Shown: piece after piece, positions 1-64,000 of the stretch | How positions within the stretch are numbered: the first letter of the stretch is position 1 | Layout of the letters: each line of letters opens with the position of its first letter | Source: a virus | Lineage: Duplodnaviria; Caudoviricetes | Strand: one strand, 5' to 3' | Virus record (IMG/VR): IMGVR_UViG_3300037440_000399 | Location: 1-64,000 of that record | DNA: 64,000 nt | Program-made: the position numbers and the translations under genes | The notes under the pieces: model-generated | Told to the model about the DNA's origin: nothing | Seen by the model: the letters and a program-made list of their open reading frames with translations, nothing else | Database searches by the model: none

Positions 1-11
1 CAGAAAAGGGG

Positions 12-1529
12 ATGTGGTTCAACAACGGCTCAGGGCTCGACTTCAGCTCGGCCGGAGCTCACTACAAGAAGCTCATTTACATCTGGATGCGCGTCAACAC
101 TTCGGCGCTCATCGACACGATGGCCAACGGTGGCCTGAAGATATGGGTCGGCACATCGACAACAAATTACGCGACATTCACGGTAGGCGGCAGTGACTTT
201 GGAATCCCCGACAACGAGGGATGGATCTGTTACGTAATAGATCCGTCCTTGACTCCGACGGCAACCGCCGGCTCAGGACTGAGCTTAGCCTCGATCCAGT
301 ACATCGGCGGCACGATCAAGACAACGACGACGGCCAAGGGACAGAATTTCGGAATTGACCGCATTGCCTACGGTCGTGGGATCATCAAAGGCACAGGCAC
401 GGCAACGACAGGGAAGGGATTCAAGGACCTAGCAGACTGGGACTGGAGCACGGACCGGACGAACCGCTACGGTATTCTCACGGTCAAGAGCGGCGTCATC
501 TACTGCAAGGGACTGATCCAGATCGGCGATGATTCCGGCACGCTAGCCACCACGTTTACATCGAACGATGAAACGCTCGTGTGGGAACAGCCGCTATATT
601 ACAACGGCACGAGTCGGGTAAAGGCCGTTCCTGACGCGGACGCCGCGGGTAGGAATTACTTCGGCGTCGACGTCGTCGGCAACGCGACGGGCGCAACGAA
701 CGTCACGATCGGGACGCTGGTAGGTAGCGACGCTGGACGTAGTGGCTCGACGTTCCAGTCCGCGCTCAATTCGGATCTAACGACTCCCGCGCGGGCCGTA
801 TGCAGGCTGACGGCATCGAATGCCAATGTTACAAGTCTCAAGATATACGGGTCCACGTTTCGCAACTGGGAGCGCGCGTCGCCGAGCAACGCGCTCGACA
901 TGTCCAACCGCGTGGCTACGGACGAGTGCTTTAGCTCGGTCTTTGACGGCTGCGGACGTCTCTACTTCGGCGGCGTCTCGGTCAGAAACTGCAGCGTCCT
1001 GAACAGCATCACAGACGCAACGGACGGCGCGGTCAAATGGGACAGCCTCACCGGCATCCAAAAAACGTCGTTCACGAACAACACTCGAGCGATCGTGTTC
1101 GAGGCGACAACGGGCACGCCGTTCGCCTTCGTCGGCATTCTATTCTCGCCGACGACGAATGCCGTCAGGAACGAGTCGAACGGCGAAATTACGATCAACG
1201 TGAGTGGTGGTGGCAACACGCCTACGGCCGACAACGCCGGCACAAGCACGACGTTCATCAATTCTTCCGTGAGCGTGACGGTTACCCCGATCGTTGCCGG
1301 TTCCGAGGTTCGCGCCTACCGCGTTTCGGATGGTGTCGAGCTCGACGGAACAGAGAGTGCGGCTGGCACTTCGCACGTGCTGAGTCTTCCAGCGGGAACA
1401 CCTGTGCACATCGTGGTCCTGTCGTACAATCCACCGAGGATCCCCGTGCGGCGCGAAAACAAGACCTTCAACGCCGACCAGACGTTTGATCCTGTGCAGC
1501 AAACTGATGCGAATTACCAAAATCCGTGA
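12..1529 (+). CDS. virion structural / tail-fibre- or tailspike-like protein (may start upstream of the window)
   Basis: 505-aa T/G/S/N-rich beta-strand-like ORF. The reading frame is open to the window edge and it heads a run of similar genes. Confidence 0.55.
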   Translation: MWFNNGSGLDFSSAGAHYKKLIYIWMRVNTSALIDTMANGGLKIWVGTSTTNYATFTVGGSDFGIPDNEGWICYVIDPSLTPTATAGSGLSLASIQYIGGTIKTTTTAKGQNFGIDRIAYGRGIIKGTGTATTGKGFKDLADWDWSTDRTNRYGILTVKSGVIYCKGLIQIGDDSGTLATTFTSNDETLVWEQPLYYNGTSRVKAVPDADAAGRNYFGVDVVGNATGATNVTIGTLVGSDAGRSGSTFQSALNSDLTTPARAVCRLTASNANVTSLKIYGSTFRNWERASPSNALDMSNRVATDECFSSVFDGCGRLYFGGVSVRNCSVLNSITDATDGAVKWDSLTGIQKTSFTNNTRAIVFEATTGTPFAFVGILFSPTTNAVRNESNGEITINVSGGGNTPTADNAGTSTTFINSSVSVTVTPIVAGSEVRAYRVSDGVELDGTESAAGTSHVLSLPAGTPVHIVVLSYNPPRIPVRRENKTFNADQTFDPVQQTDANYQNP

Positions 1530-1532
1530 CCC

Positions 1533-3149
1533 ATGGCCGACGTAGTCCAGTTCGACCCGGACAATCTCCGCATCATTGAGATCAGCGCGGGCGGCGACAA
1601 CGAGCTCAGCGTCGTCGAAATCTATAGCGAGATGAAGGATTGGCTTCTAGCCGATCCCGCGCGGCTCGCCTACCCGCAGGCCATGCGTTACGTGGGCGGC
1701 GACGCGATCAGTCCAACGCAAGACCTCGGCTCGACGTTCTTTTTGCTGAACGGCTGGCGCATCCGACCCGCGGAACTCACGCACAAGCTGACGCTAATTG
1801 GGAATCTGTTCACCGATCCCGCGGGCGAAAGCGTGTTCGTGCCGACACTCGGTGCATTCAATGTCAACACGGAGACGCGCGTCTCCAATCTCGTGGACGC
1901 GGTCCTAGTCAACTCTGCCGAGATCCAGTTCGCCAGTTTCGAAAACACAGTTGCGGTCGACATAACGTCCGCGTTCTCTGGCGCGAGCTACCCCAACGGT
2001 ACACGTCGGCAACCCGTCAACAACATGACCGACGCGCTCGCGATCGCACAAGCGCGCGGCATCGGATCGTTTCTGATCCTGTCGAGCATGACGCTGACAG
2101 GTGTCGACGTCTCCGAGATGGTGCTCGACGGTCTCAATCATGGCGTGACACTGACCGTGGATGCGTCGGCGGACGTCCAAAATTGCGGGTTCAACAATCT
2201 TACGCTTCAGGGCACGTTCGACGGCGCAACGCACGTGCGCGATTGCTTCGTTATGGATGTGGACATTATCCACGGGCATTTGACGCGATGCTCGCTGATG
2301 GGCGCAATAGCTCTGAGCGGCACCGGCGATCTGCTCATCGACAACTGCATCGACGGTATGCCTGGTCTCGGCGTTCCGTCCGTGGACTGTGGCGGCGCGG
2401 GTAGCTCACTAAACATCCGCGGGTATCACGGCGGGATCGCGCTCACGAACAAGACCGGCGCCGAAGATTTCTCGATCGACCTCGTCGGCCGCCTGATCCT
2501 GGACACCACGGTAACCGGCGGATCGATCATCGTGCGCGGTATCGGCCACATCGAGCTCGGCGGCGCCACGGCGACGATCATCGATTCGGACCTCGTAAAC
2601 CCGGCGCTTGTTGCGACGGAAACAGACGCGACGCTGACCGCCGAGCACGGCACGGGCTCGTGGCAGAGCGGATCGGGCGGGCTCACGGTGCAGGACATCG
2701 TCGACGGCGTCCTAGACGAGCCGACGGCGTCGCACTTGGCGGCCGGCAGCGTCGGCGAGAATGTGAGCCGCCTCGATGCAGCGGTGACATCGCGCAGCTC
2801 CCATGCCGCAAACGACGTGCGGGACGCGATCCTGAGTGACTCGACACCGTTTCAGGGCGCGCGCATCGACGCCGCGGTTAGCTCGCGGGCGGCGCCCGGT
2901 GCGGAGATGGCGTTGACGGCAACGGCTCTTGCTGGCGCTGTGCTTGAGATTTGGGCGCACGTACTGTCGGGGACGATCACGGCGGAGCAGGCGCTGCTGG
3001 AGCTTTACCGGTTGAGGGGGTTGGACGCTGCGAATCCGTTGCATGTGAGCAAGACAGACAACGCCCTTCGTGTTCCTGCCAACGGATCGCTGATAGAGAT
3101 CGTCGGCGTAGAGAATGGCGAGAATGCAACTTTTACCCGCCAGCCGTAA
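1533..3149 (+). CDS. virion structural protein (tail-fibre region)
   Basis: 538-aa ORF with a beta-helix-like middle and repeated DAAV(T/S)SR motifs, tightly packed after the previous gene. Confidence 0.55.
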   Translation: MADVVQFDPDNLRIIEISAGGDNELSVVEIYSEMKDWLLADPARLAYPQAMRYVGGDAISPTQDLGSTFFLLNGWRIRPAELTHKLTLIGNLFTDPAGESVFVPTLGAFNVNTETRVSNLVDAVLVNSAEIQFASFENTVAVDITSAFSGASYPNGTRRQPVNNMTDALAIAQARGIGSFLILSSMTLTGVDVSEMVLDGLNHGVTLTVDASADVQNCGFNNLTLQGTFDGATHVRDCFVMDVDIIHGHLTRCSLMGAIALSGTGDLLIDNCIDGMPGLGVPSVDCGGAGSSLNIRGYHGGIALTNKTGAEDFSIDLVGRLILDTTVTGGSIIVRGIGHIELGGATATIIDSDLVNPALVATETDATLTAEHGTGSWQSGSGGLTVQDIVDGVLDEPTASHLAAGSVGENVSRLDAAVTSRSSHAANDVRDAILSDSTPFQGARIDAAVSSRAAPGAEMALTATALAGAVLEIWAHVLSGTITAEQALLELYRLRGLDAANPLHVSKTDNALRVPANGSLIEIVGVENGENATFTRQP

Positions 3150-3152
3150 CGC

Positions 3153-3476
3153 ATGTTTGAAGAGCCGTTCACGGTCGCAAGCGTCGGCCTGCTCGGCGCT
3201 GATTTTTTCACGACCGCCGCGGACGGCTACCTACTCGGCGACGCTGATCTGGTCGACGTCGTCTCGCCGTTCCCCGCAATCTCGACGTCAACTCTCGTTG
3301 CGACCGCGGCGTCAGCGACTTTCATTCAATCGATGCGCGCTAGCTCGACACTCGAGCCCACCGCCGAGAGCTTGTCCACTTCGACGCAAGCCGAGTCCAC
3401 AACGACGAGCTCGCCGCAACCCGTAGCGCAATCAAGTTTAGTCGGCGTTGCTCGGTCGAAGAGCACGATGCACTAG
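3153..3476 (+). CDS. hypothetical protein, S/T-rich
   Basis: 107-aa ORF 3 nt after the previous stop. Its TAG overlaps the HNH TAG in a CTAG. Confidence 0.5.
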   Translation: MFEEPFTVASVGLLGADFFTTAADGYLLGDADLVDVVSPFPAISTSTLVATAASATFIQSMRASSTLEPTAESLSTSTQAESTTTSSPQPVAQSSLVGVARSKSTMH

Positions 3477-4099
3477 GGCTTGCGGGGGCGGCCACTCGGT
3501 GTTGTCAGAATGCGTTCCACTGGCCACCCTCTGTGGAAACGCCACAACAGCATTTTGGCACGAACCCCGAGATGCTCGGCCCATTCTTGGACGCAACGGC
3601 TGGTCCCCTGAAATTCAAGCACCACGTTGTATCTCCTGTTGCGGCTTTGCTGCGTTGGATTTGCCCACCTCACATTTCCAGGTTCGTAATCGCCATCATT
3701 GTCGATGCGATCGATCGACATTCCCGGTGGGCGCTCGCCCATGTCAGCGAGAAAATTATCGAAGGACTGCCAGCGGGCGCACACCTGGATGCCGCGCCCA
3801 CCGTAGTAAGCGTAAGGCCGGCTATTTTCACGGGTACACCGATCAAGCATGCCGGACCACGTCTTGTATGTATCGGTGAGTTTGCCGCCCCGGCTGTGCC
3901 CGTGTGTGACGGGGCCGATATTTGCGCAGCCGCAGCTTGTCGACTTGCCGCTGCGAAGATTGTTGCTCTGAACAGGACGTTCCGTGCCGCATGCGCAGCG
4001 ACACATCCAGCGCGTCCTGCCATCCGTCGCATTGGTGGCTGGCCCCAGCACGACCCATCGCCCGTAGCGCGTTCCGGGCACTTCGATTATTCTGCTCAT
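3473..4099 (-). CDS. HNH homing-type endonuclease
   Basis: Motifs WMCRCACG, YGGRGIQVC..W..F..F..DMG, SIDRIDNDGDYEPGNVRWA. AAAGGAGG SD lies before the ATG at 4099. Confidence 0.88.
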   Translation of the reverse strand: MSRIIEVPGTRYGRWVVLGPATNATDGRTRWMCRCACGTERPVQSNNLRSGKSTSCGCANIGPVTHGHSRGGKLTDTYKTWSGMLDRCTRENSRPYAYYGGRGIQVCARWQSFDNFLADMGERPPGMSIDRIDNDGDYEPGNVRWANPTQQSRNRRYNVVLEFQGTSRCVQEWAEHLGVRAKMLLWRFHRGWPVERILTTPSGRPRKP

Positions 4100-4125
4100 C
4101 GTCGATGTCCTCCTTTCAGGACTTC

Positions 4126-4179
4126 GGCCACGCGGGTCGGTCGTGTGACAGCGACGCGACCCGCACTGATTTCTAGCAC
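4126..4179 (-). ncRNA. conserved structured leader/promoter element upstream of HNH gene, copy 1
   Basis: Minus strand GTGCTA-GAAATCAGT-GCGGGTC-GCGTCGCTG-TC-ACACGACC-GACCCGC-GTGGCC. A matching copy at 7768-7820 has a covarying stem. Confidence 0.7.
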
Positions 4180-4197
4180 AGCAACAGTCTGGCAACC

Positions 4198-5238
4198 ATG
4201 CCTAAGTACAGCTTCTTCAGATCAAATACTCGCAGGCTGTCGCACGTGGTGCAGCGTCCGGACTCAACCGGCGCGCTGCAAATAGAGAATCTCTCGGGCG
4301 CTACCCTCAGATTCACCGCGAAACGCAAGCTATCGGATACGTATGCAAGCGCGATTATAAAAAAGCACAGCGGTGTTGATGGAGGGATAGTCATCACTGA
4401 CAGTGCCGCCGGTCTCGCTCAGACACTGATTCTACCGGCAGACACGGTCGCGCTCTGTGTCGACGGAAAGCGCGAGGTGCTCTTCTATGACCTCGAGCTG
4501 GAGACCGCACTTGGCGAGGTCGAGACGACGGAGGCAGGCCAGCTAATCATCGAAGCGGACGTGACGGACGATTTGTCACCCGTCGGCCCGCCCGCCGCGC
4601 CGCCCGATCCGATAACTCCCGGCGTCTTCCTGCAGTACGACGGCACCACGAATGTATGGAGCACGTGGACGCTACCCGAGGAAGTGCTCGCGGGCGACGT
4701 CAACAAGGTCCTGACCGTCACCGCTGCGGGCGTGGTGTCACTGCAGGTCCCGTCCGGCGGGCTAAGTGCTCCCGCAGACCCAGCGGACGACGGCAAGCTT
4801 GCAGTCGCCAGTGGCGGCGACCTCGTCTACTCCACGATCTACGACTCGAGCCCGCTGCACTGGGGCGCCAACGGTCCGGGCACCGGCAGCGGGAGCACGA
4901 ACTATCTCGTGGCTGGCGGCGGCAACACAGCCACGGGCGTCGTTACCGCGGTACCGGGCGTGCACGTCGTCCAGGACGACGGAACGCTGGACATCCTGCA
5001 GGCTCACCACAGCAATCCAACCGGCAGCGCTGTGCTTACGTACACGATCGAGATCAACGAGGTTGCGTCCGCGTTGACGCTGGATTTGTCGACAGGATCG
5101 GTGCAGGGATCGAACGTGGTCAACTCCGTAGCCGTGCTCCGCGGCGATCGGGTGCGTTGTTCCGTGCTCAACCCGGGCGGCACGAACTCAAACATGCGCC
5201 TTGACGTGCAGTGCCGATTCCGCAGGACGGCAACATGA
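4198..5238 (+). CDS. virion structural protein with BppU-like N-terminal domain
   Basis: The N-terminus (TLRFTAKR...GLAQTLILPADT...YDLEL...GQLIIEADVT) resembles baseplate-upper/fibre anchor domains. The C-terminus is beta-rich. Confidence 0.55.
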   Translation: MPKYSFFRSNTRRLSHVVQRPDSTGALQIENLSGATLRFTAKRKLSDTYASAIIKKHSGVDGGIVITDSAAGLAQTLILPADTVALCVDGKREVLFYDLELETALGEVETTEAGQLIIEADVTDDLSPVGPPAAPPDPITPGVFLQYDGTTNVWSTWTLPEEVLAGDVNKVLTVTAAGVVSLQVPSGGLSAPADPADDGKLAVASGGDLVYSTIYDSSPLHWGANGPGTGSGSTNYLVAGGGNTATGVVTAVPGVHVVQDDGTLDILQAHHSNPTGSAVLTYTIEINEVASALTLDLSTGSVQGSNVVNSVAVLRGDRVRCSVLNPGGTNSNMRLDVQCRFRRTAT

Positions 5239-5630
5239 TAATCGCAGTCTACGTGCGCAAGCCGGCGCTGACGGCGATCCTGTTGACGCTGGCGAGCTAC
5301 GAGCAAGTAGCCGTCGCGATCATCGAGGAAATCGTGCTGCGCCGCTTTGCCGACAACCCGGCGGACGCTTGGACGACGGAGATCGCGTACTGGGTGCCGA
5401 CCACTCTCAACACACAGATCCAAGCGGCAACGGCGGTCGACGCATCGACGCTGACGCTCGACGGCGACCCGGTGGCCGTGATTCGCGCCGAGGCAGCCGA
5501 CATCATCCTCGACACGGCGCAGCGTTACCTGACTCGTCGCGGTGCTAGCGGGACGCTCGCACTCGTGCCGGGTATCAGCGCGGCAATCAAAACCGCGATC
5601 AACGACGCGCCGCACGACGCGCCGACGTAA
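5235..5630 (+). CDS. hypothetical protein (possible fibre chaperone)
   Basis: ATGA overlap with the upstream stop; 131 aa. Confidence 0.55.
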   Translation: MIIAVYVRKPALTAILLTLASYEQVAVAIIEEIVLRRFADNPADAWTTEIAYWVPTTLNTQIQAATAVDASTLTLDGDPVAVIRAEAADIILDTAQRYLTRRGASGTLALVPGISAAIKTAINDAPHDAPT

Positions 5631-5632
5631 TC

Positions 5633-5714
5633 CTCTGCCCCGCCTGGACTGGTCGCGGCCCGGGTATGTTGCCCCCTTGCCTTCCGGGGCGCGGCCAGCC
5701 TGGGCGCGGCAGAG
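5633..5714 (+). promoter_or_regulatory. 31-bp imperfect RNA stem-loop before holin
   Basis: Arms 5633-5663 and 5684-5714 pair without bulges (3 mismatches, 3 G-U pairs on the + strand). The GGAG SD starts 5 nt downstream. Confidence 0.7.
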
Positions 5715-5730
5715 CCTTGGAGATCACATC

Positions 5731-5997
5731 ATGTTGTCCAAGATCTGGAAGCGAATCACCAACGAGCCAGCACTCATCCTCGGCGCCGTCCAGGCTGCAC
5801 TCACGCTCGCCGTCGTGTTTGGCGTCAAACTTACGCCCGAGCAGATCGCCGGCGTGCTCACGTTCTCGGGTGCACTGTTGGCTCTCTTGACCAGGCAGCT
5901 CGTCGTTCCGGTCGCGAAGATGCAGCCGGCGCGCACGATCGTGATTCCGCCGCCTCCAGACGACCAGACGCCTCAACCGCCGCAGGCTGCACAATGA
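5731..5997 (+). CDS. putative holin
   Basis: 88 aa with two TM helices (EPALILGAVQAALTLAVVFG; EQIAGVLTFSGALLALL), a GGAG SD, and first position in the lysis cluster. Confidence 0.7.
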   Translation: MLSKIWKRITNEPALILGAVQAALTLAVVFGVKLTPEQIAGVLTFSGALLALLTRQLVVPVAKMQPARTIVIPPPPDDQTPQPPQAAQ

Positions 5998-6356
5998 TAC
6001 GCAAACTACTCGCCCGCATTGTGCGCTACTACGCCCCTGGATTTGCCGTGCTGCTCTGTCTGGGTTGCGCGGGGTCCTTGGAAACCGCCCGCGCCCAACC
6101 CAAGCTCGGCGCCTCGCCGGCAACGGCGGAGAGATGCGATGCGCTCGATGATCGTCGGACGCTGTATGGCGGATTTGCCAAGACGTTCGGTGCGCTCGGG
6201 GCCGGCGCTGGACTCGCAAGTATTCCCGTCGAGGACGAGGGCCTACAGACCGGACTGGCCATCAGTGCGGCCGCCAGCGCGGCGCTTGCCGTTGGGGCGT
6301 TGTATGTCTCGGAGGGCAGCGCCGAAAGCTGGGCTCGGGAGTGTGCCGCTCGATGA
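5994..6356 (+). CDS. lipoprotein-like membrane protein (spanin candidate)
   Basis: Basic N-terminus, hydrophobic stretch and LGC lipobox-like site, plus two C-terminal hydrophobic helices. Confidence 0.55.
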   Translation: MIRKLLARIVRYYAPGFAVLLCLGCAGSLETARAQPKLGASPATAERCDALDDRRTLYGGFAKTFGALGAGAGLASIPVEDEGLQTGLAISAAASAALAVGALYVSEGSAESWARECAAR

Positions 6357-7114
6357 GTCTGGTCAATCGTCTACTGCGGCGCCCTGGTCTCGGATTTCTT
6401 TCTGACCCATTGGACGCCCGCGACAAGCCGCTGGGCGCTCTGCTGGGCACATTCCTCGAGGGCTCGCCGCCACCCCCGAGCGCCAGCGTGCGCAACGATT
6501 CGGTGCGGCCGTACGACCAGGGCGCAAGCTCGAGTTGTACGGGACAGGCGTGGGCCCAGGCTGTGCGTACGACATTGATCCATCGCGGTGTCAACTGCCC
6601 GCCGCTGTCTGCGCTGTTCGCGTACTACGTAAGCCGCGCCGAGTGGGGCGCAGAACGCAAGGACGCCGGCAGTCATCTTCGCACGACGGCAAAAGCGATG
6701 ATGCGTTTTGGATGCGCAGCTGATGCCACGTGGCCCATGGTTGGATTGCGCGTGAACAAGCAGCCTCCCATCGCAGCCTTTCGGAGCGCTTTCGACCTGC
6801 GCGGTTTGCGTGGATATTTTCGCATAGCCGAGGGCGACGTTGATGGCGTCCGGCGCGCGATTGCGAACGGCAACGCGGTCACTGCCGGCTGGAAAATCGA
6901 TCGCGAGTTCCAGCGGCACGACGGCAAGTCTGTGCTCGACGTGCGGCGCGGAACGATCATCGGCGCCCACGCCTGGGTGCTCGAGGATTACGCGGCGGAC
7001 TCGACGTTTGGCATGATCAACAGCTGGTCAGCGTCGTGGGGTGACCAGGGAAGGGCGCGACTAACAGCGGCTTTTGTTGCGCAAGCTCACGATGTTTGGG
7101 CGTGTGCGGCCTAG
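6353..7114 (+). CDS. papain-like cysteine peptidase (C1A family)
   Basis: DQGASSSCTGQA (Gln/Cys), GAHAW (His), INSWSASWGDQG (Asn). Confidence 0.88.
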   Translation: MSLVNRLLRRPGLGFLSDPLDARDKPLGALLGTFLEGSPPPPSASVRNDSVRPYDQGASSSCTGQAWAQAVRTTLIHRGVNCPPLSALFAYYVSRAEWGAERKDAGSHLRTTAKAMMRFGCAADATWPMVGLRVNKQPPIAAFRSAFDLRGLRGYFRIAEGDVDGVRRAIANGNAVTAGWKIDREFQRHDGKSVLDVRRGTIIGAHAWVLEDYAADSTFGMINSWSASWGDQGRARLTAAFVAQAHDVWACAA

Positions 7115-7741
7115 TCGATATGTTGCCACCCTTGACCGCGAATGATGCGTCCTATTGTTTGCCGCGCCACCCCGTACTCGCGCGCCAGACGTGCCGCTGT
7201 CCCTCGTGGACCGTTGGCCACCTCCGAGCGAATGCGTCGGATGGAATCTTCAGTCAGTTTGGCCTTGTGGTGCGACTCGCCAAGGCGCGGCGTCGTACGC
7301 ATGCGCTGGCGCTCCGAGGCTTCGCGCATGTTATCGGTCTGCGTACCGAGATGAAGATGCGACGGGCGAACACAACCGCCTGCGCCGTTGTCGCAGCCAT
7401 GGAGAACACACAGTCCTTCAGGGACAGGGCCATGGGTAACGATCCATGCGAACCGATGCGCCAAAATGTGACCTTCTGAGCCGGCGTTGAAATATCCGTA
7501 TCCGTGTCGGGCCGCGAGCGCCCTCCCAAATCCAGCACCCGTCCGTCTTCCTGACCTTTGGCCAAAAGCGTTCAGCCGCTGGGCCGCGCTTCTGCTTGGT
7601 TTTCCACGGCAACGAGTAGCAGCTCTTGCAGCGGCTGTAACACAGTAGGCGTGTGGCACTACTTTTTTGCCAAAACTCGCGCGTTGCGGGCTTGGTTTCG
7701 CCGCACTTGGGGCAACGCTTGAAAACGATTATTGTGAACAT
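7111..7741 (-). pseudogene. HNH endonuclease split by a single-base frameshift near 7510
   Basis: One frame gives RFWPKVRKTDGCWIWEGARG and the next gives RHGYGYF...AHRFAW...VLHGCDN...CVRPSHL...KLTE. The junction is GGC-C-CGA. Confidence 0.8.
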
Positions 7742-7767
7742 GCTGGGCCTCGCTAGTAACGGGGTTT

Positions 7768-7820
7768 GGCCACGTGCCCGGTCGTGTAGCAGCGACGCGG
7801 GCACACCTGCTTTGTAGCAC
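7768..7820 (-). ncRNA. conserved structured leader/promoter element upstream of HNH gene, copy 2
   Basis: Minus strand GTGCTA-CAAAGCAGGT-GTGCCC-GCGTCGCTG-CT-ACACGACC-GGGCAC-GTGGCC. Confidence 0.7.
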
Positions 7821-7829
7821 AAAATAGCC

Positions 7830-8108
7830 ATGTATCGCTATCTGATTGCGTGCCTAGCACTCTGCGCGTGCGGTACGCCACCGCATCCAGATCGCCCCGA
7901 GCCCAACCCGTCAGCGTGCGCCGACGCCTGTGCAACGCTGGCCCGTCTCGGATGCGAGAGCGCGCAGCCGACACCCGCGGGCGAATCGTGCGAGAGCGTA
8001 TGCTTGGCCATCGAGCGGAGCGGCACGATTAGCATGTGCCCAGCTGCGGTTGCTCGTGCGGAGAGTTGCCCGGAGGCCGAGACACTGAGCTCGTGTGAGG
8101 CGCCATGA
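7830..8108 (+). CDS. Cys-rich lipoprotein
   Basis: Signal peptide with LCAC lipobox and further Cys residues in a 92-aa protein. Confidence 0.75.
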   Translation: MYRYLIACLALCACGTPPHPDRPEPNPSACADACATLARLGCESAQPTPAGESCESVCLAIERSGTISMCPAAVARAESCPEAETLSSCEAP

Positions 8109-8224
8109 CCGCCGTGCACGTAGCCCTCTGCCTCGCTGCAATCCCGCTGGCAGCCGCGGTCGCGCTATGGGCGTGGGCGATTGGTTGCGTGCTCGTTTTC
8201 GGGAGGAGACGCCATGGCCGATGA
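8105..8224 (+). CDS. small membrane protein (39 aa)
   Basis: MTAVHVALCLAAIPLAAAVALWAWAIGCVLVFGRRRHGR; ATGA overlap. It is below the ORF-track size cutoff. Confidence 0.5.
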   Translation: MTAVHVALCLAAIPLAAAVALWAWAIGCVLVFGRRRHGR

Positions 8225-8318
8225 CGCAACATGGTCGGACTTTTTCCGCTCGCTGCTCGAGGCGCTCGTCGCGCTGGCGCTTGTGGCCCTTTTTCTGAGC
8301 TTGCCGGTGGTGGCGTGA
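8214..8318 (+). CDS. small membrane protein (34 aa)
   Basis: MADDATWSDFFRSLLEALVALALVALFLSLPVVA; GGAGGAG SD; GTGA overlap with the next gene. Confidence 0.55.
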   Translation: MADDATWSDFFRSLLEALVALALVALFLSLPVVA

Positions 8319-8629
8319 GGCTCGTCGACCTGAAACCGCGCTGGGTCGGCGCCGGTGGCGACGGCATCTCGTCTGCCGATGGACAGCCCGTCCCGAGACG
8401 CGACGGCGTTGGTGTGTCCTTCGATTGCCCATGCGGCTGCGACCGGCGCTGTTTCGTTGCGTTCACTAATCCGCTTGATGGTGGCTCGCCTCACATCTCT
8501 CCCGGACAGCCGACGTGGGAACGCACGGGCGACACGTTCGAAACGCTGACGCTCTCCCCTTCGTTGCTGCGCCTCGACGGCTGCGGCTGGCACGGCTTCG
8601 TGGAAAAGGGCGGGGTGAGGACGGTATGA
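8315..8629 (+). CDS. DUF6527-like protein
   Basis: FDCPCGC...WERTG...LTLSPSL...CGWHGFV motif pattern; GTG start. Confidence 0.65.
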   Translation: MRLVDLKPRWVGAGGDGISSADGQPVPRRDGVGVSFDCPCGCDRRCFVAFTNPLDGGSPHISPGQPTWERTGDTFETLTLSPSLLRLDGCGWHGFVEKGGVRTV

Positions 8630-8826
8630 CCTGGGCGACCCTTCACAGGGCGGTCGTAACCCTGCTGCGCAATCTCGTCGATGCGCTGCCGCAACACGAG
8701 CGGACGATGTTTCTGCGCGAGGTAGCTCAGAGTGCGCTTGCGCTGGCTGCCGAGGTGCGCCCGCCTAGCGGGGTGATGAAGTTGGACTTGCCGGATCCGG
8801 ACGACTCGAGAGGCAACGGCGAATGA
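8626..8826 (+). CDS. hypothetical protein
   Basis: ATGA-coupled at both ends. Confidence 0.55.
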   Translation: MTWATLHRAVVTLLRNLVDALPQHERTMFLREVAQSALALAAEVRPPSGVMKLDLPDPDDSRGNGE

Positions 8827-9632
8827 TTGCGAAATGGGTACCTGCTGTTCGCACGCCTGCGACACCCGCAGACGTGTCGCGCGCGTACGCTGCGGCGCTG
8901 TCGAATTATGTCGGCAAGCATCGTCCCGAAGCAGTCGCTGTGCTGCATGCCCAGGGCGCGCTTGAGACCGGCAGGTTCGCCGCGTGCTGGGGCCACAATG
9001 CAGGGAATATCAAGGCCGGCAAACAGTACGCGGGCCAGTATTGCACGATCAAGCTGAACGAAATACTCGTGCGCAACGGCAAGCGCGTGACGGTCTGGTT
9101 CTCGCCGCTCGGCGAGCTCACGTCAAAGAATGGGACGGTCGTCGCGGGCACCGAGAGCGCTGATCCGCCAGGGCACGCCCAGACGCGCATGCGTTCCTAC
9201 GACACGCTCGCCGATGGCATCACGGATAAGATTCGATTTCTTACTGGCACACGCTGGCGACCATCACTCGAGCGCGCGCTAGCGGGAGACCCGTCGGGCT
9301 ACGTGGAAACGGTACGCGCTGCGGGATATTTTACCGCCGATCTGGCGCCCTACAGTCGCGCGGTGGTCTCGCTGTTTAAGCAATATCTCCCGCTTGCGCG
9401 CGCGCAAGCCGTCGAGCCCGAGCCGCTGCCGCCCGAGGAAGAAGAGCAGATGTGCCTTGATATGGCGGCGTGTTTTCGGACCGAGCTGCCGGAATGGCTG
9501 CGCATGCGTGTTGCGCAGATCACGGCGCTGACGGCCCAGCAGATGCTGGACGAATCCGCCGAAGCGCGCCGCAAAGCCGTGCAGGATGCCGTCCTGCGCG
9601 TTGGCGACGGGCTGACAGACGACGATGACTGA
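8823..9632 (+). CDS. endolysin, GH73/FlgJ-like glucosaminidase
   Basis: AQGALETG, NAGNIKAG, MRSYDT, AAGYFTAD motif series of lysozyme-fold glucosaminidases. Confidence 0.75.
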   Translation: MIAKWVPAVRTPATPADVSRAYAAALSNYVGKHRPEAVAVLHAQGALETGRFAACWGHNAGNIKAGKQYAGQYCTIKLNEILVRNGKRVTVWFSPLGELTSKNGTVVAGTESADPPGHAQTRMRSYDTLADGITDKIRFLTGTRWRPSLERALAGDPSGYVETVRAAGYFTADLAPYSRAVVSLFKQYLPLARAQAVEPEPLPPEEEEQMCLDMAACFRTELPEWLRMRVAQITALTAQQMLDESAEARRKAVQDAVLRVGDGLTDDDD

Positions 9633-9774
9633 CGTCGAAGCAGCCGAGCTCTGTATGCTGCTTGCCGAATTGCGCGCACTCGTTTCGCGCATCGAAGTTC
9701 TGCTTGCGGCGAACGAAGCTCAGGGACGCGAAACGCCGACCCTTCCATGTCCGATGGGGACCGAGGAACCGTGA
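9625..9774 (+). CDS. hypothetical protein (49 aa)
   Basis: Bridges the endolysin and the next gene through start/stop overlaps. Confidence 0.45.
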   Translation: MTDVEAAELCMLLAELRALVSRIEVLLAANEAQGRETPTLPCPMGTEEP

Positions 9775-10304
9775 CCACCAAGGACGATGACAACGGCGAT
9801 CCGCCGACGATTCCGCCCGACAGGTTCAGCACGCCGAGTCCCGACATCGAGATCCGCGAATCGAATCCGGACGAGCTGGTATTGCGAAACGCAGCGCCGC
9901 ATATCCAGCTGACCATCAAGGAACTGCGGGAAACGCGCGCGCTGATCAATCAGCGCGAGCTCGCAGCGATTGAGCGCGAGCGTGCCGAGCAAAAGCGCGC
10001 CGATGTGCGCCACGAGGACGCCACGAAACTGCAGACGGAGTTTCTCAAGCTGGAGACCCTGATCATCACGGTCCGCAAGAATTCTGAGAAGCTAGATCAG
10101 CTGTGGAAATACGTGAGCGCGACGCGCAAGGACATCGGCGCACTGGATACGCGCCTCGAGATCCAGGAGAGTCTGACCGGCGACCATCAGCAGCGCATCG
10201 CAGTGATCGAGGCGCACATCGGGATCGCATCGAACGGACCCAGCTCGCCGCGCCTGTCCAGCGATCCGCCAACGGAACCGCCCGAGTCGGCAGATGGCGA
10301 GTGA
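9771..10304 (+). CDS. coiled-coil hypothetical protein
   Basis: GTGA overlap; heptad-rich central region. Confidence 0.6.
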   Translation: MTTKDDDNGDPPTIPPDRFSTPSPDIEIRESNPDELVLRNAAPHIQLTIKELRETRALINQRELAAIERERAEQKRADVRHEDATKLQTEFLKLETLIITVRKNSEKLDQLWKYVSATRKDIGALDTRLEIQESLTGDHQQRIAVIEAHIGIASNGPSSPRLSSDPPTEPPESADGE

Positions 10305-10515
10305 ACTCCGACAGCGGCTGCTCGACGCACGGCGAGCGATTGACGTTGACGGAATCATCTCCGATGGCGGCCTCATTCGTTACATCGGAATTGCCGAGCT
10401 GCAGCCAAACGGCAAATGGACATGCCTGGCCGACGTTGGCGGCGAATTCTGCCGCGTCGAGGTGAGCATCACGGGCGCGCTCACGGGAAAGAGCGTCGAG
10501 CCGGGCGATGGCTGA
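10294..10515 (+). CDS. hypothetical protein
   Basis: 73-aa ORF overlapping both neighbours. Confidence 0.5.
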   Translation: MASELRQRLLDARRAIDVDGIISDGGLIRYIGIAELQPNGKWTCLADVGGEFCRVEVSITGALTGKSVEPGDG

Positions 10516-10948
10516 CGACCGGCCACGGCGCGCCCCATCCGTCCTCGGTGTGCCCGTCCCTCCTGCGCATGACGCACGGCGCGGCCATCCTGGCTTTGAT
10601 CCGTCGTCGAGACCTCCGCCGCCCTCATCTCGAACGCGCGAATCCTACTGGCACCGCATACCGGCCGTCTGGAAAGCGCTCACGGTGATTGCGGCTTTCG
10701 TCGGCGCCGGCGCTACGACGCAAGCCTATTTCGCGACGTACGTAACGACCGCGGAGCTCGAGACGCGACTCGCCGGTCGCACTGCGCAGGTGGAGCGATT
10801 GCAGGATCAGATCCGCCAGCTCCGCGAGGCAGACGCTGCACAGGCGCGGGACGTCGAAGCGATCAAGGAGCTCGCTGCCGAGACGCGCGCGGACGTCAAG
10901 CGATTGCTGCAGCACATGCTCGAAAACCCTCCGGAGCGCAGGCGATGA
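10508..10948 (+). CDS. single-TM coiled-coil protein (i-spanin-like topology)
   Basis: TM segment ALTVIAAFVGAGA followed by a ~60-aa coiled coil. Confidence 0.55.
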   Translation: MADDRPRRAPSVLGVPVPPAHDARRGHPGFDPSSRPPPPSSRTRESYWHRIPAVWKALTVIAAFVGAGATTQAYFATYVTTAELETRLAGRTAQVERLQDQIRQLREADAAQARDVEAIKELAAETRADVKRLLQHMLENPPERRR

Positions 10949-11352
10949 GACTGTCCGCTGCAGCGCTGGGCGTGCTTGCGATCACCTGCACGGTAGCCGG
11001 ACGCGACACGCCTCAGGCGCCTGTGCAAGCAACCCCGCCGACAGACGAGTGCGTTTGCGAATGTGAACGCAACGACGACGCGGTCGCGGCTTGCAAGGCC
11101 GATCTAGCCGAGATGGCGGAGTCACTCCACGAGGCGCGTAGCAATGTGCGGACGCGCACACGCGTAGTGGAAGCGTCCGGTCCGCCGCGTAAGTGCGGAG
11201 GCGACGCGCCAAAGATCACAGACGTGCCGACTGCGGCATGCGCGCCCGGCATGGTCTGCCTCGACGCTCGCTCGCAGCGCGCACTGGCTGTCAACCTTGC
11301 CGCGTATGAGGCGTACGTGCGCAAGGTGCGAGCTTGCGAGAGTGAGCCTTGA
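10945..11352 (+). CDS. secreted Cys-containing coiled-coil protein
   Basis: Signal-peptide-like N-terminus with CVCEC and further Cys residues. Confidence 0.55.
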   Translation: MRLSAAALGVLAITCTVAGRDTPQAPVQATPPTDECVCECERNDDAVAACKADLAEMAESLHEARSNVRTRTRVVEASGPPRKCGGDAPKITDVPTAACAPGMVCLDARSQRALAVNLAAYEAYVRKVRACESEP

Positions 11353-11651
11353 GCCGCTGGAAATGCAGCCGCTGCGTCCGCGTCAAGCTCTACTTCGTCG
11401 AAGAGCCCGTCGTAATGGCGGACTCGCCGCTGGATGCCAACGCTGCGCCGACGCGCGTTGTGACGGTTTGCGTTGAGTGCTTGCAAGCACGATGGCGGAG
11501 ACAAGGGTGGTGTGAGCTCTGCGGTGGGCTCCCGCATCGAGTGATCGACGGGACCTGTCGCGTCTGCGGGTTGCGTCACCAAGACGAGCCGCCCGCGGAG
11601 CCGAGCGGGCTGAACTCGAGTCCGATAGCTCTGTTTTTGGAAGACTTCTGA
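11349..11651 (+). CDS. Zn-finger-like hypothetical protein
   Basis: Multiple CxxC pairs. Confidence 0.5.
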   Translation: MSRWKCSRCVRVKLYFVEEPVVMADSPLDANAAPTRVVTVCVECLQARWRRQGWCELCGGLPHRVIDGTCRVCGLRHQDEPPAEPSGLNSSPIALFLEDF

Positions 11652-11668
11652 CCGAAAGGATCGAACAC

Positions 11669-11866
11669 ATGTCACTACTCAGCATCATCGTCGCGCTCGT
11701 CGTTGTCGGCGTGCTGCTCTACGTCGTCAACTCGCTGATCCCGATGGACGCGAAGGTCAAGACGATTTTGAACATCGTCGTCGTCATCGTGCTCGTACTC
11801 TGGCTGCTGAGCGCGTTCGGTCTGCTCGACGCGATCGGTACAGTGCGCGTCCCGCGAGCCAACTGA
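11669..11866 (+). CDS. Thivi_2564-like small membrane protein
   Basis: 65 aa; two TM helices around LIPMDAKVKTILN. Confidence 0.7.
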   Translation: MSLLSIIVALVVVGVLLYVVNSLIPMDAKVKTILNIVVVIVLVLWLLSAFGLLDAIGTVRVPRAN

Positions 11867-12372
11867 TGACGTCCGCGATTCTCTTGGCCATGCTGGCTCA
11901 GCCGCCCTACTACGCCGACCGTCACGACCCGCCGGAGTCCCGCCGCCAGCTCTACACGCCGATCGCCGAGGCCATCGGCAGCGCCGCGCGGGGTGACCGT
12001 GACGTCGTGTCGGCGCTGCTCTCACATTCTTGGCACGAGACCAAGTGGGGCCGGCTAATAGTTACCGGCCAGTGTCGCCGAATGCCCAAGGGTCAACGCT
12101 GCGACGAGGGACGCGCCAGGACGGTCTTTCAGGTTCACGGCTGGTGCCGAGGGGCGTTCGCCTCGCCGGACGGTTCCAGGGCCAGTCTCGAGGCCGGGGC
12201 GCGCTGCGCAGCGTCGATGCTACGTGCGGGCCGCGCTCGGTGCCGCTCGTGGCTCGGCGCGTTCGCCGGCATGCGGGGTTCGTTCGCGTGCACGAGTCCG
12301 GCGGCACCCGCCCGCGTTGCCACCATGCGCCGAGTTGCCGCGCTGCTTGACGGATCCCGCCCTAGTACGTAA
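11866..12372 (+). CDS. lytic transglycosylase-like (lysozyme-fold) protein
   Basis: SWHET (catalytic Glu position) and GRARTVFQVH (GxMQ-like) motifs; hydrophobic N-terminus. Confidence 0.55.
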   Translation: MTSAILLAMLAQPPYYADRHDPPESRRQLYTPIAEAIGSAARGDRDVVSALLSHSWHETKWGRLIVTGQCRRMPKGQRCDEGRARTVFQVHGWCRGAFASPDGSRASLEAGARCAASMLRAGRARCRSWLGAFAGMRGSFACTSPAAPARVATMRRVAALLDGSRPST

Positions 12373-12396
12373 GTTCTAGCCACCCACCCGCAATCG

Positions 12397-12621
12397 TCAG
12401 CCCCGGGAGCCCCGCCGCTCTCGGGGCTTTTTCTTTGTCTGGCGCTCCCGGATCTGCTCCCATTCCTGGGTCTCGCCGTCGATCATCGATTCAATGATCT
12501 CCGCGCGGCTGTAGCCAGAGGCGTCGCTAATCGCGTCGAGCTTGCGGACATAATCCGCCGGCAACCAAACCTCAAGCCGACGCAGACCACGCGCCCGGCG
12601 CTCTGCCGACGTCTGGCTCAT
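12397..12621 (-). CDS. ribbon-helix-helix / antitoxin-like DNA-binding protein
   Basis: RARGLRRLEVWLP...KLDAISDASGYSRAEII pattern. Confidence 0.6.
   Translation of the reverse strand: MSQTSAERRARGLRRLEVWLPADYVRKLDAISDASGYSRAEIIESMIDGETQEWEQIRERQTKKKPRERRGSRG
12408..12436 (+). terminator. intrinsic terminator ending the late/lysis operon
   Basis: AGCCCCG-7nt-CGGGGCT followed by TTTTCTTT. Confidence 0.75.
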
Positions 12622-12893
12622 CTGTACTCCCGCACACTCGCTGCTACCACAACCCACAGCCCGCCCTCGCGCACGACCCGCGCCGTCACGTCGATCTGCG
12701 TCGCCCGCGACCGGTGCCGGTACGCAGCGGGTCGGCCCGGCTCCGCATCTGCCGTGAGGCGCGCTCCGAGCAGCATCCCCGTGAGCTCCCGTCGCGCCTG
12801 TTCGTCTCCGCAGCGCTGATGCTCCTGATAGGTGCGGGCAGCGGCGAGCGTGACGTACAGGCTCTCGGCGGGCAGCGTGTCAGTCGTCGACAT
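12618..12893 (-). CDS. hypothetical protein (toxin-like position)
   Basis: 91 aa, coupled to the RHH gene. Confidence 0.55.
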   Translation of the reverse strand: MSTTDTLPAESLYVTLAAARTYQEHQRCGDEQARRELTGMLLGARLTADAEPGRPAAYRHRSRATQIDVTARVVREGGLWVVVAASVREYR

Positions 12894-13038
12894 TTTCGAG
12901 CTCCACGATCTGCTCGTACACCCGATCCCGCTCGCGGACGCGCCGCGCGCGCTCGCTCGCCTGCATGTGCTCCTCGGGCTCGCAAATCGATTCGTTGAGG
13001 GTCTCGAGGCGGGCGCGGAGGGATTCGGCGGTGATCAT
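12880..13038 (-). CDS. hypothetical protein (52 aa)
   Basis: MITAESLRARLETLNES...; ATGA-coupled. Confidence 0.5.
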   Translation of the reverse strand: MITAESLRARLETLNESICEPEEHMQASERARRVRERDRVYEQIVELENVDD

Positions 13039-13238
13039 GCGCGCGCTCGCGACGCGCACTTACGGGCCGACTCCAAGGCGTGATCGGCCGACGCATATCC
13101 GCCATCGGTCCACGTGTGCAGGCCGTCGTATTGTTCCAGGTCGACCACGTACCCGTAAGTCCCGCGTACATATCCGTCCGAGCCGTCACTGAGGTACACG
13201 CGCACGTTGCTCTTTGTCGTGTAGACTGTTTTGGTCAT
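13035..13238 (-). CDS. hypothetical protein
   Basis: 67 aa; AAAGGA SD. Confidence 0.6.
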   Translation of the reverse strand: MTKTVYTTKSNVRVYLSDGSDGYVRGTYGYVVDLEQYDGLHTWTDGGYASADHALESARKCASRARA

Positions 13239-13310
13239 CGTCTCATCCGTCCTTTCGGGCTGACTCGCCCCGGGCCTGCTCGCGATAGCTCACGGGCAGG
13301 GCCGGAGAGG

Positions 13311-13610
13311 TCAGCGCTCCACGGAGAGCCAACGGACCGTGCGGACGCGCTTGGCATCGAGCAACCCGCCGACGGTAGCCAGCACTTTGCGGCCCCGGCG
13401 CTCACGCAGGTCGATTCGCGTCCCATTGTCGAGCACGTCTCGCTGCTCGGCCGCGAAGCTCTCGAGATATGCCGTGGCGGACCCGAGTGAGGTGAACCGG
13501 CGTGCGCCGCGTCCGAACCACTGGCCATTGCCGCCGCGCTGCAGTTTCTCTACTTCGTACTGAGTTTTTGTCATCGTCTTGAGCATCTCGACTCGGATTT
13601 CGTTTGCCAT
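13311..13610 (-). CDS. hypothetical protein, first gene of a promoter-driven cassette
   Basis: AGGAGA SD, directly downstream of the sigma70-like promoter. Confidence 0.65.
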   Translation of the reverse strand: MANEIRVEMLKTMTKTQYEVEKLQRGGNGQWFGRGARRFTSLGSATAYLESFAAEQRDVLDNGTRIDLRERRGRKVLATVGGLLDAKRVRTVRWLSVER

Positions 13611-13661
13611 GGGTCTCTCCTACGGTGCACGCCGCGGGCTGCGGCGTGATGTGATGGTCTA

Positions 13662-13719
13662 TATATAGCGACCGGTGTCCGGACACGCAAGGGAAAAACG
13701 CCATGCCCGGTCGATTTTT
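13662..13719 (-). promoter_or_regulatory. sigma70-type promoter with palindromic operator
   Basis: TTGCGT-N17-TATATA on the minus strand. Perfect palindrome GTGTCCGGACAC at 13675-13686. AAAAATCGAC lies 19 nt upstream of the -35. Confidence 0.75.
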
Positions 13720-15109
13720 ACGATCCAGCCTTTTTCGGCTGCCCGTCGAGCTCACGGAGCGCGTCGAGAGCCCGCATCACGGCGCCATGGTTCTGACCTT
13801 CGCGCGTTGCAGCCCACTCAGTTATTGAACCCTTGGGATTCCACCGCGTGCTCTGGAGCTCGGTCCAGGCGGCCCGCAACCGAGCCTCGGCGGCTTCGGC
13901 GCTCTTCTTATATTCGGCTGCCTTGCGCCCGTATGTCTCTGCTTTCTGGCGATTGTAGCCGGGTGAGTTGCCGTCCTTTTCGGCCCACTCCGCCAGCTCG
14001 CGTCGGGCGGCATCGAGCTGCTCTTGCATCTTCTTTTGCACGTCAACGGCGGACTTGAATGTCTCAAGTCGCCCTTGTGCAACGCGCTGCAGACGCTCAC
14101 ACTCCGCCCGCGTCCCCGCCAGCTCCTCGGTCAGCTTGGCGACGTAACTCTCTACCCGGAGCAATAGCGACGCGGGCGCAACTGCCTCGGGCGAGCCCTC
14201 GAGCAGCTTGGCGAGGCGTTGTTCCAATGTTTCGTAGGCCTCGGTGCGGCGCCTTTCGGCGGCCAGCTCCTCGGTCAGCTTGGCGACGGTGGCGCGGAGC
14301 TCTTGTGCGTCGACCCATTCTTGTGCGCGCACCTTCTGCAAGGCCAGGTGGCGCCGTTCCATGTTCGCGATCGTGCCGCGCAAGTCCTCCTCGTCGATCT
14401 TCTCCACCGTCTCGCACTCCGCAGGACGCTTCCCGGTACCCCCGCACTGCGAACAGAGCAGCATCTGATCGGCCGGGTTGCGCACCAGCGGATAGCCGGT
14501 GCCGTTGCAGGCTTTGCACGCGTACGGATAAGGCCTTTGTTGATCCATCCTCCAGCCATCGCCGCCGCATTGCGGGCACGTCGCGGCTTCGGCGGGCAGG
14601 GGCTCGGCCTTGCGCTTCGTCGCGTCGATCGTCATGCGTGCCCAATGAGCAGCATCAACCAGATCGCGGACCAGATCGCGCACATCTTCATCGTCGGTGT
14701 CGACGTTGCTTAGCCACTCGTTGGCTGCGCTGATCGCGTCATCGAGCGCCTCGTGAGCACGCATCGGAGCGGCTTCGGGTGACGGGGGCTCGGCATGTGC
14801 CTTGTCCCAACACGCATCGCAAACGGTAAAGGCAGCGCCGCCCTGGGCTTTCGTGCGCAGCTTGCCGCAGCGTGTGCACGGGTAGAGCGGCTCGGCAGTG
14901 CCGGCCGTAGTCGGTGGCTCGATCATGTATCCCGACAGTGGCAGGACGCCGGTCGTAGTCGGCGGGGGCTCGTCGCCAGCGTATTTCGGCAGCGCGTCGA
15001 TGCGGGCATGCGCGGCGCGAAACGCCTCGACGATAGCGGCTCGATAAGTGATCGGATCGCCGTTGTGTACACCATTGGTTAGAGCAGCATGCAATTCATC
15101 CGGCGTCAT
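13718..15109 (-). CDS. large hypothetical protein with DnaJ-type CxxCxGxG zinc motifs and coiled coil
   Basis: CPQCGGDG, CKACNGTG and CSQCGGTG motifs; VAKLTEELA repeated. Confidence 0.65.
   Translation of the reverse strand: MTPDELHAALTNGVHNGDPITYRAAIVEAFRAAHARIDALPKYAGDEPPPTTTGVLPLSGYMIEPPTTAGTAEPLYPCTRCGKLRTKAQGGAAFTVCDACWDKAHAEPPSPEAAPMRAHEALDDAISAANEWLSNVDTDDEDVRDLVRDLVDAAHWARMTIDATKRKAEPLPAEAATCPQCGGDGWRMDQQRPYPYACKACNGTGYPLVRNPADQMLLCSQCGGTGKRPAECETVEKIDEEDLRGTIANMERRHLALQKVRAQEWVDAQELRATVAKLTEELAAERRRTEAYETLEQRLAKLLEGSPEAVAPASLLLRVESYVAKLTEELAGTRAECERLQRVAQGRLETFKSAVDVQKKMQEQLDAARRELAEWAEKDGNSPGYNRQKAETYGRKAAEYKKSAEAAEARLRAAWTELQSTRWNPKGSITEWAATREGQNHGAVMRALDALRELDGQPKKAGS
14118..14288. 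repeat. 27-bp perfect direct repeat (14118-14144 and 14262-14288)
   Basis: GCCAGCTCCTCGGTCAGCTTGGCGACG twice, in frame, 144 bp apart. Confidence 0.85.
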
Positions 15110-15320
15110 CGTCTTCTCCTCGAATCCGCGCAAGCTCGCCGGGCCAGAGATGTGGCGGAGTCGGCTCCTCCCGATAGCCCGGGCAGTCGTTGTCGCAGTA
15201 GCTGTTGGCACACGCGAGCGGAACGGACCGTCCGCGTGGCACCTTGCGCTTGTCGCATCGCGAGCAGTAGACGATGCGCTCGCATTCCGTTGTGCACTCG
15301 GCGTATTCATCCGTTGTCAT
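15096..15320 (-). CDS. Cys-rich hypothetical protein
   Basis: 74 aa; overlaps both neighbours. Confidence 0.5.
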   Translation of the reverse strand: MTTDEYAECTTECERIVYCSRCDKRKVPRGRSVPLACANSYCDNDCPGYREEPTPPHLWPGELARIRGEDDDAG

Positions 15321-15531
15321 CGGGTAACCTTAGCCAAAGCGGCTTCGTTTCCAGCTGCATCCCGCGCTCCAGGCCAAGCGTCACGATCGCGCGAATCTCG
15401 GCGACGGTTAGCTCGCTGGATAAGTACACGTGAGTGATCGTGTCGCGCAGCGCACACGCTGTCGGGTTGTTTTCCACGAGGCTCCGCGCGTCGATGCGCG
15501 GGCTCATGGGGTAGGTGTCATCCGTTGCCAT
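15307..15531 (-). CDS. hypothetical protein
   Basis: 74 aa in a coupled run. Confidence 0.45.
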   Translation of the reverse strand: MATDDTYPMSPRIDARSLVENNPTACALRDTITHVYLSSELTVAEIRAIVTLGLERGMQLETKPLWLRLPDDNG

Positions 15532-15850
15532 CTTGCTTCCCTCCCGCGGCGAGCGCTTCAGCAGCTGCGTGCAGGTGAGCTCCAGTTAACTCGTACAGCT
15601 TGCCCTTGTACGAGTAGGCCAGCGCGCCACTTAGCGTCTCGTTGCTACTGTCGAATCGCGCGAAGTCTGCGAAGGGCTTCAGCGCCCGCTCCAAAACCTC
15701 GACGCGGGCGCGGAGTCTGTCGCGTTCGTCGGCGGCCTCTCCCAGCTGCCGTTTCAGTCGTAAGTTTTCCGCTCGCTCGTGGGCGCCGCATGTGCACGCC
15801 GGGTCGAGTTCGAACTGCACGACTAGTTCGCAGTGTTCCTCGTGTTGCAT
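15518..15850 (-). CDS. hypothetical protein (coiled coil, ALKPFA motif)
   Basis: AAGGAA SD; typical phage early ORF. Confidence 0.55.
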   Translation of the reverse strand: MQHEEHCELVVQFELDPACTCGAHERAENLRLKRQLGEAADERDRLRARVEVLERALKPFADFARFDSSNETLSGALAYSYKGKLYELTGAHLHAAAEALAAGGKQDGNG

Positions 15851-15851
15851 G

Positions 15852-16124
15852 TCATTCCTTTGCGGGCGAGAGGGCGCGGATGGCTGCGGCCAAGTCGCGG
15901 CAGGTCCCCTCGTATGGGCCGACATACGACGGCGGGCCGCCTATCTGTGCACGTGCGGCGGACGCTTCACGATCACACACCCGCGCGGCTTCCTCGAGTG
16001 CCGCGGCGCGCACGGCGGCGCGGTCTGCCAGGATATGGTTTGCCGCTACGTGCGCATTTGGTGACGCGGCGAGACGAACGAGCAGACTACCCGCGCTCTC
16101 GATGCGCTCGGCGTTGTCAGCCAT
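15852..16124 (-). CDS. hypothetical protein (AALEEAA motif)
   Basis: The RAAALEEAARVC pattern is common in phage early ORFs. Confidence 0.5.
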   Translation of the reverse strand: MADNAERIESAGSLLVRLAASPNAHVAANHILADRAAVRAAALEEAARVCDREASAARAQIGGPPSYVGPYEGTCRDLAAAIRALSPAKE

Positions 16125-16311
16125 GATCCGACACCTTTCGCAGCGCAGCCGCCGCATTCCGCAGTCGCGCCAGGTCTGTTTCGTCGATCTTGGTACCGCG
16201 CTTGCCGCTGAACACCGCGCCGCGAACTGGCGCGAATCGCTCGAAGGGTTTCAGCGCGCGGAGGAGGGCGTCCACGGCGCGGCGGATGCGCTCGGCGTTG
16301 TCGTCAGCCAC
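16117..16311 (-). CDS. hypothetical protein
   Basis: GTG start; its N-terminus duplicates that of the 15852-16124 gene. Confidence 0.5.
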   Translation of the reverse strand: MADDNAERIRRAVDALLRALKPFERFAPVRGAVFSGKRGTKIDETDLARLRNAAAALRKVSDHG

Positions 16312-16561
16312 GCCGCCCCGCTTTCGGCTTGGGCCTGCCGCGTTTCTTTGGTTGCGGCTTCCGCGCCGTCACCCGCAGCGCTTCGCGGACTTCGGTCTGC
16401 AGCGCGTCCCATTCCTTGCGCCGCAGAGCGCAGGCCGCGCGCACGTCAGTCGGCACGTCGTCGCGCTGGGCGCAGTTGTAGGCGATGTTCGAGAGCAACG
16501 AGCCGGCGAGTTGAGACTTGCGGAGGGCCAGCTGCGCGCGTGTAAGTTTGGCGAGTGCCAC
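16304..16561 (-). CDS. hypothetical basic protein
   Basis: Coupled overlaps with neighbours. Confidence 0.5.
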   Translation of the reverse strand: MALAKLTRAQLALRKSQLAGSLLSNIAYNCAQRDDVPTDVRAACALRRKEWDALQTEVREALRVTARKPQPKKRGRPKPKAGRRG

Positions 16562-16956
16562 TACCGCCCCCTCGCGCGCTTTGCCCGGTCGGGAATCTCG
16601 ATCCTCGATCCCGGCGCGATCGGCTCCGGCTCGCGCAGCAACGCGGCGGGAATGGCGGGCGCTTCGTAGGGATCTGCTTCCGGGAACTCTGCATCCATGG
16701 GCGCCTGCTTATCGCTGTCGGGCGTCGCTGTGCCAAATGGAGGCTCCGGCTCACTCTGCAGCGGCGGCGTGCGCAGATGCTCAGGCAAAAGAGACGCGGC
16801 TTCTAAAACCCGCCGCACCTCGGGCGCCAGGCCTTGGACGACGTCCTGCCGCATGCGCTCGTAGTAGGCGGCTCGGCGGGCCCGGTCGTGGGCTTCGAGC
16901 TTGTCGATGCGGACGAGCTTGTGGGAGATGCGTAGGGCGATTTGGACGGGGTTCAT
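16561..16956 (-). CDS. hypothetical protein
   Basis: ATGA overlap with the recT stop. Confidence 0.55.
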   Translation of the reverse strand: MNPVQIALRISHKLVRIDKLEAHDRARRAAYYERMRQDVVQGLAPEVRRVLEAASLLPEHLRTPPLQSEPEPPFGTATPDSDKQAPMDAEFPEADPYEAPAIPAALLREPEPIAPGSRIEIPDRAKRARGR

Positions 16957-17858
16957 TCGTCGTCACTCCCCGGCTCGCGCACCTCTCCGGTTTCCGAATC
17001 GAATTCCGCCGGCGCGTCCGGAACTTCCTCGCCCGCGGCCTCGAGCTCACCGCGCGCCGCGATGCCAGTCGAAAGCAGTGCGCTCTTGGTTTCCTCGTCG
17101 AGCTCCGCGAGCTGTCCGCCACGGTCGGCAGCCTCGTCGAGGGATACGGCGTGCGCGAATTCGGCAGACTGCGGCATCCACGGCGCGAGCGCGCGGACGG
17201 CGGTCTTGAGCGCCATAGGCTCGTAGTCCGTGACCCACGGGCCCACCTGTGACGCACGCGAGCGCGCGCGTCTCGCCTCGACCTGGGCTCGCGTCAGCAC
17301 CTGAAACTCCGGCTCGCCATTCTTGACTTGCGCTACCGAGTAAACGTGCGTGATCCGCTTGCGCTCGCGGTCGGCGTCCTCGCTCGGGACGTGGTGCACC
17401 ATGCGCTTGGTGCCGAGCTGGTAACGGAAATCGTCACCCTCGCGAACGGCGTATGCGTAGACGTTCGTGACCATGCCGCTGCGGCGCGCCAGCTCGATCA
17501 TGCCCTTGTATCCAATGATGAGCGTGCACTCGAGTGTGCCGCGTTTCTTGTTCTTGAATGGGATCAGATAGGCGTGACCGAGCGGCGTGCACGGCTCGAG
17601 ACCAAGCTGCGCGCACTGGATGACGCAGCCGAGAAAGCTTGCTGGCGTGCAGTCCGCGAGCTGCGGCACGGTGCGCAGAGCGGTCGTTACGATGCGCGCC
17701 ATGCGATCCGGGTTGACGTGACGCGGCAGCGCGCGCGCGATCTCTGGCGAGAGCTTCTGCACCATCTGTGCGAGTGACTGCGGCGGCGCGTTGCCGTTGC
17801 CCGAGCGGGGTACGATTTGTCCGGTCTTGGTTGTCGTGGGGGTTGCCATTGGGCTCAT
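16953..17858 (-). CDS. recT: RecT/Redbeta-family single-strand annealing protein
   Basis: ALPRHVNPDRMARI, AQLGLEP, GHAYLIPF, IIGYKGMIELARRSG and MALKTAVR motifs; AAGGAG SD. Confidence 0.93.
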   Translation of the reverse strand: MSPMATPTTTKTGQIVPRSGNGNAPPQSLAQMVQKLSPEIARALPRHVNPDRMARIVTTALRTVPQLADCTPASFLGCVIQCAQLGLEPCTPLGHAYLIPFKNKKRGTLECTLIIGYKGMIELARRSGMVTNVYAYAVREGDDFRYQLGTKRMVHHVPSEDADRERKRITHVYSVAQVKNGEPEFQVLTRAQVEARRARSRASQVGPWVTDYEPMALKTAVRALAPWMPQSAEFAHAVSLDEAADRGGQLAELDEETKSALLSTGIAARGELEAAGEEVPDAPAEFDSETGEVREPGSDDE

Positions 17859-18781
17859 GCTCCTTTTGCTTGTTTGGGTCGTTTTACTCGCAGCACGCGG
17901 CTTGTTGTTTCCGCGACTGCGTGGGCTTTTCTGGTTTGCGCTTTCCACTCGAGAACCGTGCCATCTGGGAGCGCGCCGCGCGTGGCGGCCCCGAGAGCGA
18001 GCTTCAAAGTGTTTTCGGCTTCTGTCTTTCGGACAGCGATCGCCTTTTCTTGCGCCTTGCAGTCCTCGAGCTCGTCGGCCACATCGATCAGGACTGCCGG
18101 CAACACGAGAGCTTCTCCCGTGTCGCGCGGATACATGTCGTGCAGCGCGCGCTTCGAGCTCTCGGAGCCGTCCGGAGCGGGAGGCTCCAGTGCCCGGACG
18201 CGCCGCCAAAAAGCTTCACCGTGATGGATTAGCTTGCGCTCAAGTACGTCGTCCCGCTCGACGTCGCACCACACGAGTTTCTGTCCGCCGATCAGGCACG
18301 CAATCGTCGCGCGCTCGCAACCGGTCACAAGCATCTGCCACGCGACTTGGAGGCGGTAGAGTTCCGGCGGTCCGTCCACCCACTCCTCGCCCTTGTGAGC
18401 GCCGGTGGTTTTGATCTCGAGCGGCCAGTACGGGCCTAGCTCCGCCGTCGCCGTCCAAGCGTCGAGCGTTGCCAATGCCCACGGGTAGCGCGTCGAGCGC
18501 AGCAGCAGCCCGCCCTTATCGACGAATCGCGCGGAGCGCTCGGCGTACACCTCGACGACTACGCCCTCGAGCCGGGTTCCCCAATAGACCAGCTCGCTAT
18601 CGCTCAGGTCCGGCGGTTCCACTGTCCCGGTTTTCTCCGCGTAGAGTTGCAGCGGAGCCTTCCACGGGGACGCACCGAGCAGCACGGCTGCCTCCGACGC
18701 GCCGATGCCGGTCTTGCGCTGGCGGTGCCATTCGGCCTGATCGTCGGCTGCGCGGCAGACGATTTCGTATTGGTCGCTCAC
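17855..18781 (-). CDS. YqaJ-like (lambda exonuclease family) recombinase nuclease
   Basis: WHRQRKTGIGASEAA, ATLDAW, LEIKT and QVAWQMLVTG motifs; GTG start. Confidence 0.92.
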   Translation of the reverse strand: MSDQYEIVCRAADDQAEWHRQRKTGIGASEAAVLLGASPWKAPLQLYAEKTGTVEPPDLSDSELVYWGTRLEGVVVEVYAERSARFVDKGGLLLRSTRYPWALATLDAWTATAELGPYWPLEIKTTGAHKGEEWVDGPPELYRLQVAWQMLVTGCERATIACLIGGQKLVWCDVERDDVLERKLIHHGEAFWRRVRALEPPAPDGSESSKRALHDMYPRDTGEALVLPAVLIDVADELEDCKAQEKAIAVRKTEAENTLKLALGAATRGALPDGTVLEWKAQTRKAHAVAETTSRVLRVKRPKQAKGA

Positions 18782-19458
18782 AACGGCACCTCGCGACAAC
18801 GGAACGGCAATGCCGCCGAGTCCTCCACACACATGTATCTCCACCACTCGCGCCGCTGCGGGTCCCACTTGAATCCGTTGTCCTTCACGATCGCTCGATC
18901 CTCGTACGGCGCGAGCGAGACGAGGCGCGCCTTCGGTAGCATCGCGTGCGCAAGCCCTGCCTCCAGGCGCTCCGCGATATCCGGCACAGCCTCGAACAGA
19001 CGCACGAGTGTGAGGCAATCATTGATGGCTCGATGCGCGGCCACGACCGCAACGCCGTGAGCGAGAGCTGTTGCGATCAGAGATGTGCCCGTGCCGGCGC
19101 GTGGCCACTTCACGTCCTCGCGTGTGCAGATCCATGTCATGTCCTGCGTTACACGTGTTGCCCACGGCTCGCAGAACGCGCGGTCAAAGTCCGCCTGGTG
19201 CGCGCAGACAGCATCGGAGCGCGCGGCCATCGCCTCGAATGTTTGCCACGGCTCGGTCCCTTCGTACGCAACGAGAGCAGCCTCCGGGATTCCGTTGACG
19301 GCTTCGGCGGGGTTTGCCGGGGCGCTCACGAGGCCCGAGAAGAGCTCCAGGATCGTTCGGTACTCCACGCTCCAGCGGATGCAGCCGAGTTCGATAACGC
19401 GATCCTTTTCGCGGTCCACGCCCGTGGTTTCGACGTCGCAGATCAGTACGGTTTTCAT
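18778..19458 (-). CDS. DEDDh 3'-5' exonuclease (DnaQ-like)
   Basis: DVETTG, AHQADFD and AHRAINDC motifs. Confidence 0.88.
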   Translation of the reverse strand: MKTVLICDVETTGVDREKDRVIELGCIRWSVEYRTILELFSGLVSAPANPAEAVNGIPEAALVAYEGTEPWQTFEAMAARSDAVCAHQADFDRAFCEPWATRVTQDMTWICTREDVKWPRAGTGTSLIATALAHGVAVVAAHRAINDCLTLVRLFEAVPDIAERLEAGLAHAMLPKARLVSLAPYEDRAIVKDNGFKWDPQRREWWRYMCVEDSAALPFRCREVPL

Positions 19459-22308
19459 CGGTCTTGCCCCTCCCTCTGGTCGCGCTCCGCCGACAAGATC
19501 GGCTCGCGGTCGGAAATTAAAGACTCGCGGACAGCTCCGTCTGGCCCGTTCTCCAACAACGCAATCAGTACCCGCATGCGCGCGAGACGAGTCTCCATGT
19601 CGTCGCACTCGGCCTTCAGCGCGGCCAGCAGGGATGGCGCGGACTGGGCCTGCTCGTTTTGCTTTTTGAGGTCCACCCATTCGATGGACTTCTGCAGCTG
19701 CTCTTCGAGGGTCACGCCGCCCTCCCGTCCAGCACCCGCGTCAGCTCGTCGAGCTGCGCCAGCACGATGATGATCGTCCCACGCGCGCGGGTGAGTAGCT
19801 CTCGCAGCTCTGCGATTTCGGCGTCACGGATGGCGAGCAGGTGCTCGTACGATTCGCGGTCGGCGTCGGAGGCGGTCATGGTGCCGCCTTTGGCCACGAG
19901 CGGGCCGCCGCATTGTAGAGCGCCGCTATCCTGTCCTCGGTCTCCGCGCGTGCCTCGAATGCAAGCGTCGCAGCCATGCAGAAATGGCGGTAGCGCGTCG
20001 GCTCCGTCGCACCGTGCTTGTGACCGCTCTGGCTGCGACGCGCGTACTCTGCGAGGTCGCGATACTCTCGGGCCTTTTCGAGTGCGGCAGCCGCACTCGC
20101 GCTAAAAACGTCGGCGCGGGTGCTCACGCCCTCCGCCTCTCGTCGATTCGCGCCGTCAACCCCGCCGCCAGCACACTGTCGGCTTCGTCTGCCCGCGTCG
20201 CCTCGATGAGCTCGCCGATGGCGCGCAGCATGGCTTCGCGGCCGTGCTCGTCGGTGACGTGGCGGAGTACGAGCTCGGTGAGACGCGATTCTGCGCGGTA
20301 GGCGCGGGTCACTTGCCTTCCCTCGCTTTCAACATCGCATCGGCTACCAGGTATGCGTTGCTCGCAATCTCGTCGGGATCGAAAACGGAACAGCGCATGA
20401 CGCCGTCCAGCGCCGCCATGGCGAACCTGTCCCGCAGTTTCGGCGTCGTCTCGATGAGCAAGAGCTGCAGCGAGCCGAGCTCGTCGGCGAGGTCGGCTAG
20501 CGCGACTTCGTGCTGTTTCATCAGCTTCGCTCCTTCGCGCGCGGACACTGCGCAGCGCAGCAGCGGCCGTAAGCGAGTGGCGATCCGCCCGACAGCAACC
20601 ACACCGAGCCGCGCCCGTCGGGAGAGCGACGAATGCAGCGCGGGCCGCTATCGGGTAGCAGTTCGATGCGTAGAGCGTTGCGCTGCTTGATTGGCTCGGG
20701 CGCGATGGTGGACGGACAAAGCTTCGAGAGCTCGTCCCAATAAATCTCCCATTGCACAGCCGGGACCGACTCGAGGTCAGGTTGAGCAACCGAGTGGCCG
20801 GCGGCTGCTCTGTCAAGAATCGCTTGCGCGAGGGTCAACACAGCCCCCTCCGCATCCGCAACGCCACCCGCAGCTCCCGATACCCACTCAGCGCCGCCCG
20901 AATGACGGCCCGCTCGCGCCACAGCGAGGCGAGGGCGGGGAGGTCGTCGTAGCAGTCGGCTGTTGGGATTTCATCCGAATCGATTCGGTAGAGGCGCGAC
21001 TTGAGGGCGACGATGCGGGAGGCTTCGGCGACGACGTTGTGGACGTTGATGTTGAGCGCAGCGGACTCGCGGGACAGATGCGCGCTCATGGCTGCACCGT
21101 TGCAACTTTCGTGGCGAGCGTTTCGTACCGGTGCCGACCGGCGCGACGCCACTGGATCTCTGCGCCGAGCAAATCAAGCGCGTAGTAGTAGTCCCATGCG
21201 CGATCCTGGTCCGAGAACAGCGACTCGTGAGTGACGAGAACACCGTTGCGCACGCGGACGCGCCAGCTATCGCACCAGATCGTCTCGTGGCGCGTCACGG
21301 CAGCTCCCCCACCGCATCGAGCACCGACGCATCCGCCACCGGAGCCGCGGGCGCACCTTTCGGCCGCATCGCGCGGAGCTCGGCGATGGCAGCCTCGGGG
21401 TCGGCGTGCTGCTCGGTCCACGAGAGCCCGTCGACGTAGGCGCGGTAGGTGACCTCGACCGGCTTGCTCTCCTTGTCGAGTCGGCGGCTCGCGTCGCTGT
21501 ATTCCGTCGTCTCGATCTGCACGCAGAAGTAGCGGCCCGCGGCGATTTCGCGGACGGCGAGGTGGAAGGATTTTAGGGACATCATGGCGTCCCCCGTAGC
21601 CGCGCACGCTCGCGCTTCGATTCGCCGGGGCGTTTGTCAGCGAGCGCCAGCTGTGCTTTTGCCGACCGCTGTGCGCGTAGCTCGGCGCGTTCGTTCGCCT
21701 CGTTGCGGCGCCGCGTCTTGCGCGAGGACTGGCTCCACGGCGCGCCTGGGTTCTTGGTTTTCTGCGACCTGACTCCCGGTGCTCGTTTCATGGCTGCTTC
21801 ACCTCCCGTACATCGCGCCGGTCAAACCACGGCACTTCCACCCGTATCGGCATGGCCAGCATCTGCTTGCAGAACGCATCCGACAGACGGTTGCGCTTGC
21901 AGTGCTCGCGAATCTCGCGCTCGTGCTCGGCGCTGAGCTGCACGGGTTCCAGTACGATGGGGAACATCGGGTCCGTCGTGTCGGTGACGCTGGTCACGCG
22001 ATACGTGGAGCCGTTTACGCGCCAGAGTGAGCCGATCAGGATGTGCGGACCGGTGGTGAGGCTCACAGGGACACCGGCCTCTCGCTGGCGAATCGCGCGC
22101 GGACATCGTCGGCGTGAGGCACGAGCACGACGGCCAGCGTCGTTCCGCAGCCGTGGTTCACCATCAATAAAACCTCGGAGTCGTAGGTGACGGCGCCCAC
22201 GCGAGGCAGCTCGATCGGGTTGACGGGGACGCCGCACTTGGGGCAGCAGCGCTTGCTGTAGAAACCGGGGGACCGAGTCGCGTCGCTGCCGACGGCGGGG
22301 GTGGTCAC
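19455..22308 (-). other. run of about 12 small translationally coupled hypothetical early genes
   Basis: 19455-19715, 19712-19879, 19876-20127, 20124-20312, 20309-20521, 20521-20841, 20835-21089, 21086-21298, 21295-21585, 21582-21791, 21788-22066, 22063-22308. Nearly all are linked by ATGA/GTGA/TGATG overlaps. Confidence 0.6.
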
Positions 22309-22547
22309 GGGGACACCGCGAGGCTGCGGCTATAGATCTTCGTGCCGTAGAGCGGTGACCACACCGCGACCAGTTCGCGCGCGCAGCGTGGAGCGTGGTG
22401 GTATTCGATGCGCGCTTCCCAGCCGCGCTCCTTGGCGAGCGCGAGCGCCTCGGCGTAGGTGGCCGCCGGAACCGGTGCGTGCCACGAGAAGTTGCAGGAC
22501 TGGACCGTGTAGGCGGGGGCGGCTGGGTGGGTGGGGGACGTCGTCAT
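22305..22547 (-). CDS. hypothetical protein, first gene of the leftward operon
   Basis: GGAG SD, immediately downstream of PL. Confidence 0.6.
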   Translation of the reverse strand: MTTSPTHPAAPAYTVQSCNFSWHAPVPAATYAEALALAKERGWEARIEYHHAPRCARELVAVWSPLYGTKIYSRSLAVSP

Positions 22548-22576
22548 GGTGGGCTCCGTTGCTTCCTTGCTGCTCT

Positions 22577-22642
22577 CCAACGTATGTTGGCAATTCCAAC
22601 GGTCGTTGGCAAGATAAATACACCCGTGCCATGTCGATTTTT
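22577..22642 (-). promoter_or_regulatory. leftward promoter (PL) with two CCAAC-N4-GTTGG operators
   Basis: TTGCCA-N17-CAACAT; operators at 22577-22590 and 22596-22609; AAAAATCGAC 20 nt upstream of the -35. Confidence 0.8.
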
Positions 22643-22654
22643 CGTAAGTCCGCG

Positions 22655-23110
22655 TTAGACCTTGCGAATTGTCGACTTCTGGGGCTCTTCTGCGACTTGC
22701 GCGCCCTCGGCTTCGACAGCCTTGACGAGCAGCCGGAGGACCCGGATCCACTCATCCGCTGGGCGCGAACGGCCAGGCTCCGAGTCGCGAATCATGCGAG
22801 CCAGAGCCAGAATCAGCGGGGTGAATTTGCGGCTGTTCGAGTTGCGCGCGATCAGTCGCTCGAGCTCGTCGTCGCCGAACGGGTCGCCGTCTCCGTCGAT
22901 GAGCCAGGCCGAGCGCACGCTGTAGTGGCTCGCTAGACGGTGCAACGTTTCCGGATTGCCGGCCCGCATCGTTTTGGTCTTGCCGTGCTTGCGGATGAGG
23001 CGTCTCACGGTGTCCTTCGACAGCCCCGCGGCGGTGCTGAAGTCTTCCCAGCTCGAGTCTGGCAGCTTCATTCGCTTCAAACGTTCCAGCCTTTGGGCAA
23101 GGTTTTCCAC
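22655..23110 (-). CDS. Xre-family HTH repressor (CI position) lacking an S24 peptidase domain
   Basis: ENLAQRLERLK...FSTAAGLSKDTVRRL...LASHYSVRSAWLIDG; divergent from the cro-like gene. Confidence 0.75.
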   Translation of the reverse strand: MENLAQRLERLKRMKLPDSSWEDFSTAAGLSKDTVRRLIRKHGKTKTMRAGNPETLHRLASHYSVRSAWLIDGDGDPFGDDELERLIARNSNSRKFTPLILALARMIRDSEPGRSRPADEWIRVLRLLVKAVEAEGAQVAEEPQKSTIRKV

Positions 23111-23137
23111 GGCGGAACAAGCGTAGGCAGAAATAGT

Positions 23138-23173
23138 TTGACAACAGCCGTTGGAATATCCAACATGCGTTGG
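23138..23173 (+). promoter_or_regulatory. rightward promoter (PR) with two operators
   Basis: TTGACA-N17-CAACAT; sites ACAACAGCCGTTGG (23141-23154) and CCAACATGCGTTGG (23160-23173). Confidence 0.8.
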
Positions 23174-23174
23174 C

Positions 23175-23468
23175 GTGAACACCATCGGTAAGCGTTTGGC
23201 TTTCGCCCGCAAGCTTTCTGGACTTAACGCCAGGAAGCTCGGCCTACGCAGCGGACTCTCCAGCGCGATCGTCGGGATGATCGAATCCGAGGACCGCCTC
23301 AGCCCCGAAGGGAAGACGGTCGCCAAGCTGGCCGCAACTCTCGGCGTGACCACTGACTGGCTGCTGACGGGCATTGGTCCCGCGCCAACGGACGAGACGA
23401 TCCGCAAGTACGACGGCGACGAGGAAGACGACGCCGAGCAAACCCCCACCGGCACGGGCGGGCACTAA
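23175..23468 (+). CDS. Xre-family HTH (Cro position)
   Basis: IGKRLAFARKLSGL...KLAATLGVTTDWLLTG; the GTG immediately follows the operator and has no SD. Confidence 0.82.
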   Translation: MNTIGKRLAFARKLSGLNARKLGLRSGLSSAIVGMIESEDRLSPEGKTVAKLAATLGVTTDWLLTGIGPAPTDETIRKYDGDEEDDAEQTPTGTGGH

Positions 23469-23833
23469 TGGGCGTCGACCCTCGCGAAGTCCGCGCGCTG
23501 AAGCTCGAGCTGTCAGCGCTGGACCGCCCGCTGGCGAAACCCCGCGTTCCGTCATGGCGAGACGTCTGCCGTAGCAAGGCGCGCGCCGCATTCGTGCGCG
23601 GCGTCGAAGCGCTCCTCATTCGTGGCTGGTCCAAGCGCCGGATCGCGAAGTCCGTTGGCTGCGACGTGCACACGTTCGAGGACTGGCTCGCCGGCAATCG
23701 CCAGGTGCCAGCGTGGGCTATTCATGCGCTGCCCGTTGATGGGCGCGTCGGTTACGTGCGCGCGATCGTGGACTCGTTGCCCGGTGACGACGACGAGGAC
23801 GTTTCAGAAAAACCGCTTAGGGCCGTAGGATGA
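23468..23833 (+). CDS. HTH protein (CII position)
   Basis: GWSKRRIAKSVGCDVHTFEDWLAG HTH-like segment. Confidence 0.6.
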   Translation: MGVDPREVRALKLELSALDRPLAKPRVPSWRDVCRSKARAAFVRGVEALLIRGWSKRRIAKSVGCDVHTFEDWLAGNRQVPAWAIHALPVDGRVGYVRAIVDSLPGDDDEDVSEKPLRAVG

Positions 23834-23948
23834 GTGCACGCGCGCGCAGTAGCCAACATGTTGGCCAGCGTGGCGAAGCGCCGCGCGACGCAAAGATCAT
23901 GTTGCACGCGGGTTCAGCGGAAACGTGCGTGCAGGGCGGGGGCGCGCG

Positions 23949-25322
23949 GTGAGCAAGCTTCGCAAGCAATACGCGATGCCCAGTGTTGCAATCGCAGACG
24001 TACGCGTGCCCGATAGCCGGAAGCGGGCGCTCAGCGAGGCGAAGGTCAAGCGGCTCGCGGATTCGATTGCGGAAGTCGATCTGCTTAATCCGATCACGAT
24101 CACACCCGACAACGTGTTGATCTCTGGCTGGCACCGACTCGAGGCATGTCGGCTGCTCGGACGCGAGCGCATCACGGTGAACGTCGTGGTCACCGACGAT
24201 CTGCGCCGGGAGCTTGCCGAAATCGACGAGAACCTGATCCGCAACGAGCTGACGCAGCTTGAGCGTTCCGAGCAGCTACAGCGCCGCATGGATATCTACG
24301 AGGCGCTACATCCGGAGACGAAGCACGGAGCAACCGGCGGAGGAAGGGGAGGAAAGGGCTCGCGCACGAAGACTCAAGTTGCGGAATCCGCAACTCCAGT
24401 CCCAGCCTTCGCCGAGGCGACAGCAGAAGCGACCGGCAAAAGCGCACGCGTCATTCGCGAGGACGTGCAGATTGCCAAAGCCCTCGATGAAGACGAACGC
24501 GACGCGATTCGCGGGACCGACCTCGAGAACAGCAAGACTGACTTACTGTGGCTCGCTCGCGAGAAGGACAAAGGGAAGCGAGTTCAGATCGCTGAAAAGG
24601 TCAAGACAGGCGCAGCCAAGACCGCCAAGGATGCCGCGCGCCTGATCAGGAACGAGGAGCGAGCAGCCGAGCGGGAGAAGGCGATTGCTTCTGCTACCGA
24701 CGAACCAGACAAGTGGTGCAAAGGCGATGTCTGTCGAATCGAAGACCTTGATCTCCCCGAGAACTCTGTCGACATGGTCTTTACGGATCCGCCGTACCAC
24801 GACGAGCACATTGATCTGCTCGGCCACCTTGCTCGTGTTGCTGCTCGGGCGCTCAAGCCTGGCGGGCTGTGCTTGGTCTATGTCGGCCACATGTATCTGC
24901 CGCAGGTCATTCAGCAGCTAACCGACCACCTGGATTACGTCTGGCAGTTCGTCGTGTTCCATCCTTTTAGCCAAACGCGCTGTCATAGCAGGGCGATATT
25001 CGTCAACTACCGATCGATCCTCGCCTTCAGGAAGCTAGGTAAGATTCCCCACGCGTCGAAGCAGCCATGGGTCCAAGACGTCGTGCGCGGGCGGCGCGAC
25101 AAGGATGAGCACGACTGGCAACAGGACGAGGACGCGCCTCGCCAGTACATCGAGGCGTACACGAAGCCGGGCGCTACCGTGCTGGATCCATTCTCGGGTG
25201 GCGGCACGACGGCTGCTGTCTGCAAAGCGCTAGGGCGAAAGTGTCTCTACTTCGACATCGAAGAAAACGCGATCGCGACCACGCGAGCCAGAGTTCAGAA
25301 AATCAAGGAGTGCGCAGCATGA
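23949..25322 (+). CDS. ParB-N domain fused to beta-class N6/N4 DNA methyltransferase
   Basis: LADSIAEVDLLNPI...LISGWHRLEAC and EIDENLIRNELT (ParB); TDPPY and LDPFSGGGTT (MTase motifs IV and I). Confidence 0.88.
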   Translation: MSKLRKQYAMPSVAIADVRVPDSRKRALSEAKVKRLADSIAEVDLLNPITITPDNVLISGWHRLEACRLLGRERITVNVVVTDDLRRELAEIDENLIRNELTQLERSEQLQRRMDIYEALHPETKHGATGGGRGGKGSRTKTQVAESATPVPAFAEATAEATGKSARVIREDVQIAKALDEDERDAIRGTDLENSKTDLLWLAREKDKGKRVQIAEKVKTGAAKTAKDAARLIRNEERAAEREKAIASATDEPDKWCKGDVCRIEDLDLPENSVDMVFTDPPYHDEHIDLLGHLARVAARALKPGGLCLVYVGHMYLPQVIQQLTDHLDYVWQFVVFHPFSQTRCHSRAIFVNYRSILAFRKLGKIPHASKQPWVQDVVRGRRDKDEHDWQQDEDAPRQYIEAYTKPGATVLDPFSGGGTTAAVCKALGRKCLYFDIEENAIATTRARVQKIKECAA

Positions 25323-27208
25323 TTCCCATCATTCCCATGAAGGTCAGCCCAGAGAACGTTGGCCCGTTGATCGTCCGCGCTTACCGCGAGAGCGACCCTC
25401 ACCAGTACATCCGGGAGCTGCTCCAGAACTCGCTCGAAGCCGAGGCCAAACAGGTCGAATTCATGCCAGAGTGGCAAGCGGTCGAGCGCAAAGGCGTCTG
25501 GCGTCTCATGGTCGCCGACAACGGTTGCGGCATGACCCCTCAGCAGTTGGAGCGCTACCTTGGCGAGTTCGGTCAAGGAGGCAAGTCCATCGGCGGGTAT
25601 CACGAGAACTACGGCATTGGCGCGAAGAGTTCCACACTGCCGTGGAATCCCGATGGCGTCGTCATCATTTCATACACGCCAGAGTTCCTGGACGGAGCCA
25701 TGATTTGGCTGCGTTATGACTCCGAGGCCGGCATGTACGGTCTTCGGAAGCTTTCCGACGATGGCGAGGGCGTGGTCGAGCCCTGGGACGACACGAAGGG
25801 CCCTTCGGGAATCGACTGGACCAGAGTAGCGCCCGAATGGGTCCGCGCGCACGGAACTGTCGTAATCCTGCTAGGCGGCAGCGATACGACATCGACCACC
25901 GCAGACCCGCGCAACACCTTCTTTGGCAAAAAGGGCGACGATGTCCAGCGACACCTGCGCAAGTACATCAACTCCCGTTTTTGGGAAATTCCGGAAGGCG
26001 TAACGGTCGGCATCGACGAACCGAACTGGAACACGCAGACGATTCCGAAGGCGATGGCGGGTGCCTTCAGCGTTCAAGAGGGCCACGAGAGCCCGCCGCT
26101 TGGGCACAACTATGTGTATGGGGCCAAGAAATACGTGCTCGATAAGGAAGGGCAATCGGGCCATCGCGATCTGAAGGACGGTACACGGGTCCACTGGTTT
26201 CTTAGGTCCACACCGTTTGGGGCAGACGGAGGCTACAGGCCAAAGCGGGGTTACGTCGCAGCGCTGTATCGCAACGAGCTCTACAGTTTCAGTGATAGTC
26301 AAAACACCTTCCGTGCTTGGGGTATCGGCGACGACAAGGTGGGGAAGCGTCTCGGTCTAATCATTGAGCCCATGATTGCTTCCGAAGGCGAAGGTGTTTT
26401 CCCGAGTCAATCCAGAGCGGCGCTGTTCATGCAGAGGGCAAGCGGAAGCGCCGAGCTACCCTGGGACCGCTGGCGCGAAGAATTCCGCGAGAACCTGCCA
26501 GAGGAGATCCTCTCTGCTCTTCGCGCGACTGACGATGAAGATGATCAGACGGACGAGCGCCTGATAGAAATCGATCGGAGAATCAAGGAGCGTCACTCAG
26601 GGGAGAATATCGCTGAACTCAGGAGGCAGGAACAAGGTCGTCAGCGTGTCACACCAGAACGTAGGACAGGACCTCAGGAGCCACATAAGCCGCCTGGCCC
26701 CCCACGGCCAAAGAGGCCGCGCCCACGCAATGTCGGGACAAGGAAAGGTCCGGAGCCTGCCGTAGCAGGGAAAAAGTCCGAGTCGGGATTGCCTCAATTC
26801 ACATGGGCCAAGGAGGGCCAGCTTTCTGAAACAGAAATGAGATTCGCCGCAACATGGGAGGATGAAAGTTCCCGCTGGCCGCGGAGTCACATTCTAGGGA
26901 ATCCCGATTTCCCTCCTATCGTTTTGCTGCTTACAGAGATGAAGAAGCTATGGCCATCGTCTCGTAGCGATGATGTCGAGAAGGCCGTCCTACGAGAGCT
27001 GGAAGTCTCGATCGTGGCGAAGGTGGCCGAGTTTCGTGGCAGCATGACCCAGTTCGGATGGGAGACGCCACAAATCCGTGACGTCCTGATTCAACCGGCA
27101 GCGCTCACGCTTTGCATGGTCGGTTTCGCTTCTGAGCAGGATGCAATCAAGCGCCAGCTGACTGAGCTTCTCGGCAAGCCCCGCAAGCTACGCGCGGTCG
27201 GCGAATGA
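25319..27208 (+). CDS. GHKL (HSP90/MutL/MORC-like) ATPase
   Basis: RELLQNSLEA, DNGCGM and NYGIGAKSS motifs; ATGA overlap with ParB-MTase. Confidence 0.85.
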   Translation: MIPIIPMKVSPENVGPLIVRAYRESDPHQYIRELLQNSLEAEAKQVEFMPEWQAVERKGVWRLMVADNGCGMTPQQLERYLGEFGQGGKSIGGYHENYGIGAKSSTLPWNPDGVVIISYTPEFLDGAMIWLRYDSEAGMYGLRKLSDDGEGVVEPWDDTKGPSGIDWTRVAPEWVRAHGTVVILLGGSDTTSTTADPRNTFFGKKGDDVQRHLRKYINSRFWEIPEGVTVGIDEPNWNTQTIPKAMAGAFSVQEGHESPPLGHNYVYGAKKYVLDKEGQSGHRDLKDGTRVHWFLRSTPFGADGGYRPKRGYVAALYRNELYSFSDSQNTFRAWGIGDDKVGKRLGLIIEPMIASEGEGVFPSQSRAALFMQRASGSAELPWDRWREEFRENLPEEILSALRATDDEDDQTDERLIEIDRRIKERHSGENIAELRRQEQGRQRVTPERRTGPQEPHKPPGPPRPKRPRPRNVGTRKGPEPAVAGKKSESGLPQFTWAKEGQLSETEMRFAATWEDESSRWPRSHILGNPDFPPIVLLLTEMKKLWPSSRSDDVEKAVLRELEVSIVAKVAEFRGSMTQFGWETPQIRDVLIQPAALTLCMVGFASEQDAIKRQLTELLGKPRKLRAVGE

Positions 27209-27516
27209 CCCTCGCCCTCCCGCCCTCCAGTCCGGCAGCGACGTCGTTGCCCTCTAACCCAGTGGCACCCCCCCGCGTCGTTGTCGGACTCGAGGTCGCG
27301 AGCAGCCCGATAGCCCAACCCGCAGTCGCGCTCGCGGCCTCCGCTACTCAGCTCGCCGAGATCATCGACCTCGAGGAAGCCCGTTGGGAAAGGCTCGCTG
27401 AGATGGACGCCGAGAAGGACCTCGCTACGATCGAGTCCCTCATCGCGATGTGGCGCGCTCGCCCGGGTGACGTGTCGGCGCGGTGGGTGCTTCGGGCAAT
27501 TCAGGGCGCCTCATGA
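27205..27516 (+). CDS. hypothetical protein
   Basis: ATGA-coupled. Confidence 0.5.
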   Translation: MTLALPPSSPAATSLPSNPVAPPRVVVGLEVASSPIAQPAVALAASATQLAEIIDLEEARWERLAEMDAEKDLATIESLIAMWRARPGDVSARWVLRAIQGAS

Positions 27517-27929
27517 AACAGCCCACCGCGCGACAGCTCGCCTACCTACGCATCATTGCGCAGGACGTCCGCGATCGCGGTTACGGACCGTCGTTTCGCG
27601 AGCTCGGCGCGGCGCTCGGGGTCGGCTCGACCAACGGCGTCAGCGAAGTCGTCCATCGCCTGATCAAGCGCGGCTACCTCACGCGCGATCGTGGCTCGCG
27701 CACGTTGCGCGTCACGCCAGCGGGCTACGAGGCTGCTGGCGAATTGGCGCCGTGCAAGCTGCCCGTGACTGTGTTCCTGCCCGTCCGCTGCGTATGCGGC
27801 AACGACACGTTCGCGGACGACAAGCTATGCCCGGGCTGCCGCAGCGGGCGCGACGGTTTCGCGTTGACTCAGCGCGCGCCGCAGCAGGCTAGCGCGTGCT
27901 GGGGTGGCGCTGTCGAGGTGTGCTCGTGA
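27513..27929 (+). CDS. LexA-type winged-HTH DNA-binding domain plus Zn ribbon, no peptidase domain
   Basis: TARQLAYL..I...GYGPSFRELG.ALG..S.NGV...L.KRGYL.R; C-terminal CxC...CxxC. Confidence 0.8.
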   Translation: MKQPTARQLAYLRIIAQDVRDRGYGPSFRELGAALGVGSTNGVSEVVHRLIKRGYLTRDRGSRTLRVTPAGYEAAGELAPCKLPVTVFLPVRCVCGNDTFADDKLCPGCRSGRDGFALTQRAPQQASACWGGAVEVCS

Positions 27930-27975
27930 TCGCAATCGCACGAGGTGAGCCGGACGCGCGGGAAGGGGCGGGGCG

Positions 27976-28341
27976 GTGAGAGTCATCGTTTGCGGCTCGC
28001 GCACGTGGACGGATCGGGACGCGATTTGGGATCGCCTCGACAAGCTGCCGCGGCCGGTCGTGATTGTGCACGGTGATTCGCGCGGCGCCGATTCGATTGC
28101 TGACGATTGGGCGCTACGGAAGATCCATGACGAGCGCGCTGTCGGAGTGAGCGTGGAGGCCTTGCCTGCGAACTGGCGCGGCAATGGCAAGGCCGCTGGA
28201 CCGATCCGCAACAGCGAACTTGCGCGACGCGGCGCCGACCTCTGCCTCGCGTTTCGCATGCCGGGCAAGAGCAACGGCACGGACGACATGATCAAGAAAG
28301 CACGAGCTGCCGGTATTCCGGTCGAGGTGATTTTGCCATGA
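27976..28341 (+). CDS. SLOG-family protein (DUF2493/YspA-like)
   Basis: RVIVCGSR, VHGDSRGAD, GKAAGPIRN and GTDDMIKKA motifs. Confidence 0.85.
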   Translation: MRVIVCGSRTWTDRDAIWDRLDKLPRPVVIVHGDSRGADSIADDWALRKIHDERAVGVSVEALPANWRGNGKAAGPIRNSELARRGADLCLAFRMPGKSNGTDDMIKKARAAGIPVEVILP

Positions 28342-28544
28342 GCTTGACCCAACAAATCGATTCGATGCTCGAGCAAGTCGACCGCGAACTCTCAACACCG
28401 CAGGGCCTCTGCTTGGTTTGCCTAGAGCCATCAACACGCGAGTTTTGTTGCCCGGCGCATCGCCTCATGCTTTGGCGTTCGCGGCACGGGCTGACCGGGA
28501 AAGTCTGGCGGGAGTTTGGCGAGCTGGAGGACGTCTCCGAATGA
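28338..28544 (+). CDS. small Zn-binding hypothetical protein
   Basis: CLVC...CCPAH; coupled. Confidence 0.5.
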   Translation: MSLTQQIDSMLEQVDRELSTPQGLCLVCLEPSTREFCCPAHRLMLWRSRHGLTGKVWREFGELEDVSE

Positions 28545-28635
28545 TTCCGACCTGGATTGCCTGGTGCGCCTTCGCCATCGGGTTCGCTTTTGGCGGGCTC
28601 GTGGCGGCGGTCTGGATTGGGAGCGCAGGCTAGCT

Positions 28636-28947
28636 ATGGCGAAGTTTCGAAAGCGTCCTGTCGTGATCGAGGCCGTCCAACTGCGCTGGCGCAACTGGGG
28701 TGACGTTTGCTCTTTGCTCGGGGACATCATCTCTGCAGCGAACCCCGGACGCGAGGTGTGGGAAGCGAAAGACGTCTCCGACACGTGCGGCGAGACGGGG
28801 CCGTTCATCGCTCTCACGATCCCAACCCTCGAAGGGGACCACACGGCGCTGCATGGCGACTGGATCATTCGCGGCGTGAAGGGCGAGTTCTACCCGTGCA
28901 AGCCGGACATCTTCGCGGCGACGTACGAACCCGTGGACGAACCATGA
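28636..28947 (+). CDS. conserved small phage protein (KFRKRPVVIEA...GDWIIRGVKGEFYPCKPDIF family)
   Basis: Recognisable terminal motifs of a widespread phage family. Confidence 0.8.
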   Translation: MAKFRKRPVVIEAVQLRWRNWGDVCSLLGDIISAANPGREVWEAKDVSDTCGETGPFIALTIPTLEGDHTALHGDWIIRGVKGEFYPCKPDIFAATYEPVDEP

Positions 28948-29345
28948 CCGACGCTACCATCTGGACGCGCGAGGACGTGGCGGGACCGACGACACTGAGT
29001 GCAGCTGGCACGCTAATCAAACATCGCATTGGGAACGGTGCAGCTTTCGACTTTGATCACGAAGCGGCGCAGCGTAGGCCATCCTGGGTCTACTTCATCG
29101 GCGCAGGGTCGCAGGCGATCAAAATCGGCCGCGGGCGCGATGTCCCGAATCGCTTGGCGATGCTGCAGATCGGGAATCATCTCGAGCTGACGGTGTTGGC
29201 GAAGCTTTACGGCGCAGAGACCATGGAGCGCGCCTGTCATCGGCATTGCGATCGCTCTCGGATGCGTGGCGAGTGGTTCGAGCCGACGAGCAAAGTCCTC
29301 GGGCTCGTTGATTTTGTTCTGCTGCTCGCGGGGCGCTTGCCATGA
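28944..29345 (+). CDS. GIY-YIG-like T5orf172/Mug113 domain protein
   Basis: VYFIG...IKIG...RLAMLQIGN...E...H...R.RGEWF. Confidence 0.8.
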   Translation: MTDATIWTREDVAGPTTLSAAGTLIKHRIGNGAAFDFDHEAAQRRPSWVYFIGAGSQAIKIGRGRDVPNRLAMLQIGNHLELTVLAKLYGAETMERACHRHCDRSRMRGEWFEPTSKVLGLVDFVLLLAGRLP

Positions 29346-29740
29346 CCCGCCCTCGCGATCGCTCCGTCCAGCGCCTACTCGTCACGTTCGGCGAGGCTGC
29401 CGACGCATGTGGCATTGGCGAGTCGCTTTTCCGCTCCGAAGTCCTGCCGCACGTCGCCACGGTTGACGTCGGCTCGAAAACGCTCGTACACGCGGAGTCC
29501 CTCCGGCAATGGGTCGACGAGCACGCGGCTTTAGCCTCCGCCCTCCGCGAACAGCAGGCGCGTGCTGGACGGTCGTATTCACGGTCAGCAAAGGCGTCCG
29601 CCCCGAGCTCAGCACGGGAGAGCGAGACGAGTCGAAGGCTCGGGGAAAAGCTCGCGAGATATACGAAGAAGCGCTCTACGGAAAACGCCCAAGTAATCCC
29701 GCTGTCCGCCTCACGAAGGAGCTCACGGGAGCATGGCTAG
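29342..29740 (+). CDS. xis: excisionase-like winged HTH overlapping the integrase
   Basis: LLVTFGEAADACGIGESLF...LVHAESLRQWV; directly upstream of int. Confidence 0.65.
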   Translation: MTRPRDRSVQRLLVTFGEAADACGIGESLFRSEVLPHVATVDVGSKTLVHAESLRQWVDEHAALASALREQQARAGRSYSRSAKASAPSSARESETSRRLGEKLARYTKKRSTENAQVIPLSASRRSSREHG

Positions 29741-30549
29741 ACGCCCTCGCTTTGCGCCCGCGCACGCGGCAGCTGTACGAGAAGTACTCGGTGTACTGGC
29801 TCGCGCATCTGGCGCTGCTCGAGGAGCACGCGATCGCGTTGTACTTTCGGCGCCGACTGAAAGAGGTTCGCGGCAAGTCGGCGCGATCAGAGCTCTCGGC
29901 GTTGCGTGGACTGCTGTCTTGGCTCGTCGAGACGCGCGAGCTCGAGCAGGTGCCGGCGCTGCCGAAGATCACAAGCGCGCAGCTCGGCACACCGTACAAG
30001 GACCGGCGGCGCGTTGCGGCTCCGGAGTACACACGCGCCGAGATTCGCCGGGTCATCGCCAAGCTACCCGACAAGAGCCCGTCCGGGTTCTGGGTGCGAC
30101 CGCGCTGCGAATTCCTCTACCTCACGAGCCTGCGCCCCACGACCGTGGACGCGCTGTCCGTCCCGGAGCATTGGTCCCGCGGCTCGCGCTCACTGAACGT
30201 GACGGACGAGGTGGACAAGGAAGGTTTCGCTCGCGACCTGCCGCTGCCACGCAAGGCGCTGGCCATCCTGATGCGCTGCGCGCCTGCCAAGGGCCCGATC
30301 TTTGGCGAGCACCGCTACGACCCCTTCGTCCACGAAGCGGCCAGCAAGGCCCTGCCGGCGGCCAAGGCGCGGGTGTTTACGAGCCAGCATCTCCGCTCGG
30401 CTCGCGGGACCCATCTGCTCGACGCTGGAGCTTCTCTTCCTGGCGTCCAGTTCCTTATGGGCCACAAGAGCGTGGCCACGACGGCCCGGTACATTCGCCC
30501 CTCGAAACGGGCGGCCCAGGCGGCGCTGCGGAAGGTTCGCGGGGAATAG
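29509..30549 (+). CDS. int: tyrosine recombinase / integrase
   Basis: Catalytic set: LTSLR, K, HLRS (HxxR), MGH and TTARY. Confidence 0.92.
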   Translation: MGRRARGFSLRPPRTAGACWTVVFTVSKGVRPELSTGERDESKARGKAREIYEEALYGKRPSNPAVRLTKELTGAWLDALALRPRTRQLYEKYSVYWLAHLALLEEHAIALYFRRRLKEVRGKSARSELSALRGLLSWLVETRELEQVPALPKITSAQLGTPYKDRRRVAAPEYTRAEIRRVIAKLPDKSPSGFWVRPRCEFLYLTSLRPTTVDALSVPEHWSRGSRSLNVTDEVDKEGFARDLPLPRKALAILMRCAPAKGPIFGEHRYDPFVHEAASKALPAAKARVFTSQHLRSARGTHLLDAGASLPGVQFLMGHKSVATTARYIRPSKRAAQAALRKVRGE

Positions 30550-30593
30550 CGAGGGACGAAGTCTCGCGCGCGCGGTTTTCTTCGAGGTTTCTG

Positions 30594-30615
30594 GGCTCCA
30601 GCGGTAGGACTCGAA
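30594..30615 (-). other. putative attP core matching the 3' end of a tRNA-Asn
   Basis: The minus strand reads TTCGAGT-CCTAC-CGCTGGA-G-CC: T-loop, T-stem 3' strand, acceptor 3' strand, discriminator G. It lies 45 nt after the int stop. Confidence 0.75.
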
Positions 30616-31051
30616 GGTACTACGGGGCGCCCCGGGGAGCGGAAAACGTCGAAGTTTTGGGGACTGCTACCCCGGAGCAACCCGCCCCCGCTGCCGCTGG
30701 CGTGGATTTCGAGGGACGCACTAAGCGGCGGTTTACGAAAGCGCCGCTTAGTTCAAGCGAAACCGCTGCGTTGAATGACGGCGTGTTCCCGGATGGGAAC
30801 GAAGATTCACCGGACAATTCGCAAGTCCACGGAGCGCACACGTCGCTTAGGCCTGGCGGTAGCTCGCCAGGATCGCGCGTGCCGGCCGAGGGGGAAGCGA
30901 CGGGGAAGCTAGGCGGCGATTCGGCCGCCAGTCATGCGACCCCGCCCCCTCGGGGTGATTCCGCCCGCACCCGCGTCTTCCGTTCGATGTCCTGGCGGTG
31001 GTTCCAGCGACGGGCGGCAGCGCAACCCGAGCCGACGACGGGGACGCGGTA

Positions 31052-31324
31052 ATGGCTTCCTGCCCCTACTGCGGCCGGTCGTGCTCGTGCGCGAGCAACC
31101 ACGGCGGCTTTGCGTTGCCTGCAAACTACGCCCGCGACTGGGCCGAAGCGGAGCTCAAGGCGGAGCTGGCTCGATTTCTCGCCACCTACGAGCTCCGTGC
31201 CGCAGACAAGGCGGCCGCTCAACGGGCAGAAGCTCTCGCACGCAAGCGGCCGCCGTCGCTGACCGAGCGCGTGGCACAACGCAACCGCGTTTGCTCGATG
31301 GCGGAAGCTTGGAGGGTCGCCTGA
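31052..31324 (+). CDS. hypothetical protein with N-terminal Cys cluster
   Basis: CPYCGRSCSC; coupled to the next gene. Confidence 0.5.
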   Translation: MASCPYCGRSCSCASNHGGFALPANYARDWAEAELKAELARFLATYELRAADKAAAQRAEALARKRPPSLTERVAQRNRVCSMAEAWRVA

Positions 31325-31421
31325 TGCACTGGCCCAGCTTCGCTGCCGGCGCCGCGACCTTTGCCCTCGCCGTGCTGGCCTTCGAGCTCGCGTGCTGGGC
31401 TGGCTCGCGATGGAGGAAGCT

Positions 31422-31769
31422 GTGAGCGACGCAGTTTTGGACGCGCTCGCGAAGGGCAAGGCGCGGCTCAAGCGCGGATGGTGCAAGGGTCACCTTGCGG
31501 AAGATGCACGCGGTCTACTGACGTTTTCGGAATCAGACGCGATTGCTTGGTGTGCAGTGGGCGCCATTCGTGAGGACATGTTGTCGATAGGTCAATACAA
31601 CGACGTACGCAGATACATGGGCACAGTGGCTGAAGCGCTCGGCTACCACGGAGACCTACGTGTAGCCGCCTTCAACGACGACCCGGCCACCGAACTGCGC
31701 CACGTCCTCGGACTCTACGACTGGGCCGCCGAGCTACGCCGCCTCGACTTGGCAAAGGAGCGACCATGA
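31422..31769 (+). CDS. DUF6197-like protein
   Basis: GWCKG...WCAVGAI...FNDDP pattern. Confidence 0.6.
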   Translation: MSDAVLDALAKGKARLKRGWCKGHLAEDARGLLTFSESDAIAWCAVGAIREDMLSIGQYNDVRRYMGTVAEALGYHGDLRVAAFNDDPATELRHVLGLYDWAAELRRLDLAKERP

Positions 31770-31954
31770 CCGCGCCTACCTGGCCTTGCCGCTACTGCGG
31801 CGGCAGCCATCTCGAGAGCACCACGGAATGCCCCGCGCTCGCTTTCGACGCTGCGCGGTTCATTGCTGCGTCGCGGACGCTGCTACCGACGCACGAGGAC
31901 CGCGCGAGGCTGAAGCGGGCGCGGGTTGCGGTTGCGAGGGAGGCGAAGCCATGA
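31766..31954 (+). CDS. hypothetical protein
   Basis: CRYCGGSH; ATGA-coupled. Confidence 0.45.
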   Translation: MTAPTWPCRYCGGSHLESTTECPALAFDAARFIAASRTLLPTHEDRARLKRARVAVAREAKP

Positions 31955-32166
31955 CCGCCAAGCCGAAGCCATCGCTACCCAGCCCGTTCGCGTGCTCGTT
32001 TTGCGGCCGCTGCGAGCCGGAAGTCACGCTGATACAGGGACCGGCGGTCCAAATCTGCGACGGCTGCGTTTGCGACTGCGTGCGGATTCTCGTTGTCGAT
32101 TTGCGGCGGCGGCGGGTCGCGAGGCCGGCGGGGAAGACGCGGCGGGCGGGGAAGGCTCGCAAATGA
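31951..32166 (+). CDS. stand-alone ClpX C4-type zinc-finger protein
   Basis: CSFCGR....VTLIQGPAVQICDGCV matches the ClpX zinc-binding-domain pattern. Confidence 0.8.
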   Translation: MTAKPKPSLPSPFACSFCGRCEPEVTLIQGPAVQICDGCVCDCVRILVVDLRRRRVARPAGKTRRAGKARK

Positions 32167-32335
32167 AGCGCTCGCCCTTCTCCCCCGCGTACCAGCGCGT
32201 CCGCAATGGCCAGTGGTGCGCGGCGTTTCTCGCGGGCACGAGCATCCAGCAGATTGCGTGCTGGGCGGTAGTCAGCAAGGGCGAAGTGGAGGCCGCCATT
32301 CGCCGCGGGCTTAAGCGGCGGGCGAGGGGGCGAGG

Positions 32336-34036
32336 ATGAGCATCGAGGATGTCTTATCAGGCGCGGCGCGCTGGCACGTGGAGTGCGGCGATTGCCTCGA
32401 TGTGCTGCGCGCGATGCCGGACGCGTCGGTGGACGCCGTCGTGACCGATCCGCCCTACGGCCTGCACTTCATGGGCAAAGCGTGGGATCGCTTCACGATT
32501 GATCGACAGACCGCAACGAAAAGGCGCCGATCGAAGAGTCCGCCCGTGGGCAGCGGCGACATGCACTCGGCTGCGCAGACGGCGGGCGAGTACGACTTTC
32601 GACGCAACCCGGAGTTTTGCGAGTTCATGCGGCTTGTCGGCGCCGAGCTCCTACGCGTCGCGAAGCCCGGCGCTCATCTCGTGATGTTCGGTGGGCAGCG
32701 TACGCATCATTGGGCATGGGCCGGCGTCGAGCTCGCCGGCTGGGAAATCCGCGACACGCTCTCATGGATATTCGGTAGCGGATTTCCCAAAAGTCTCAAC
32801 ATCAGCAAAGCCATCGACTCCGCCGACGGCCTGACCGACCAGCGCGAGATCGTCCACAGCTACACCGCTGGCGGCAACGCAGGAACGCCGACGCGTGAGA
32901 AAGGCGGGACATACGTCACCGGTGCGCCGAACAGTGCGCCCGTCGAGCTCCACGTAACGCGCGGCGCGTCGGATCGGTCGCAGGCATGGGACGGATGGGG
33001 CTCTGCTCTGAAACCCGCACATGAGCCGATCTGCCTCGCGCGAAAGCCTCTCGGTCAGACCGTCGCTGCCAACGTCCTCCAGCACGGCACGGGCGGCCTA
33101 AACATCGACGCATGCCGCGTCGCGACCGATTGGAACGAGCCCGACAGGCCCGAGAGCTGGAAACGCAGCGGGCACACGGCGAACGCTGATGCGGAGAAAA
33201 TCGCCGCGCCGCCGGGCAACGGAATCGAGTGCCACCCGGGCGGACGCTGGCCGGCGAATGTGATCTTGGGACACAGCGAATCGTGTCGGGTGGTCGGCGA
33301 GGGCCGCGTCCTGGGATCCAATTTCCAAGGCCATCCCGAGGGTCACAAGAACCAGGTCTATGGGAAGGATCTCCGCCCACGCGCGCCATCTGGCTACGCC
33401 GACGCCGACGGCCTCGAAACCGTCCCCGTCTACGACTGCGCCCACGACTGCCCGGTGCGGTTGCTCTCGGAGCAAAGCGGGGAGCTAACGAGCGGCGGAC
33501 GCTCTGGTGTCGTCGATACGATCGGATATGGCGGCCGAGGACAGCCGTTCGCCGCGCAAACCATCGAGCCAAGTTCCGGCACCGCCGCGCGCTTTTTCAA
33601 TCAGTTCGAGCTCGACGAGAAGCTCGACGCACCGTTCTTTTATTGCGCGAAGGCGGCGACCGCGGAGCGCGAGGACGGCCTTGCTCGCCTGCCGACGCGT
33701 ACGGCTGGCGAGCTCACGTCACGCAAGAACGGCACCGATGGACTGAAGTCGCCGCGCGCGGGCGCAGGTCGCACAAGCAGCGGGCGACGCAATTCGCACC
33801 CCACGGTCAAGCCCGTAGCTTTGATGCGCTGGCTTGTACGTCTCGTTACACCACCCGGCGGCGTCGTGCTCGATCCGTTCGCGGGTAGTTTCACGACGGG
33901 CGTCGCGTGTTGGCTCGAAGACTTCCGCGTCATCGGCATCGAACGCGAAGCGGAGTACGTGGACATCGGGCGTGCTCGCGTCGCGCATGCGCAGCGCCTC
34001 GGTCGACAACAGGCGCTTTTCGAGGCTGCCCAATGA
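32336..34036 (+). CDS. DNA methyltransferase (N6/N4, beta class, large insertion)
   Basis: VTDPPYG, WIFGSGFPKS, LKPAHEPI, HPTVKP and LDPFAGSFTTG motifs. Confidence 0.93.
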   Translation: MSIEDVLSGAARWHVECGDCLDVLRAMPDASVDAVVTDPPYGLHFMGKAWDRFTIDRQTATKRRRSKSPPVGSGDMHSAAQTAGEYDFRRNPEFCEFMRLVGAELLRVAKPGAHLVMFGGQRTHHWAWAGVELAGWEIRDTLSWIFGSGFPKSLNISKAIDSADGLTDQREIVHSYTAGGNAGTPTREKGGTYVTGAPNSAPVELHVTRGASDRSQAWDGWGSALKPAHEPICLARKPLGQTVAANVLQHGTGGLNIDACRVATDWNEPDRPESWKRSGHTANADAEKIAAPPGNGIECHPGGRWPANVILGHSESCRVVGEGRVLGSNFQGHPEGHKNQVYGKDLRPRAPSGYADADGLETVPVYDCAHDCPVRLLSEQSGELTSGGRSGVVDTIGYGGRGQPFAAQTIEPSSGTAARFFNQFELDEKLDAPFFYCAKAATAEREDGLARLPTRTAGELTSRKNGTDGLKSPRAGAGRTSSGRRNSHPTVKPVALMRWLVRLVTPPGGVVLDPFAGSFTTGVACWLEDFRVIGIEREAEYVDIGRARVAHAQRLGRQQALFEAAQ

Positions 34037-34599
34037 CTGACACCATCGCCCCCAACCCGCCGAACGCGGCGACAACTCACGCGCGCCCTCCTCTGCGTTT
34101 CAGCGTCGATGATGCCGACCGCGCCGGAGAGGAGTGGCGGTTCAGTTGCGGCCCAGCGTCCATCTGTGCCGTGCTCGGGCTCACGCCCGACGAGGTCCGT
34201 CCGCACATGCAGGACTTTGAGCAGAAGGGGTACACGAATCCCACTTTGATGTGGGCCGCGCTGCGCAGTCTCGGTGCGAAGTGGCGAGTAACCGCGTCGG
34301 GAAAGAGCGAGCCGTTTTACCCGACGCCGGATCCGTGGCCGCGCTACGGACTCGCGCGTGTGCAGTGGGCGGGACCGTGGACGCAGCCTGGCGTACCGAT
34401 GGCGGCGCGTTATCGACACACGCATTGGGTCGCGGCTGACGACAACATGGTTTTCGACGTCAACGCCACATGCGTTGGCGGTTGGATTTCACGCGAGGAG
34501 TGGGCGGCGCAACTCGTGCCGTGGCTACTGCGCGAGTGTGAGCCGAAGGCAGACGGGCGATGGTGGCTCACGCACGCCGTGGAGGTCTCTCGTGGATAG
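34033..34599 (+). CDS. C39-like cysteine peptidase fold protein
   Basis: FSCGPASI (Cys), THWV (His) and VFD (Asp) spacing. Confidence 0.5.
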   Translation: MTDTIAPNPPNAATTHARPPLRFSVDDADRAGEEWRFSCGPASICAVLGLTPDEVRPHMQDFEQKGYTNPTLMWAALRSLGAKWRVTASGKSEPFYPTPDPWPRYGLARVQWAGPWTQPGVPMAARYRHTHWVAADDNMVFDVNATCVGGWISREEWAAQLVPWLLRECEPKADGRWWLTHAVEVSRG

Positions 34600-35677
34600 T
34601 ATTGTCGCCTCTCACCCGCCCCGCGACGGCCGCGACTCGATCGACTGGGCGCCGCTGCTGCACGGAGCCATCGCGCGGGTGGCAAAGAGTCGCGGCGTAA
34701 CGCCCGAGGACATCGCGCTCTGTATTTGCTTGGGCATCGACGCCTTACCTGACAGGGCCGAGGACATTCGTTTTTACGCCGACCAGTGGCGCAAGGGAAA
34801 CCGATGAGACCCAAGTCAGCCGGCGCATCGCCGTTCACTCGCAGCTGGAAGACGACGCAACACGAGAAGGATCCGGAGAAGGATCCGACGCAGCGCTACG
34901 TGGTGGAAGAGTTCACGGGGCCGATGTCGTGGAAGAAACACGGCACGACCGCGACGCTCGTTCAAGCCAAACGGATGGCGGAACGCATCGGTGGCATCGT
35001 CCGGGCGCGCGCGGCGCGCAGCAACGAGGTCGTGTGCACGTGGCAGGAGGGCCGGCGGTCCAATGGCTAGAGCAATCCCCCTCAGCTCACCGACCGGACT
35101 CGTATACGCCTACGCATGTGGCGTCTGTCACAACGTGCGCTGCTCGGAGACGCTAGGCGAACGCGACGCGCCGGAACCTGACATCGCCGAGAGCAGCCGT
35201 ATCAACGCGGAGGGGTGCTGCCGGTGCCAGCGTTGCAAAACGGAATACCGCGGGGCGCTGTTTGCGCGCGTTTGCCCGTCCTGCAGGCCGGCGCAGGACG
35301 CGGAAGATGAGGAGCGACGCGAGCGGTGGCGGATCGAAGCGGATGCGCGCGAGGAGCACCGTAATCAGTCCTTAGCCTCGGCGCTCGACTCGAATGCGGC
35401 CTGCTGTTTGCAAATCGTGATGAGCGACATCAGTGAGCGTTATTCCTGCGCGGGCTGGCTCGACACTCTCGAGTACGACCTGTGGGCAATGCTCCAGGGC
35501 ACCAATCGAAGCTTTAGCATGGGCGAAGTGAGCGACACGGAAATAGAAACGCTGCGACGCTTGCACGAGGCGTGTGGCGGCTGGTGGTTTTGGCACCGTG
35601 GGTACGGTGCGACGTTCATTCCGACTGCGGCGTGGTTGGATATGTATGGGGCCAAGCAAGCGGAGCATGAGGGATGA
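34592..35677 (+). other. three coupled hypothetical genes (34592-34807, 34804-35070, 35063-35677)
   Basis: Start/stop overlaps; the last gene has several CxxC pairs. Confidence 0.5.
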
Positions 35678-36027
35678 GTAGCGCGCCTATCCGCTGGGTC
35701 CTGCCCATCGCTCTTTGCCCGTTGCAAAACCCGCTGCTCCGGATGCATTGGACCAAGCGCAAGAAGCTTGAGGGGCTCATCGCAACGCACCTGCTGTGGG
35801 GCAGACACCGCGTGCAGTGTCCGCCGCCCGGACGCCCAACGGTGACGATCACGCGCCGGAGTCAGGCGCCTTGCGATCCCGATTCGGGCCACGGGGCGAA
35901 GCTCGTGCTCGACGCCATGAAGCGCCTCGGTTTCATCCGCGACGACTCGGACGCGGCGATCGAGCTTGTGTGCAAGTGGGAACGCAAGCGCGGCAAGGGC
36001 GAGGTTGTTGTGGAGTTGATGACATGA
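35674..36027 (+). CDS. RusA-like Holliday junction resolvase
   Basis: NPLLRMHW...DPDS...KLVLDAM...GFIRDDS motif arrangement. Confidence 0.7.
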   Translation: MSSAPIRWVLPIALCPLQNPLLRMHWTKRKKLEGLIATHLLWGRHRVQCPPPGRPTVTITRRSQAPCDPDSGHGAKLVLDAMKRLGFIRDDSDAAIELVCKWERKRGKGEVVVELMT

Positions 36028-36308
36028 GCAAACCAGTCGAGCGGTACTACCGGATCGGCGAAGTCGCGGCGTTGCTCGGTGAAACTCAGCACACGTTGCG
36101 CTACTGGGAGGATGCGTTTTCCTGGTGGGTCCGCCCGACGCGGACGGCAAAGGGCCAGCGCGTTTACTCGGCTCGGCACGTGGCTGCGCTGGCGGTCGTC
36201 AAGCGCCTGACTCGTGTCGAGGGACTCACGCTGCGTGGGGCGCGTCGGGTGATGCTGGGGCGAAGCGAATTCTTCGAGAATCGAACCATGGGAGACCAGT
36301 TGCAATGA
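36024..36308 (+). CDS. MerR-family HTH regulator
   Basis: YRIGEVAALLG...TLRYWE...RTAKGQRVYS...EGLTLRGAR. Confidence 0.88.
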   Translation: MSKPVERYYRIGEVAALLGETQHTLRYWEDAFSWWVRPTRTAKGQRVYSARHVAALAVVKRLTRVEGLTLRGARRVMLGRSEFFENRTMGDQLQ

Positions 36309-36598
36309 CATTGCCTCGCCGTTCGCCCTGGAGCCCTCTCCTCGAAGAAGAGCACCACTGCCCCGTGTGCGGAACGCCTACCGACGACACGAACGAGCAG
36401 GGCCGCAAGCGTACCTACTGCTCGTCGCGTTGTCGTGCGACCGCGGGCGCTCGTCGCTCAAGGCGCACGTATGCAAAACGCCGCTCCGTCTCGGTGACTT
36501 GTTTGCAATGCTATGAGCCGTACGCGCCGCCATCGGTGTGCGATCCCTACTGCTCGCTTCGCTGCGCGCACGGGAAGCGGCGGAGGGTGGCAGCGTGA
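36305..36598 (+). CDS. Zn-finger hypothetical protein
   Basis: CPVCG...YCSSRCR...CLQC...YCSLRC. Confidence 0.6.
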   Translation: MTLPRRSPWSPLLEEEHHCPVCGTPTDDTNEQGRKRTYCSSRCRATAGARRSRRTYAKRRSVSVTCLQCYEPYAPPSVCDPYCSLRCAHGKRRRVAA

Positions 36599-36620
36599 CG
36601 ACAAGTAGGAGGATTAAGCT

Positions 36621-37376
36621 GTGAGCAAAGGCGATATTCATAATGATCCGATGAACGACATCGGCGACTATCCGGCACCAGAGACATGGGTTGCGTGGGT
36701 GATGGGATGGGATCCGTCCGTTGCGAAAAAGGTGGTCAAGCTGACCTTTGCATTCTCTGACCGCAACTGGGGAGCACAAATGCTTGCGCTCTGCGAGTCT
36801 CCCATTGAGCGCCTGTTTCTGATCGGCTTAGCTCTTCGTACCGGGGACGAGGAAAATCCTTTTGAGACCGCGTGGACGCAAGGTCCAGACGACCCGGAAG
36901 CGCGAGCCGCGTGGACGCCTCGGCTCTTGCTGAAACGCAACGGTAGGGAGTTGGTGTTGCAAGCGCAGCGTGTTTTTTACGAGAGCGATGACCCGTGGTC
37001 CAATATCGACCCGATAGGTGCGAAACCGATAGCCCGCGTCGATTTCGTCATCTGTGACGAATCAGAAGACCCGCTACTCGCGATCGAGATCGACGGACAC
37101 GAATTCCACGAGCGCACCAAGGAACAGGCCCAGGCAGACCGATCCCGCGACAGATTGTTGCTGCGTTGCGGTGTGCCTGTCGTGAGGTTCACAGGCTCGG
37201 AGGTTCATGCCGATCCCATGGGTTGCGCCAGAGAGGCATTCGATCTTGCGGAGGAAATGGTCGAGCGTATCGAATCGATAGTCGAAACGAGCGTCAGTTT
37301 CGAAATCTACAAGAGGGACCAGCGGACCAGGAACTCCGAGAGCGAGGACTCAGCCGCAACCGAGGCCACCACATGA
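36621..37376 (+). CDS. DUF559/Vsr-like endonuclease domain protein
   Basis: ESPIE, RVDF, IEIDGHEFH, DRSRDR and RFTGSEV motifs; AGGAGG SD. Confidence 0.82.
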   Translation: MSKGDIHNDPMNDIGDYPAPETWVAWVMGWDPSVAKKVVKLTFAFSDRNWGAQMLALCESPIERLFLIGLALRTGDEENPFETAWTQGPDDPEARAAWTPRLLLKRNGRELVLQAQRVFYESDDPWSNIDPIGAKPIARVDFVICDESEDPLLAIEIDGHEFHERTKEQAQADRSRDRLLLRCGVPVVRFTGSEVHADPMGCAREAFDLAEEMVERIESIVETSVSFEIYKRDQRTRNSESEDSAATEATT

Positions 37377-38200
37377 AGCTAAGCGACCACATGCCGGACG
37401 CGAAGCGCATGAGCGACCTCAGTGACAGCGCATTCCGTGTTTACGTCGAAGCTCGGTGTTTTTGCTCTTCCCGTCTCACGGATGGCAGACTTACCGCCAG
37501 GCAGGCGGCGCAGCTGTGTACCCGCAACAAGGACCGGGACGAGCTGATAGAGGCTGGACTTTGGGACGAGCTCGAGGACGGCACGATCGTCGACGCATAT
37601 TACCTGCTGGACAACCCCCTGCGCTCCAAGGTGGAAGCAGACAGGCAGTTGGCAGCGATCCGGGCCCAGAGACATCGTAACGGCGAACGTAACGCCGTGA
37701 CGAACGGCGCACAAGAGCCGTTACGTACAGGCGAACAGACGGCGCACGTAACGGACCCTGAGGCGGAGCTCCCCCCTCACACTCCCCTATCAGAACAGGA
37801 GAGCGATTCTGGGTCTGACGAAATTCAGGATCCGGAATTCGCCTTTCCTGACAAGCCCTTAGAGAACCTGACAGGCAGCGCGCGCGTGGCGCAGAAGCGC
37901 GTGCGCAAGGCGCGCAGAGCGGCATGGAAGCGTGTCCCGGAGGATTGGAATCCGAAGCCAGAACACGAACAGATCGCCAATGAAGAGGGCGTCGATTTCG
38001 ACCGCGAGCTTTCGAAATATCGGGACTGGCATTTCGCGCGATCGCGCGTTGACCCTGACGCAACGTTCCGGAATTGGTTACGCGAGGCCGGCGAGCGCTC
38101 GCGGAGAAACGGCACCCGTCCGGTGAGTCGAGCTGATTCCCAGTTGCAGCGCCAGTTGGCCCGTGTGGCCGAGCTGGAAGCCGAGGAGCGCCGACAATGA
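37373..38200 (+). CDS. phage replication initiator (O-like) with DnaT-like C-terminal domain
   Basis: N-terminal wHTH-like region, low-complexity linker with DNA repeats, C-terminal PEDW.P...F..W...D.DATFRNW; followed by a helicase loader. Confidence 0.75.
   Translation: MKLSDHMPDAKRMSDLSDSAFRVYVEARCFCSSRLTDGRLTARQAAQLCTRNKDRDELIEAGLWDELEDGTIVDAYYLLDNPLRSKVEADRQLAAIRAQRHRNGERNAVTNGAQEPLRTGEQTAHVTDPEAELPPHTPLSEQESDSGSDEIQDPEFAFPDKPLENLTGSARVAQKRVRKARRAAWKRVPEDWNPKPEHEQIANEEGVDFDRELSKYRDWHFARSRVDPDATFRNWLREAGERSRRNGTRPVSRADSQLQRQLARVAELEAEERRQ
37676..37754. repeat. iteron-like CGTAACG repeats (candidate origin)
   Basis: CGTAACGG 37676, CGTAACG 37688, CGTGACG 37696, inverted CCGTTACG 37718, CGTAACGG 37747. 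Confidence 0.55.
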
Positions 38201-38754
38201 CGCGACCAGAAGCGGCTCGGCTCGTGGCAATCCTGATCGCGGCATTCCCGCAGTCGCAAGTCACCGAGCAGACGTCCAAGGTTTACGAGACCTTGCTTGC
38301 TGACCTCGATTTCGAAACGGCACAGGCTGCGGTCCACCGACTTGCGCGGACACTCAATTGGCTGCCGACGATCGCTCAGATTCGCTCCGCGGCCGTCGAG
38401 GTGCAGCACGGGGCGCGCCGCATCGGAAGTGAAGCCTGGGGCGACGTCGTGGCAGAGATACGCCGAGTCGGGGCGTACGGCGATCCTCGGTGGTCTGACC
38501 CGACCGTCGAGTCATGTGTTCGGGCGCTTGGTTGGCGGAACCTATGTCTCGGGCAAAACGAAGCGGCGGACCGTGCACGGTTCGTGGAACTCTACGATGG
38601 GCTACAGGAGCGCCACCGGCTCGACGCTGTGGCGGGCCGCGCTCTGCCGCCAGCGCGGAGCTACGCTGCGCTACCGGAGACCACTGTGCGCAACGTGGCG
38701 CCGTTGCTCGAAGGTATCGGGAAACCGATGCCACGGCGAGGCAACGGCCCATGA
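38197..38754 (+). CDS. replicative helicase loader/inhibitor (G39P-like N-terminus)
   Basis: EAARLVAILIAAFP...Y..LL.DL....AV.......WLPTIAQIR. Confidence 0.72.
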   Translation: MTRPEAARLVAILIAAFPQSQVTEQTSKVYETLLADLDFETAQAAVHRLARTLNWLPTIAQIRSAAVEVQHGARRIGSEAWGDVVAEIRRVGAYGDPRWSDPTVESCVRALGWRNLCLGQNEAADRARFVELYDGLQERHRLDAVAGRALPPARSYAALPETTVRNVAPLLEGIGKPMPRRGNGP

Positions 38755-38926
38755 CCCGCTGCGCCTCCCCGACCTGCGCCACCCCCAACGCCGTCGCATT
38801 CTGGGAAGTGGCGCCGTTGACCAAGCACAAGGACGCGCGGCCGATATGGCTGTGCTCGGCATGCCTCGCCCTGTGGTGCGACTCGAAAGGCGCGAAGCCG
38901 CGCGAGTCGACGGAGGCGAAACCAAA

Positions 38927-39299
38927 ATGACCAACACATCCGACGCCGACCTACTCCGCCGCGTCATCGATCGCGACACGGAACGCCGAGCGGGCGATGA
39001 AACCGTTGCGATTTTGCATGCCCAAGAGCGCGAGGCATTCGAGAGCATGCTGCGCCAACTCGACAGGCCGATATTGCGCAAGCTCGGCGAGCGAAACGAA
39101 CTCAGCCCGAAGCAAAAAGCATGGCTAATCCGCCGCAGTCCGCCTCGGCGTGCTCGACGTTGCGCCGGCCGCAAACGTGTTCAGCAGCTTGCCGCCAGCG
39201 GAGCAGCGGGCGCACAAGGCACGAGCGGCAAGCGTTGTGCTGCCGTGGGAGGAGCCGGGGTACGCAAGGCCTCTCCGTCCGCCAGGTAGGAAGCCATGA
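38927..39299 (+). pseudogene. hypothetical gene with a probable single-base frameshift near 39128
   Basis: After KQKAWL the shifted frame reads SAAVRLGVLDVAPAANVFSSL...PLRPPGRKP* and ends in an ATGA overlap with the next gene. Confidence 0.55.
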
Positions 39300-41304
39300 G
39301 CGACGCTACGTACGCGAGCCTCATGGAGGAACTGGGCAACGTCGCTCTCCATCAGCCGCTGTGGCCAGGCGACACGGTCTCGCACGCTGGCGCGTATGAG
39401 CTTTGCCGACTCGGACTCATTCGTAGGCACGAAGATGGCGGCGGCCACTGGGTGCTCACGGAACTCGGGCTGCTCACGTATTGGGCTGAGCGGCGCGCGA
39501 CGAAGCCGCCTGGGAGGACGTGATGTCAGCCAATCACATGGTGTGGGAGTTGAAGGCGCGGCTCGACGAGCTCGAGAAACGCCACGAGCAGCTGGCCGAT
39601 CTGGTTCTGAAAATGGCACGCTTGGCGCGCCTGCTCATGAGTGAATGCAGCGAAGAAGAGTGCGAGGCGATAGCAGCGGACGCCGATCGCGCGGCGGCGA
39701 AACTTGAACCGCCGAAGCCCGTGCCGCGGCCGCCGCGCCGCAGGGGAGGACGTGATGGGTGACGTGGTCGATATCGAAGAGGCCCGCGCAAACCGCGGCG
39801 TACCGTACGAGCTCACCATCGAGGACGGAGACGTGGTGCTACGGATACCGATGCCGTTTGGTGGACTGAAACGGGCGTATCGTTTCACGCCAGCCGTTGC
39901 CGATACGCTGGCGCGCAGGCTACTTGTGCTTGCGGCGAGCGCCCGCAACGAAAGCCGCGAGCCATGAGCAACGCCCGCAATCACCTCGAGTCCCTGTTCG
40001 CGCAGATGCACGAGAGTCAGCTACGCGAGCAGCTGCACAAGGAAGAAAAAGCGAAACACGAGGCCGAGATCGCGAGGATCATGCTGGAGCACGTGACGAA
40101 GCATCTTGAGCTGCCGGATGTGCCAGGGTGGAAAACATGAGAGCCAGCGAACGCATCATCGAGATCGCCAGCAGCGTCGCGTACACAGACGACAACGGGA
40201 TGACACTCATTCGCACACACGACCTAGTCCACGCACTACAGGTCTACATCGACGAGCTCGAGGAGCGCGTGAGGAAGCTCGAGGCGAAGGTGGAAGGAAA
40301 GGAATCGCGATGAGCACAACGACGGCAGTGATCGTGCTCGCCTGTGTAACGGTGGCGGTCTTTGCAATTGCGAATGTGGGCGTCTGGCTCGTTGCGCGCG
40401 AGGTACTTAATCACAGACGCAGAATCGCGACCGAGATCGCCGAGACCGAGGCCAGCATCAAGCGCGGCGTGCGGCGGACAGACCACAGGTTCGAACCATG
40501 ACTAACCCCTACCGCACAACCGCCGATGTCCGCATCTCGCCCTCGCTCACTGTGCACAGCGTCGAAGCACTGAACGCCGAGCGCGGTTACGTCATCCTGA
40601 AACTCATCGTCCACTACGACTCGTCAATCGCGGGCAACGTCGTCACGCTGCGCATGACGTGGGAGCAAGCGCAGAAGATCGGTCTCGCACTGGAGCGCGC
40701 GGGCGATACGTCCGAGGACATTGGAGAGCAAAGCCTGTGACCGCCGACCGCGACCAGCAGATCGCCGAGCTCCGCGAGACGCTTAGGTGGGCCCGCGTTG
40801 TGGGGACGTGTGGCGAGTGCAGGCATTGGGTGCCCAACGACGGGGTGACAGAGCACGGCCAGTGCGTGCGCTTCCAACAGGAGCCGGGTGCCGTCCTAGA
40901 TCAGCGCTTGGCAACGCTGCCAGCATTCACGCTGTATCGAATCGGCGAGCGCCATGCGTTTTTCTGTCTGCCGACGTTCGGTTGCGCATTGCACGAGCCG
41001 CACGAGCCTGACAGCGAAGCGGCGCAAGCAAGGAGCGAAGGGCAATGAGCGCAGTCAAAAATTGGCACGTCGGCGAGCGGGTCGTTTCATTGCGCACGAA
41101 TCGTGCGGTGCTGCTCTCGGACAATGGCCACCAGTGCACGCTGGCGACGAGCCGAGCCGGTTTGCTGGCGCTCGTCGAGGCGCTGAAGGAATGCGCGGAC
41201 GAGATGCGCGAGCCGAGAGAGGACGACGGGACATGAGCGCCGCCAAGGTCCGCCGCAAGCTGACGCGGATGCAGAGGGAGCACATGAAAGAAAAAACCCG
41301 CTGA
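39296..41304 (+). other. run of small coupled hypothetical genes
   Basis: 39296-39523, 39520-39762, 39755-39967, 39964-40140, 40137-40313, 40310-40501, 40498-40740, 40737-41048, 41045-41236, linked by start/stop overlaps. Confidence 0.55.
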
Positions 41305-41360
41305 CGTGGCCAACGGGTTCCTTCGGGCGCTTTGGCGGGCGGCTTGGAGGAAGATCCTAC

Positions 41361-42371
41361 ATGGCAAACGCTGTCCAGTCGAGCGCAACCGAGCTGGCCT
41401 CGGTCGTGCAGTCATCCAAGGAACCCGTAACCACCAAGCTCGCTGCTTTCGTTGGGCTACTGCGGGCCCTGAGCAATACGCCGAAAAGAACCATCGGGCT
41501 CCGAGACGAAGCCGCGCTGACGTGGTTCTTTGGCCCGGGCATGGCCACGTTCGAGCGCAGCGTGTTCGGTGCCATGTGCGAGCGCATGCAACGCGATGGG
41601 GCGAACTCGAAGCGCTGTCCAAAGTGCCACGGAGAGGGTGTCCTGAACGAGGGCGGATTCGCGAGCCGCACGAAAAAAGACGACGACCAGGCACGGCGCA
41701 ACGTGAAAGCTGGCGGCTGGTGCGAGGCATGCAACGGGACAGGCGCAGTGCCGGCCGAGCGCGGAAAGCACCCACCTTGCCGGACCGGCACGATTGCCTG
41801 CCCGCCCTGCAGCGGGACGGGCATAGCTGGACTGAAACGGCATCGCAAGGGGCCATTGCGCGGCAAGCGGGCGCGCCGGAGAGCGGAAATTCTCGAGAGC
41901 GCGGCGCCCTGCATGCGCTGCAGAGCCACGGGCGTGATCGAAGTCGACCCGGCATTCGGAACCGACGACGGCGCTTACATTGTCCCCGGACCGAACGACG
42001 AGGCGTTGACGCGATACGGCGTGATCAGCAGGCGCGTTGCGATTCTCTCTCGCCGCGACCCGAGGTTGGTCGAAGTCCTGCGGGCCTACTACGGCGACGC
42101 TGGCTCGCGATGGGGCAGAGAGCGGCAAGGGCGCATCTTCGCTGTCTACCCGCTGACCCGGGCGGGCAAATCGCTGCTCAGGCTCGGCGGAAAAGCGCAA
42201 GGCAATGCGGCCAGCCTGCGTGATTCCGAACGCCTCGGTGTGGAATCGGAGCTCGAAAAGACGCAGCCGAAAGAGCAACGCCGGGCGCTGCTCGACGCCG
42301 CGGATAGGCAGGCCCGAGAGATGTACGCGCGCACTGCCGAGGTGTGGAACACCATCGCGAGGCAGCGGTGA
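41361..42371 (+). CDS. late-gene regulator candidate (Q-like position) with four CxxCxGxG motifs
   Basis: CPKCHGEG, CEACNGTG, CPPCSGTG and CMRCRATG; sits just before the packaging genes. Confidence 0.55.
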   Translation: MANAVQSSATELASVVQSSKEPVTTKLAAFVGLLRALSNTPKRTIGLRDEAALTWFFGPGMATFERSVFGAMCERMQRDGANSKRCPKCHGEGVLNEGGFASRTKKDDDQARRNVKAGGWCEACNGTGAVPAERGKHPPCRTGTIACPPCSGTGIAGLKRHRKGPLRGKRARRRAEILESAAPCMRCRATGVIEVDPAFGTDDGAYIVPGPNDEALTRYGVISRRVAILSRRDPRLVEVLRAYYGDAGSRWGRERQGRIFAVYPLTRAGKSLLRLGGKAQGNAASLRDSERLGVESELEKTQPKEQRRALLDAADRQAREMYARTAEVWNTIARQR

Positions 42372-42562
42372 GAATCAAAGGCAAGGTCTACATCGCGACC
42401 AACGAAATCGCGCAGCTCATGGGCTGGAACACACGCCGAGCTCGCCGCTGGCTCAGGCGTGAAGGGGCGGCTGTGAGAATCGGCGGACGTTGGTATACGA
42501 CCCGCGGTCGTTTGCGTTCGGCGTTTCCCGAGGTTCTTGACCACTTGCACGGGCTTACGTGA
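42368..42562 (+). CDS. small winged-HTH DNA-binding protein
   Basis: YIATNEIAQLMGWNTRRARRWL...RIGGRWY. Confidence 0.7.
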   Translation: MRIKGKVYIATNEIAQLMGWNTRRARRWLRREGAAVRIGGRWYTTRGRLRSAFPEVLDHLHGLT

Positions 42563-42570
42563 GAAGGGGG

Positions 42571-42620
42571 CCAGATAACGCCACAGAGAGCCCCGAAGAG
42601 CCACAGAGAGCCACGGGGGC
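42571..42620. repeat. 10-bp phased tandem repeats upstream of terS
   Basis: CCAGATAACG/CCACAGAGAG/CCCCGAAGAG/CCACAGAGAG/CCACGGGGGC. Confidence 0.7.
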
Positions 42621-42840
42621 GCAACAGCTTAGGTTTTAAGAGCGCGCGGACGGGGCAACGCCTCGCGCGGGCTAGACCGGTCCTAGTGGTCACGTCCGAA
42701 TATTCGCGGCGCATCAGTCGCGGTCCCCTCGAGCCGACGCTGCGCCGACCCCGCGAGCGCAAGGTCATCACGGCGACGCTCGCGGAGCGGAAGACGAACG
42801 CCAGGCGGCGGATCGTTCACGGACGGGCGGCGGTGCAGTG

Positions 42841-43353
42841 ATGGAGCCGACAAATCGATCCACTCACGCGCGACCCTCGGACAATCCGGCGGAACTCAAA
42901 ACGCGGGAGGAGCGGGTCGACTTCATCGCCGAGGTAATGACGGCGCTCAAGTGGGAGCGCGGCAAGAGCGGGCCGCCGCTGGCCAGACTTTGGGGCGTGA
43001 CCGAGGCTACGGTTCGTGACTACGCGGCAGAAGCGTCGCGGAGAGTGACGGCCGATGCTGAAGAGGTCCGGCGCGAGATCACAGTGCGCGGACTCGGAAT
43101 GCTGAGAGCTGCCCATCACGACGGCCAGGCCCGAGACTTCGCAGCGCTGGGCAAGCTACTGGCGGATGTGTCGGGCGCGAACGCGCCGGCCAAGCACGAG
43201 GTGCTAGCGGGTACACTGGAGCCGTCGCCAGCCGAGGCCGCACGCCTCGTGCGAGAGCGTTTCGGTGGCCACGCAATGAAAGACGACGATGAGGCTGGGA
43301 ACGCCGAACCCTCGGGTGATGGCGGACTACCAAGCGACGCTACCAAGACGTGA
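42841..43353 (+). CDS. terS: terminase small subunit
   Basis: HTH (LARLWGVTEATVRDY), helical body, and position directly before terL. Confidence 0.7.
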   Translation: MEPTNRSTHARPSDNPAELKTREERVDFIAEVMTALKWERGKSGPPLARLWGVTEATVRDYAAEASRRVTADAEEVRREITVRGLGMLRAAHHDGQARDFAALGKLLADVSGANAPAKHEVLAGTLEPSPAEAARLVRERFGGHAMKDDDEAGNAEPSGDGGLPSDATKT

Positions 43354-44641
43354 GTATGCCGCGCTCGATGCGTGGCTGAGCCAGTTCTATCAGTATCAGC
43401 TGACTTGGATGCTCGAGCCCGCGAAGCGCGCGGCGTGCGTCAAGGCGAGACAGATCGGCTGGAGCCATTCGACTGCCGGCAACGGAGCCCTGTGGGGCGC
43501 GTTTCACGGCGAGCACACAACGATCCTAAGCAAGGGCGACAAGGAATCGAAAGAGGTACTCGAGAAAGCGCGCATTCACGCCGATGTGCTCGTGGCGCTC
43601 GGGTCGACGTTCGCTGTGCCCACGCGCTCGACACACGACGAGCTCTGCTTTCGTAGCGGCGGCCGAATTCTGGCACTACCGAGCACAGGCGGTCGGGGCT
43701 TCACGGGCAACCTGATTCTCGACGAATTCGCCTACCACCCGCATCCCAAGCAAGCATGGGACGCAGCGGTCCCGGCGATGCGGCTTGGTGACTTTCGCCT
43801 GCGTGTCATATCGACACCGAACGGCGTGGGCAACGAATTCCACACGCTCGTCAAGCGCATCCGCGCGGGCATCATGAAGCAGACCAAGCTTCATGAAGTC
43901 ACGATCGACGACGCAGCGCGAGACGGCTTTCCTGTCGACATCGAACAATGCTGGGAAGACGCAAAGGGCGACCCGAGGCTTTTCGATCAGCTCTTCCGTT
44001 GCAAGTTCCTGGACGGCGAACTCCAATACATCCCGTCCGATCTCATCGACGCCTGCAGCACCGACGACCTTCGTACGAGCGAGGGGGCCTACTTCGCTGG
44101 CCTCGACGTAGGCAAGACGGTCGATCGCACCGTGCTCGTAGTGCTACGCAAGACAGCGGGGCCCGCGTACGTAACGCAGCATATCGAGACGATAAAACGC
44201 ACAGACAACGACGGCCTAGACGCCATGGTGGAGCGCGCATTCAAGCGCTACGACCTGCGTCGGCTCTGCGTAGACGCGACCGGCATGGGTGCATTCCCTG
44301 CCGAGCGTATGCAAAAGCGTTTTGGCAGCTCGAAAATCGAGCCTGTCACGTTCACGCTGCAGACCAAGGAAGACTTGGCCACGGCGCTCTACACGGCGTT
44401 CGCGAAGAATACGATTCGTATTCCAAAGACGGACGGCGCGCGCACGGCGGACAGCAAATTCGAGCGTGGCGAGCCAGAGCAGCTGCGTGAGGACATCGCG
44501 TCGCTACGTCGTATCATCACGACCGCGGGCAACGTCCGCTACGACGCGCCTCACACCGACGAGGGGCACGCAGATCGCGCATGGGCGCTCGCGCTAGGGC
44601 TGCATGCCGCCATGACGGCGCCCACCTACGCGCGACTCTGA
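43289..44641 (+). CDS. terL: terminase large subunit (Mu gp28-like/Terminase_6); start uncertain (43289 or 43319)
   Basis: KARQIGWS (Walker A), LILDEFA (Walker B), ISTPNG, GLDVG..VD, DATGMG and GHADRAWALAL motifs. Confidence 0.93.
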   Translation: MRLGTPNPRVMADYQATLPRREYAALDAWLSQFYQYQLTWMLEPAKRAACVKARQIGWSHSTAGNGALWGAFHGEHTTILSKGDKESKEVLEKARIHADVLVALGSTFAVPTRSTHDELCFRSGGRILALPSTGGRGFTGNLILDEFAYHPHPKQAWDAAVPAMRLGDFRLRVISTPNGVGNEFHTLVKRIRAGIMKQTKLHEVTIDDAARDGFPVDIEQCWEDAKGDPRLFDQLFRCKFLDGELQYIPSDLIDACSTDDLRTSEGAYFAGLDVGKTVDRTVLVVLRKTAGPAYVTQHIETIKRTDNDGLDAMVERAFKRYDLRRLCVDATGMGAFPAERMQKRFGSSKIEPVTFTLQTKEDLATALYTAFAKNTIRIPKTDGARTADSKFERGEPEQLREDIASLRRIITTAGNVRYDAPHTDEGHADRAWALALGLHAAMTAPTYARL

Positions 44642-44642
44642 C

Positions 44643-46235
44643 ATGCCCACAATTGCTGACCTCAATCAAAAGCACCCGAGCTACGACGCCGAGAGGCAGT
44701 GCGAGCTCCGGGCAATCTACGAGGGCGACCAGCTCTTTGAGCAGCGGATCAAAACATTCCTGCTTCAGGAAGAACGTGAGCCACCCGAGCGCTACTCGGG
44801 GCGCTGCAAGCGAGCGCACTACCGCAACTACGTCGGGCCCATTGTCGATTTCTTTGCCTCGATGCTCTTTGCGTCGCGGCCAATCGTCAAAGCGCAACGC
44901 GAGGGCGAAGACGAGCCGCTGCCTGACCCGGGCGAGTACTACAACGAGTTTCGCGAGGACTGTGACCGCGGCGGTACGAACATTGACGCCTTTTTCAAGG
45001 CGCGCCTCACCGACGCAATGGTGGGCGGCGTAGCATGGCTCCGGCTCTCCCACGCGAACGAAGGCGAACAGCCCGCAGCGACTAAGGCGGACTTCGAGGC
45101 ACGCAAGCTCGGGGATAGCTGGCTCGAGACGGTCGACGCGTGCGATGTCTACGATTGGGACACGGATAACGCGGGGCGTTTGCTCTGGGCCATTGTGCAC
45201 CGGGTCGAGGCACGACGCGCCAGCCTGAGCGCGAGCCGCAACCAGATCACCGAGACGTGGGATTATCTGCTCCCGGACCGCATCGAGACCTACTCGATTA
45301 CGTACGACAAGGACAAGCCGCCGGACGTAAAAGCCGAAGTGCCGCGCGTCGGCGGAGGGCCGCACCGTTACGGTAGCGTGCCGCTCGTTTGCTTGAGCTT
45401 GCCGTCCGCACTGTGGGTTGCCTCGCGATTACGTTCGCCGCAGCTCGCTCATTTTCGCGCATCGAACGCGCAATCGCATTCGTTACGGGCCACGGCCTAT
45501 GCCATGCCGGTCGCGAAGGTCGCAGACCCGGAAGCTTTCGCCAAGGCATTGCACGGCGCCGGTTACGGCATCGTGATCGGCAAGGACGAAGACTGGGCGT
45601 GGGAAGCGCCCCCATCTGGACACTTCGCGGCACTCGACACCGAGATCAAGAGCCACAAGGACGAGATTTTTCGCATCGCCAATCAGATGGCGCTTGGCGT
45701 GGAAAACAACGCCGCGGCCGTCGGGCGCAGTGCCGAGAGCAAGGTAGCCGACGCCGAGCAGACACGGGTCGCACTGGTGGCGTTTTCGCGCGCCATCAAA
45801 GAGTGCATCGAATACACGCTCGAACTTATCAGCGCGGCGCGCGGCGACCAGTACGATTGGAGCGTAGAGGGTCTCGACGACTTCGCTGCACTCGATGTGC
45901 CGGGGTTGGTTGAGACGCTCGAGAAAATCAAAGCGATGGGCGGCGTGCCCAGTCGCACGTTCAACGTGCAGGTGAACACGCGCGTTGCAGAGGCCTTGCT
46001 CCGAGATGCGAGCGAAGAGGTCAAGGCGACCATTCGCAAAGAAATCGAAGACGGGACGCCGGAGCCGGGCGAAGAGCTCGAGGCCGAGGTGGAACGTTTG
46101 CATGCGCTCGCGAGCGGCTTGAATGGCAATGGCGAAGAGAAGCCGGGAGGAGATCGCAGCGGAGGCGGAGAAAAACCGCCGCAAGCTTTTGGCCGCCGAG
46201 GCCGTCGCCCTGCTGCTCCTCCGCCGTCGTCGTGA
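44643..46235 (+). CDS. portal protein
   Basis: 530 aa directly after terL, with a portal-like helical pattern (AVGRSAESK..D). Confidence 0.8.
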   Translation: MPTIADLNQKHPSYDAERQCELRAIYEGDQLFEQRIKTFLLQEEREPPERYSGRCKRAHYRNYVGPIVDFFASMLFASRPIVKAQREGEDEPLPDPGEYYNEFREDCDRGGTNIDAFFKARLTDAMVGGVAWLRLSHANEGEQPAATKADFEARKLGDSWLETVDACDVYDWDTDNAGRLLWAIVHRVEARRASLSASRNQITETWDYLLPDRIETYSITYDKDKPPDVKAEVPRVGGGPHRYGSVPLVCLSLPSALWVASRLRSPQLAHFRASNAQSHSLRATAYAMPVAKVADPEAFAKALHGAGYGIVIGKDEDWAWEAPPSGHFAALDTEIKSHKDEIFRIANQMALGVENNAAAVGRSAESKVADAEQTRVALVAFSRAIKECIEYTLELISAARGDQYDWSVEGLDDFAALDVPGLVETLEKIKAMGGVPSRTFNVQVNTRVAEALLRDASEEVKATIRKEIEDGTPEPGEELEAEVERLHALASGLNGNGEEKPGGDRSGGGEKPPQAFGRRGRRPAAPPPSS

Positions 46236-46812
46236 CAGCGCAATAGGCGCAGGCGGTAGCGCTGACGCGATTGCATCACGTATCGAAGCCGGCGAGCGGC
46301 GCGCCATAGCCGAAGCCCGACAGCTGGCGCGATTGGCTGGCGTCTCAAGGCTCCGCGTCGAAGCTGCCAGCGTGGGCGTTAGACTGCAAAACGTTGGAGC
46401 GGTAGCGCGCGCCGAAGTGGCTCGCGACCTAGCTCGAGCCAAGCAAGCGGCGGGAAGCTTTGTGAGTCGCTGGCTGCGCAACGCAACGGTAGGCGGCGTC
46501 GACGCCGCAACCGCAGCAACACAAGGCAGCCTCCGGCGTATTGCCGTGACCGAGAGCGCAGAAGCCTACGGCAGCGGGCGCGCAAAGGTCTTGCGGGCGC
46601 AGCCACGTATCATTCGACTGCTGCGCGTTTGGGACGCCACGCTGGACAAGCGTACGTGCCCAATCTGTCGCGGAGCCGATGGCACGATCGTTGGAGCACG
46701 CGAGTCATTCCCGGACGGCGAGCCCGGCGCCGTGCATCCCTGGTGCCGCTGCACGTACACGCTCTTGACCGAGACCGAAACGAACAACGGACGCCTGATC
46801 GAGGCAGCGTAA
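46123..46812 (+). CDS. head morphogenesis protein (Mu gpF/SPP1 gp7-like)
   Basis: RIAVTE, WDATLDKRTCPIC...DG and HPWCRC motifs. Confidence 0.85.
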   Translation: MAMAKRSREEIAAEAEKNRRKLLAAEAVALLLLRRRRDSAIGAGGSADAIASRIEAGERRAIAEARQLARLAGVSRLRVEAASVGVRLQNVGAVARAEVARDLARAKQAAGSFVSRWLRNATVGGVDAATAATQGSLRRIAVTESAEAYGSGRAKVLRAQPRIIRLLRVWDATLDKRTCPICRGADGTIVGARESFPDGEPGAVHPWCRCTYTLLTETETNNGRLIEAA

Positions 46813-46817
46813 GCAGA

Positions 46818-47393
46818 ATGTCCAAGCGCACCAAAAGCTACGCCGCAGCGGACCTCGTTGACGTTGACGGCATCAAGACGACGTTCAGCGGCGAAACGAG
46901 CGATCACACGTACGTACCGGCCGATCTCAATGGCGCGCAGGTGCTCACGGGCGGAGTGCTCGACCTACCACGAACGGTGACGATTACGCGCGCCTCGGTA
47001 GCAAACGCCTACTCGACGGATCCTATTGTCGTGACCGGTCGCCGAGGCGGCGACACGATCACGGACAGCATCGCGCAACCTAACGACGACGGTAACGACA
47101 CGCTTCTCGGCGCGAAGCTCTTCGATGTCATCACATCGATTTTCATCCCGGCGAACGCGCTCGGCACAGCGAGCTTTCAGATCGGCGTGGGCGACGTCGG
47201 TGCGCCGGCGGGGACCCGATTCGCCGGTATCCGAGCGCACGACGCTGGCACAATCAATGTGCGTTTCGGCGAGGGCACTTCTGGCGCGCCGACTGACGGC
47301 GTCCCGTTTGCGGCCGGAGACCTACGCTTCGATCCGGTGCAAGCGAGCCGCGTGCTTCGCACGACCACGATCGGCGTGACCGTCTACATCTAA
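46818..47393 (+). CDS. virion structural protein (head decoration-like)
   Basis: Beta-rich ORF between the gpF-like gene and the scaffold. Confidence 0.55.
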   Translation: MSKRTKSYAAADLVDVDGIKTTFSGETSDHTYVPADLNGAQVLTGGVLDLPRTVTITRASVANAYSTDPIVVTGRRGGDTITDSIAQPNDDGNDTLLGAKLFDVITSIFIPANALGTASFQIGVGDVGAPAGTRFAGIRAHDAGTINVRFGEGTSGAPTDGVPFAAGDLRFDPVQASRVLRTTTIGVTVYI

Positions 47394-47480
47394 CACGTCA
47401 CTACGACGTGCACGGGATGACAGGCTGCCCGGCAACTAGCCTGCACGAGCGACACGGCTCGTTAAACCAGTGCACAGGAG
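47394..47480 (+). promoter_or_regulatory. multi-stem structured leader before the scaffold SD
   Basis: Stems CACGTC/GACGTG, GTGCAC/GTGCAC, CAGGCT/AGCCTG and ACGAGC/GCTCGT; AGGAG at 47476. Confidence 0.5.
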
Positions 47481-47487
47481 GCATTCC

Positions 47488-48234
47488 ATGCCGCCCGAGC
47501 CCGACAAGAAAAAGCCAGACGACAACGCAGACGACAACGCTCCGAAATTCATCACCGAGGAGCAGTTCGGAGAGCTTTTCAATCGCGCTTTCACGAGCCA
47601 GTGGAAGAAGTACGAAAAGCAACTGCAGTCAGGCCAAGAGAAGTTTCAAGGTGACCTGCTCACGAAGCTCGATGAGCGGTTCGCACAATTGAAGCCTCCG
47701 CCGTCACCGTCGGACGACAAGCAGACCGCCAAAGATCCCGAGGTCAAGAAGCAACTCGAGGACATGGCAGCGAAGCTTGAGGCGAGCGAGAAACGTTTCG
47801 CCGAGTCCGAGCGTGCGCGCGCCGAAATAGAGCGGCAGCGGCTGTTCGAGAACGCGAAGACCACGCTAACGGGCGCACTCAAAGAGAAGGCGCACCCCGA
47901 CTATCTCGACGATTGGGTGCGCGCCGTGGAGCCGCGCCTGCAGCTGACCAACGACGGTAGCGCCACACTGAAGATCAAGCATTCGCCGTACAAGGGCTCG
48001 CCCGAGGTCGAAGAGGATCTCCCGTTGGACCAAGCGGTCCCGAAACTGCTTGAGCGACCCGAGTTCAAAAAGTACCAGGCCCCGCCCGCTCCGCCGGAAG
48101 GCAAGGGCGGACGCGCGCCACGAAGCGGACCCGGCAACGGGACGCCGCGCACCAATTCGGACAACCCAATCGATCGCGTCGCTGCACGACTCGGCGAGCT
48201 CGGCATGAGTTTCGACGAAGAGTTCGGCGGCTGA
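47488..48234 (+). CDS. capsid scaffolding protein
   Basis: Charged coiled-coil protein with a Pro/Gly-rich tail, directly before the MCP; AGGAGG SD. Confidence 0.78.
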   Translation: MPPEPDKKKPDDNADDNAPKFITEEQFGELFNRAFTSQWKKYEKQLQSGQEKFQGDLLTKLDERFAQLKPPPSPSDDKQTAKDPEVKKQLEDMAAKLEASEKRFAESERARAEIERQRLFENAKTTLTGALKEKAHPDYLDDWVRAVEPRLQLTNDGSATLKIKHSPYKGSPEVEEDLPLDQAVPKLLERPEFKKYQAPPAPPEGKGGRAPRSGPGNGTPRTNSDNPIDRVAARLGELGMSFDEEFGG

Positions 48235-48281
48235 CAGAAGCCCGACATGTGCGGGCAAGCCAAAAAAGGAAGCAATAGCCC

Positions 48282-49340
48282 ATGGCAACCCGTACCCTTG
48301 CCCTGACCATCCTCGCCCAGGAATACGCCAACGCGATCGTTTCGCAGATCAACCGCACGGCGATCGCTGTGCGCATCCTGCCGATGGTCGTAGGAGGCGG
48401 CAGCAACGTCGCGTGGGTCCCGAAGGGAACCGGCGCGGCGGCGGCAGCCATGGCCGAAGGCGCAGCGGCCGGCACGCCGTCCAACGACGTGCAGAAGGCG
48501 GCTGTGTTGCAGTGGGCGTACTACAAGAGCGACGGTGGCGCGACCGGTCCGGCGCAGGCCGCTGCGGCAACAGCATCGTCGCCGCGCGGTAACGCTACGC
48601 TGCTCGCAAATGACATCGTGGACAGCTTGGCGGCAATGGCGAGCCAGATCAACGTGCACACGTACTCTGGCGACGGGGCCGCTTCCCCGAAACAGGTCAC
48701 TGGGCTCGATCAGGCAATCGGTGACACGACCAACACGTACGCGACGATCGACCGGACGGTCGACACGTGGTTTCAGCCCAGCGTGTTCAACCCGGGCGTC
48801 GCAACGCCGATCACGCAAGCGCAACTCCGCAAGGACATCAGCACGATCAAACGCCTCTGTGGCGAATCACCCACGGTGGGACTCTGTCACCCGGACGTGT
48901 TCACGTCGATCGCCAACACGTTCGACGCCACCCGGCGTTACACCCAAACGACCGAATTCAACGTTGACCGTCGCGGCATGATCAAGCTCGACGCCAGCGT
49001 GGACGCGGTAACGATCGGCGGCTGCACCTTCGTCGAGGACAAGGACGCAACGCTCGAGTCTGGCGGCGCGAGCGGGCGAATCTACTACGTCAACCCGAAG
49101 TACGTGGAATACGTCATCCAGCCGCAACCCGAGATTGCGGCGCTGCTGCGTTCGATGGGCATCGTGCCGGGCATGGTGCTACGGGCCAATGACGGATTCG
49201 GCGAAGTGCCGCTGCTCGCCGCCGTCGTCGCAATGGCGAAGGTGGGCGACGCGGACACCTACATGGCGAAGACCTACCTTGAGCTCCGTGTACGCAAGCC
49301 CAGCGCGTGCGGCGTCCGACGCTTCGCCCAGATCGACTGA
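48282..49340 (+). CDS. major capsid protein (HK97 fold)
   Basis: 352 aa after the scaffold, with an HK97-like pattern (AAMAEG, GLDQAI, FVEDKD). Confidence 0.82.
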   Translation: MATRTLALTILAQEYANAIVSQINRTAIAVRILPMVVGGGSNVAWVPKGTGAAAAAMAEGAAAGTPSNDVQKAAVLQWAYYKSDGGATGPAQAAAATASSPRGNATLLANDIVDSLAAMASQINVHTYSGDGAASPKQVTGLDQAIGDTTNTYATIDRTVDTWFQPSVFNPGVATPITQAQLRKDISTIKRLCGESPTVGLCHPDVFTSIANTFDATRRYTQTTEFNVDRRGMIKLDASVDAVTIGGCTFVEDKDATLESGGASGRIYYVNPKYVEYVIQPQPEIAALLRSMGIVPGMVLRANDGFGEVPLLAAVVAMAKVGDADTYMAKTYLELRVRKPSACGVRRFAQID

Positions 49341-49346
49341 TAGCCC

Positions 49347-49838
49347 ATGCTGCTGCACAACCAAACAAACCGGCCGCTCCGTTGGGAAGCGAACGGTATC
49401 GGATACGAGTGGGAGCCCTACGGATCGTGTGAGGTGCCGGACATCTGGCTGCCGCACATTCGCTCCCAGGGCGTCCGTGTCGACGTGTCCGCTGTTGCGC
49501 CGCAGAAGAAAGCAGAGATTGCGGCCCAAGTCGAACGCGAAGCCCAAGCGTCTTCCGAGCTCGTCCATGCGCAGCAGCGTTTAGCGGAAGCCGAGGGGCG
49601 CGCGGCGCAGGCCGCCAAAGCGGCCGAAATCTCGTCGACACGCGAAACCAAAGCGCTGGAACTTCTCGAGAATGCGGAAGCCAAGATCAGGACGCAGCAC
49701 AAGCAGATCGAGGCCCTAAAAGCCGACGCGGCGGAGTACGAGAAGCTCTTAACTGAAGCCAATGCGCGCATCGAATCGCTTGAGCGCAAGCACGCGCCAG
49801 CGAAGCCAGCAGACAAGAAGCATCACCCGACGGGGTAA
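49347..49838 (+). CDS. hypothetical head-associated coiled-coil protein
   Basis: Follows the MCP. Confidence 0.55.
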   Translation: MLLHNQTNRPLRWEANGIGYEWEPYGSCEVPDIWLPHIRSQGVRVDVSAVAPQKKAEIAAQVEREAQASSELVHAQQRLAEAEGRAAQAAKAAEISSTRETKALELLENAEAKIRTQHKQIEALKADAAEYEKLLTEANARIESLERKHAPAKPADKKHHPTG

Positions 49839-49844
49839 CGCGCT

Positions 49845-50261
49845 ATGGCTTTTACGGCCGCGCAGAAGCAGCAAATCAGGAATTACCTCGGAGCGCCGGC
49901 GGTCTATCCGGATCTACAGCATCGACTCGAGGGAGCTCTTGACACGGTCGGCGGGAACGCAGAAGCGGTCACGCACGTTACAGCGTGGCTCACCGAGTTG
50001 ACATCCATCGACACCAATCTGGTAGTTACCGTTGGCGGGGGAGCGTCCGCATCGTACGGCGCTCTAAAGAAGGTCGACGAGATCGAGTTCTATGCTCCCG
50101 AAGATAGCGGGGGCTCATCCGAAAGCACAGTCGGAGCGCTGGCCCGTGGGCGGATGCTGATTCAACGGATCGCTCGCATCTTGGGCGTCTCGGATGTGAT
50201 GCCGGTCGGCGATTACTTCGGCTCACGATCCACTGATTCGTCCGCCCTCATGTTGGGCTGA
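49845..50261 (+). CDS. head-tail adaptor candidate
   Basis: FTAAQKQQIRNYLG N-terminus and position. Confidence 0.55.
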   Translation: MAFTAAQKQQIRNYLGAPAVYPDLQHRLEGALDTVGGNAEAVTHVTAWLTELTSIDTNLVVTVGGGASASYGALKKVDEIEFYAPEDSGGSSESTVGALARGRMLIQRIARILGVSDVMPVGDYFGSRSTDSSALMLG

Positions 50262-50279
50262 CAAGGAAACCGGAATCCC

Positions 50280-50813
50280 ATGGCTTTTCGCACACGCAAA
50301 GTCCCCGACGCAATTATGTACGCTCTCGTGGCCGCGCACAACGCGCGACAAGAAGCAGCGGTCACGAACCAGTTTCACGCGGACATCACACAGAAAACCA
50401 GCGGCTACTTCGCGTCCCCGACGGTCGCATCCGATACGGTCACCGCCGCGACGGCTACGGATCTTGCGACGTCGTTGGTGCTCGTGAACCAAATCAAAGC
50501 AGTCCTGGATCGACACTTCGTCGATACCTTGGCGCACGATACGGCCGTCAGCGCCACGATCACGATTGCCGATGCCACGGACCTGGCGACCGCGATTACC
50601 CTCGCAAACAATCTCAAAGACATGTATACGACGGGCGGGCACGTAGACGCGAGCAACGTGCACTTCAATGATGACAGCACGAACGTCGTCACGAATGCCG
50701 ACGCGACCGATCAGACGACACTGAACACGCTGGTCAACGAAATCAAGGGCGACGTCAACGCGCACATTACGAGCGCACCGATCGGATCGATGGTCCAACT
50801 CGTACCAGCGTGA
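50280..50813 (+). CDS. virion structural protein with ATDxxT repeats
   Basis: Three (A/D)ATDLAT/ATDQTT...L.N.IK repeats; AAGGA SD. Confidence 0.55.
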   Translation: MAFRTRKVPDAIMYALVAAHNARQEAAVTNQFHADITQKTSGYFASPTVASDTVTAATATDLATSLVLVNQIKAVLDRHFVDTLAHDTAVSATITIADATDLATAITLANNLKDMYTTGGHVDASNVHFNDDSTNVVTNADATDQTTLNTLVNEIKGDVNAHITSAPIGSMVQLVPA

Positions 50814-51430
50814 GCGAGCCAACACTATTCGTCGCAACGCCTCTGCATTCCGGCTGGCTGCATTACGCCTACGTAGCCGGCGCGCTGCAGGCGATGACGG
50901 CCTTCGCTGGACGCATCGCGTTTCAGGTTCAGACCGGATCGTTTCTGCCCATCAATCGCGACGTGCTGACCGCGCGGTTCCTTGAATCCGCCGCGACGCA
51001 CATGCTGTGCATCGACAGCGACATCGGATGGACGCCAGCCGATGCGCAAGCATTGCTTGCAACCAGAAAAGACTTCATCAGCGGCTGCTACCCGAAAAAA
51101 CAACCCAATCCCACAGTGCCGGCAAAGCTCACTGGGCATCGCCAGGGTGACATTTGGGAAGCGGAGTATGTGCCGGGAGGGTTTCTCCTGCTCTCGCGCG
51201 CCTGCGTCGAGCGCATGGTTGGAGCCTACCGAGCGCTCGAATATAAACGGGACGGCATGAAGCTCTGGGCGCTGTGGTCCTCGTTGTTCATCGACGGTGA
51301 GACCTACGCAGGCGAAGACGTTGCATTCTGCAATCGCTGGCGCGCTCTTGGCGGTCAGGTCTGGCTCCACCAGGGCGTTGCGCTGAAACACTACGGCGAA
51401 ACTTGTTTCGAGATTCCCGGGAGCAAATGA
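50810..51430 (+). CDS. GT-A fold glycosyltransferase-like protein
   Basis: FVATP, NRD.L...FL, CIDSDI (DxD), GGFLLLSR and GEDVAFC motifs. Confidence 0.78.
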   Translation: MSEPTLFVATPLHSGWLHYAYVAGALQAMTAFAGRIAFQVQTGSFLPINRDVLTARFLESAATHMLCIDSDIGWTPADAQALLATRKDFISGCYPKKQPNPTVPAKLTGHRQGDIWEAEYVPGGFLLLSRACVERMVGAYRALEYKRDGMKLWALWSSLFIDGETYAGEDVAFCNRWRALGGQVWLHQGVALKHYGETCFEIPGSK

Positions 51431-51558
51431 TGCCGTTCAAGTCGCAAGCGCAGCGCGCATACCTGTACGCAAACGAGCCGAAGGTCGCGGCGAAGTTTGC
51501 CAGCGAAACGCCCAAGGGCGCGAAGCTCCCCAAACGCAAGCGCAAAAAGAGCAAGTGA
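51427..51558 (+). CDS. small basic protein (43 aa)
   Basis: MMPFKSQAQRAYLYANEP...LPKRK; coupled on both sides. Confidence 0.6.
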   Translation: MMPFKSQAQRAYLYANEPKVAAKFASETPKGAKLPKRKRKKSK

Positions 51559-52094
51559 GGCGCGAGCTCCTGATCGGCTGCGGCTCGCGCCGCAAAAAGC
51601 TCCTGAGTCGCAACGGCTACGAACAATTCGGCGCCCTCACCACGCTGGACGTCAACGCCGCACACAACCCAGATATCGAATGGGATCTCGAGCGCCTGCC
51701 GCTGCCATTCGACGCTGACTCATTCGACGAAATCCACGCCTACGAAGTCCTCGAGCACACGGGGCGACAGGGCGACTACAAGTTCTTCCTGGCGCAGTTC
51801 GCTGAGTTCTGGCGGATCCTGCGACACGACGGAGACCTGTTTGCGACATGCCCCTCAGTGCAGTCGCCTTGGGCTTGGGGCGACCCGGGGCACACACGAA
51901 TCGTGGCGCCCCAATCGCTCGTGTTCCTTTCTCAGGTAGAGTACGCGCGCCAGGTCGGCGTCACGCCGATGAGCGATTACCGCTCCGTGTACCGCGCCGA
52001 CTTCGACATCACTTTCTCAAAGGACGACGGGCAAACGTTCTCGTTCGCGCTCCGCGCCGTGAAGCCATCACGCGGCGCACACGCGCAGGCGTGA
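51555..52094 (+). CDS. class I SAM-dependent small-molecule methyltransferase
   Basis: LLIGCG, LDV, DLERLPLPFDADSFDEIHAYEVLEH and RILRHDG motifs. Confidence 0.85.
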   Translation: MRRELLIGCGSRRKKLLSRNGYEQFGALTTLDVNAAHNPDIEWDLERLPLPFDADSFDEIHAYEVLEHTGRQGDYKFFLAQFAEFWRILRHDGDLFATCPSVQSPWAWGDPGHTRIVAPQSLVFLSQVEYARQVGVTPMSDYRSVYRADFDITFSKDDGQTFSFALRAVKPSRGAHAQA

Positions 52095-52106
52095 ACCGTT
52101 ACCAGA

Positions 52107-52121
52107 TGCTAAGATCCGCCC
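52107..52121 (+). promoter_or_regulatory. extended -10 promoter giving a leaderless HNH mRNA
   Basis: TG-C-TAAGAT, 6 nt, then ATG at 52122; no SD. Confidence 0.55.
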
Positions 52122-52901
52122 ATGGAATCGCGTCGATGCGGCAAGTGCAAATTGGTTATACCGATTGAGCGATTTGCAAAGAAACGCAAGAGCGGACATC
52201 AGTCGTATTGTCGCGACTGCGCACGAGTTGAAAGTCGTAACTATTCGCGCAGGCTCAGTGCTCGGGACGCGATACCCAGAGCCGAATTCAAAGCTTGCTC
52301 GACATGCAAGCGAGTGCTGCCGGCCGCCGCATTCACGCTTTGTCGCAACAGACACGACGGGCTATCGCCGTTCTGTCGGGACTGCTATCGGGCGATCAGT
52401 CGAGGAGCTCGCGAGCGTCGCCTCAAAAGGACCCCTTCACCTGTAGTCGAAAAGTATTGCCACGGCTGCCGCCTGACGCTGACGCTTTCGAGATTCTCGG
52501 TCGACCTTTACGATCCAACCGGTCTCCGGGGGCTCTGCCGCATGTGCAACGCAAAACGTACCGCTGACTTCAGTAGGACCGAACGGGGCAAAGCACTATA
52601 CAAGCAGCGGCGTCACGCGAGACGCGCGAAGATGTCCGTTTCAGACACGGACATCTCACCGAAAACCTGGCAAGCAGTAGTCGAGAGCTTCGGAGGCCGC
52701 TGCGCATATTGCCTGTGCCATGGGGCGCCGCTCGCAATCGATCACGTGGAGCCCATAGCCAACGGCGGGCGTCATGTCCTTGACAACATCGTTCCGGCCT
52801 GTGAGAGCTGCAACTCCAGCAAGGGGCGCCACGGTCTGCTGCAGATCTTGCTCCACCGTGGTCTTCTCGTGACGCGCGGCATGCTCGCGCCCGTGTTCTG
52901 A
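52122..52901 (+). CDS. HNH endonuclease with N-terminal Zn-finger repeats
   Basis: Three CxxC...YCxxC-like repeats, then CAYC...IDHVEP...GG.HVLDNIVPACESCNSSKG. Confidence 0.88.
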   Translation: MESRRCGKCKLVIPIERFAKKRKSGHQSYCRDCARVESRNYSRRLSARDAIPRAEFKACSTCKRVLPAAAFTLCRNRHDGLSPFCRDCYRAISRGARERRLKRTPSPVVEKYCHGCRLTLTLSRFSVDLYDPTGLRGLCRMCNAKRTADFSRTERGKALYKQRRHARRAKMSVSDTDISPKTWQAVVESFGGRCAYCLCHGAPLAIDHVEPIANGGRHVLDNIVPACESCNSSKGRHGLLQILLHRGLLVTRGMLAPVF

Positions 52902-52904
52902 ACA

Positions 52905-53357
52905 ATGGCCCTGAGTGACGACCTGAAACCGCTCGCGCATAGCATCCGCGCGATCCCTGGTCAGCTCGGCATCCGCCCCTACGCCGTCTCGACCATCCAC
53001 CGCACCTGGTCCGGCGGCAACACCGGCAACGGCACACCGACAGACACCGAAACGCCGATCACCGAAGCCGACAGCCAGCCGCCCCGCGTGCGCGCTCTCA
53101 GCGGCGAAGAGAAGGCGCTGATGGACATCAGCGGCACGGCCTGGGAGATCGGTCCCATTACGCCCGACTTCCCCGGTGGTGGCACGGCAATCGGCGTGCT
53201 GAAGCCGACCGACCTATTCCAGGGCGACGAGTTCTTTATCCGCCTCGTAGGTCCCGAATACCCGACCGGCGCTCTCATGCGCATTGTCGACATCAAAACG
53301 GATAGGGCGCTCAACTATCGCGTGACCGTCAAGCCCGTCGAAGAGCAGAAATTGTAG
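52905..53357 (+). CDS. head-tail joining protein candidate
   Basis: 150-aa beta-rich ORF in the connector region. Confidence 0.55.
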   Translation: MALSDDLKPLAHSIRAIPGQLGIRPYAVSTIHRTWSGGNTGNGTPTDTETPITEADSQPPRVRALSGEEKALMDISGTAWEIGPITPDFPGGGTAIGVLKPTDLFQGDEFFIRLVGPEYPTGALMRIVDIKTDRALNYRVTVKPVEEQKL

Positions 53358-53364
53358 GGCGCGC

Positions 53365-54111
53365 ATGGCCGGAGAGCTCTCCCTAGCCGAGGCTGTCGGC
53401 AAGCCGGCACTGCCGCTCGCGGCGTCCACGGAAGGCACGCTCGTTTCGCTCGACCCCGGGCGCGACATCCTGCTTGACCTGCTGGCTGCGGCACTCAACT
53501 ACGAGCTTGCGCCGGTTTGGGAATCGGCGACAGCGGCTACAAATCTCGCTGGGACGACACCGGTACAGGACAAGGTCCCGTTTGCGCTGACCGAGCAGGT
53601 CATGACGTCGACGGCGCGCAAGTTCCCTGTGCTGTCCGTGACGCGCGCGGAAGACGAAGACTCAGCCCTCGACGAGTTCACGCTCTGGCAGTGGCGCCTT
53701 ACGCAACAGTGGGACGTGGAGTACGTCCTCGGTCCGCTGACGGCTGGCAATGAGCGGCGCCTGAAAGACGTCCTGGCATTCGCTGCCAAGGTTGTGTTGC
53801 TCACGATTCGGCAGGGCCGACACATGAACCACGAGAGCGGCGCGCCCGTGCTCGGCCCGTCCGGCAGCGCGACGACAGCCACGGCCGGCTTTTCGAGCGT
53901 GCGCATCGTGCGCTACCGAGCGGGCACGGCGAGCTTCGCCGACAACAGTCCGCAGTATCACGGCATGCGCATCCGGCTCGAGACCACCGAGCTCACCGCG
54001 TTCGCCGAAGCGCCCAACGACCTCGACGGCGCATCGTTCCTGCTCAACCCGGACATCGACGAAGACGAAGACCCGGAGCTCTACCGGGCCGAGACGGAGT
54101 TTCCTCCATAA
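53365..54111 (+). CDS. tail completion/terminator candidate
   Basis: Position and KFPVLSV motif. Confidence 0.5.
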   Translation: MAGELSLAEAVGKPALPLAASTEGTLVSLDPGRDILLDLLAAALNYELAPVWESATAATNLAGTTPVQDKVPFALTEQVMTSTARKFPVLSVTRAEDEDSALDEFTLWQWRLTQQWDVEYVLGPLTAGNERRLKDVLAFAAKVVLLTIRQGRHMNHESGAPVLGPSGSATTATAGFSSVRIVRYRAGTASFADNSPQYHGMRIRLETTELTAFAEAPNDLDGASFLLNPDIDEDEDPELYRAETEFPP

Positions 54112-54560
54112 TGCTCGTCAACCTCGACGAAGTCATCCGCGGCCACCGCCACTTCCTGGCGCGAAACGAGCGCGCCATAGACCAAGCGCTTACAACAGCG
54201 GGGCGCCACGGCGTCGACCACGTCCAGAAGAATCCGAAGTTTCAGCGGCGCACCGGCAAGCTCCAAGACAAGACGACCGCGAGCCGCATCATCCGCACGA
54301 GCGGCGGCAAGCTCATTCGGCTAATGAACCCGCTGCCGTATGCGGCGGCCATCGACACGGGCTCCAAGGCTCACAACATCAAGCCACGGCGGCGCAAGTT
54401 TCTGAGGTTCACGGTGCGCGGCAAGCTCGTGTTTGCGCGCAGCGTCCGCCACCCGGGCACCAAGCCCTACAAATTCCTCTGGCGCGCAACGCATAGCGCC
54501 CATCGCGTGATGGGTGAGGACTTGCGGCGCCAAATGACAGACATCGCGAAGCGTTTCTGA
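54111..54560 (+). CDS. neck protein (HK97 gp10-like)
   Basis: RTGKLQ, PYAAAIDTG and HPGTKPYKFL motifs. Confidence 0.72.
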   Translation: MLVNLDEVIRGHRHFLARNERAIDQALTTAGRHGVDHVQKNPKFQRRTGKLQDKTTASRIIRTSGGKLIRLMNPLPYAAAIDTGSKAHNIKPRRRKFLRFTVRGKLVFARSVRHPGTKPYKFLWRATHSAHRVMGEDLRRQMTDIAKRF

Positions 54561-54583
54561 CGCTCGCAAAAGGCAGGGACAAC

Positions 54584-54931
54584 ATGCTGCGCTTTCACGC
54601 GCGGCCCGGCCATTGTGTGCGCTACCCCGAACGGCGCGCGGCTGGGCAGCTCTACAACTTCATCGGTCGCAAATACGACGCTACGACTCGCGACAACGCC
54701 GCGACGGACGAGCCGTTCGAAATCGACGAAGCGCACGCCGACGACGACACGCGAAAAGCAGCGCGTCACCTCATGACGAAGTGCCGCGACGGCGACTTGC
54801 TGCCCGCTGACGAAGCGACGGCGCGCGCTTGCGGAGTCGCATTCGAACCGCTCGCGAAAGTCGCAGACGGCTGGGCGCCAAAGCCTGCGGCGAGTCCGGC
54901 GAAAGCCTCCAAACAATCCGCGAAGGACTGA
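54584..54931 (+). CDS. hypothetical tail-region protein
   Basis: CRDGDLLPAD; positioned before the sheath like Mu gp38/DUF2635-type genes. Confidence 0.55.
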   Translation: MLRFHARPGHCVRYPERRAAGQLYNFIGRKYDATTRDNAATDEPFEIDEAHADDDTRKAARHLMTKCRDGDLLPADEATARACGVAFEPLAKVADGWAPKPAASPAKASKQSAKD

Positions 54932-54936
54932 CCTAG

Positions 54937-56493
54937 ATGCCGATCACCGGATACCCGAGCTCGCATCGAGCGCCGTTTACGGCTGCCGAGATCCTGTTCA
55001 ACCAGGGCCCGAGCACCGCGTCCGCTGGTGTGCGGACGGCTATCTACGTTGCCCCAATGACGACCGCGGGCGACGCGACGGTCGCCACCGTCTACCCGAT
55101 CACGGACGAAGCCACAGCGATCGCTCGATTCGGGTCCGGGTCGCCGCTGCATCGCTGCCTGCGTATGCACTTGCGGGCGAACAAGAACGGCAAGCTCTAC
55201 GGAATCGCCTACGCCGCATCGAGTGGAGCCGGCGTTGCGACGGCAACCGGTACGATCACCGTAGGTGGCGCGCCGACAGCATCGGGACTGTTCACGGTCT
55301 ATGTGTGCGGCGAGCGCGTCGACACGGCTTTCACGACGAGCTCTACGGCGACCACGATCGGAGACGCACTCGCAGCGCAAATCAACGCCAAGACGCATCT
55401 GCCGTTCACGGCTGCCAACGTCACCGGCACGGTGACACTGACTGCCAAGATTGCGGGCGCATCGCAGGGCGACGGCACTGTTGGCGTCTACCGCTTCCGC
55501 GCATCGGTCGAGCCCGGGAAGGGCGTTACCGCTGCAACAAGCGGCGCGGCTCTCGGACTCGGCACTGGCGTTGCTGGTGTGGACGGCGCTACGACGGAGC
55601 TTGTTGGGCTGCAGGGTGCCCTCGCGGCCATTGCTACCAGCCGTTACTACTATATGGGCTTCTCGGTTTGGTCGGACGGACACACCGCCGAGATCGAGAC
55701 ACACGTCGCCACCAAGAGCGAGCCCAACCCCGGGCACCGTTCGTGCGCGTGGACCGGCTACACCCACACGCTCGCGGCATGCACGACGATTGCAATCGCT
55801 CGCAACTTTCACCGGCAACACATCGTCTGGCAGAAGAACAGCGAGCACGACCCGGCGGAGCTCTGCGCCAACGTCATCGCGATCCATCAGAAGCACGAGG
55901 CGATCGACTCTGCATTTCCCGGCTTCGACAGCTATCGCCAAAGCGACTGGCTCATCCTGCCGGCATTCGCCAATGCGGATTGGCCGAGCGGAAACGACTT
56001 CAACGACGCCGTTACGGACGGCATCACGGCGATCCTCAGCGACCAGACGGGGAGCATGCTGGGCATGTCCGTCAACACGAAGAGCAAGGACGCCGCGGGT
56101 TCGCTCGACGACTTCCGCGCGACGGAACGACATCGCGTCTCTGCGATGGACTTCTTCATCGATCGCACGCTCACGCGCTTCGTTCTCACGTACACGTCGG
56201 TCGGATTCAAGCTCAAAGCGGACGTCCTCGATTCGAACGGCAACCCGAATCCGAATCAAGTGCTTGCTCCTAAAGTTCTCACTCCTTCGTTGTTCAAGCC
56301 CTGGTGGCTCAAGCAGATCGATGAAGCCGTCGACGTGGACGCGATTCTGCAGGACGCGGCAGCGTGGAAAGAATCGAGCGAGGTCTCGATCGACCCGAGC
56401 AACGTGTCGCGGCTCCGCGTGAAGGCGAGCGGGCGGACAATCGACGTTGGGCACCAATTCGAGGTGGCCGTCAGCGAAACCACGCCGGCCTGA
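54937..56493 (+). CDS. contractile tail sheath protein (Mu gpL-like)
   Basis: FGSGSPLH, ATGTITVGG, LPFTA and TAKIAG motifs; 518 aa. Confidence 0.9.
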   Translation: MPITGYPSSHRAPFTAAEILFNQGPSTASAGVRTAIYVAPMTTAGDATVATVYPITDEATAIARFGSGSPLHRCLRMHLRANKNGKLYGIAYAASSGAGVATATGTITVGGAPTASGLFTVYVCGERVDTAFTTSSTATTIGDALAAQINAKTHLPFTAANVTGTVTLTAKIAGASQGDGTVGVYRFRASVEPGKGVTAATSGAALGLGTGVAGVDGATTELVGLQGALAAIATSRYYYMGFSVWSDGHTAEIETHVATKSEPNPGHRSCAWTGYTHTLAACTTIAIARNFHRQHIVWQKNSEHDPAELCANVIAIHQKHEAIDSAFPGFDSYRQSDWLILPAFANADWPSGNDFNDAVTDGITAILSDQTGSMLGMSVNTKSKDAAGSLDDFRATERHRVSAMDFFIDRTLTRFVLTYTSVGFKLKADVLDSNGNPNPNQVLAPKVLTPSLFKPWWLKQIDEAVDVDAILQDAAAWKESSEVSIDPSNVSRLRVKASGRTIDVGHQFEVAVSETTPA

Positions 56494-56502
56494 AAGTAGA
56501 AC

Positions 56503-56877
56503 ATGGCGAACCGACTCGAAGACCATCTGCGCCTGCGGCTGCTGATCAATGGCGTGTTTCAGGTCAAGCCGTCCAGCGTACGGTTGCAACTTGCGCCGAA
56601 CAACAACCCGGTGGACACGCTCGAGGGCCTCGCCGGCAAGACGCCTGGCAGCGGTCGCACGACGATCACCGTGACGGCGGCCGTGCCCATCGGCGGCCCG
56701 GAGTTCGACTACTTCGGTTCCGCGACGCGCGGCGATTACGTCGAGATGCAGGTGCCGTTCGGTGCGCAGTCGTACATCGGCACGGGTTGGTTCGACGACG
56801 TCGAGATCGGCCAGAGCACGGGGGCAAATACCGAGGTCAACTTCACTTGGACCGGTGAGTTCGCCGAGCCGCGATAG
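56503..56877 (+). CDS. tail tube protein
   Basis: 124-aa beta-rich ORF directly after the sheath. Confidence 0.75.
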   Translation: MANRLEDHLRLRLLINGVFQVKPSSVRLQLAPNNNPVDTLEGLAGKTPGSGRTTITVTAAVPIGGPEFDYFGSATRGDYVEMQVPFGAQSYIGTGWFDDVEIGQSTGANTEVNFTWTGEFAEPR

Positions 56878-56939
56878 TCACATCTTCGCGCGCGAGCGTT
56901 TTTAGGCAGGGAAACGTGAGACGCAACATTCCGTTACGA

Positions 56940-56983
56940 ACCGCCGTGTGCCCGCGTCCCCGCGTGGCCGCGGCGGCTTTTTT
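56940..56983 (+). terminator. intrinsic terminator/attenuator after the tail tube gene
   Basis: CCGCCG...CGGCGG extended stem followed by TTTTTT. Confidence 0.65.
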
Positions 56984-56995
56984 ATTGGTGCGAAC

Positions 56996-57754
56996 GTGAG
57001 CGCGACCGTTGTCGAGGCGTCGGCTGACGAGTTGATCCGGTCGCTGCTCGAACCGTCGCCGAGCATGGTGTTCCACCTGGATCGGCGAGAGCCAAACGGG
57101 ACCACCAAACGCCACGCGCTCCGCGTGCGCATGCTGCGCATCACCGAGGACATCACGTGCCTTGCCAACGCGCAGGCGTACGCCAAAGAACGCGGAGAGG
57201 TGTCCAAGGACTACGGCGACATCTACCGCGAGGCGCAGGCCGTCGAGGTGTTGACGTTGGCGCTGTGTCATCTCGAAGATCGTACTCGCAACGACGGCAC
57301 GAAGTATTTCCCGCCACGGTTCACCGATCCGCAGCAGCTGCGCGATTCATTCACGGCGCCCGAGCTTGCGCAGTGCATGAACATGTATGAAATCGTCAAG
57401 GCGAAGTACGGGGCGCTGGAAGACTTCCACCCCGCGGAAACGGAACGCTGGATTGCGCGCCTCGCTGATCCACTGAGAGGTGCCTATTTTTTATCGGCAC
57501 TGGACTCGCAAGCCTGGCCGCTCCTCTTGTTGCACATGGCCCAATGGGGTCGGTCGTTGTGCCTGGAGATTGGGCGCCCGCTACCGAGCTCGGAAGATAT
57601 TTCGGAGTCCGACCCGCCGAGCTCCGACGAGGACACTGGATTCTCTTCACTGCCGCATGCCGAGTCGCAAGAGGGCGATGAGTTGCCGACCGACAAGCTG
57701 ATGACGGCGGAGCAAGCACGCGAGCGCGCGAAGCAGATGCGTAAGAAAAAGTAA
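56996..57754 (+). CDS. tail assembly chaperone with -1 slippery site (T TTT TTA, 57487-57493)
   Basis: Lies between tube and tape measure. The in-phase heptamer opens a -1 frame that ends at 57681. Confidence 0.75.
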   Translation: MSATVVEASADELIRSLLEPSPSMVFHLDRREPNGTTKRHALRVRMLRITEDITCLANAQAYAKERGEVSKDYGDIYREAQAVEVLTLALCHLEDRTRNDGTKYFPPRFTDPQQLRDSFTAPELAQCMNMYEIVKAKYGALEDFHPAETERWIARLADPLRGAYFLSALDSQAWPLLLLHMAQWGRSLCLEIGRPLPSSEDISESDPPSSDEDTGFSSLPHAESQEGDELPTDKLMTAEQARERAKQMRKKK

Positions 57755-57757
57755 CCG

Positions 57758-59890
57758 ATGCGCCTTCAATACGAAATTGCTGCGGTCGGCGTTGACCAGC
57801 TTCGCCGTACGGTGCGCTCTGCCGAGAGCATTCTTCGCGGTCACGCGCGGCAGACCGAGGCGATCACTCGCCGCGCGACCGGCTCAAGCCGCCCGCAGCG
57901 TCCGGGCGACGCCTTGCGCGGCTTCGACCAGATCGGGCGAGCGGCGCGGGCCGCAGACTTGCGCTCGTCTCGTGAGGCCATGGCGCTCGAGCGGCGGCGG
58001 CACGCAGAGGCCGTCCGGCACCGGCAACGCGAGGCTCAGGTCATGGCCCGGGGCCTGGCTTCGATCGGACGGGCTGCCCGAGCCGACGAGCTCCGGCGCC
58101 ATCGGGAGGCCATGCGCAATACCCAGCGCGAGGCCGCCGCTAGAGCACGCCTGGCGGCCCGTACGGCGTCCAGCATGGGCAGGGGCGCCGCGGGCGCCAT
58201 CGCGGGCGGCGCGCGCAACGTGGCGGGCCTAGGTGCCGGCATTCTGGGCATTGGCGGTGGGTTCGCGGTCGCGGGCGCCGTCCAGAGCCAGATGAGTGCT
58301 CAGGCGGTCGCGAGCAACCTGGCAAACCAAGCGGGCCGGCCAGAGCTCAAGGGCGACCTGCTCAAACAGATTCAAGGCCAGAAGGGCCTATCTGCCGAGG
58401 AAGCGGCCGGCGGCGCGTCGGCATTCCAGGCGCTCGCCGGCGACATCGAGGCGACTCAGCGCGTGCTGCCGATGCTGTCCGAGCTCGCGCTTGCGTCGGG
58501 CTCGAGCATCGAAGACTTGGGTGCCGCAGCGGGCAGTGCGTTCGCTCAAATCCGCCGTGACGTGTCTGACCCGATCGAGCAGATGAAGCGCCTCGCCGAC
58601 GTGATGCGTCTCGTCGCCGCGCAGGGCCAGCAGGGCGCGATCGAAATCCGAGACCTCGGCCGCGAGATGCCAAGGCTAGCAGGTGTCGCGTCCAAGTTCG
58701 TCGGCGACAAAGACAAGAACCTCGGCGCGATGGCGGCGTTTTCGCAGATTGCCGTCGAGCGAGGCGGTGCGGCCAATGCAGCGCAAGCGGTATCCGGCGT
58801 GGAAGCGATGGTACGCCAGCTCGGCGCGCGAGGCACACAGCTCGAGCGCATGGGCGTCAAGGTTTTTAAGCGCGACACGAAGGGGCGCCGCGTTGGTCTG
58901 CAGGATCCGACAGAAACCGTAATCGGCGCGCTCAAAGCCACCGGCGGAGATATCCCAAAGCTTCAGAAGATCTTCGGTGAAGAGGGCATGCGCGGGATCG
59001 AAGGCTTGCGCTCGACGTTCACGCAAGCCGGCGGAGGCGCAAAAGGCGAAGCCGCAATCCGTGAACAGTTCGCGCGCTTCTCGAAAACGATGACCGCCGA
59101 GGACGTCTCCGGACGCGCGCGCTCGCGTCTCGAAGATCCAGACCTGCGTTTCAAGGAGCAGGTAAAAAAGTTCAACATGGAAGTTGGCTCGCGTCTCATG
59201 CCGGTCGTGACGAACAGTCTACTGCCAGCGCTTGAGAAGCTCGCGCCGCACATTGCGAACGCTGCGGACGCCGCCGCCAAGTTTGCAATGTGGTTCGCCG
59301 AGAATCCGATCAAAGGCATCGGCGCAGCCATCGCGGCCGCGGCCGCGAAAGACATCGCGATCGCGGGCGTCGGGAAGGGCATCTCATCTGCCGTCGAGGG
59401 GCTAATCAACGCGATGCGTCCTCGGGCGCCAGCTCTGCCCGGTGGCGTTCCGACGGGAGGCAGCGCTCCTGCGCTCGGCGGAGTCGGCGGTATGAAGCCA
59501 AACGCGGCGACGAGCATGCGCGGACTGGGTGCGATGGCAATCGGCGCCAGCATGCTCCCTGAGCTCGAGGCAATGAAGCCTGCGATGCTCGAGCAAATCA
59601 AAATGGACCAGGAGCGCTCGAAGACGGAGCCCTGGTACGAGAGCATTTTTCGCGGACTAGGCAAAGGCAGCGGAAGCGCTCTGGACGTTGCGGCGTTCGG
59701 CGGCACCAAAGGCAAGAACGTCGAAGTGGAGCGCCACGCCGAAGCCACGAAGCGCGCCGACGACAAGGCAGCCGCGGCGCAGATGGCGCAGCTCACCGAG
59801 GCCATGAAAGGCGCGGTCGGGCCGCTGCAACAGATCGCTGCGATTGCACCCGCGGCTCCCAACCGCACCCAGCCCATTGCCGCGCGATGA
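57758..59890 (+). CDS. tape measure protein
   Basis: 710-aa Ala/Gly-rich helical protein with TMP-like QGQQGAIEIRDL motif. Confidence 0.88.
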   Translation: MRLQYEIAAVGVDQLRRTVRSAESILRGHARQTEAITRRATGSSRPQRPGDALRGFDQIGRAARAADLRSSREAMALERRRHAEAVRHRQREAQVMARGLASIGRAARADELRRHREAMRNTQREAAARARLAARTASSMGRGAAGAIAGGARNVAGLGAGILGIGGGFAVAGAVQSQMSAQAVASNLANQAGRPELKGDLLKQIQGQKGLSAEEAAGGASAFQALAGDIEATQRVLPMLSELALASGSSIEDLGAAAGSAFAQIRRDVSDPIEQMKRLADVMRLVAAQGQQGAIEIRDLGREMPRLAGVASKFVGDKDKNLGAMAAFSQIAVERGGAANAAQAVSGVEAMVRQLGARGTQLERMGVKVFKRDTKGRRVGLQDPTETVIGALKATGGDIPKLQKIFGEEGMRGIEGLRSTFTQAGGGAKGEAAIREQFARFSKTMTAEDVSGRARSRLEDPDLRFKEQVKKFNMEVGSRLMPVVTNSLLPALEKLAPHIANAADAAAKFAMWFAENPIKGIGAAIAAAAAKDIAIAGVGKGISSAVEGLINAMRPRAPALPGGVPTGGSAPALGGVGGMKPNAATSMRGLGAMAIGASMLPELEAMKPAMLEQIKMDQERSKTEPWYESIFRGLGKGSGSALDVAAFGGTKGKNVEVERHAEATKRADDKAAAAQMAQLTEAMKGAVGPLQQIAAIAPAAPNRTQPIAAR

Positions 59891-59893
59891 GTT

Positions 59894-60151
59894 ATGCTCG
59901 CAGTGATGAAACACTTTCGGTTGCGCGGCGTGACGGTAGCGCCATTGCCCGAGGGCCAACGGGCGGCGATGATCTCTGTGCCCACATACTTCCAGGCACA
60001 ATCTCTCACGGATGCGCGTAAACTCGTGCAAAACGCGGCGACGCTCCCCCTGGAACGCATCGATCTGGACGAGTGGAATGAAGATCACGGTTGGGTCGAT
60101 GCGGACAGTGGCCCCGGCGTGATCATTGAGAGCAAGACGCGCGGCCCGTGA
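59894..60151 (+). CDS. hypothetical protein inserted in the tail module
   Basis: 85-aa ORF between the TMP and the DNA-circularisation gene. Confidence 0.5.
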   Translation: MLAVMKHFRLRGVTVAPLPEGQRAAMISVPTYFQAQSLTDARKLVQNAATLPLERIDLDEWNEDHGWVDADSGPGVIIESKTRGP

Positions 60152-61044
60152 TGACCGACATTCTCAAGCAACTAATGCCCGCGGGCTGGCGGGAAGTGGA
60201 GTTCCCTGTCTCGGCGCGTGAGTACGGGTTCGCGCAGGACCACGCCAAGCACCGCTTTATCTTCCGCAACGACGAGCTCGTGGAATCGCTTGGGCGCCAG
60301 AGCCCGACGTACCGCTACACGATCCCATTCCGCGAAGACATCGTCATCGGGCGCTGGAAGAACCTCTTCACGGTCGTCTACCCGGAGTTCCTCGAAGCCT
60401 GTCAGAATCGCGACGCGGGAGTGCTCGAGGATCCGGTTCACGGCGGCCTACAAGTCAAGTGCGCATCGTTGCGCGAAACGTTGGACGTCAACCGCCGCGA
60501 TGGCGTTGATGTTGAAGCAGAGTTCATTGTCGCGCCGGAGCTCGAAGACCTAGCCGAAGACCTCGGCACACAGATCAGCACACTGAAAGGCGCCGAGGAT
60601 CAGGCGGGCTTGTTCGATCGCGAGGCCGCCAAGGTCGACTGGCAGCAAGAGCCGTCGCCCGAGCCGACGAACGACATCTTTGGCACCATATCGAGCGTCG
60701 GCGATCAGATCAGCGTCGCGGGCGGAAAGATTACGAGCAAGCTAGCCGACCTGTCATTCCGAATGCAGAAGGCCACCGACTCGATTGACCGTCTGAAGAA
60801 CCCTGAGCTTGCGCCGATGCGTTACCAGGCTCGCCGTGTGCAGATCGCAGCGCACGATCTGCAGGACAATCTGCACGAACCGCCGGACGTAATCGCCGTG
60901 TACGAGGCAGCGTCCGACATCAGCGTGATCGCGCTGGCTGGGCTGTGCCGCATGGCGCTGAAAGACTTCCTCGAGCTCAACCCACTGCTCGCGTCGAAGC
61001 GCCTCGTGCCGCGGGGCACGCGCGTGAGGCGGAGGGCGGCGTGA
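60148..61044 (+). CDS. Mu-like DNA circularisation N-terminal domain protein
   Basis: WREVEFPV...H.F...VESLGR...GVLEDPVHG; C-terminal LysM-like LELNP..LVPRGT. Confidence 0.8.
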   Translation: MMTDILKQLMPAGWREVEFPVSAREYGFAQDHAKHRFIFRNDELVESLGRQSPTYRYTIPFREDIVIGRWKNLFTVVYPEFLEACQNRDAGVLEDPVHGGLQVKCASLRETLDVNRRDGVDVEAEFIVAPELEDLAEDLGTQISTLKGAEDQAGLFDREAAKVDWQQEPSPEPTNDIFGTISSVGDQISVAGGKITSKLADLSFRMQKATDSIDRLKNPELAPMRYQARRVQIAAHDLQDNLHEPPDVIAVYEAASDISVIALAGLCRMALKDFLELNPLLASKRLVPRGTRVRRRAA

Positions 61045-61047
61045 GCG

Positions 61048-61062
61048 TGGTAGACTGAGGTT
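61048..61062 (+). promoter_or_regulatory. extended -10 promoter for the 61063 gene
   Basis: TG-G-TAGACT, 6 nt, then ATG at 61063. Confidence 0.5.
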
Positions 61063-61401
61063 ATGCCAACGATCGAATTGAAAGGTGTTATCCGGTTGCC
61101 TCCCCCGAAGTCGCGGACCGGTTACGCCATACGCATGGACGGCGGGTTCCTTTCTGGCATGGACCAAAACGGCATGCTCTACACGGCGCCCGAAGGTAGC
61201 CCGCACCGCCAGGTATGTTTGGATATCGAGCAAGCCAGCGCCATTGCCGAGGCACTGAAGCGTTTCAATACGGAAGTCGTCGAGGTGCCGTTGTCTGACC
61301 TGACGCCGCCCTGGGCAGAGCCGGATTTCACATGGGAGCTGCCGAGCAAAACAGACGCCTTCGCGGATTGGTCCGATGACCGACCACGGCTTCACCGTTG
61401 A
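61063..61401 (+). CDS. hypothetical moron-like protein
   Basis: 112 aa with its own candidate promoter; interrupts the tail gene order. Confidence 0.5.
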   Translation: MPTIELKGVIRLPPPKSRTGYAIRMDGGFLSGMDQNGMLYTAPEGSPHRQVCLDIEQASAIAEALKRFNTEVVEVPLSDLTPPWAEPDFTWELPSKTDAFADWSDDRPRLHR

Positions 61402-62590
61402 ATTCGAGCACACCGGCGAGAAGTTCGAAGCGAGCCGATGGGGCATCGAGAGCTATTCGATCGACTCGTCCTGGCTGACGCCCACGGATGCCTTTTCGTT
61501 CGATATCTTCTGGGGCGAGGACCGCGGCGCCGAGCTCCGGCAGAAGTTCCGCCCGCTGCAGCCAATCAAGCTCTACATCGACGACACGTGCCAGCTAATC
61601 GGGCGCATCGACAAGACGTCACCGTCCGGCCAGAGCGGCGCGGGCCTGCACGTCGAGGGGCGTGACTATCTCGCGATGCTGGTCGACGGCAGCGTGGACC
61701 CGTCGCTGAGATTCAAGAAAACGCAAGACCTCGGCGACGCGATCCTGAGCATCACGCGACCATTCGGCATCACGACGATCTTTAGCGGCGGGTTCAACCT
61801 CACGCGCAACATACTCACCGGCAAGCGTCCGTACGGCGGTGCACCGTCGCGAGATTTCAAAGCGGCTAAACTCGACGACTTCAAGCCTGACGAGGGCGAC
61901 GGCGCGTATCAGGTAGCAGAGAAGCTCGCGGCGCGACATGGCTTCATGCTGCAGCCTGCCGGCTCGCGCGACGCCATCGTGCTCGCCGAGCCCGAGTATC
62001 GCCAGGCTCCAAGCTACGAGTTTCGTCGCCCCGGCAACGTGCTTAGCGCTGGCGCCTCGCGCGATTACAGCGACGTGCCGACCGTGACGATTGCCACGGG
62101 ACGCGCGGGCGAAGCTGGCGGCAAGGTCGGCGCCATGCAGCACATGCGCTCCGCATTCGGCGACGACGCCATCAGCGCGATCGGCAAGAACGCCGAGGTG
62201 AAAGCCATTACGGGCTTTGGTACGGCGCCCGCGGTCATCAACTTTCGCATCCCGCCGACGTCCGAGGTGGTCGCTGGGCTCGGCGGCTTGCTCTACCGTC
62301 CGCTGTACTACAAGGACAAGGACTCGCGGAACCAAGAGCAGCTCGAGCGTGGGCTAAAGCGCGAGATCAGTGAGCGACTACGCAAGACGCTTGAGTACAC
62401 AGTTACGATGCGCGGGCACTCTCACCCGGACACGGGCGCGTACTACGCGATCGACACCATCGCCGATGTCAAGGACGGTATCGACGACGTGAACGAGCAG
62501 CTGTGGGTTTACGAGCGCCGCATGTCTAACTCAGGGCAAGGACCTATGACCGAGCTGAAAATGGTTCGCCCAGAAAGCTACGTGCTCTAG
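61376..62590 (+). CDS. baseplate hub protein (Mu gp44 / gpD-like)
   Basis: YSIDSSWLTPTDAFSF, GRIDK, GRDYLAMLVDGS and RDYSD motifs. Confidence 0.82.
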   Translation: MTDHGFTVEFEHTGEKFEASRWGIESYSIDSSWLTPTDAFSFDIFWGEDRGAELRQKFRPLQPIKLYIDDTCQLIGRIDKTSPSGQSGAGLHVEGRDYLAMLVDGSVDPSLRFKKTQDLGDAILSITRPFGITTIFSGGFNLTRNILTGKRPYGGAPSRDFKAAKLDDFKPDEGDGAYQVAEKLAARHGFMLQPAGSRDAIVLAEPEYRQAPSYEFRRPGNVLSAGASRDYSDVPTVTIATGRAGEAGGKVGAMQHMRSAFGDDAISAIGKNAEVKAITGFGTAPAVINFRIPPTSEVVAGLGGLLYRPLYYKDKDSRNQEQLERGLKREISERLRKTLEYTVTMRGHSHPDTGAYYAIDTIADVKDGIDDVNEQLWVYERRMSNSGQGPMTELKMVRPESYVL

Positions 62591-63222
62591 TGGCTGAACT
62601 CGTCGACGCGGGCGCCGCGAAACTCGACCCGAAAACGGGCGCGCTGCTCGTACAGTGCAAGGGCTCGACGCTGTCCACCGATGGCGACGCGCCGGACTAC
62701 GGCGACGCGCCCGTGTTTGCAGCTCTCGGCATTGTCGCGATGCCGTACCCCGCCGACGACAACGGCGGCGCGCAATTCATCGTGGCGAACGACGTCACGG
62801 GGTTGGACGGCGCGGTCATCGGCGGACGCGATACGCGCACGTCGAAGATCGTTGGCAATTTGAAGCCGGGCGACACGGTGGTCCATTCGACCGGCCCCAA
62901 GATGGCGGCCCAGCTCCAGCTCAAAGAGGACAAGCGACAAGCCGTGCTGGTGAGCAAGGACACGCGCGGGCAGACGATGGTCGCCATGCTCGACGGCGTG
63001 AACGACAAGGTGCAGATCGCAGCGTTCGGCGGAATCATCGAGCTCTCGCGCGAGAACGGCATCGTGCTCTCTCACGGTGGCGCAGGGCTGCAAATTAAAG
63101 ACGGCGTGATCTCACAGACCGGGACGATCGTCCTCGGCGGACGCACGCCCACGCTACCCGTGCTCGCGGGCGCATCCGGCCCTGCTGGCGTTGCGACGCC
63201 GGGCGTCTTCGTCGGCGCATGA
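62590..63222 (+). CDS. baseplate spike protein (Mu gp45-like)
   Basis: LKPGDTVVHS motif and C-terminal beta-strand repeats; follows the hub. Confidence 0.72.
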   Translation: MAELVDAGAAKLDPKTGALLVQCKGSTLSTDGDAPDYGDAPVFAALGIVAMPYPADDNGGAQFIVANDVTGLDGAVIGGRDTRTSKIVGNLKPGDTVVHSTGPKMAAQLQLKEDKRQAVLVSKDTRGQTMVAMLDGVNDKVQIAAFGGIIELSRENGIVLSHGGAGLQIKDGVISQTGTIVLGGRTPTLPVLAGASGPAGVATPGVFVGA

Positions 63223-63521
63223 GTCTCTGCGACTTCGCTCTGCCGACGCTCTCGTTGCCGACGCTAAGTATCGCGCTCCCCTCGCTGCCCTCACTCCCAT
63301 TCTTCTCGATCGACCTCGACTTCGACATTCCGCTGCCGACGCTCGCGCTCCCTACACTGAGTCTCGAGCTGCCGTCGTTGCCTGGCCTGCCGATCTTCAG
63401 CATAGACCTCGACTTGCCGGACCTGCCGCAGCTACCGACGCTTGCGCTGCCTACGTTGAGTCTGGAGCTTCCGAGTTTGCCAGGGCTTCCGTTTTTTCGG
63501 ATCGAATGCCCGTTGGATTAG
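63219..63521 (+). CDS. Leu/Pro-rich three-repeat protein
   Basis: Three copies of LPTL(S/A)LPTLS(I/L)xLPSLPxLP(F/I)F.I; Cys near both termini. Confidence 0.6.
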   Translation: MSLCDFALPTLSLPTLSIALPSLPSLPFFSIDLDFDIPLPTLALPTLSLELPSLPGLPIFSIDLDLPDLPQLPTLALPTLSLELPSLPGLPFFRIECPLD

Positions 63522-63889
63522 CGCGGACAGTATTGGTCACGGGTCCATAGGCGTTGTGCGTCCGAGTCGCTTGCGTATTTTGCTAAGCACTCAGCGTGCA
63601 GCCTCGCTGAACTAGCCTTGCACGAGTCGACCGCCCATATCCCCAGTCCGAACAGGACGGCTAGCGCCAGCCCCGTCGTGATCAGGTTCACCCGCAGTTC
63701 GCGCCCGTGCTGGGTATGGGCAGCGGGTAAAAGCGTAGCGAACGGCGATTGCTGCAGCGCGAGCCACTGCCCGCCCGTCTCCGCCTGAACGAAGGCGTCG
63801 ACCATTCCGCCGCGAATCCACCCTGCGATCTGAGACTCGTCCACGGGGCCAACGGTTTCACCGTTTCTGCTGACATACCAGCGCATCAT
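63518..63889 (-). CDS. GYF_2 (DUF4339)-domain single-pass membrane protein
   Basis: WYVSRNGETVGPV......I..G......V......W followed by a TM helix; antisense to the tail operon. Confidence 0.72.
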   Translation of the reverse strand: MMRWYVSRNGETVGPVDESQIAGWIRGGMVDAFVQAETGGQWLALQQSPFATLLPAAHTQHGRELRVNLITTGLALAVLFGLGIWAVDSCKASSARLHAECLAKYASDSDAQRLWTRDQYCPR

Positions 63890-64000
63890 TGGTCCACACA
63901 CTTTCGACAGCACCACGTGAGTCCGTCCGTTACGCAAGCAACGCCGGGGTCAGACGTGTCGTAACCCATGCGCTTGCAAGAGTCCGTGCAGTAGCCTGTG

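Follow-up and report, generated by a model that had tools for sequence, protein, structure and literature searches.

A covarying bulged-C hairpin upstream of inserted genes in GC-rich soil phages and its putative role in a portable expression module

Element copies and associated genes

The window analyzed was a 64,000-nt stretch of DNA from a phage, here called G000, in which two minus-strand HNH ORFs are each preceded, across a gap of 26–39 nt, by the same minus-strand element. Both copies, A (4179–4126) and B (7820–7768), were present as the first-pass annotation had described them. The core GCGTCGCTGnnACACGACC was exact in A and B, with two loop positions being the sole differences. No further match to this core was found in the window, and 0.00 matches were obtained in 100 dinucleotide-preserving shuffles; thus, its recurrence was far beyond chance. 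The basal stems, GCGGGTC/GACCCGC in copy A and GTGCCC/GGGCAC in copy B, were unlike in sequence, while pairing was kept in both. When the hairpins were scored with covariance model R1, 48.8 bits (E 3.6e-9) and 55.1 bits (E 1.1e-10) were obtained for A and B, respectively. Table 1 summarizes the features.

Table 1. Coordinates of the element copies, cassettes, and downstream genes (window positions unless stated otherwise)
Feature	Position	Strand	Description or evidence
Copy A promoter-like motif TGTGCTAGAAA	4170..4180	-	TRTG-type extended -10-like motif with hexamer TAGAAA
Copy A hairpin	4132..4164	-	8-bp basal stem GCGGGUCG/CGACCCGC, bulged C, inner helix GUCG/CGAC, loop CUGUCACA; predicted fold
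Copy A GTGGCC flank	4131-4126	-	Alignment of both copies
Copy A leader	4100..4131	-	GUGGCC, small GUCCU/AGGAC hairpin over SD GGAGGA, spacer, AUG; predicted fold
HNH-A endonuclease gene, 208 aa	3473..4099	-	phrog_374 1.6e-58, phrog_3377 1.3e-52
Cassette A insertion, 721 nt	3477..4197	-	Missing from collinear relative G003
Copy B promoter-like motif TGTGCTACAAA	7811..7821	-	
Copy B hairpin	7774..7804	-	Basal stem GUGCCCG/CGGGCAC, bulged C, inner helix GUCG/CGAC, loop CUGCUACA; predicted fold
Copy B GTGGCC flank	7773-7768	-	Alignment of both copies
Copy B leader	7742..7773	-	GUGGCC, AAACC..., AUG
HNH-B gene, HNH_3 type, ~210 aa	7111..7741	-	PF13392 HNH_3, 6.3e-10
Third cassette, distal part	63518..64000	-	Antisense moron: LAAC lipoprotein and GYF_2 protein
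Third element copy	64245-64279 of the genome, just past the window end	-	Covariance model, 31.6 bits, E 4.8e-5

HNH-A had no match to a Pfam family, and its stop codon overlaps that of a convergent plus-strand gene via CTAG. HNH-B is split by a single frameshift near 7513, as tblastn frames +2 and +3 meet at approximately this position. The third copy in G000 precedes the antisense lipoprotein/GYF_2 moron. No significant BLASTP similarity was found between HNH-A and HNH-B, and a 59-nt stretch recurred at 91.5% identity in a phage that is otherwise dissimilar; the earlier view that the element is modular rather than the remnant of a gene duplication was thus upheld. However, the suggested specificity for free-standing endonucleases was not retained. 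Approximately half of the copies precede other genes, namely those for lipoproteins, excisionase/integrase, RadC, and unknown proteins, and TnpB-like genes follow three copies.

Covariation and variation of the hairpin

The window copies belong to a family of approximately 20 copies on approximately 10 phage contigs, including several otherwise unrelated GC-rich soil phages, with 1–7 copies per genome and one per cassette. The hairpin is 31–35 nt long. In an alignment of 16 copies, 97.8% of the cells were paired, and eight pairs were changed on both sides (40 such cells). This pairing was matched by none of 500 shuffles, and slid registers paired at only 31–43%. Accordingly, the covariation of the basal stem first seen between A and B was confirmed.

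The inner helix also varies with compensation (U-A to A-U), and the copies found with the covariance model carry inner helices GACG/CGUC, GUCAG/CUGAC, or GUG/CAC and loops of 6–8 nt. The seven copies of phage G004 show six loops (CUGCUACA, CUAUCACA, CUACUAA, CUUGAACU, CGCUAA, and UUGAAG), and the three loops of G000 fit C-Y-G-Y-Y-A-C-A. A bulged C flanked by G-C pairs was found in every copy, and the apical stem-loop was identical in nine copies despite fully diverged basal stems. The family sample is small and subject to ascertainment bias, half of the copies having come from the exact-core pattern. Because the search used an exact pattern, the invariance ascribed to the 19-nt core is partly an artefact: the core is exact in A and B save the two loop positions, but in diverged copies the loop differs and the inner helix shows compensated changes.

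The stems are nearly all Watson-Crick, with approximately four G-U pairs in approximately 230 pairs and two A-C mismatches that correspond to G-U on the other strand, and the reverse strand folds at least as well as the sense strand. As G-U pairs are few and both strands fold, the structure is not assignable to the sense RNA. Selection could act on the hairpin in DNA or in the transcripts of both strands. Paired changes can also arise without RNA selection when the template is switched within a quasi-palindrome.

Promoter-like motif and leader

The motif TGTGnTAnAAA, which corresponds to TRTG-n-hexamer, is conserved 5–7 nt from the stem foot, and within the window it occurs only at the two hairpin copies. 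The earlier idea of an extended -10 was thereby strengthened. One copy carries TTGACA-N18-TAGCTT-N7-stem instead, and the predicted +1 of this copy falls at the stem foot. Both the 5–7-nt spacing and this arrangement are consistent with a hairpin at the predicted mRNA 5′ end. However, position -7 of the -10 hexamer is A rather than T, which is unusual for primary sigma factors and counts against the promoter reading, and a simple sigma-70 scan called no promoter at either window copy.

All copies are sense-oriented, with the hairpin starting 47–90 nt upstream of the ORF start, and they are located at divergent junctions, in antisense insertions, or between same-sense genes. The main hairpin ends 20–50 nt 5′ of the SD; at the SD itself, only a small and weak hairpin is predicted, and this in some of the copies. 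Cassettes encoding HNH, lipoprotein, RadC, and unknown proteins have homologous leaders, SDs, and first codons. The constant features of the element are the TGTGnTAnAAA extended -10-like motif (or a -35/-10 pair), a 5–7-nt spacer, a GC-rich stem, one bulged C, a short inner helix, and a common leader with SD and ATG.

Cassette insertion and ORF exchange

In G003, a relative collinear with G000, the flanking plus-strand genes overlap (TAATG) at the empty site corresponding to cassette A. The insertion in G000 starts 17 nt upstream of the TGTG motif, and the cassette ends at its stop codon. Since this collinear relative is without cassette A, the element belongs to the 721-nt insertion. At site B, the element and its hairpin are identical in G000 and G003. 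Behind them, the HNH ORFs show 39% protein identity and DNA that is not alignable, and the similarity stops directly 3′ of GGCC. The ORF was thus exchanged behind an unchanged element.

Comparison with known RNA families and expression cassettes

The view that the element belongs to no named RNA family was supported by Rfam 15, in which no matches were found in the window at the gathering score, in two 3-kb loci around copies A and B at E <= 10, or in six more copy-bearing loci at E <= 1. An intrinsic terminator was also rejected. Neither strand was called as a terminator at either copy, the sense flank is GUGGCC, and on the antisense strand a U-containing stretch lies 4–7 nt past the stem.

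Cassettes with a conserved promoter and a stem-loop are known from T4-like phages (PMC2839356, PMC4122927). These PeSL (promoter-early stem-loop) cassettes are composites of approximately 100 bp comprising promoter, stem-loop, SD, and ATG; they lie immediately upstream of accessory genes or ORFans, confer autonomous expression, and are located where related phages differ by an insertion, a deletion, or a replaced gene. The present element resembles them in each respect, with a conserved promoter-like motif, stem-loop, SD, and ATG found immediately 5′ of accessory ORFs and autonomous expression being probable here. However, in PeSLs the stem-loop is placed 5′ of, between, or over the -35/-10 boxes and acts as a terminator or attenuator, whereas the hairpin here lies downstream of the -10-like motif, within the predicted transcript, and is without a U tract. 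PeSLs have -35/-10 boxes and an AT-rich upstream region, while most copies here have the extended -10-like motif only. Approximately 50 PeSLs occur per genome, on both sides of cassettes, compared with 1–7 copies here at one per cassette. The phages and hosts also differ, and no sequence is in common.

The T4-family homing endonuclease genes I-TevI/II/III, segB, and mobE likewise have a promoter of their own together with stable RNA structure at the 5′ end (review PMC2988022), and seg43 of Aeromonas phage 25 reportedly has a hairpin just 5′ of an RBS that is not sequestered (PMC2988022). In the T4 genes, the hairpin sequesters the RBS, which is freed by a late promoter inside it, whereas the promoter-like motif here precedes the whole hairpin, and the element is not limited to endonuclease genes. 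As the main hairpin ends well before the SD, it does not sequester the RBS, and a T4-type translational hairpin was rejected. HEARO (HNH-endonuclease-associated RNA and ORF), the IscB omega-RNA, is also a structured RNA 5′ of an HNH-domain ORF. HEARO is a guide RNA of approximately 300 nt, and IscB proteins comprise approximately 400–500 aa. This assignment was rejected because the hairpin here measures 31–35 nt, the homing-type HNH proteins approximately 200 aa, and no Rfam match was obtained even at E <= 10. An IscB-type ORF also combines RuvC with HNH, whereas HNH-B carries HNH_3 alone and HNH-A matches no Pfam family. In summary, the element is real and unnamed, and its general kind is already known.

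Interpretation of the element

The element is probably the 5′ part of a portable expression module of approximately 100 nt, in which a promoter and a leader with a 5′-terminal hairpin serve accessory or selfish genes. The module would travel with, or be captured by, HNH homing-type endonucleases, TnpB-like nucleases, excisionase/integrase, lipoprotein morons, and RadC. Judging from the conserved motif, transcription would be directed by a -35-independent, TRTG-type extended -10 promoter and start 5–7 nt downstream, with the TTGACA-N18-TAGCTT pair standing in for the extended -10 in some copies. With a start at the foot of the GC-rich bulged-C hairpin, the mRNA would open with a 5′-terminal stem-loop, followed by the common leader, SD, and AUG. 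The hairpin would most likely shield the mRNA from 5′-end-dependent decay and may in addition make the short leader independent of the surrounding sequence. The result would be an autonomous, reproducible expression level for an inserted gene that is surrounded by tightly packed phage genes, often in antisense orientation to them, and the conserved module may double as a joint for ORF exchange.

Bacterial mRNAs are stabilized by 5′-terminal stem-loops, and unpaired 5′ nucleotides are required by RppH (review PMC3997798). As in the 5′ stabilizers of ompA, papA, and aprE (cited in PMC3997798), the hairpin here is predicted to start 0–2 nt from the mRNA 5′ end and to be followed by a single-stranded SD leader. 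Those stabilizers, however, belong to single genes rather than mobile families and have no conserved bulge or apical sequence. A plain stabilizer does not account for the bulged C and its flanking G-C pairs in every copy.

These universal features, together with the nine identical apical stem-loops over diverged basal stems, could point to an operator recognized by an RNA-binding factor that acts in trans and is most likely encoded by the host, or to a put-like cis-acting RNA that modifies RNA polymerase, with the translation, timing, or antitermination of the mobile cassettes under common control. This alternative is considered unlikely. The classic shape of a protein-binding RNA operator is stem, bulge, stem, and loop, as in the MS2/PP7 coat-protein sites, boxB, and the IRE. 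In MS2/PP7 operators and the IRE, one base (C in the IRE) bulges from the 5′ strand between a lower stem and an upper stem of 4–5 bp, which is capped by a loop of 6–8 nt. The element shares this bulged-hairpin geometry, and the common loop pattern of the three G000 copies also fits such a site; however, its loop sequences do not match those of the known operators and vary within one genome, with both loops and inner helices differing widely in G004. Moreover, no protein was common to all six phage genomes compared, which, with the six loops in G004, argues against a dedicated loop-reading phage factor. The identical cores came from the exact-pattern search and are subject to its bias. The exact core was not found among 185,579 bacterial and archaeal species, each represented by one genome, so no host-gene counterpart was seen. 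Somewhat less probable is the specific form in which a host factor or RNA polymerase itself reads the hairpin, as an RNA operator or a put-like cis-acting RNA, and places the mobile cassettes of unrelated phages (homing endonucleases, TnpB, integrase/excisionase, and exclusion-type lipoproteins) under one shared post-initiation control. If true, this would be a "regulon of selfish genes" whose own members spread it.

It is improbable that the structure acts primarily in DNA, as a single-stranded hairpin or cruciform that marks the cassette end and serves as a recombination or mobility site (attC-, IS200/IS605-, or PeSL-exchange-like), with the promoter being secondary. The almost exclusively Watson-Crick stems, which fold on both strands, the position of the element at the boundary of the inserted cassette and exactly at the ORF-swap breakpoint, and its association with TnpB and HNH mobile genes agree with such a role, and recombination of PeSL cassettes is known (PMC2839356). 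Integron attC sites and the subterminal hairpins of IS200/IS605 likewise combine an imperfect hairpin, an extrahelical base, structure kept over sequence, and linkage to mobile genes. However, IS200/IS605 elements need both ends and attC sits 3′ of the ORF, whereas the element lies 5′ of the ORF, always in sense orientation, once per cassette. Covariance-model searches of whole phage genomes found no second hairpin 3′ of any cassette, which excluded IS200/IS605 ends, and cassette A terminates at its stop codon. No TnpA or IntI was seen, and no shared recombinase was found in the six phage genomes. The constant sense orientation, fixed -10-like distance, and conserved SD/ATG leader fit expression better.

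A selected structure on the opposite strand, in the late-operon mRNA, is very improbable. It would restore mRNA processing, stability, or the translation start for the following late gene, whose translational coupling had been lost through the insertion. All three G000 copies are indeed antisense to late genes and end 10–20 nt from the ATG of the next plus-strand gene; these genes are without an obvious SD and are overlap-coupled in the empty site of G003, and the plus-strand fold is slightly more stable. However, the copies at 20331(+), 40753(+), and 46459(+) of G004 and 4489(+) of phage G002 are co-oriented with their neighbors or at divergent junctions, with no gene downstream on the opposite strand; the sense strand carries the conserved promoter-like motif and leader, and the site is not terminator-like. 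Finally, a functionless chance resemblance or local-duplication leftover, in favor of which only the small sample speaks, has a negligible probability, being contradicted by the core shuffles, by fully compensated stems in unrelated phages, and by unrelated flanking genes.

Significance

As a clean motif with covariation, in RNA or DNA, the element could be entered as a new family, and it may serve as an insulated expression part in GC-rich hosts. Homing endonucleases, morons, and other genes inserted into phage genomes need to be expressed without upsetting tightly coupled operons. With an extended -10 promoter, the 5′ hairpin, and the region for translation initiation packed into approximately 100 nt, the proposed module would be a compact answer, and it recurs in front of unrelated genes in uncultured soil phages that are themselves unrelated. 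The idea of mobile regulatory cassettes, developed for PeSLs, would thereby be extended from T4-like to GC-rich temperate phages.

The element in the window and in the remainder of the phage genome

The first-pass annotation had described a ~54-nt RNA/promoter element, with a covarying stem, in front of two unrelated antisense HNH genes. This two-copy observation was confirmed, as both layouts could be read directly and both the core and the promoter-like motif were unique to them in the window. The exact core, GCGTCGCTGnnACACGACC, matched only at copies A and B (mean of 0.00 matches in 100 dinucleotide-preserving shuffles), and the motif TGTGnTAnAAA was likewise confined to these two places. 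The source record of the phage (G000) is 74.6 kb long and was rated complete by CheckV; the window covers its first 64 kb, and a third copy was found just past that limit. The positions of the features are summarized in the table.

Positions of the element copies and associated features (window coordinates unless another record is named)
Feature	Position	Strand	Description
Copy A	4180-4126	minus	TGTGCTAGAAA-TCAGT-(GCGGGUCG C GUCG CUGUCACA CGAC CGACCCGC)-GUGGCC, hairpin in parentheses
Copy B	7821-7768	minus	TGTGCTACAAA-GCAGGT-(GUGCCCG C GUCG CUGCUACA CGAC CGGGCAC)-GUGGCC, hairpin in parentheses
Third G000 copy	genome 64245-64279	minus	Inner helix GACG/CGUC, loop CCGUUACA
HNH-A gene	4099-3473	minus	Downstream of copy A; phrog_374/3377 match, no Pfam model
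HNH-B gene	7741-7111	minus	Downstream of copy B; PF13392 HNH_3 match
G000 insertion (cassette A)	3477-4197		721 nt: HNH-A gene, leader, hairpin, promoter motif and 17 nt more
Late genes after antisense cassettes	starts at 4198, 7830 and genome 64301	plus	Start 10-20 nt from promoter motif
Hairpin-model match	47029-47064	minus	17 bits, E about 0.1, no promoter motif; probably chance
GGTCA(A/G)CTGACC-like palindrome	G004 (record of L007), upstream of 107861(-), 20331(+) and 85683(-)		At ~-40 to -28, in 2-3 copies
541-aa protein gene	L349:3805-5430 = G004 83805-85430	minus	Weak OrfB_IS605 and Cas12f1-like TNB matches

No relationship was detectable between the HNH-A and HNH-B proteins. The HNH-B gene carries one frameshift near 7513, with homologues aligning in one frame to ~7514 and in another from ~7512, and is either a pseudogene or affected by an assembly error. 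The copy upstream of this frameshifted gene is still intact and identical to its counterpart in G003, a collinear relative of G000. Both HNH genes fail the GC3-minus-GC2 filter that most genes of G000 pass, which hints at a foreign composition.

Structure and covariation of the hairpin

The claimed covariation of the stem was found to be real. Among nine hairpins aligned without gaps, 93% of cells were paired and eight pairs showed changes on both sides, and none of 500 shuffles reached the covariation score. When 16 copies were fitted to a covariance model of the hairpin, 97.8% of cells were paired with 40 double-change cells, and the score was again reached by 0 of 500 shuffles; slid registers of this alignment gave a pairing of just 31-43%. 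The constant features are a basal stem that is rich in GC, 6-8 bp long and closed by G-C, a single bulged C on the 5' strand, an inner helix of 3-5 bp and a loop of 6-8 nt. The 19-nt core that had been called invariant is largely an artefact of using the core as the search pattern. That the hairpin is an operator bound by protein or polymerase would agree with the universal bulged C, but the loops are diverse inside one genome, and this explanation was given lower odds. A shared phage-encoded factor was ruled against by an all-against-all ORF BLASTP of six fetched phage genomes, in which no protein was common to all.

The stems are nearly all Watson-Crick (~4 G-U among ~230 pairs) and the reverse strand folds at least equally well; thus, the structure alone does not tell on which strand, or on RNA as opposed to DNA, selection acts. 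Template switching in quasi-palindromes could contribute to the paired changes. Stems restricted to Watson-Crick pairs, together with a position at the cassette boundary, would also suit a hairpin acting as DNA, namely as a recombination or mobility site, although each cassette holds a single copy and the sense orientation is fixed, which makes such a site less probable. A pseudoknot pairing the loop (GCUAC) with the 3' flank (GUGGC) was considered, with at least 4 bp possible in 10 of the 16 copies and a mean best helix of ~2.8 in control windows. This is a weak candidate since there is no linker and the covarying basal stem would have to melt; the 3' flank is better read as forming the 5' side of another small hairpin, which covaries in the TnpB/G004 copies.

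Promoter motif upstream of the hairpin

On alignment at the stem foot, TGTGnTAnAAA (TRTG, one base and a hexamer) was present in most copies, ending 5-7 nt ahead of the first paired base. A start 6-8 nt past the hexamer would sit at the stem foot, and the mRNA would therefore open with the hairpin. Weak points of the promoter reading are the A at -7 and a simple sigma-70 scan that called no promoter at the copies. In one copy of G004, a 137-kb record, TTGACA-N18-TAGCTT-N7-stem takes the place of the motif. Moreover, 2-3 copies of this genome carry an extra GGTCAnCTGACC-like palindrome at about -35, which looks like a genome-specific operator overlying the upstream edge of the module. On direct reading, sigma-54, ECF-type and phage-RNAP promoters were rejected because the spacing or key bases misfit, and a sigma-dependent pause via a TGCTACA repeat in the loop was rejected because the copy A loop (TGTCACA) lacks TA.

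Distribution of the element

In the case of IMG/VR, the exact-core scan returned true copies in seven more records, amounting to six distinct sequences, as well as two chance matches. A relaxed pattern was also run on metagenomes and on one genome per prokaryotic species; it yielded a few extra phage-like metagenome copies (L012, L041 and L126) and no copy in 185,579 species-representative genomes. Diverged copies within the same phage genomes, the third copy of G000 among them, were located using the covariance model. G004 was found to contain at least seven copies, whose inner helices are GUCG, GUCAG or GUG and whose loops span 6-8 nt. As two later relaxed-pattern scans gave only one new copy (L256), the family is considered rare in IMG/VR. 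In total, ~20 distinct copies were obtained; the ~10 phage contigs that carry them all came from soil-type metagenomes and have 62-65% GC. Among cultured phages, none with the element and none closely related to G000 was found; a tail-region protein identified as kin of G000 only G003 and one distant record, the latter without a copy. Rfam contained nothing similar even at permissive thresholds, which upholds the view that the element belongs to no named family and is new to Rfam.

The relaxed pattern also gave 136 matches sharing one 23S-like flanking sequence (L013-L131, L132-L216), and the genome records among them were mostly Bryobacterales/Terriglobia MAGs. Two loci checked with Rfam (L024 and L032) were the antisense strand of LSU rRNA. 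The matching part comprises the inner stem-loop and the TGGCC flank, ~800 nt into the LSU model (e.g., L024 1057-1085). The phage-loop consensus, CUGUUACA, is the exact complement of the matching 23S rRNA loop. Kinship with 23S rRNA was set aside as a probable chance match amplified by rRNA conservation.

Downstream genes and cassette exchange

All copies are sense-oriented, with 47-90 nt from the hairpin start to the ORF start. The genes behind them encode HNH endonucleases of two types (six copies), TnpB-like nucleases (three), excisionase/integrase units (2-3), lipoproteins (two, one being the antisense LAAC-lipoprotein and GYF_2 moron of G000), a RadC protein (one) and several proteins of unknown function. 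The proposed specificity for free-standing endonucleases was thus not borne out; because many HNH genes in element-bearing genomes lack the element, the endonuclease link is an enrichment and not a rule. The gene of the 541-aa G004 protein lies ~250 nt downstream of a copy, with a long leader or a small ORF between.

Copies stand at antisense insertions inside late operons in three of three cases in G000 and also in G001 and G003, the remainder lying at divergent junctions or between same-sense genes. The late genes that follow the antisense cassettes of G000 have no evident SD. In G003, which is collinear with G000 in this region at 66-82% nucleotide identity, cassette A is missing and the flanking plus-strand genes overlap (TAATG), which means that the insertions broke translational coupling. 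A role of the hairpin on the late-operon strand was given lower odds.

At site B, the element is virtually identical in G000 and G003, the sequence 3' of GGCC is unalignable and the HNH proteins are 39% identical. Copy B and the element of G001 share 91.5% identity across 59 nt, and no nucleotide similarity beyond that stretch was detected between G001 and the first 9.5 kb of G000. The post-hairpin leader (GGCC-AAACC...GAGAGG...GACGAUG and first codons) is homologous across HNH, lipoprotein, RadC and unknown cassettes, and additional leader subtypes are present in some copies. A chance resemblance of the copies was considered improbable.

Proposed function of the module

The best-supported reading of these sequences is a portable expression module, in which a -35-independent extended -10 promoter would start the transcript and a 5'-terminal hairpin would come next, followed by leader, SD and AUG. 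By analogy with the 5' stem-loops of ompA, papA and aprE, and given that RppH requires unpaired 5' nucleotides (PMC3997798), the hairpin would most likely shield the transcript from 5'-end-dependent decay and insulate the leader. Among described systems, the PeSL cassettes of T4-like phages (PMC2839356, PMC4122927) come closest; they differ from the element in stem-loop position, stem-loop function and copy number. Homing endonucleases of the T4 family also have their own promoters and hairpins, but there the hairpins sequester the RBS (PMC2988022). The element is best read as a general promoter-leader module of a kind already known in principle, and not as an endonuclease-specific RNA. Such a module would travel with accessory and selfish genes or be taken up by them, and the element also marks points of exchange.
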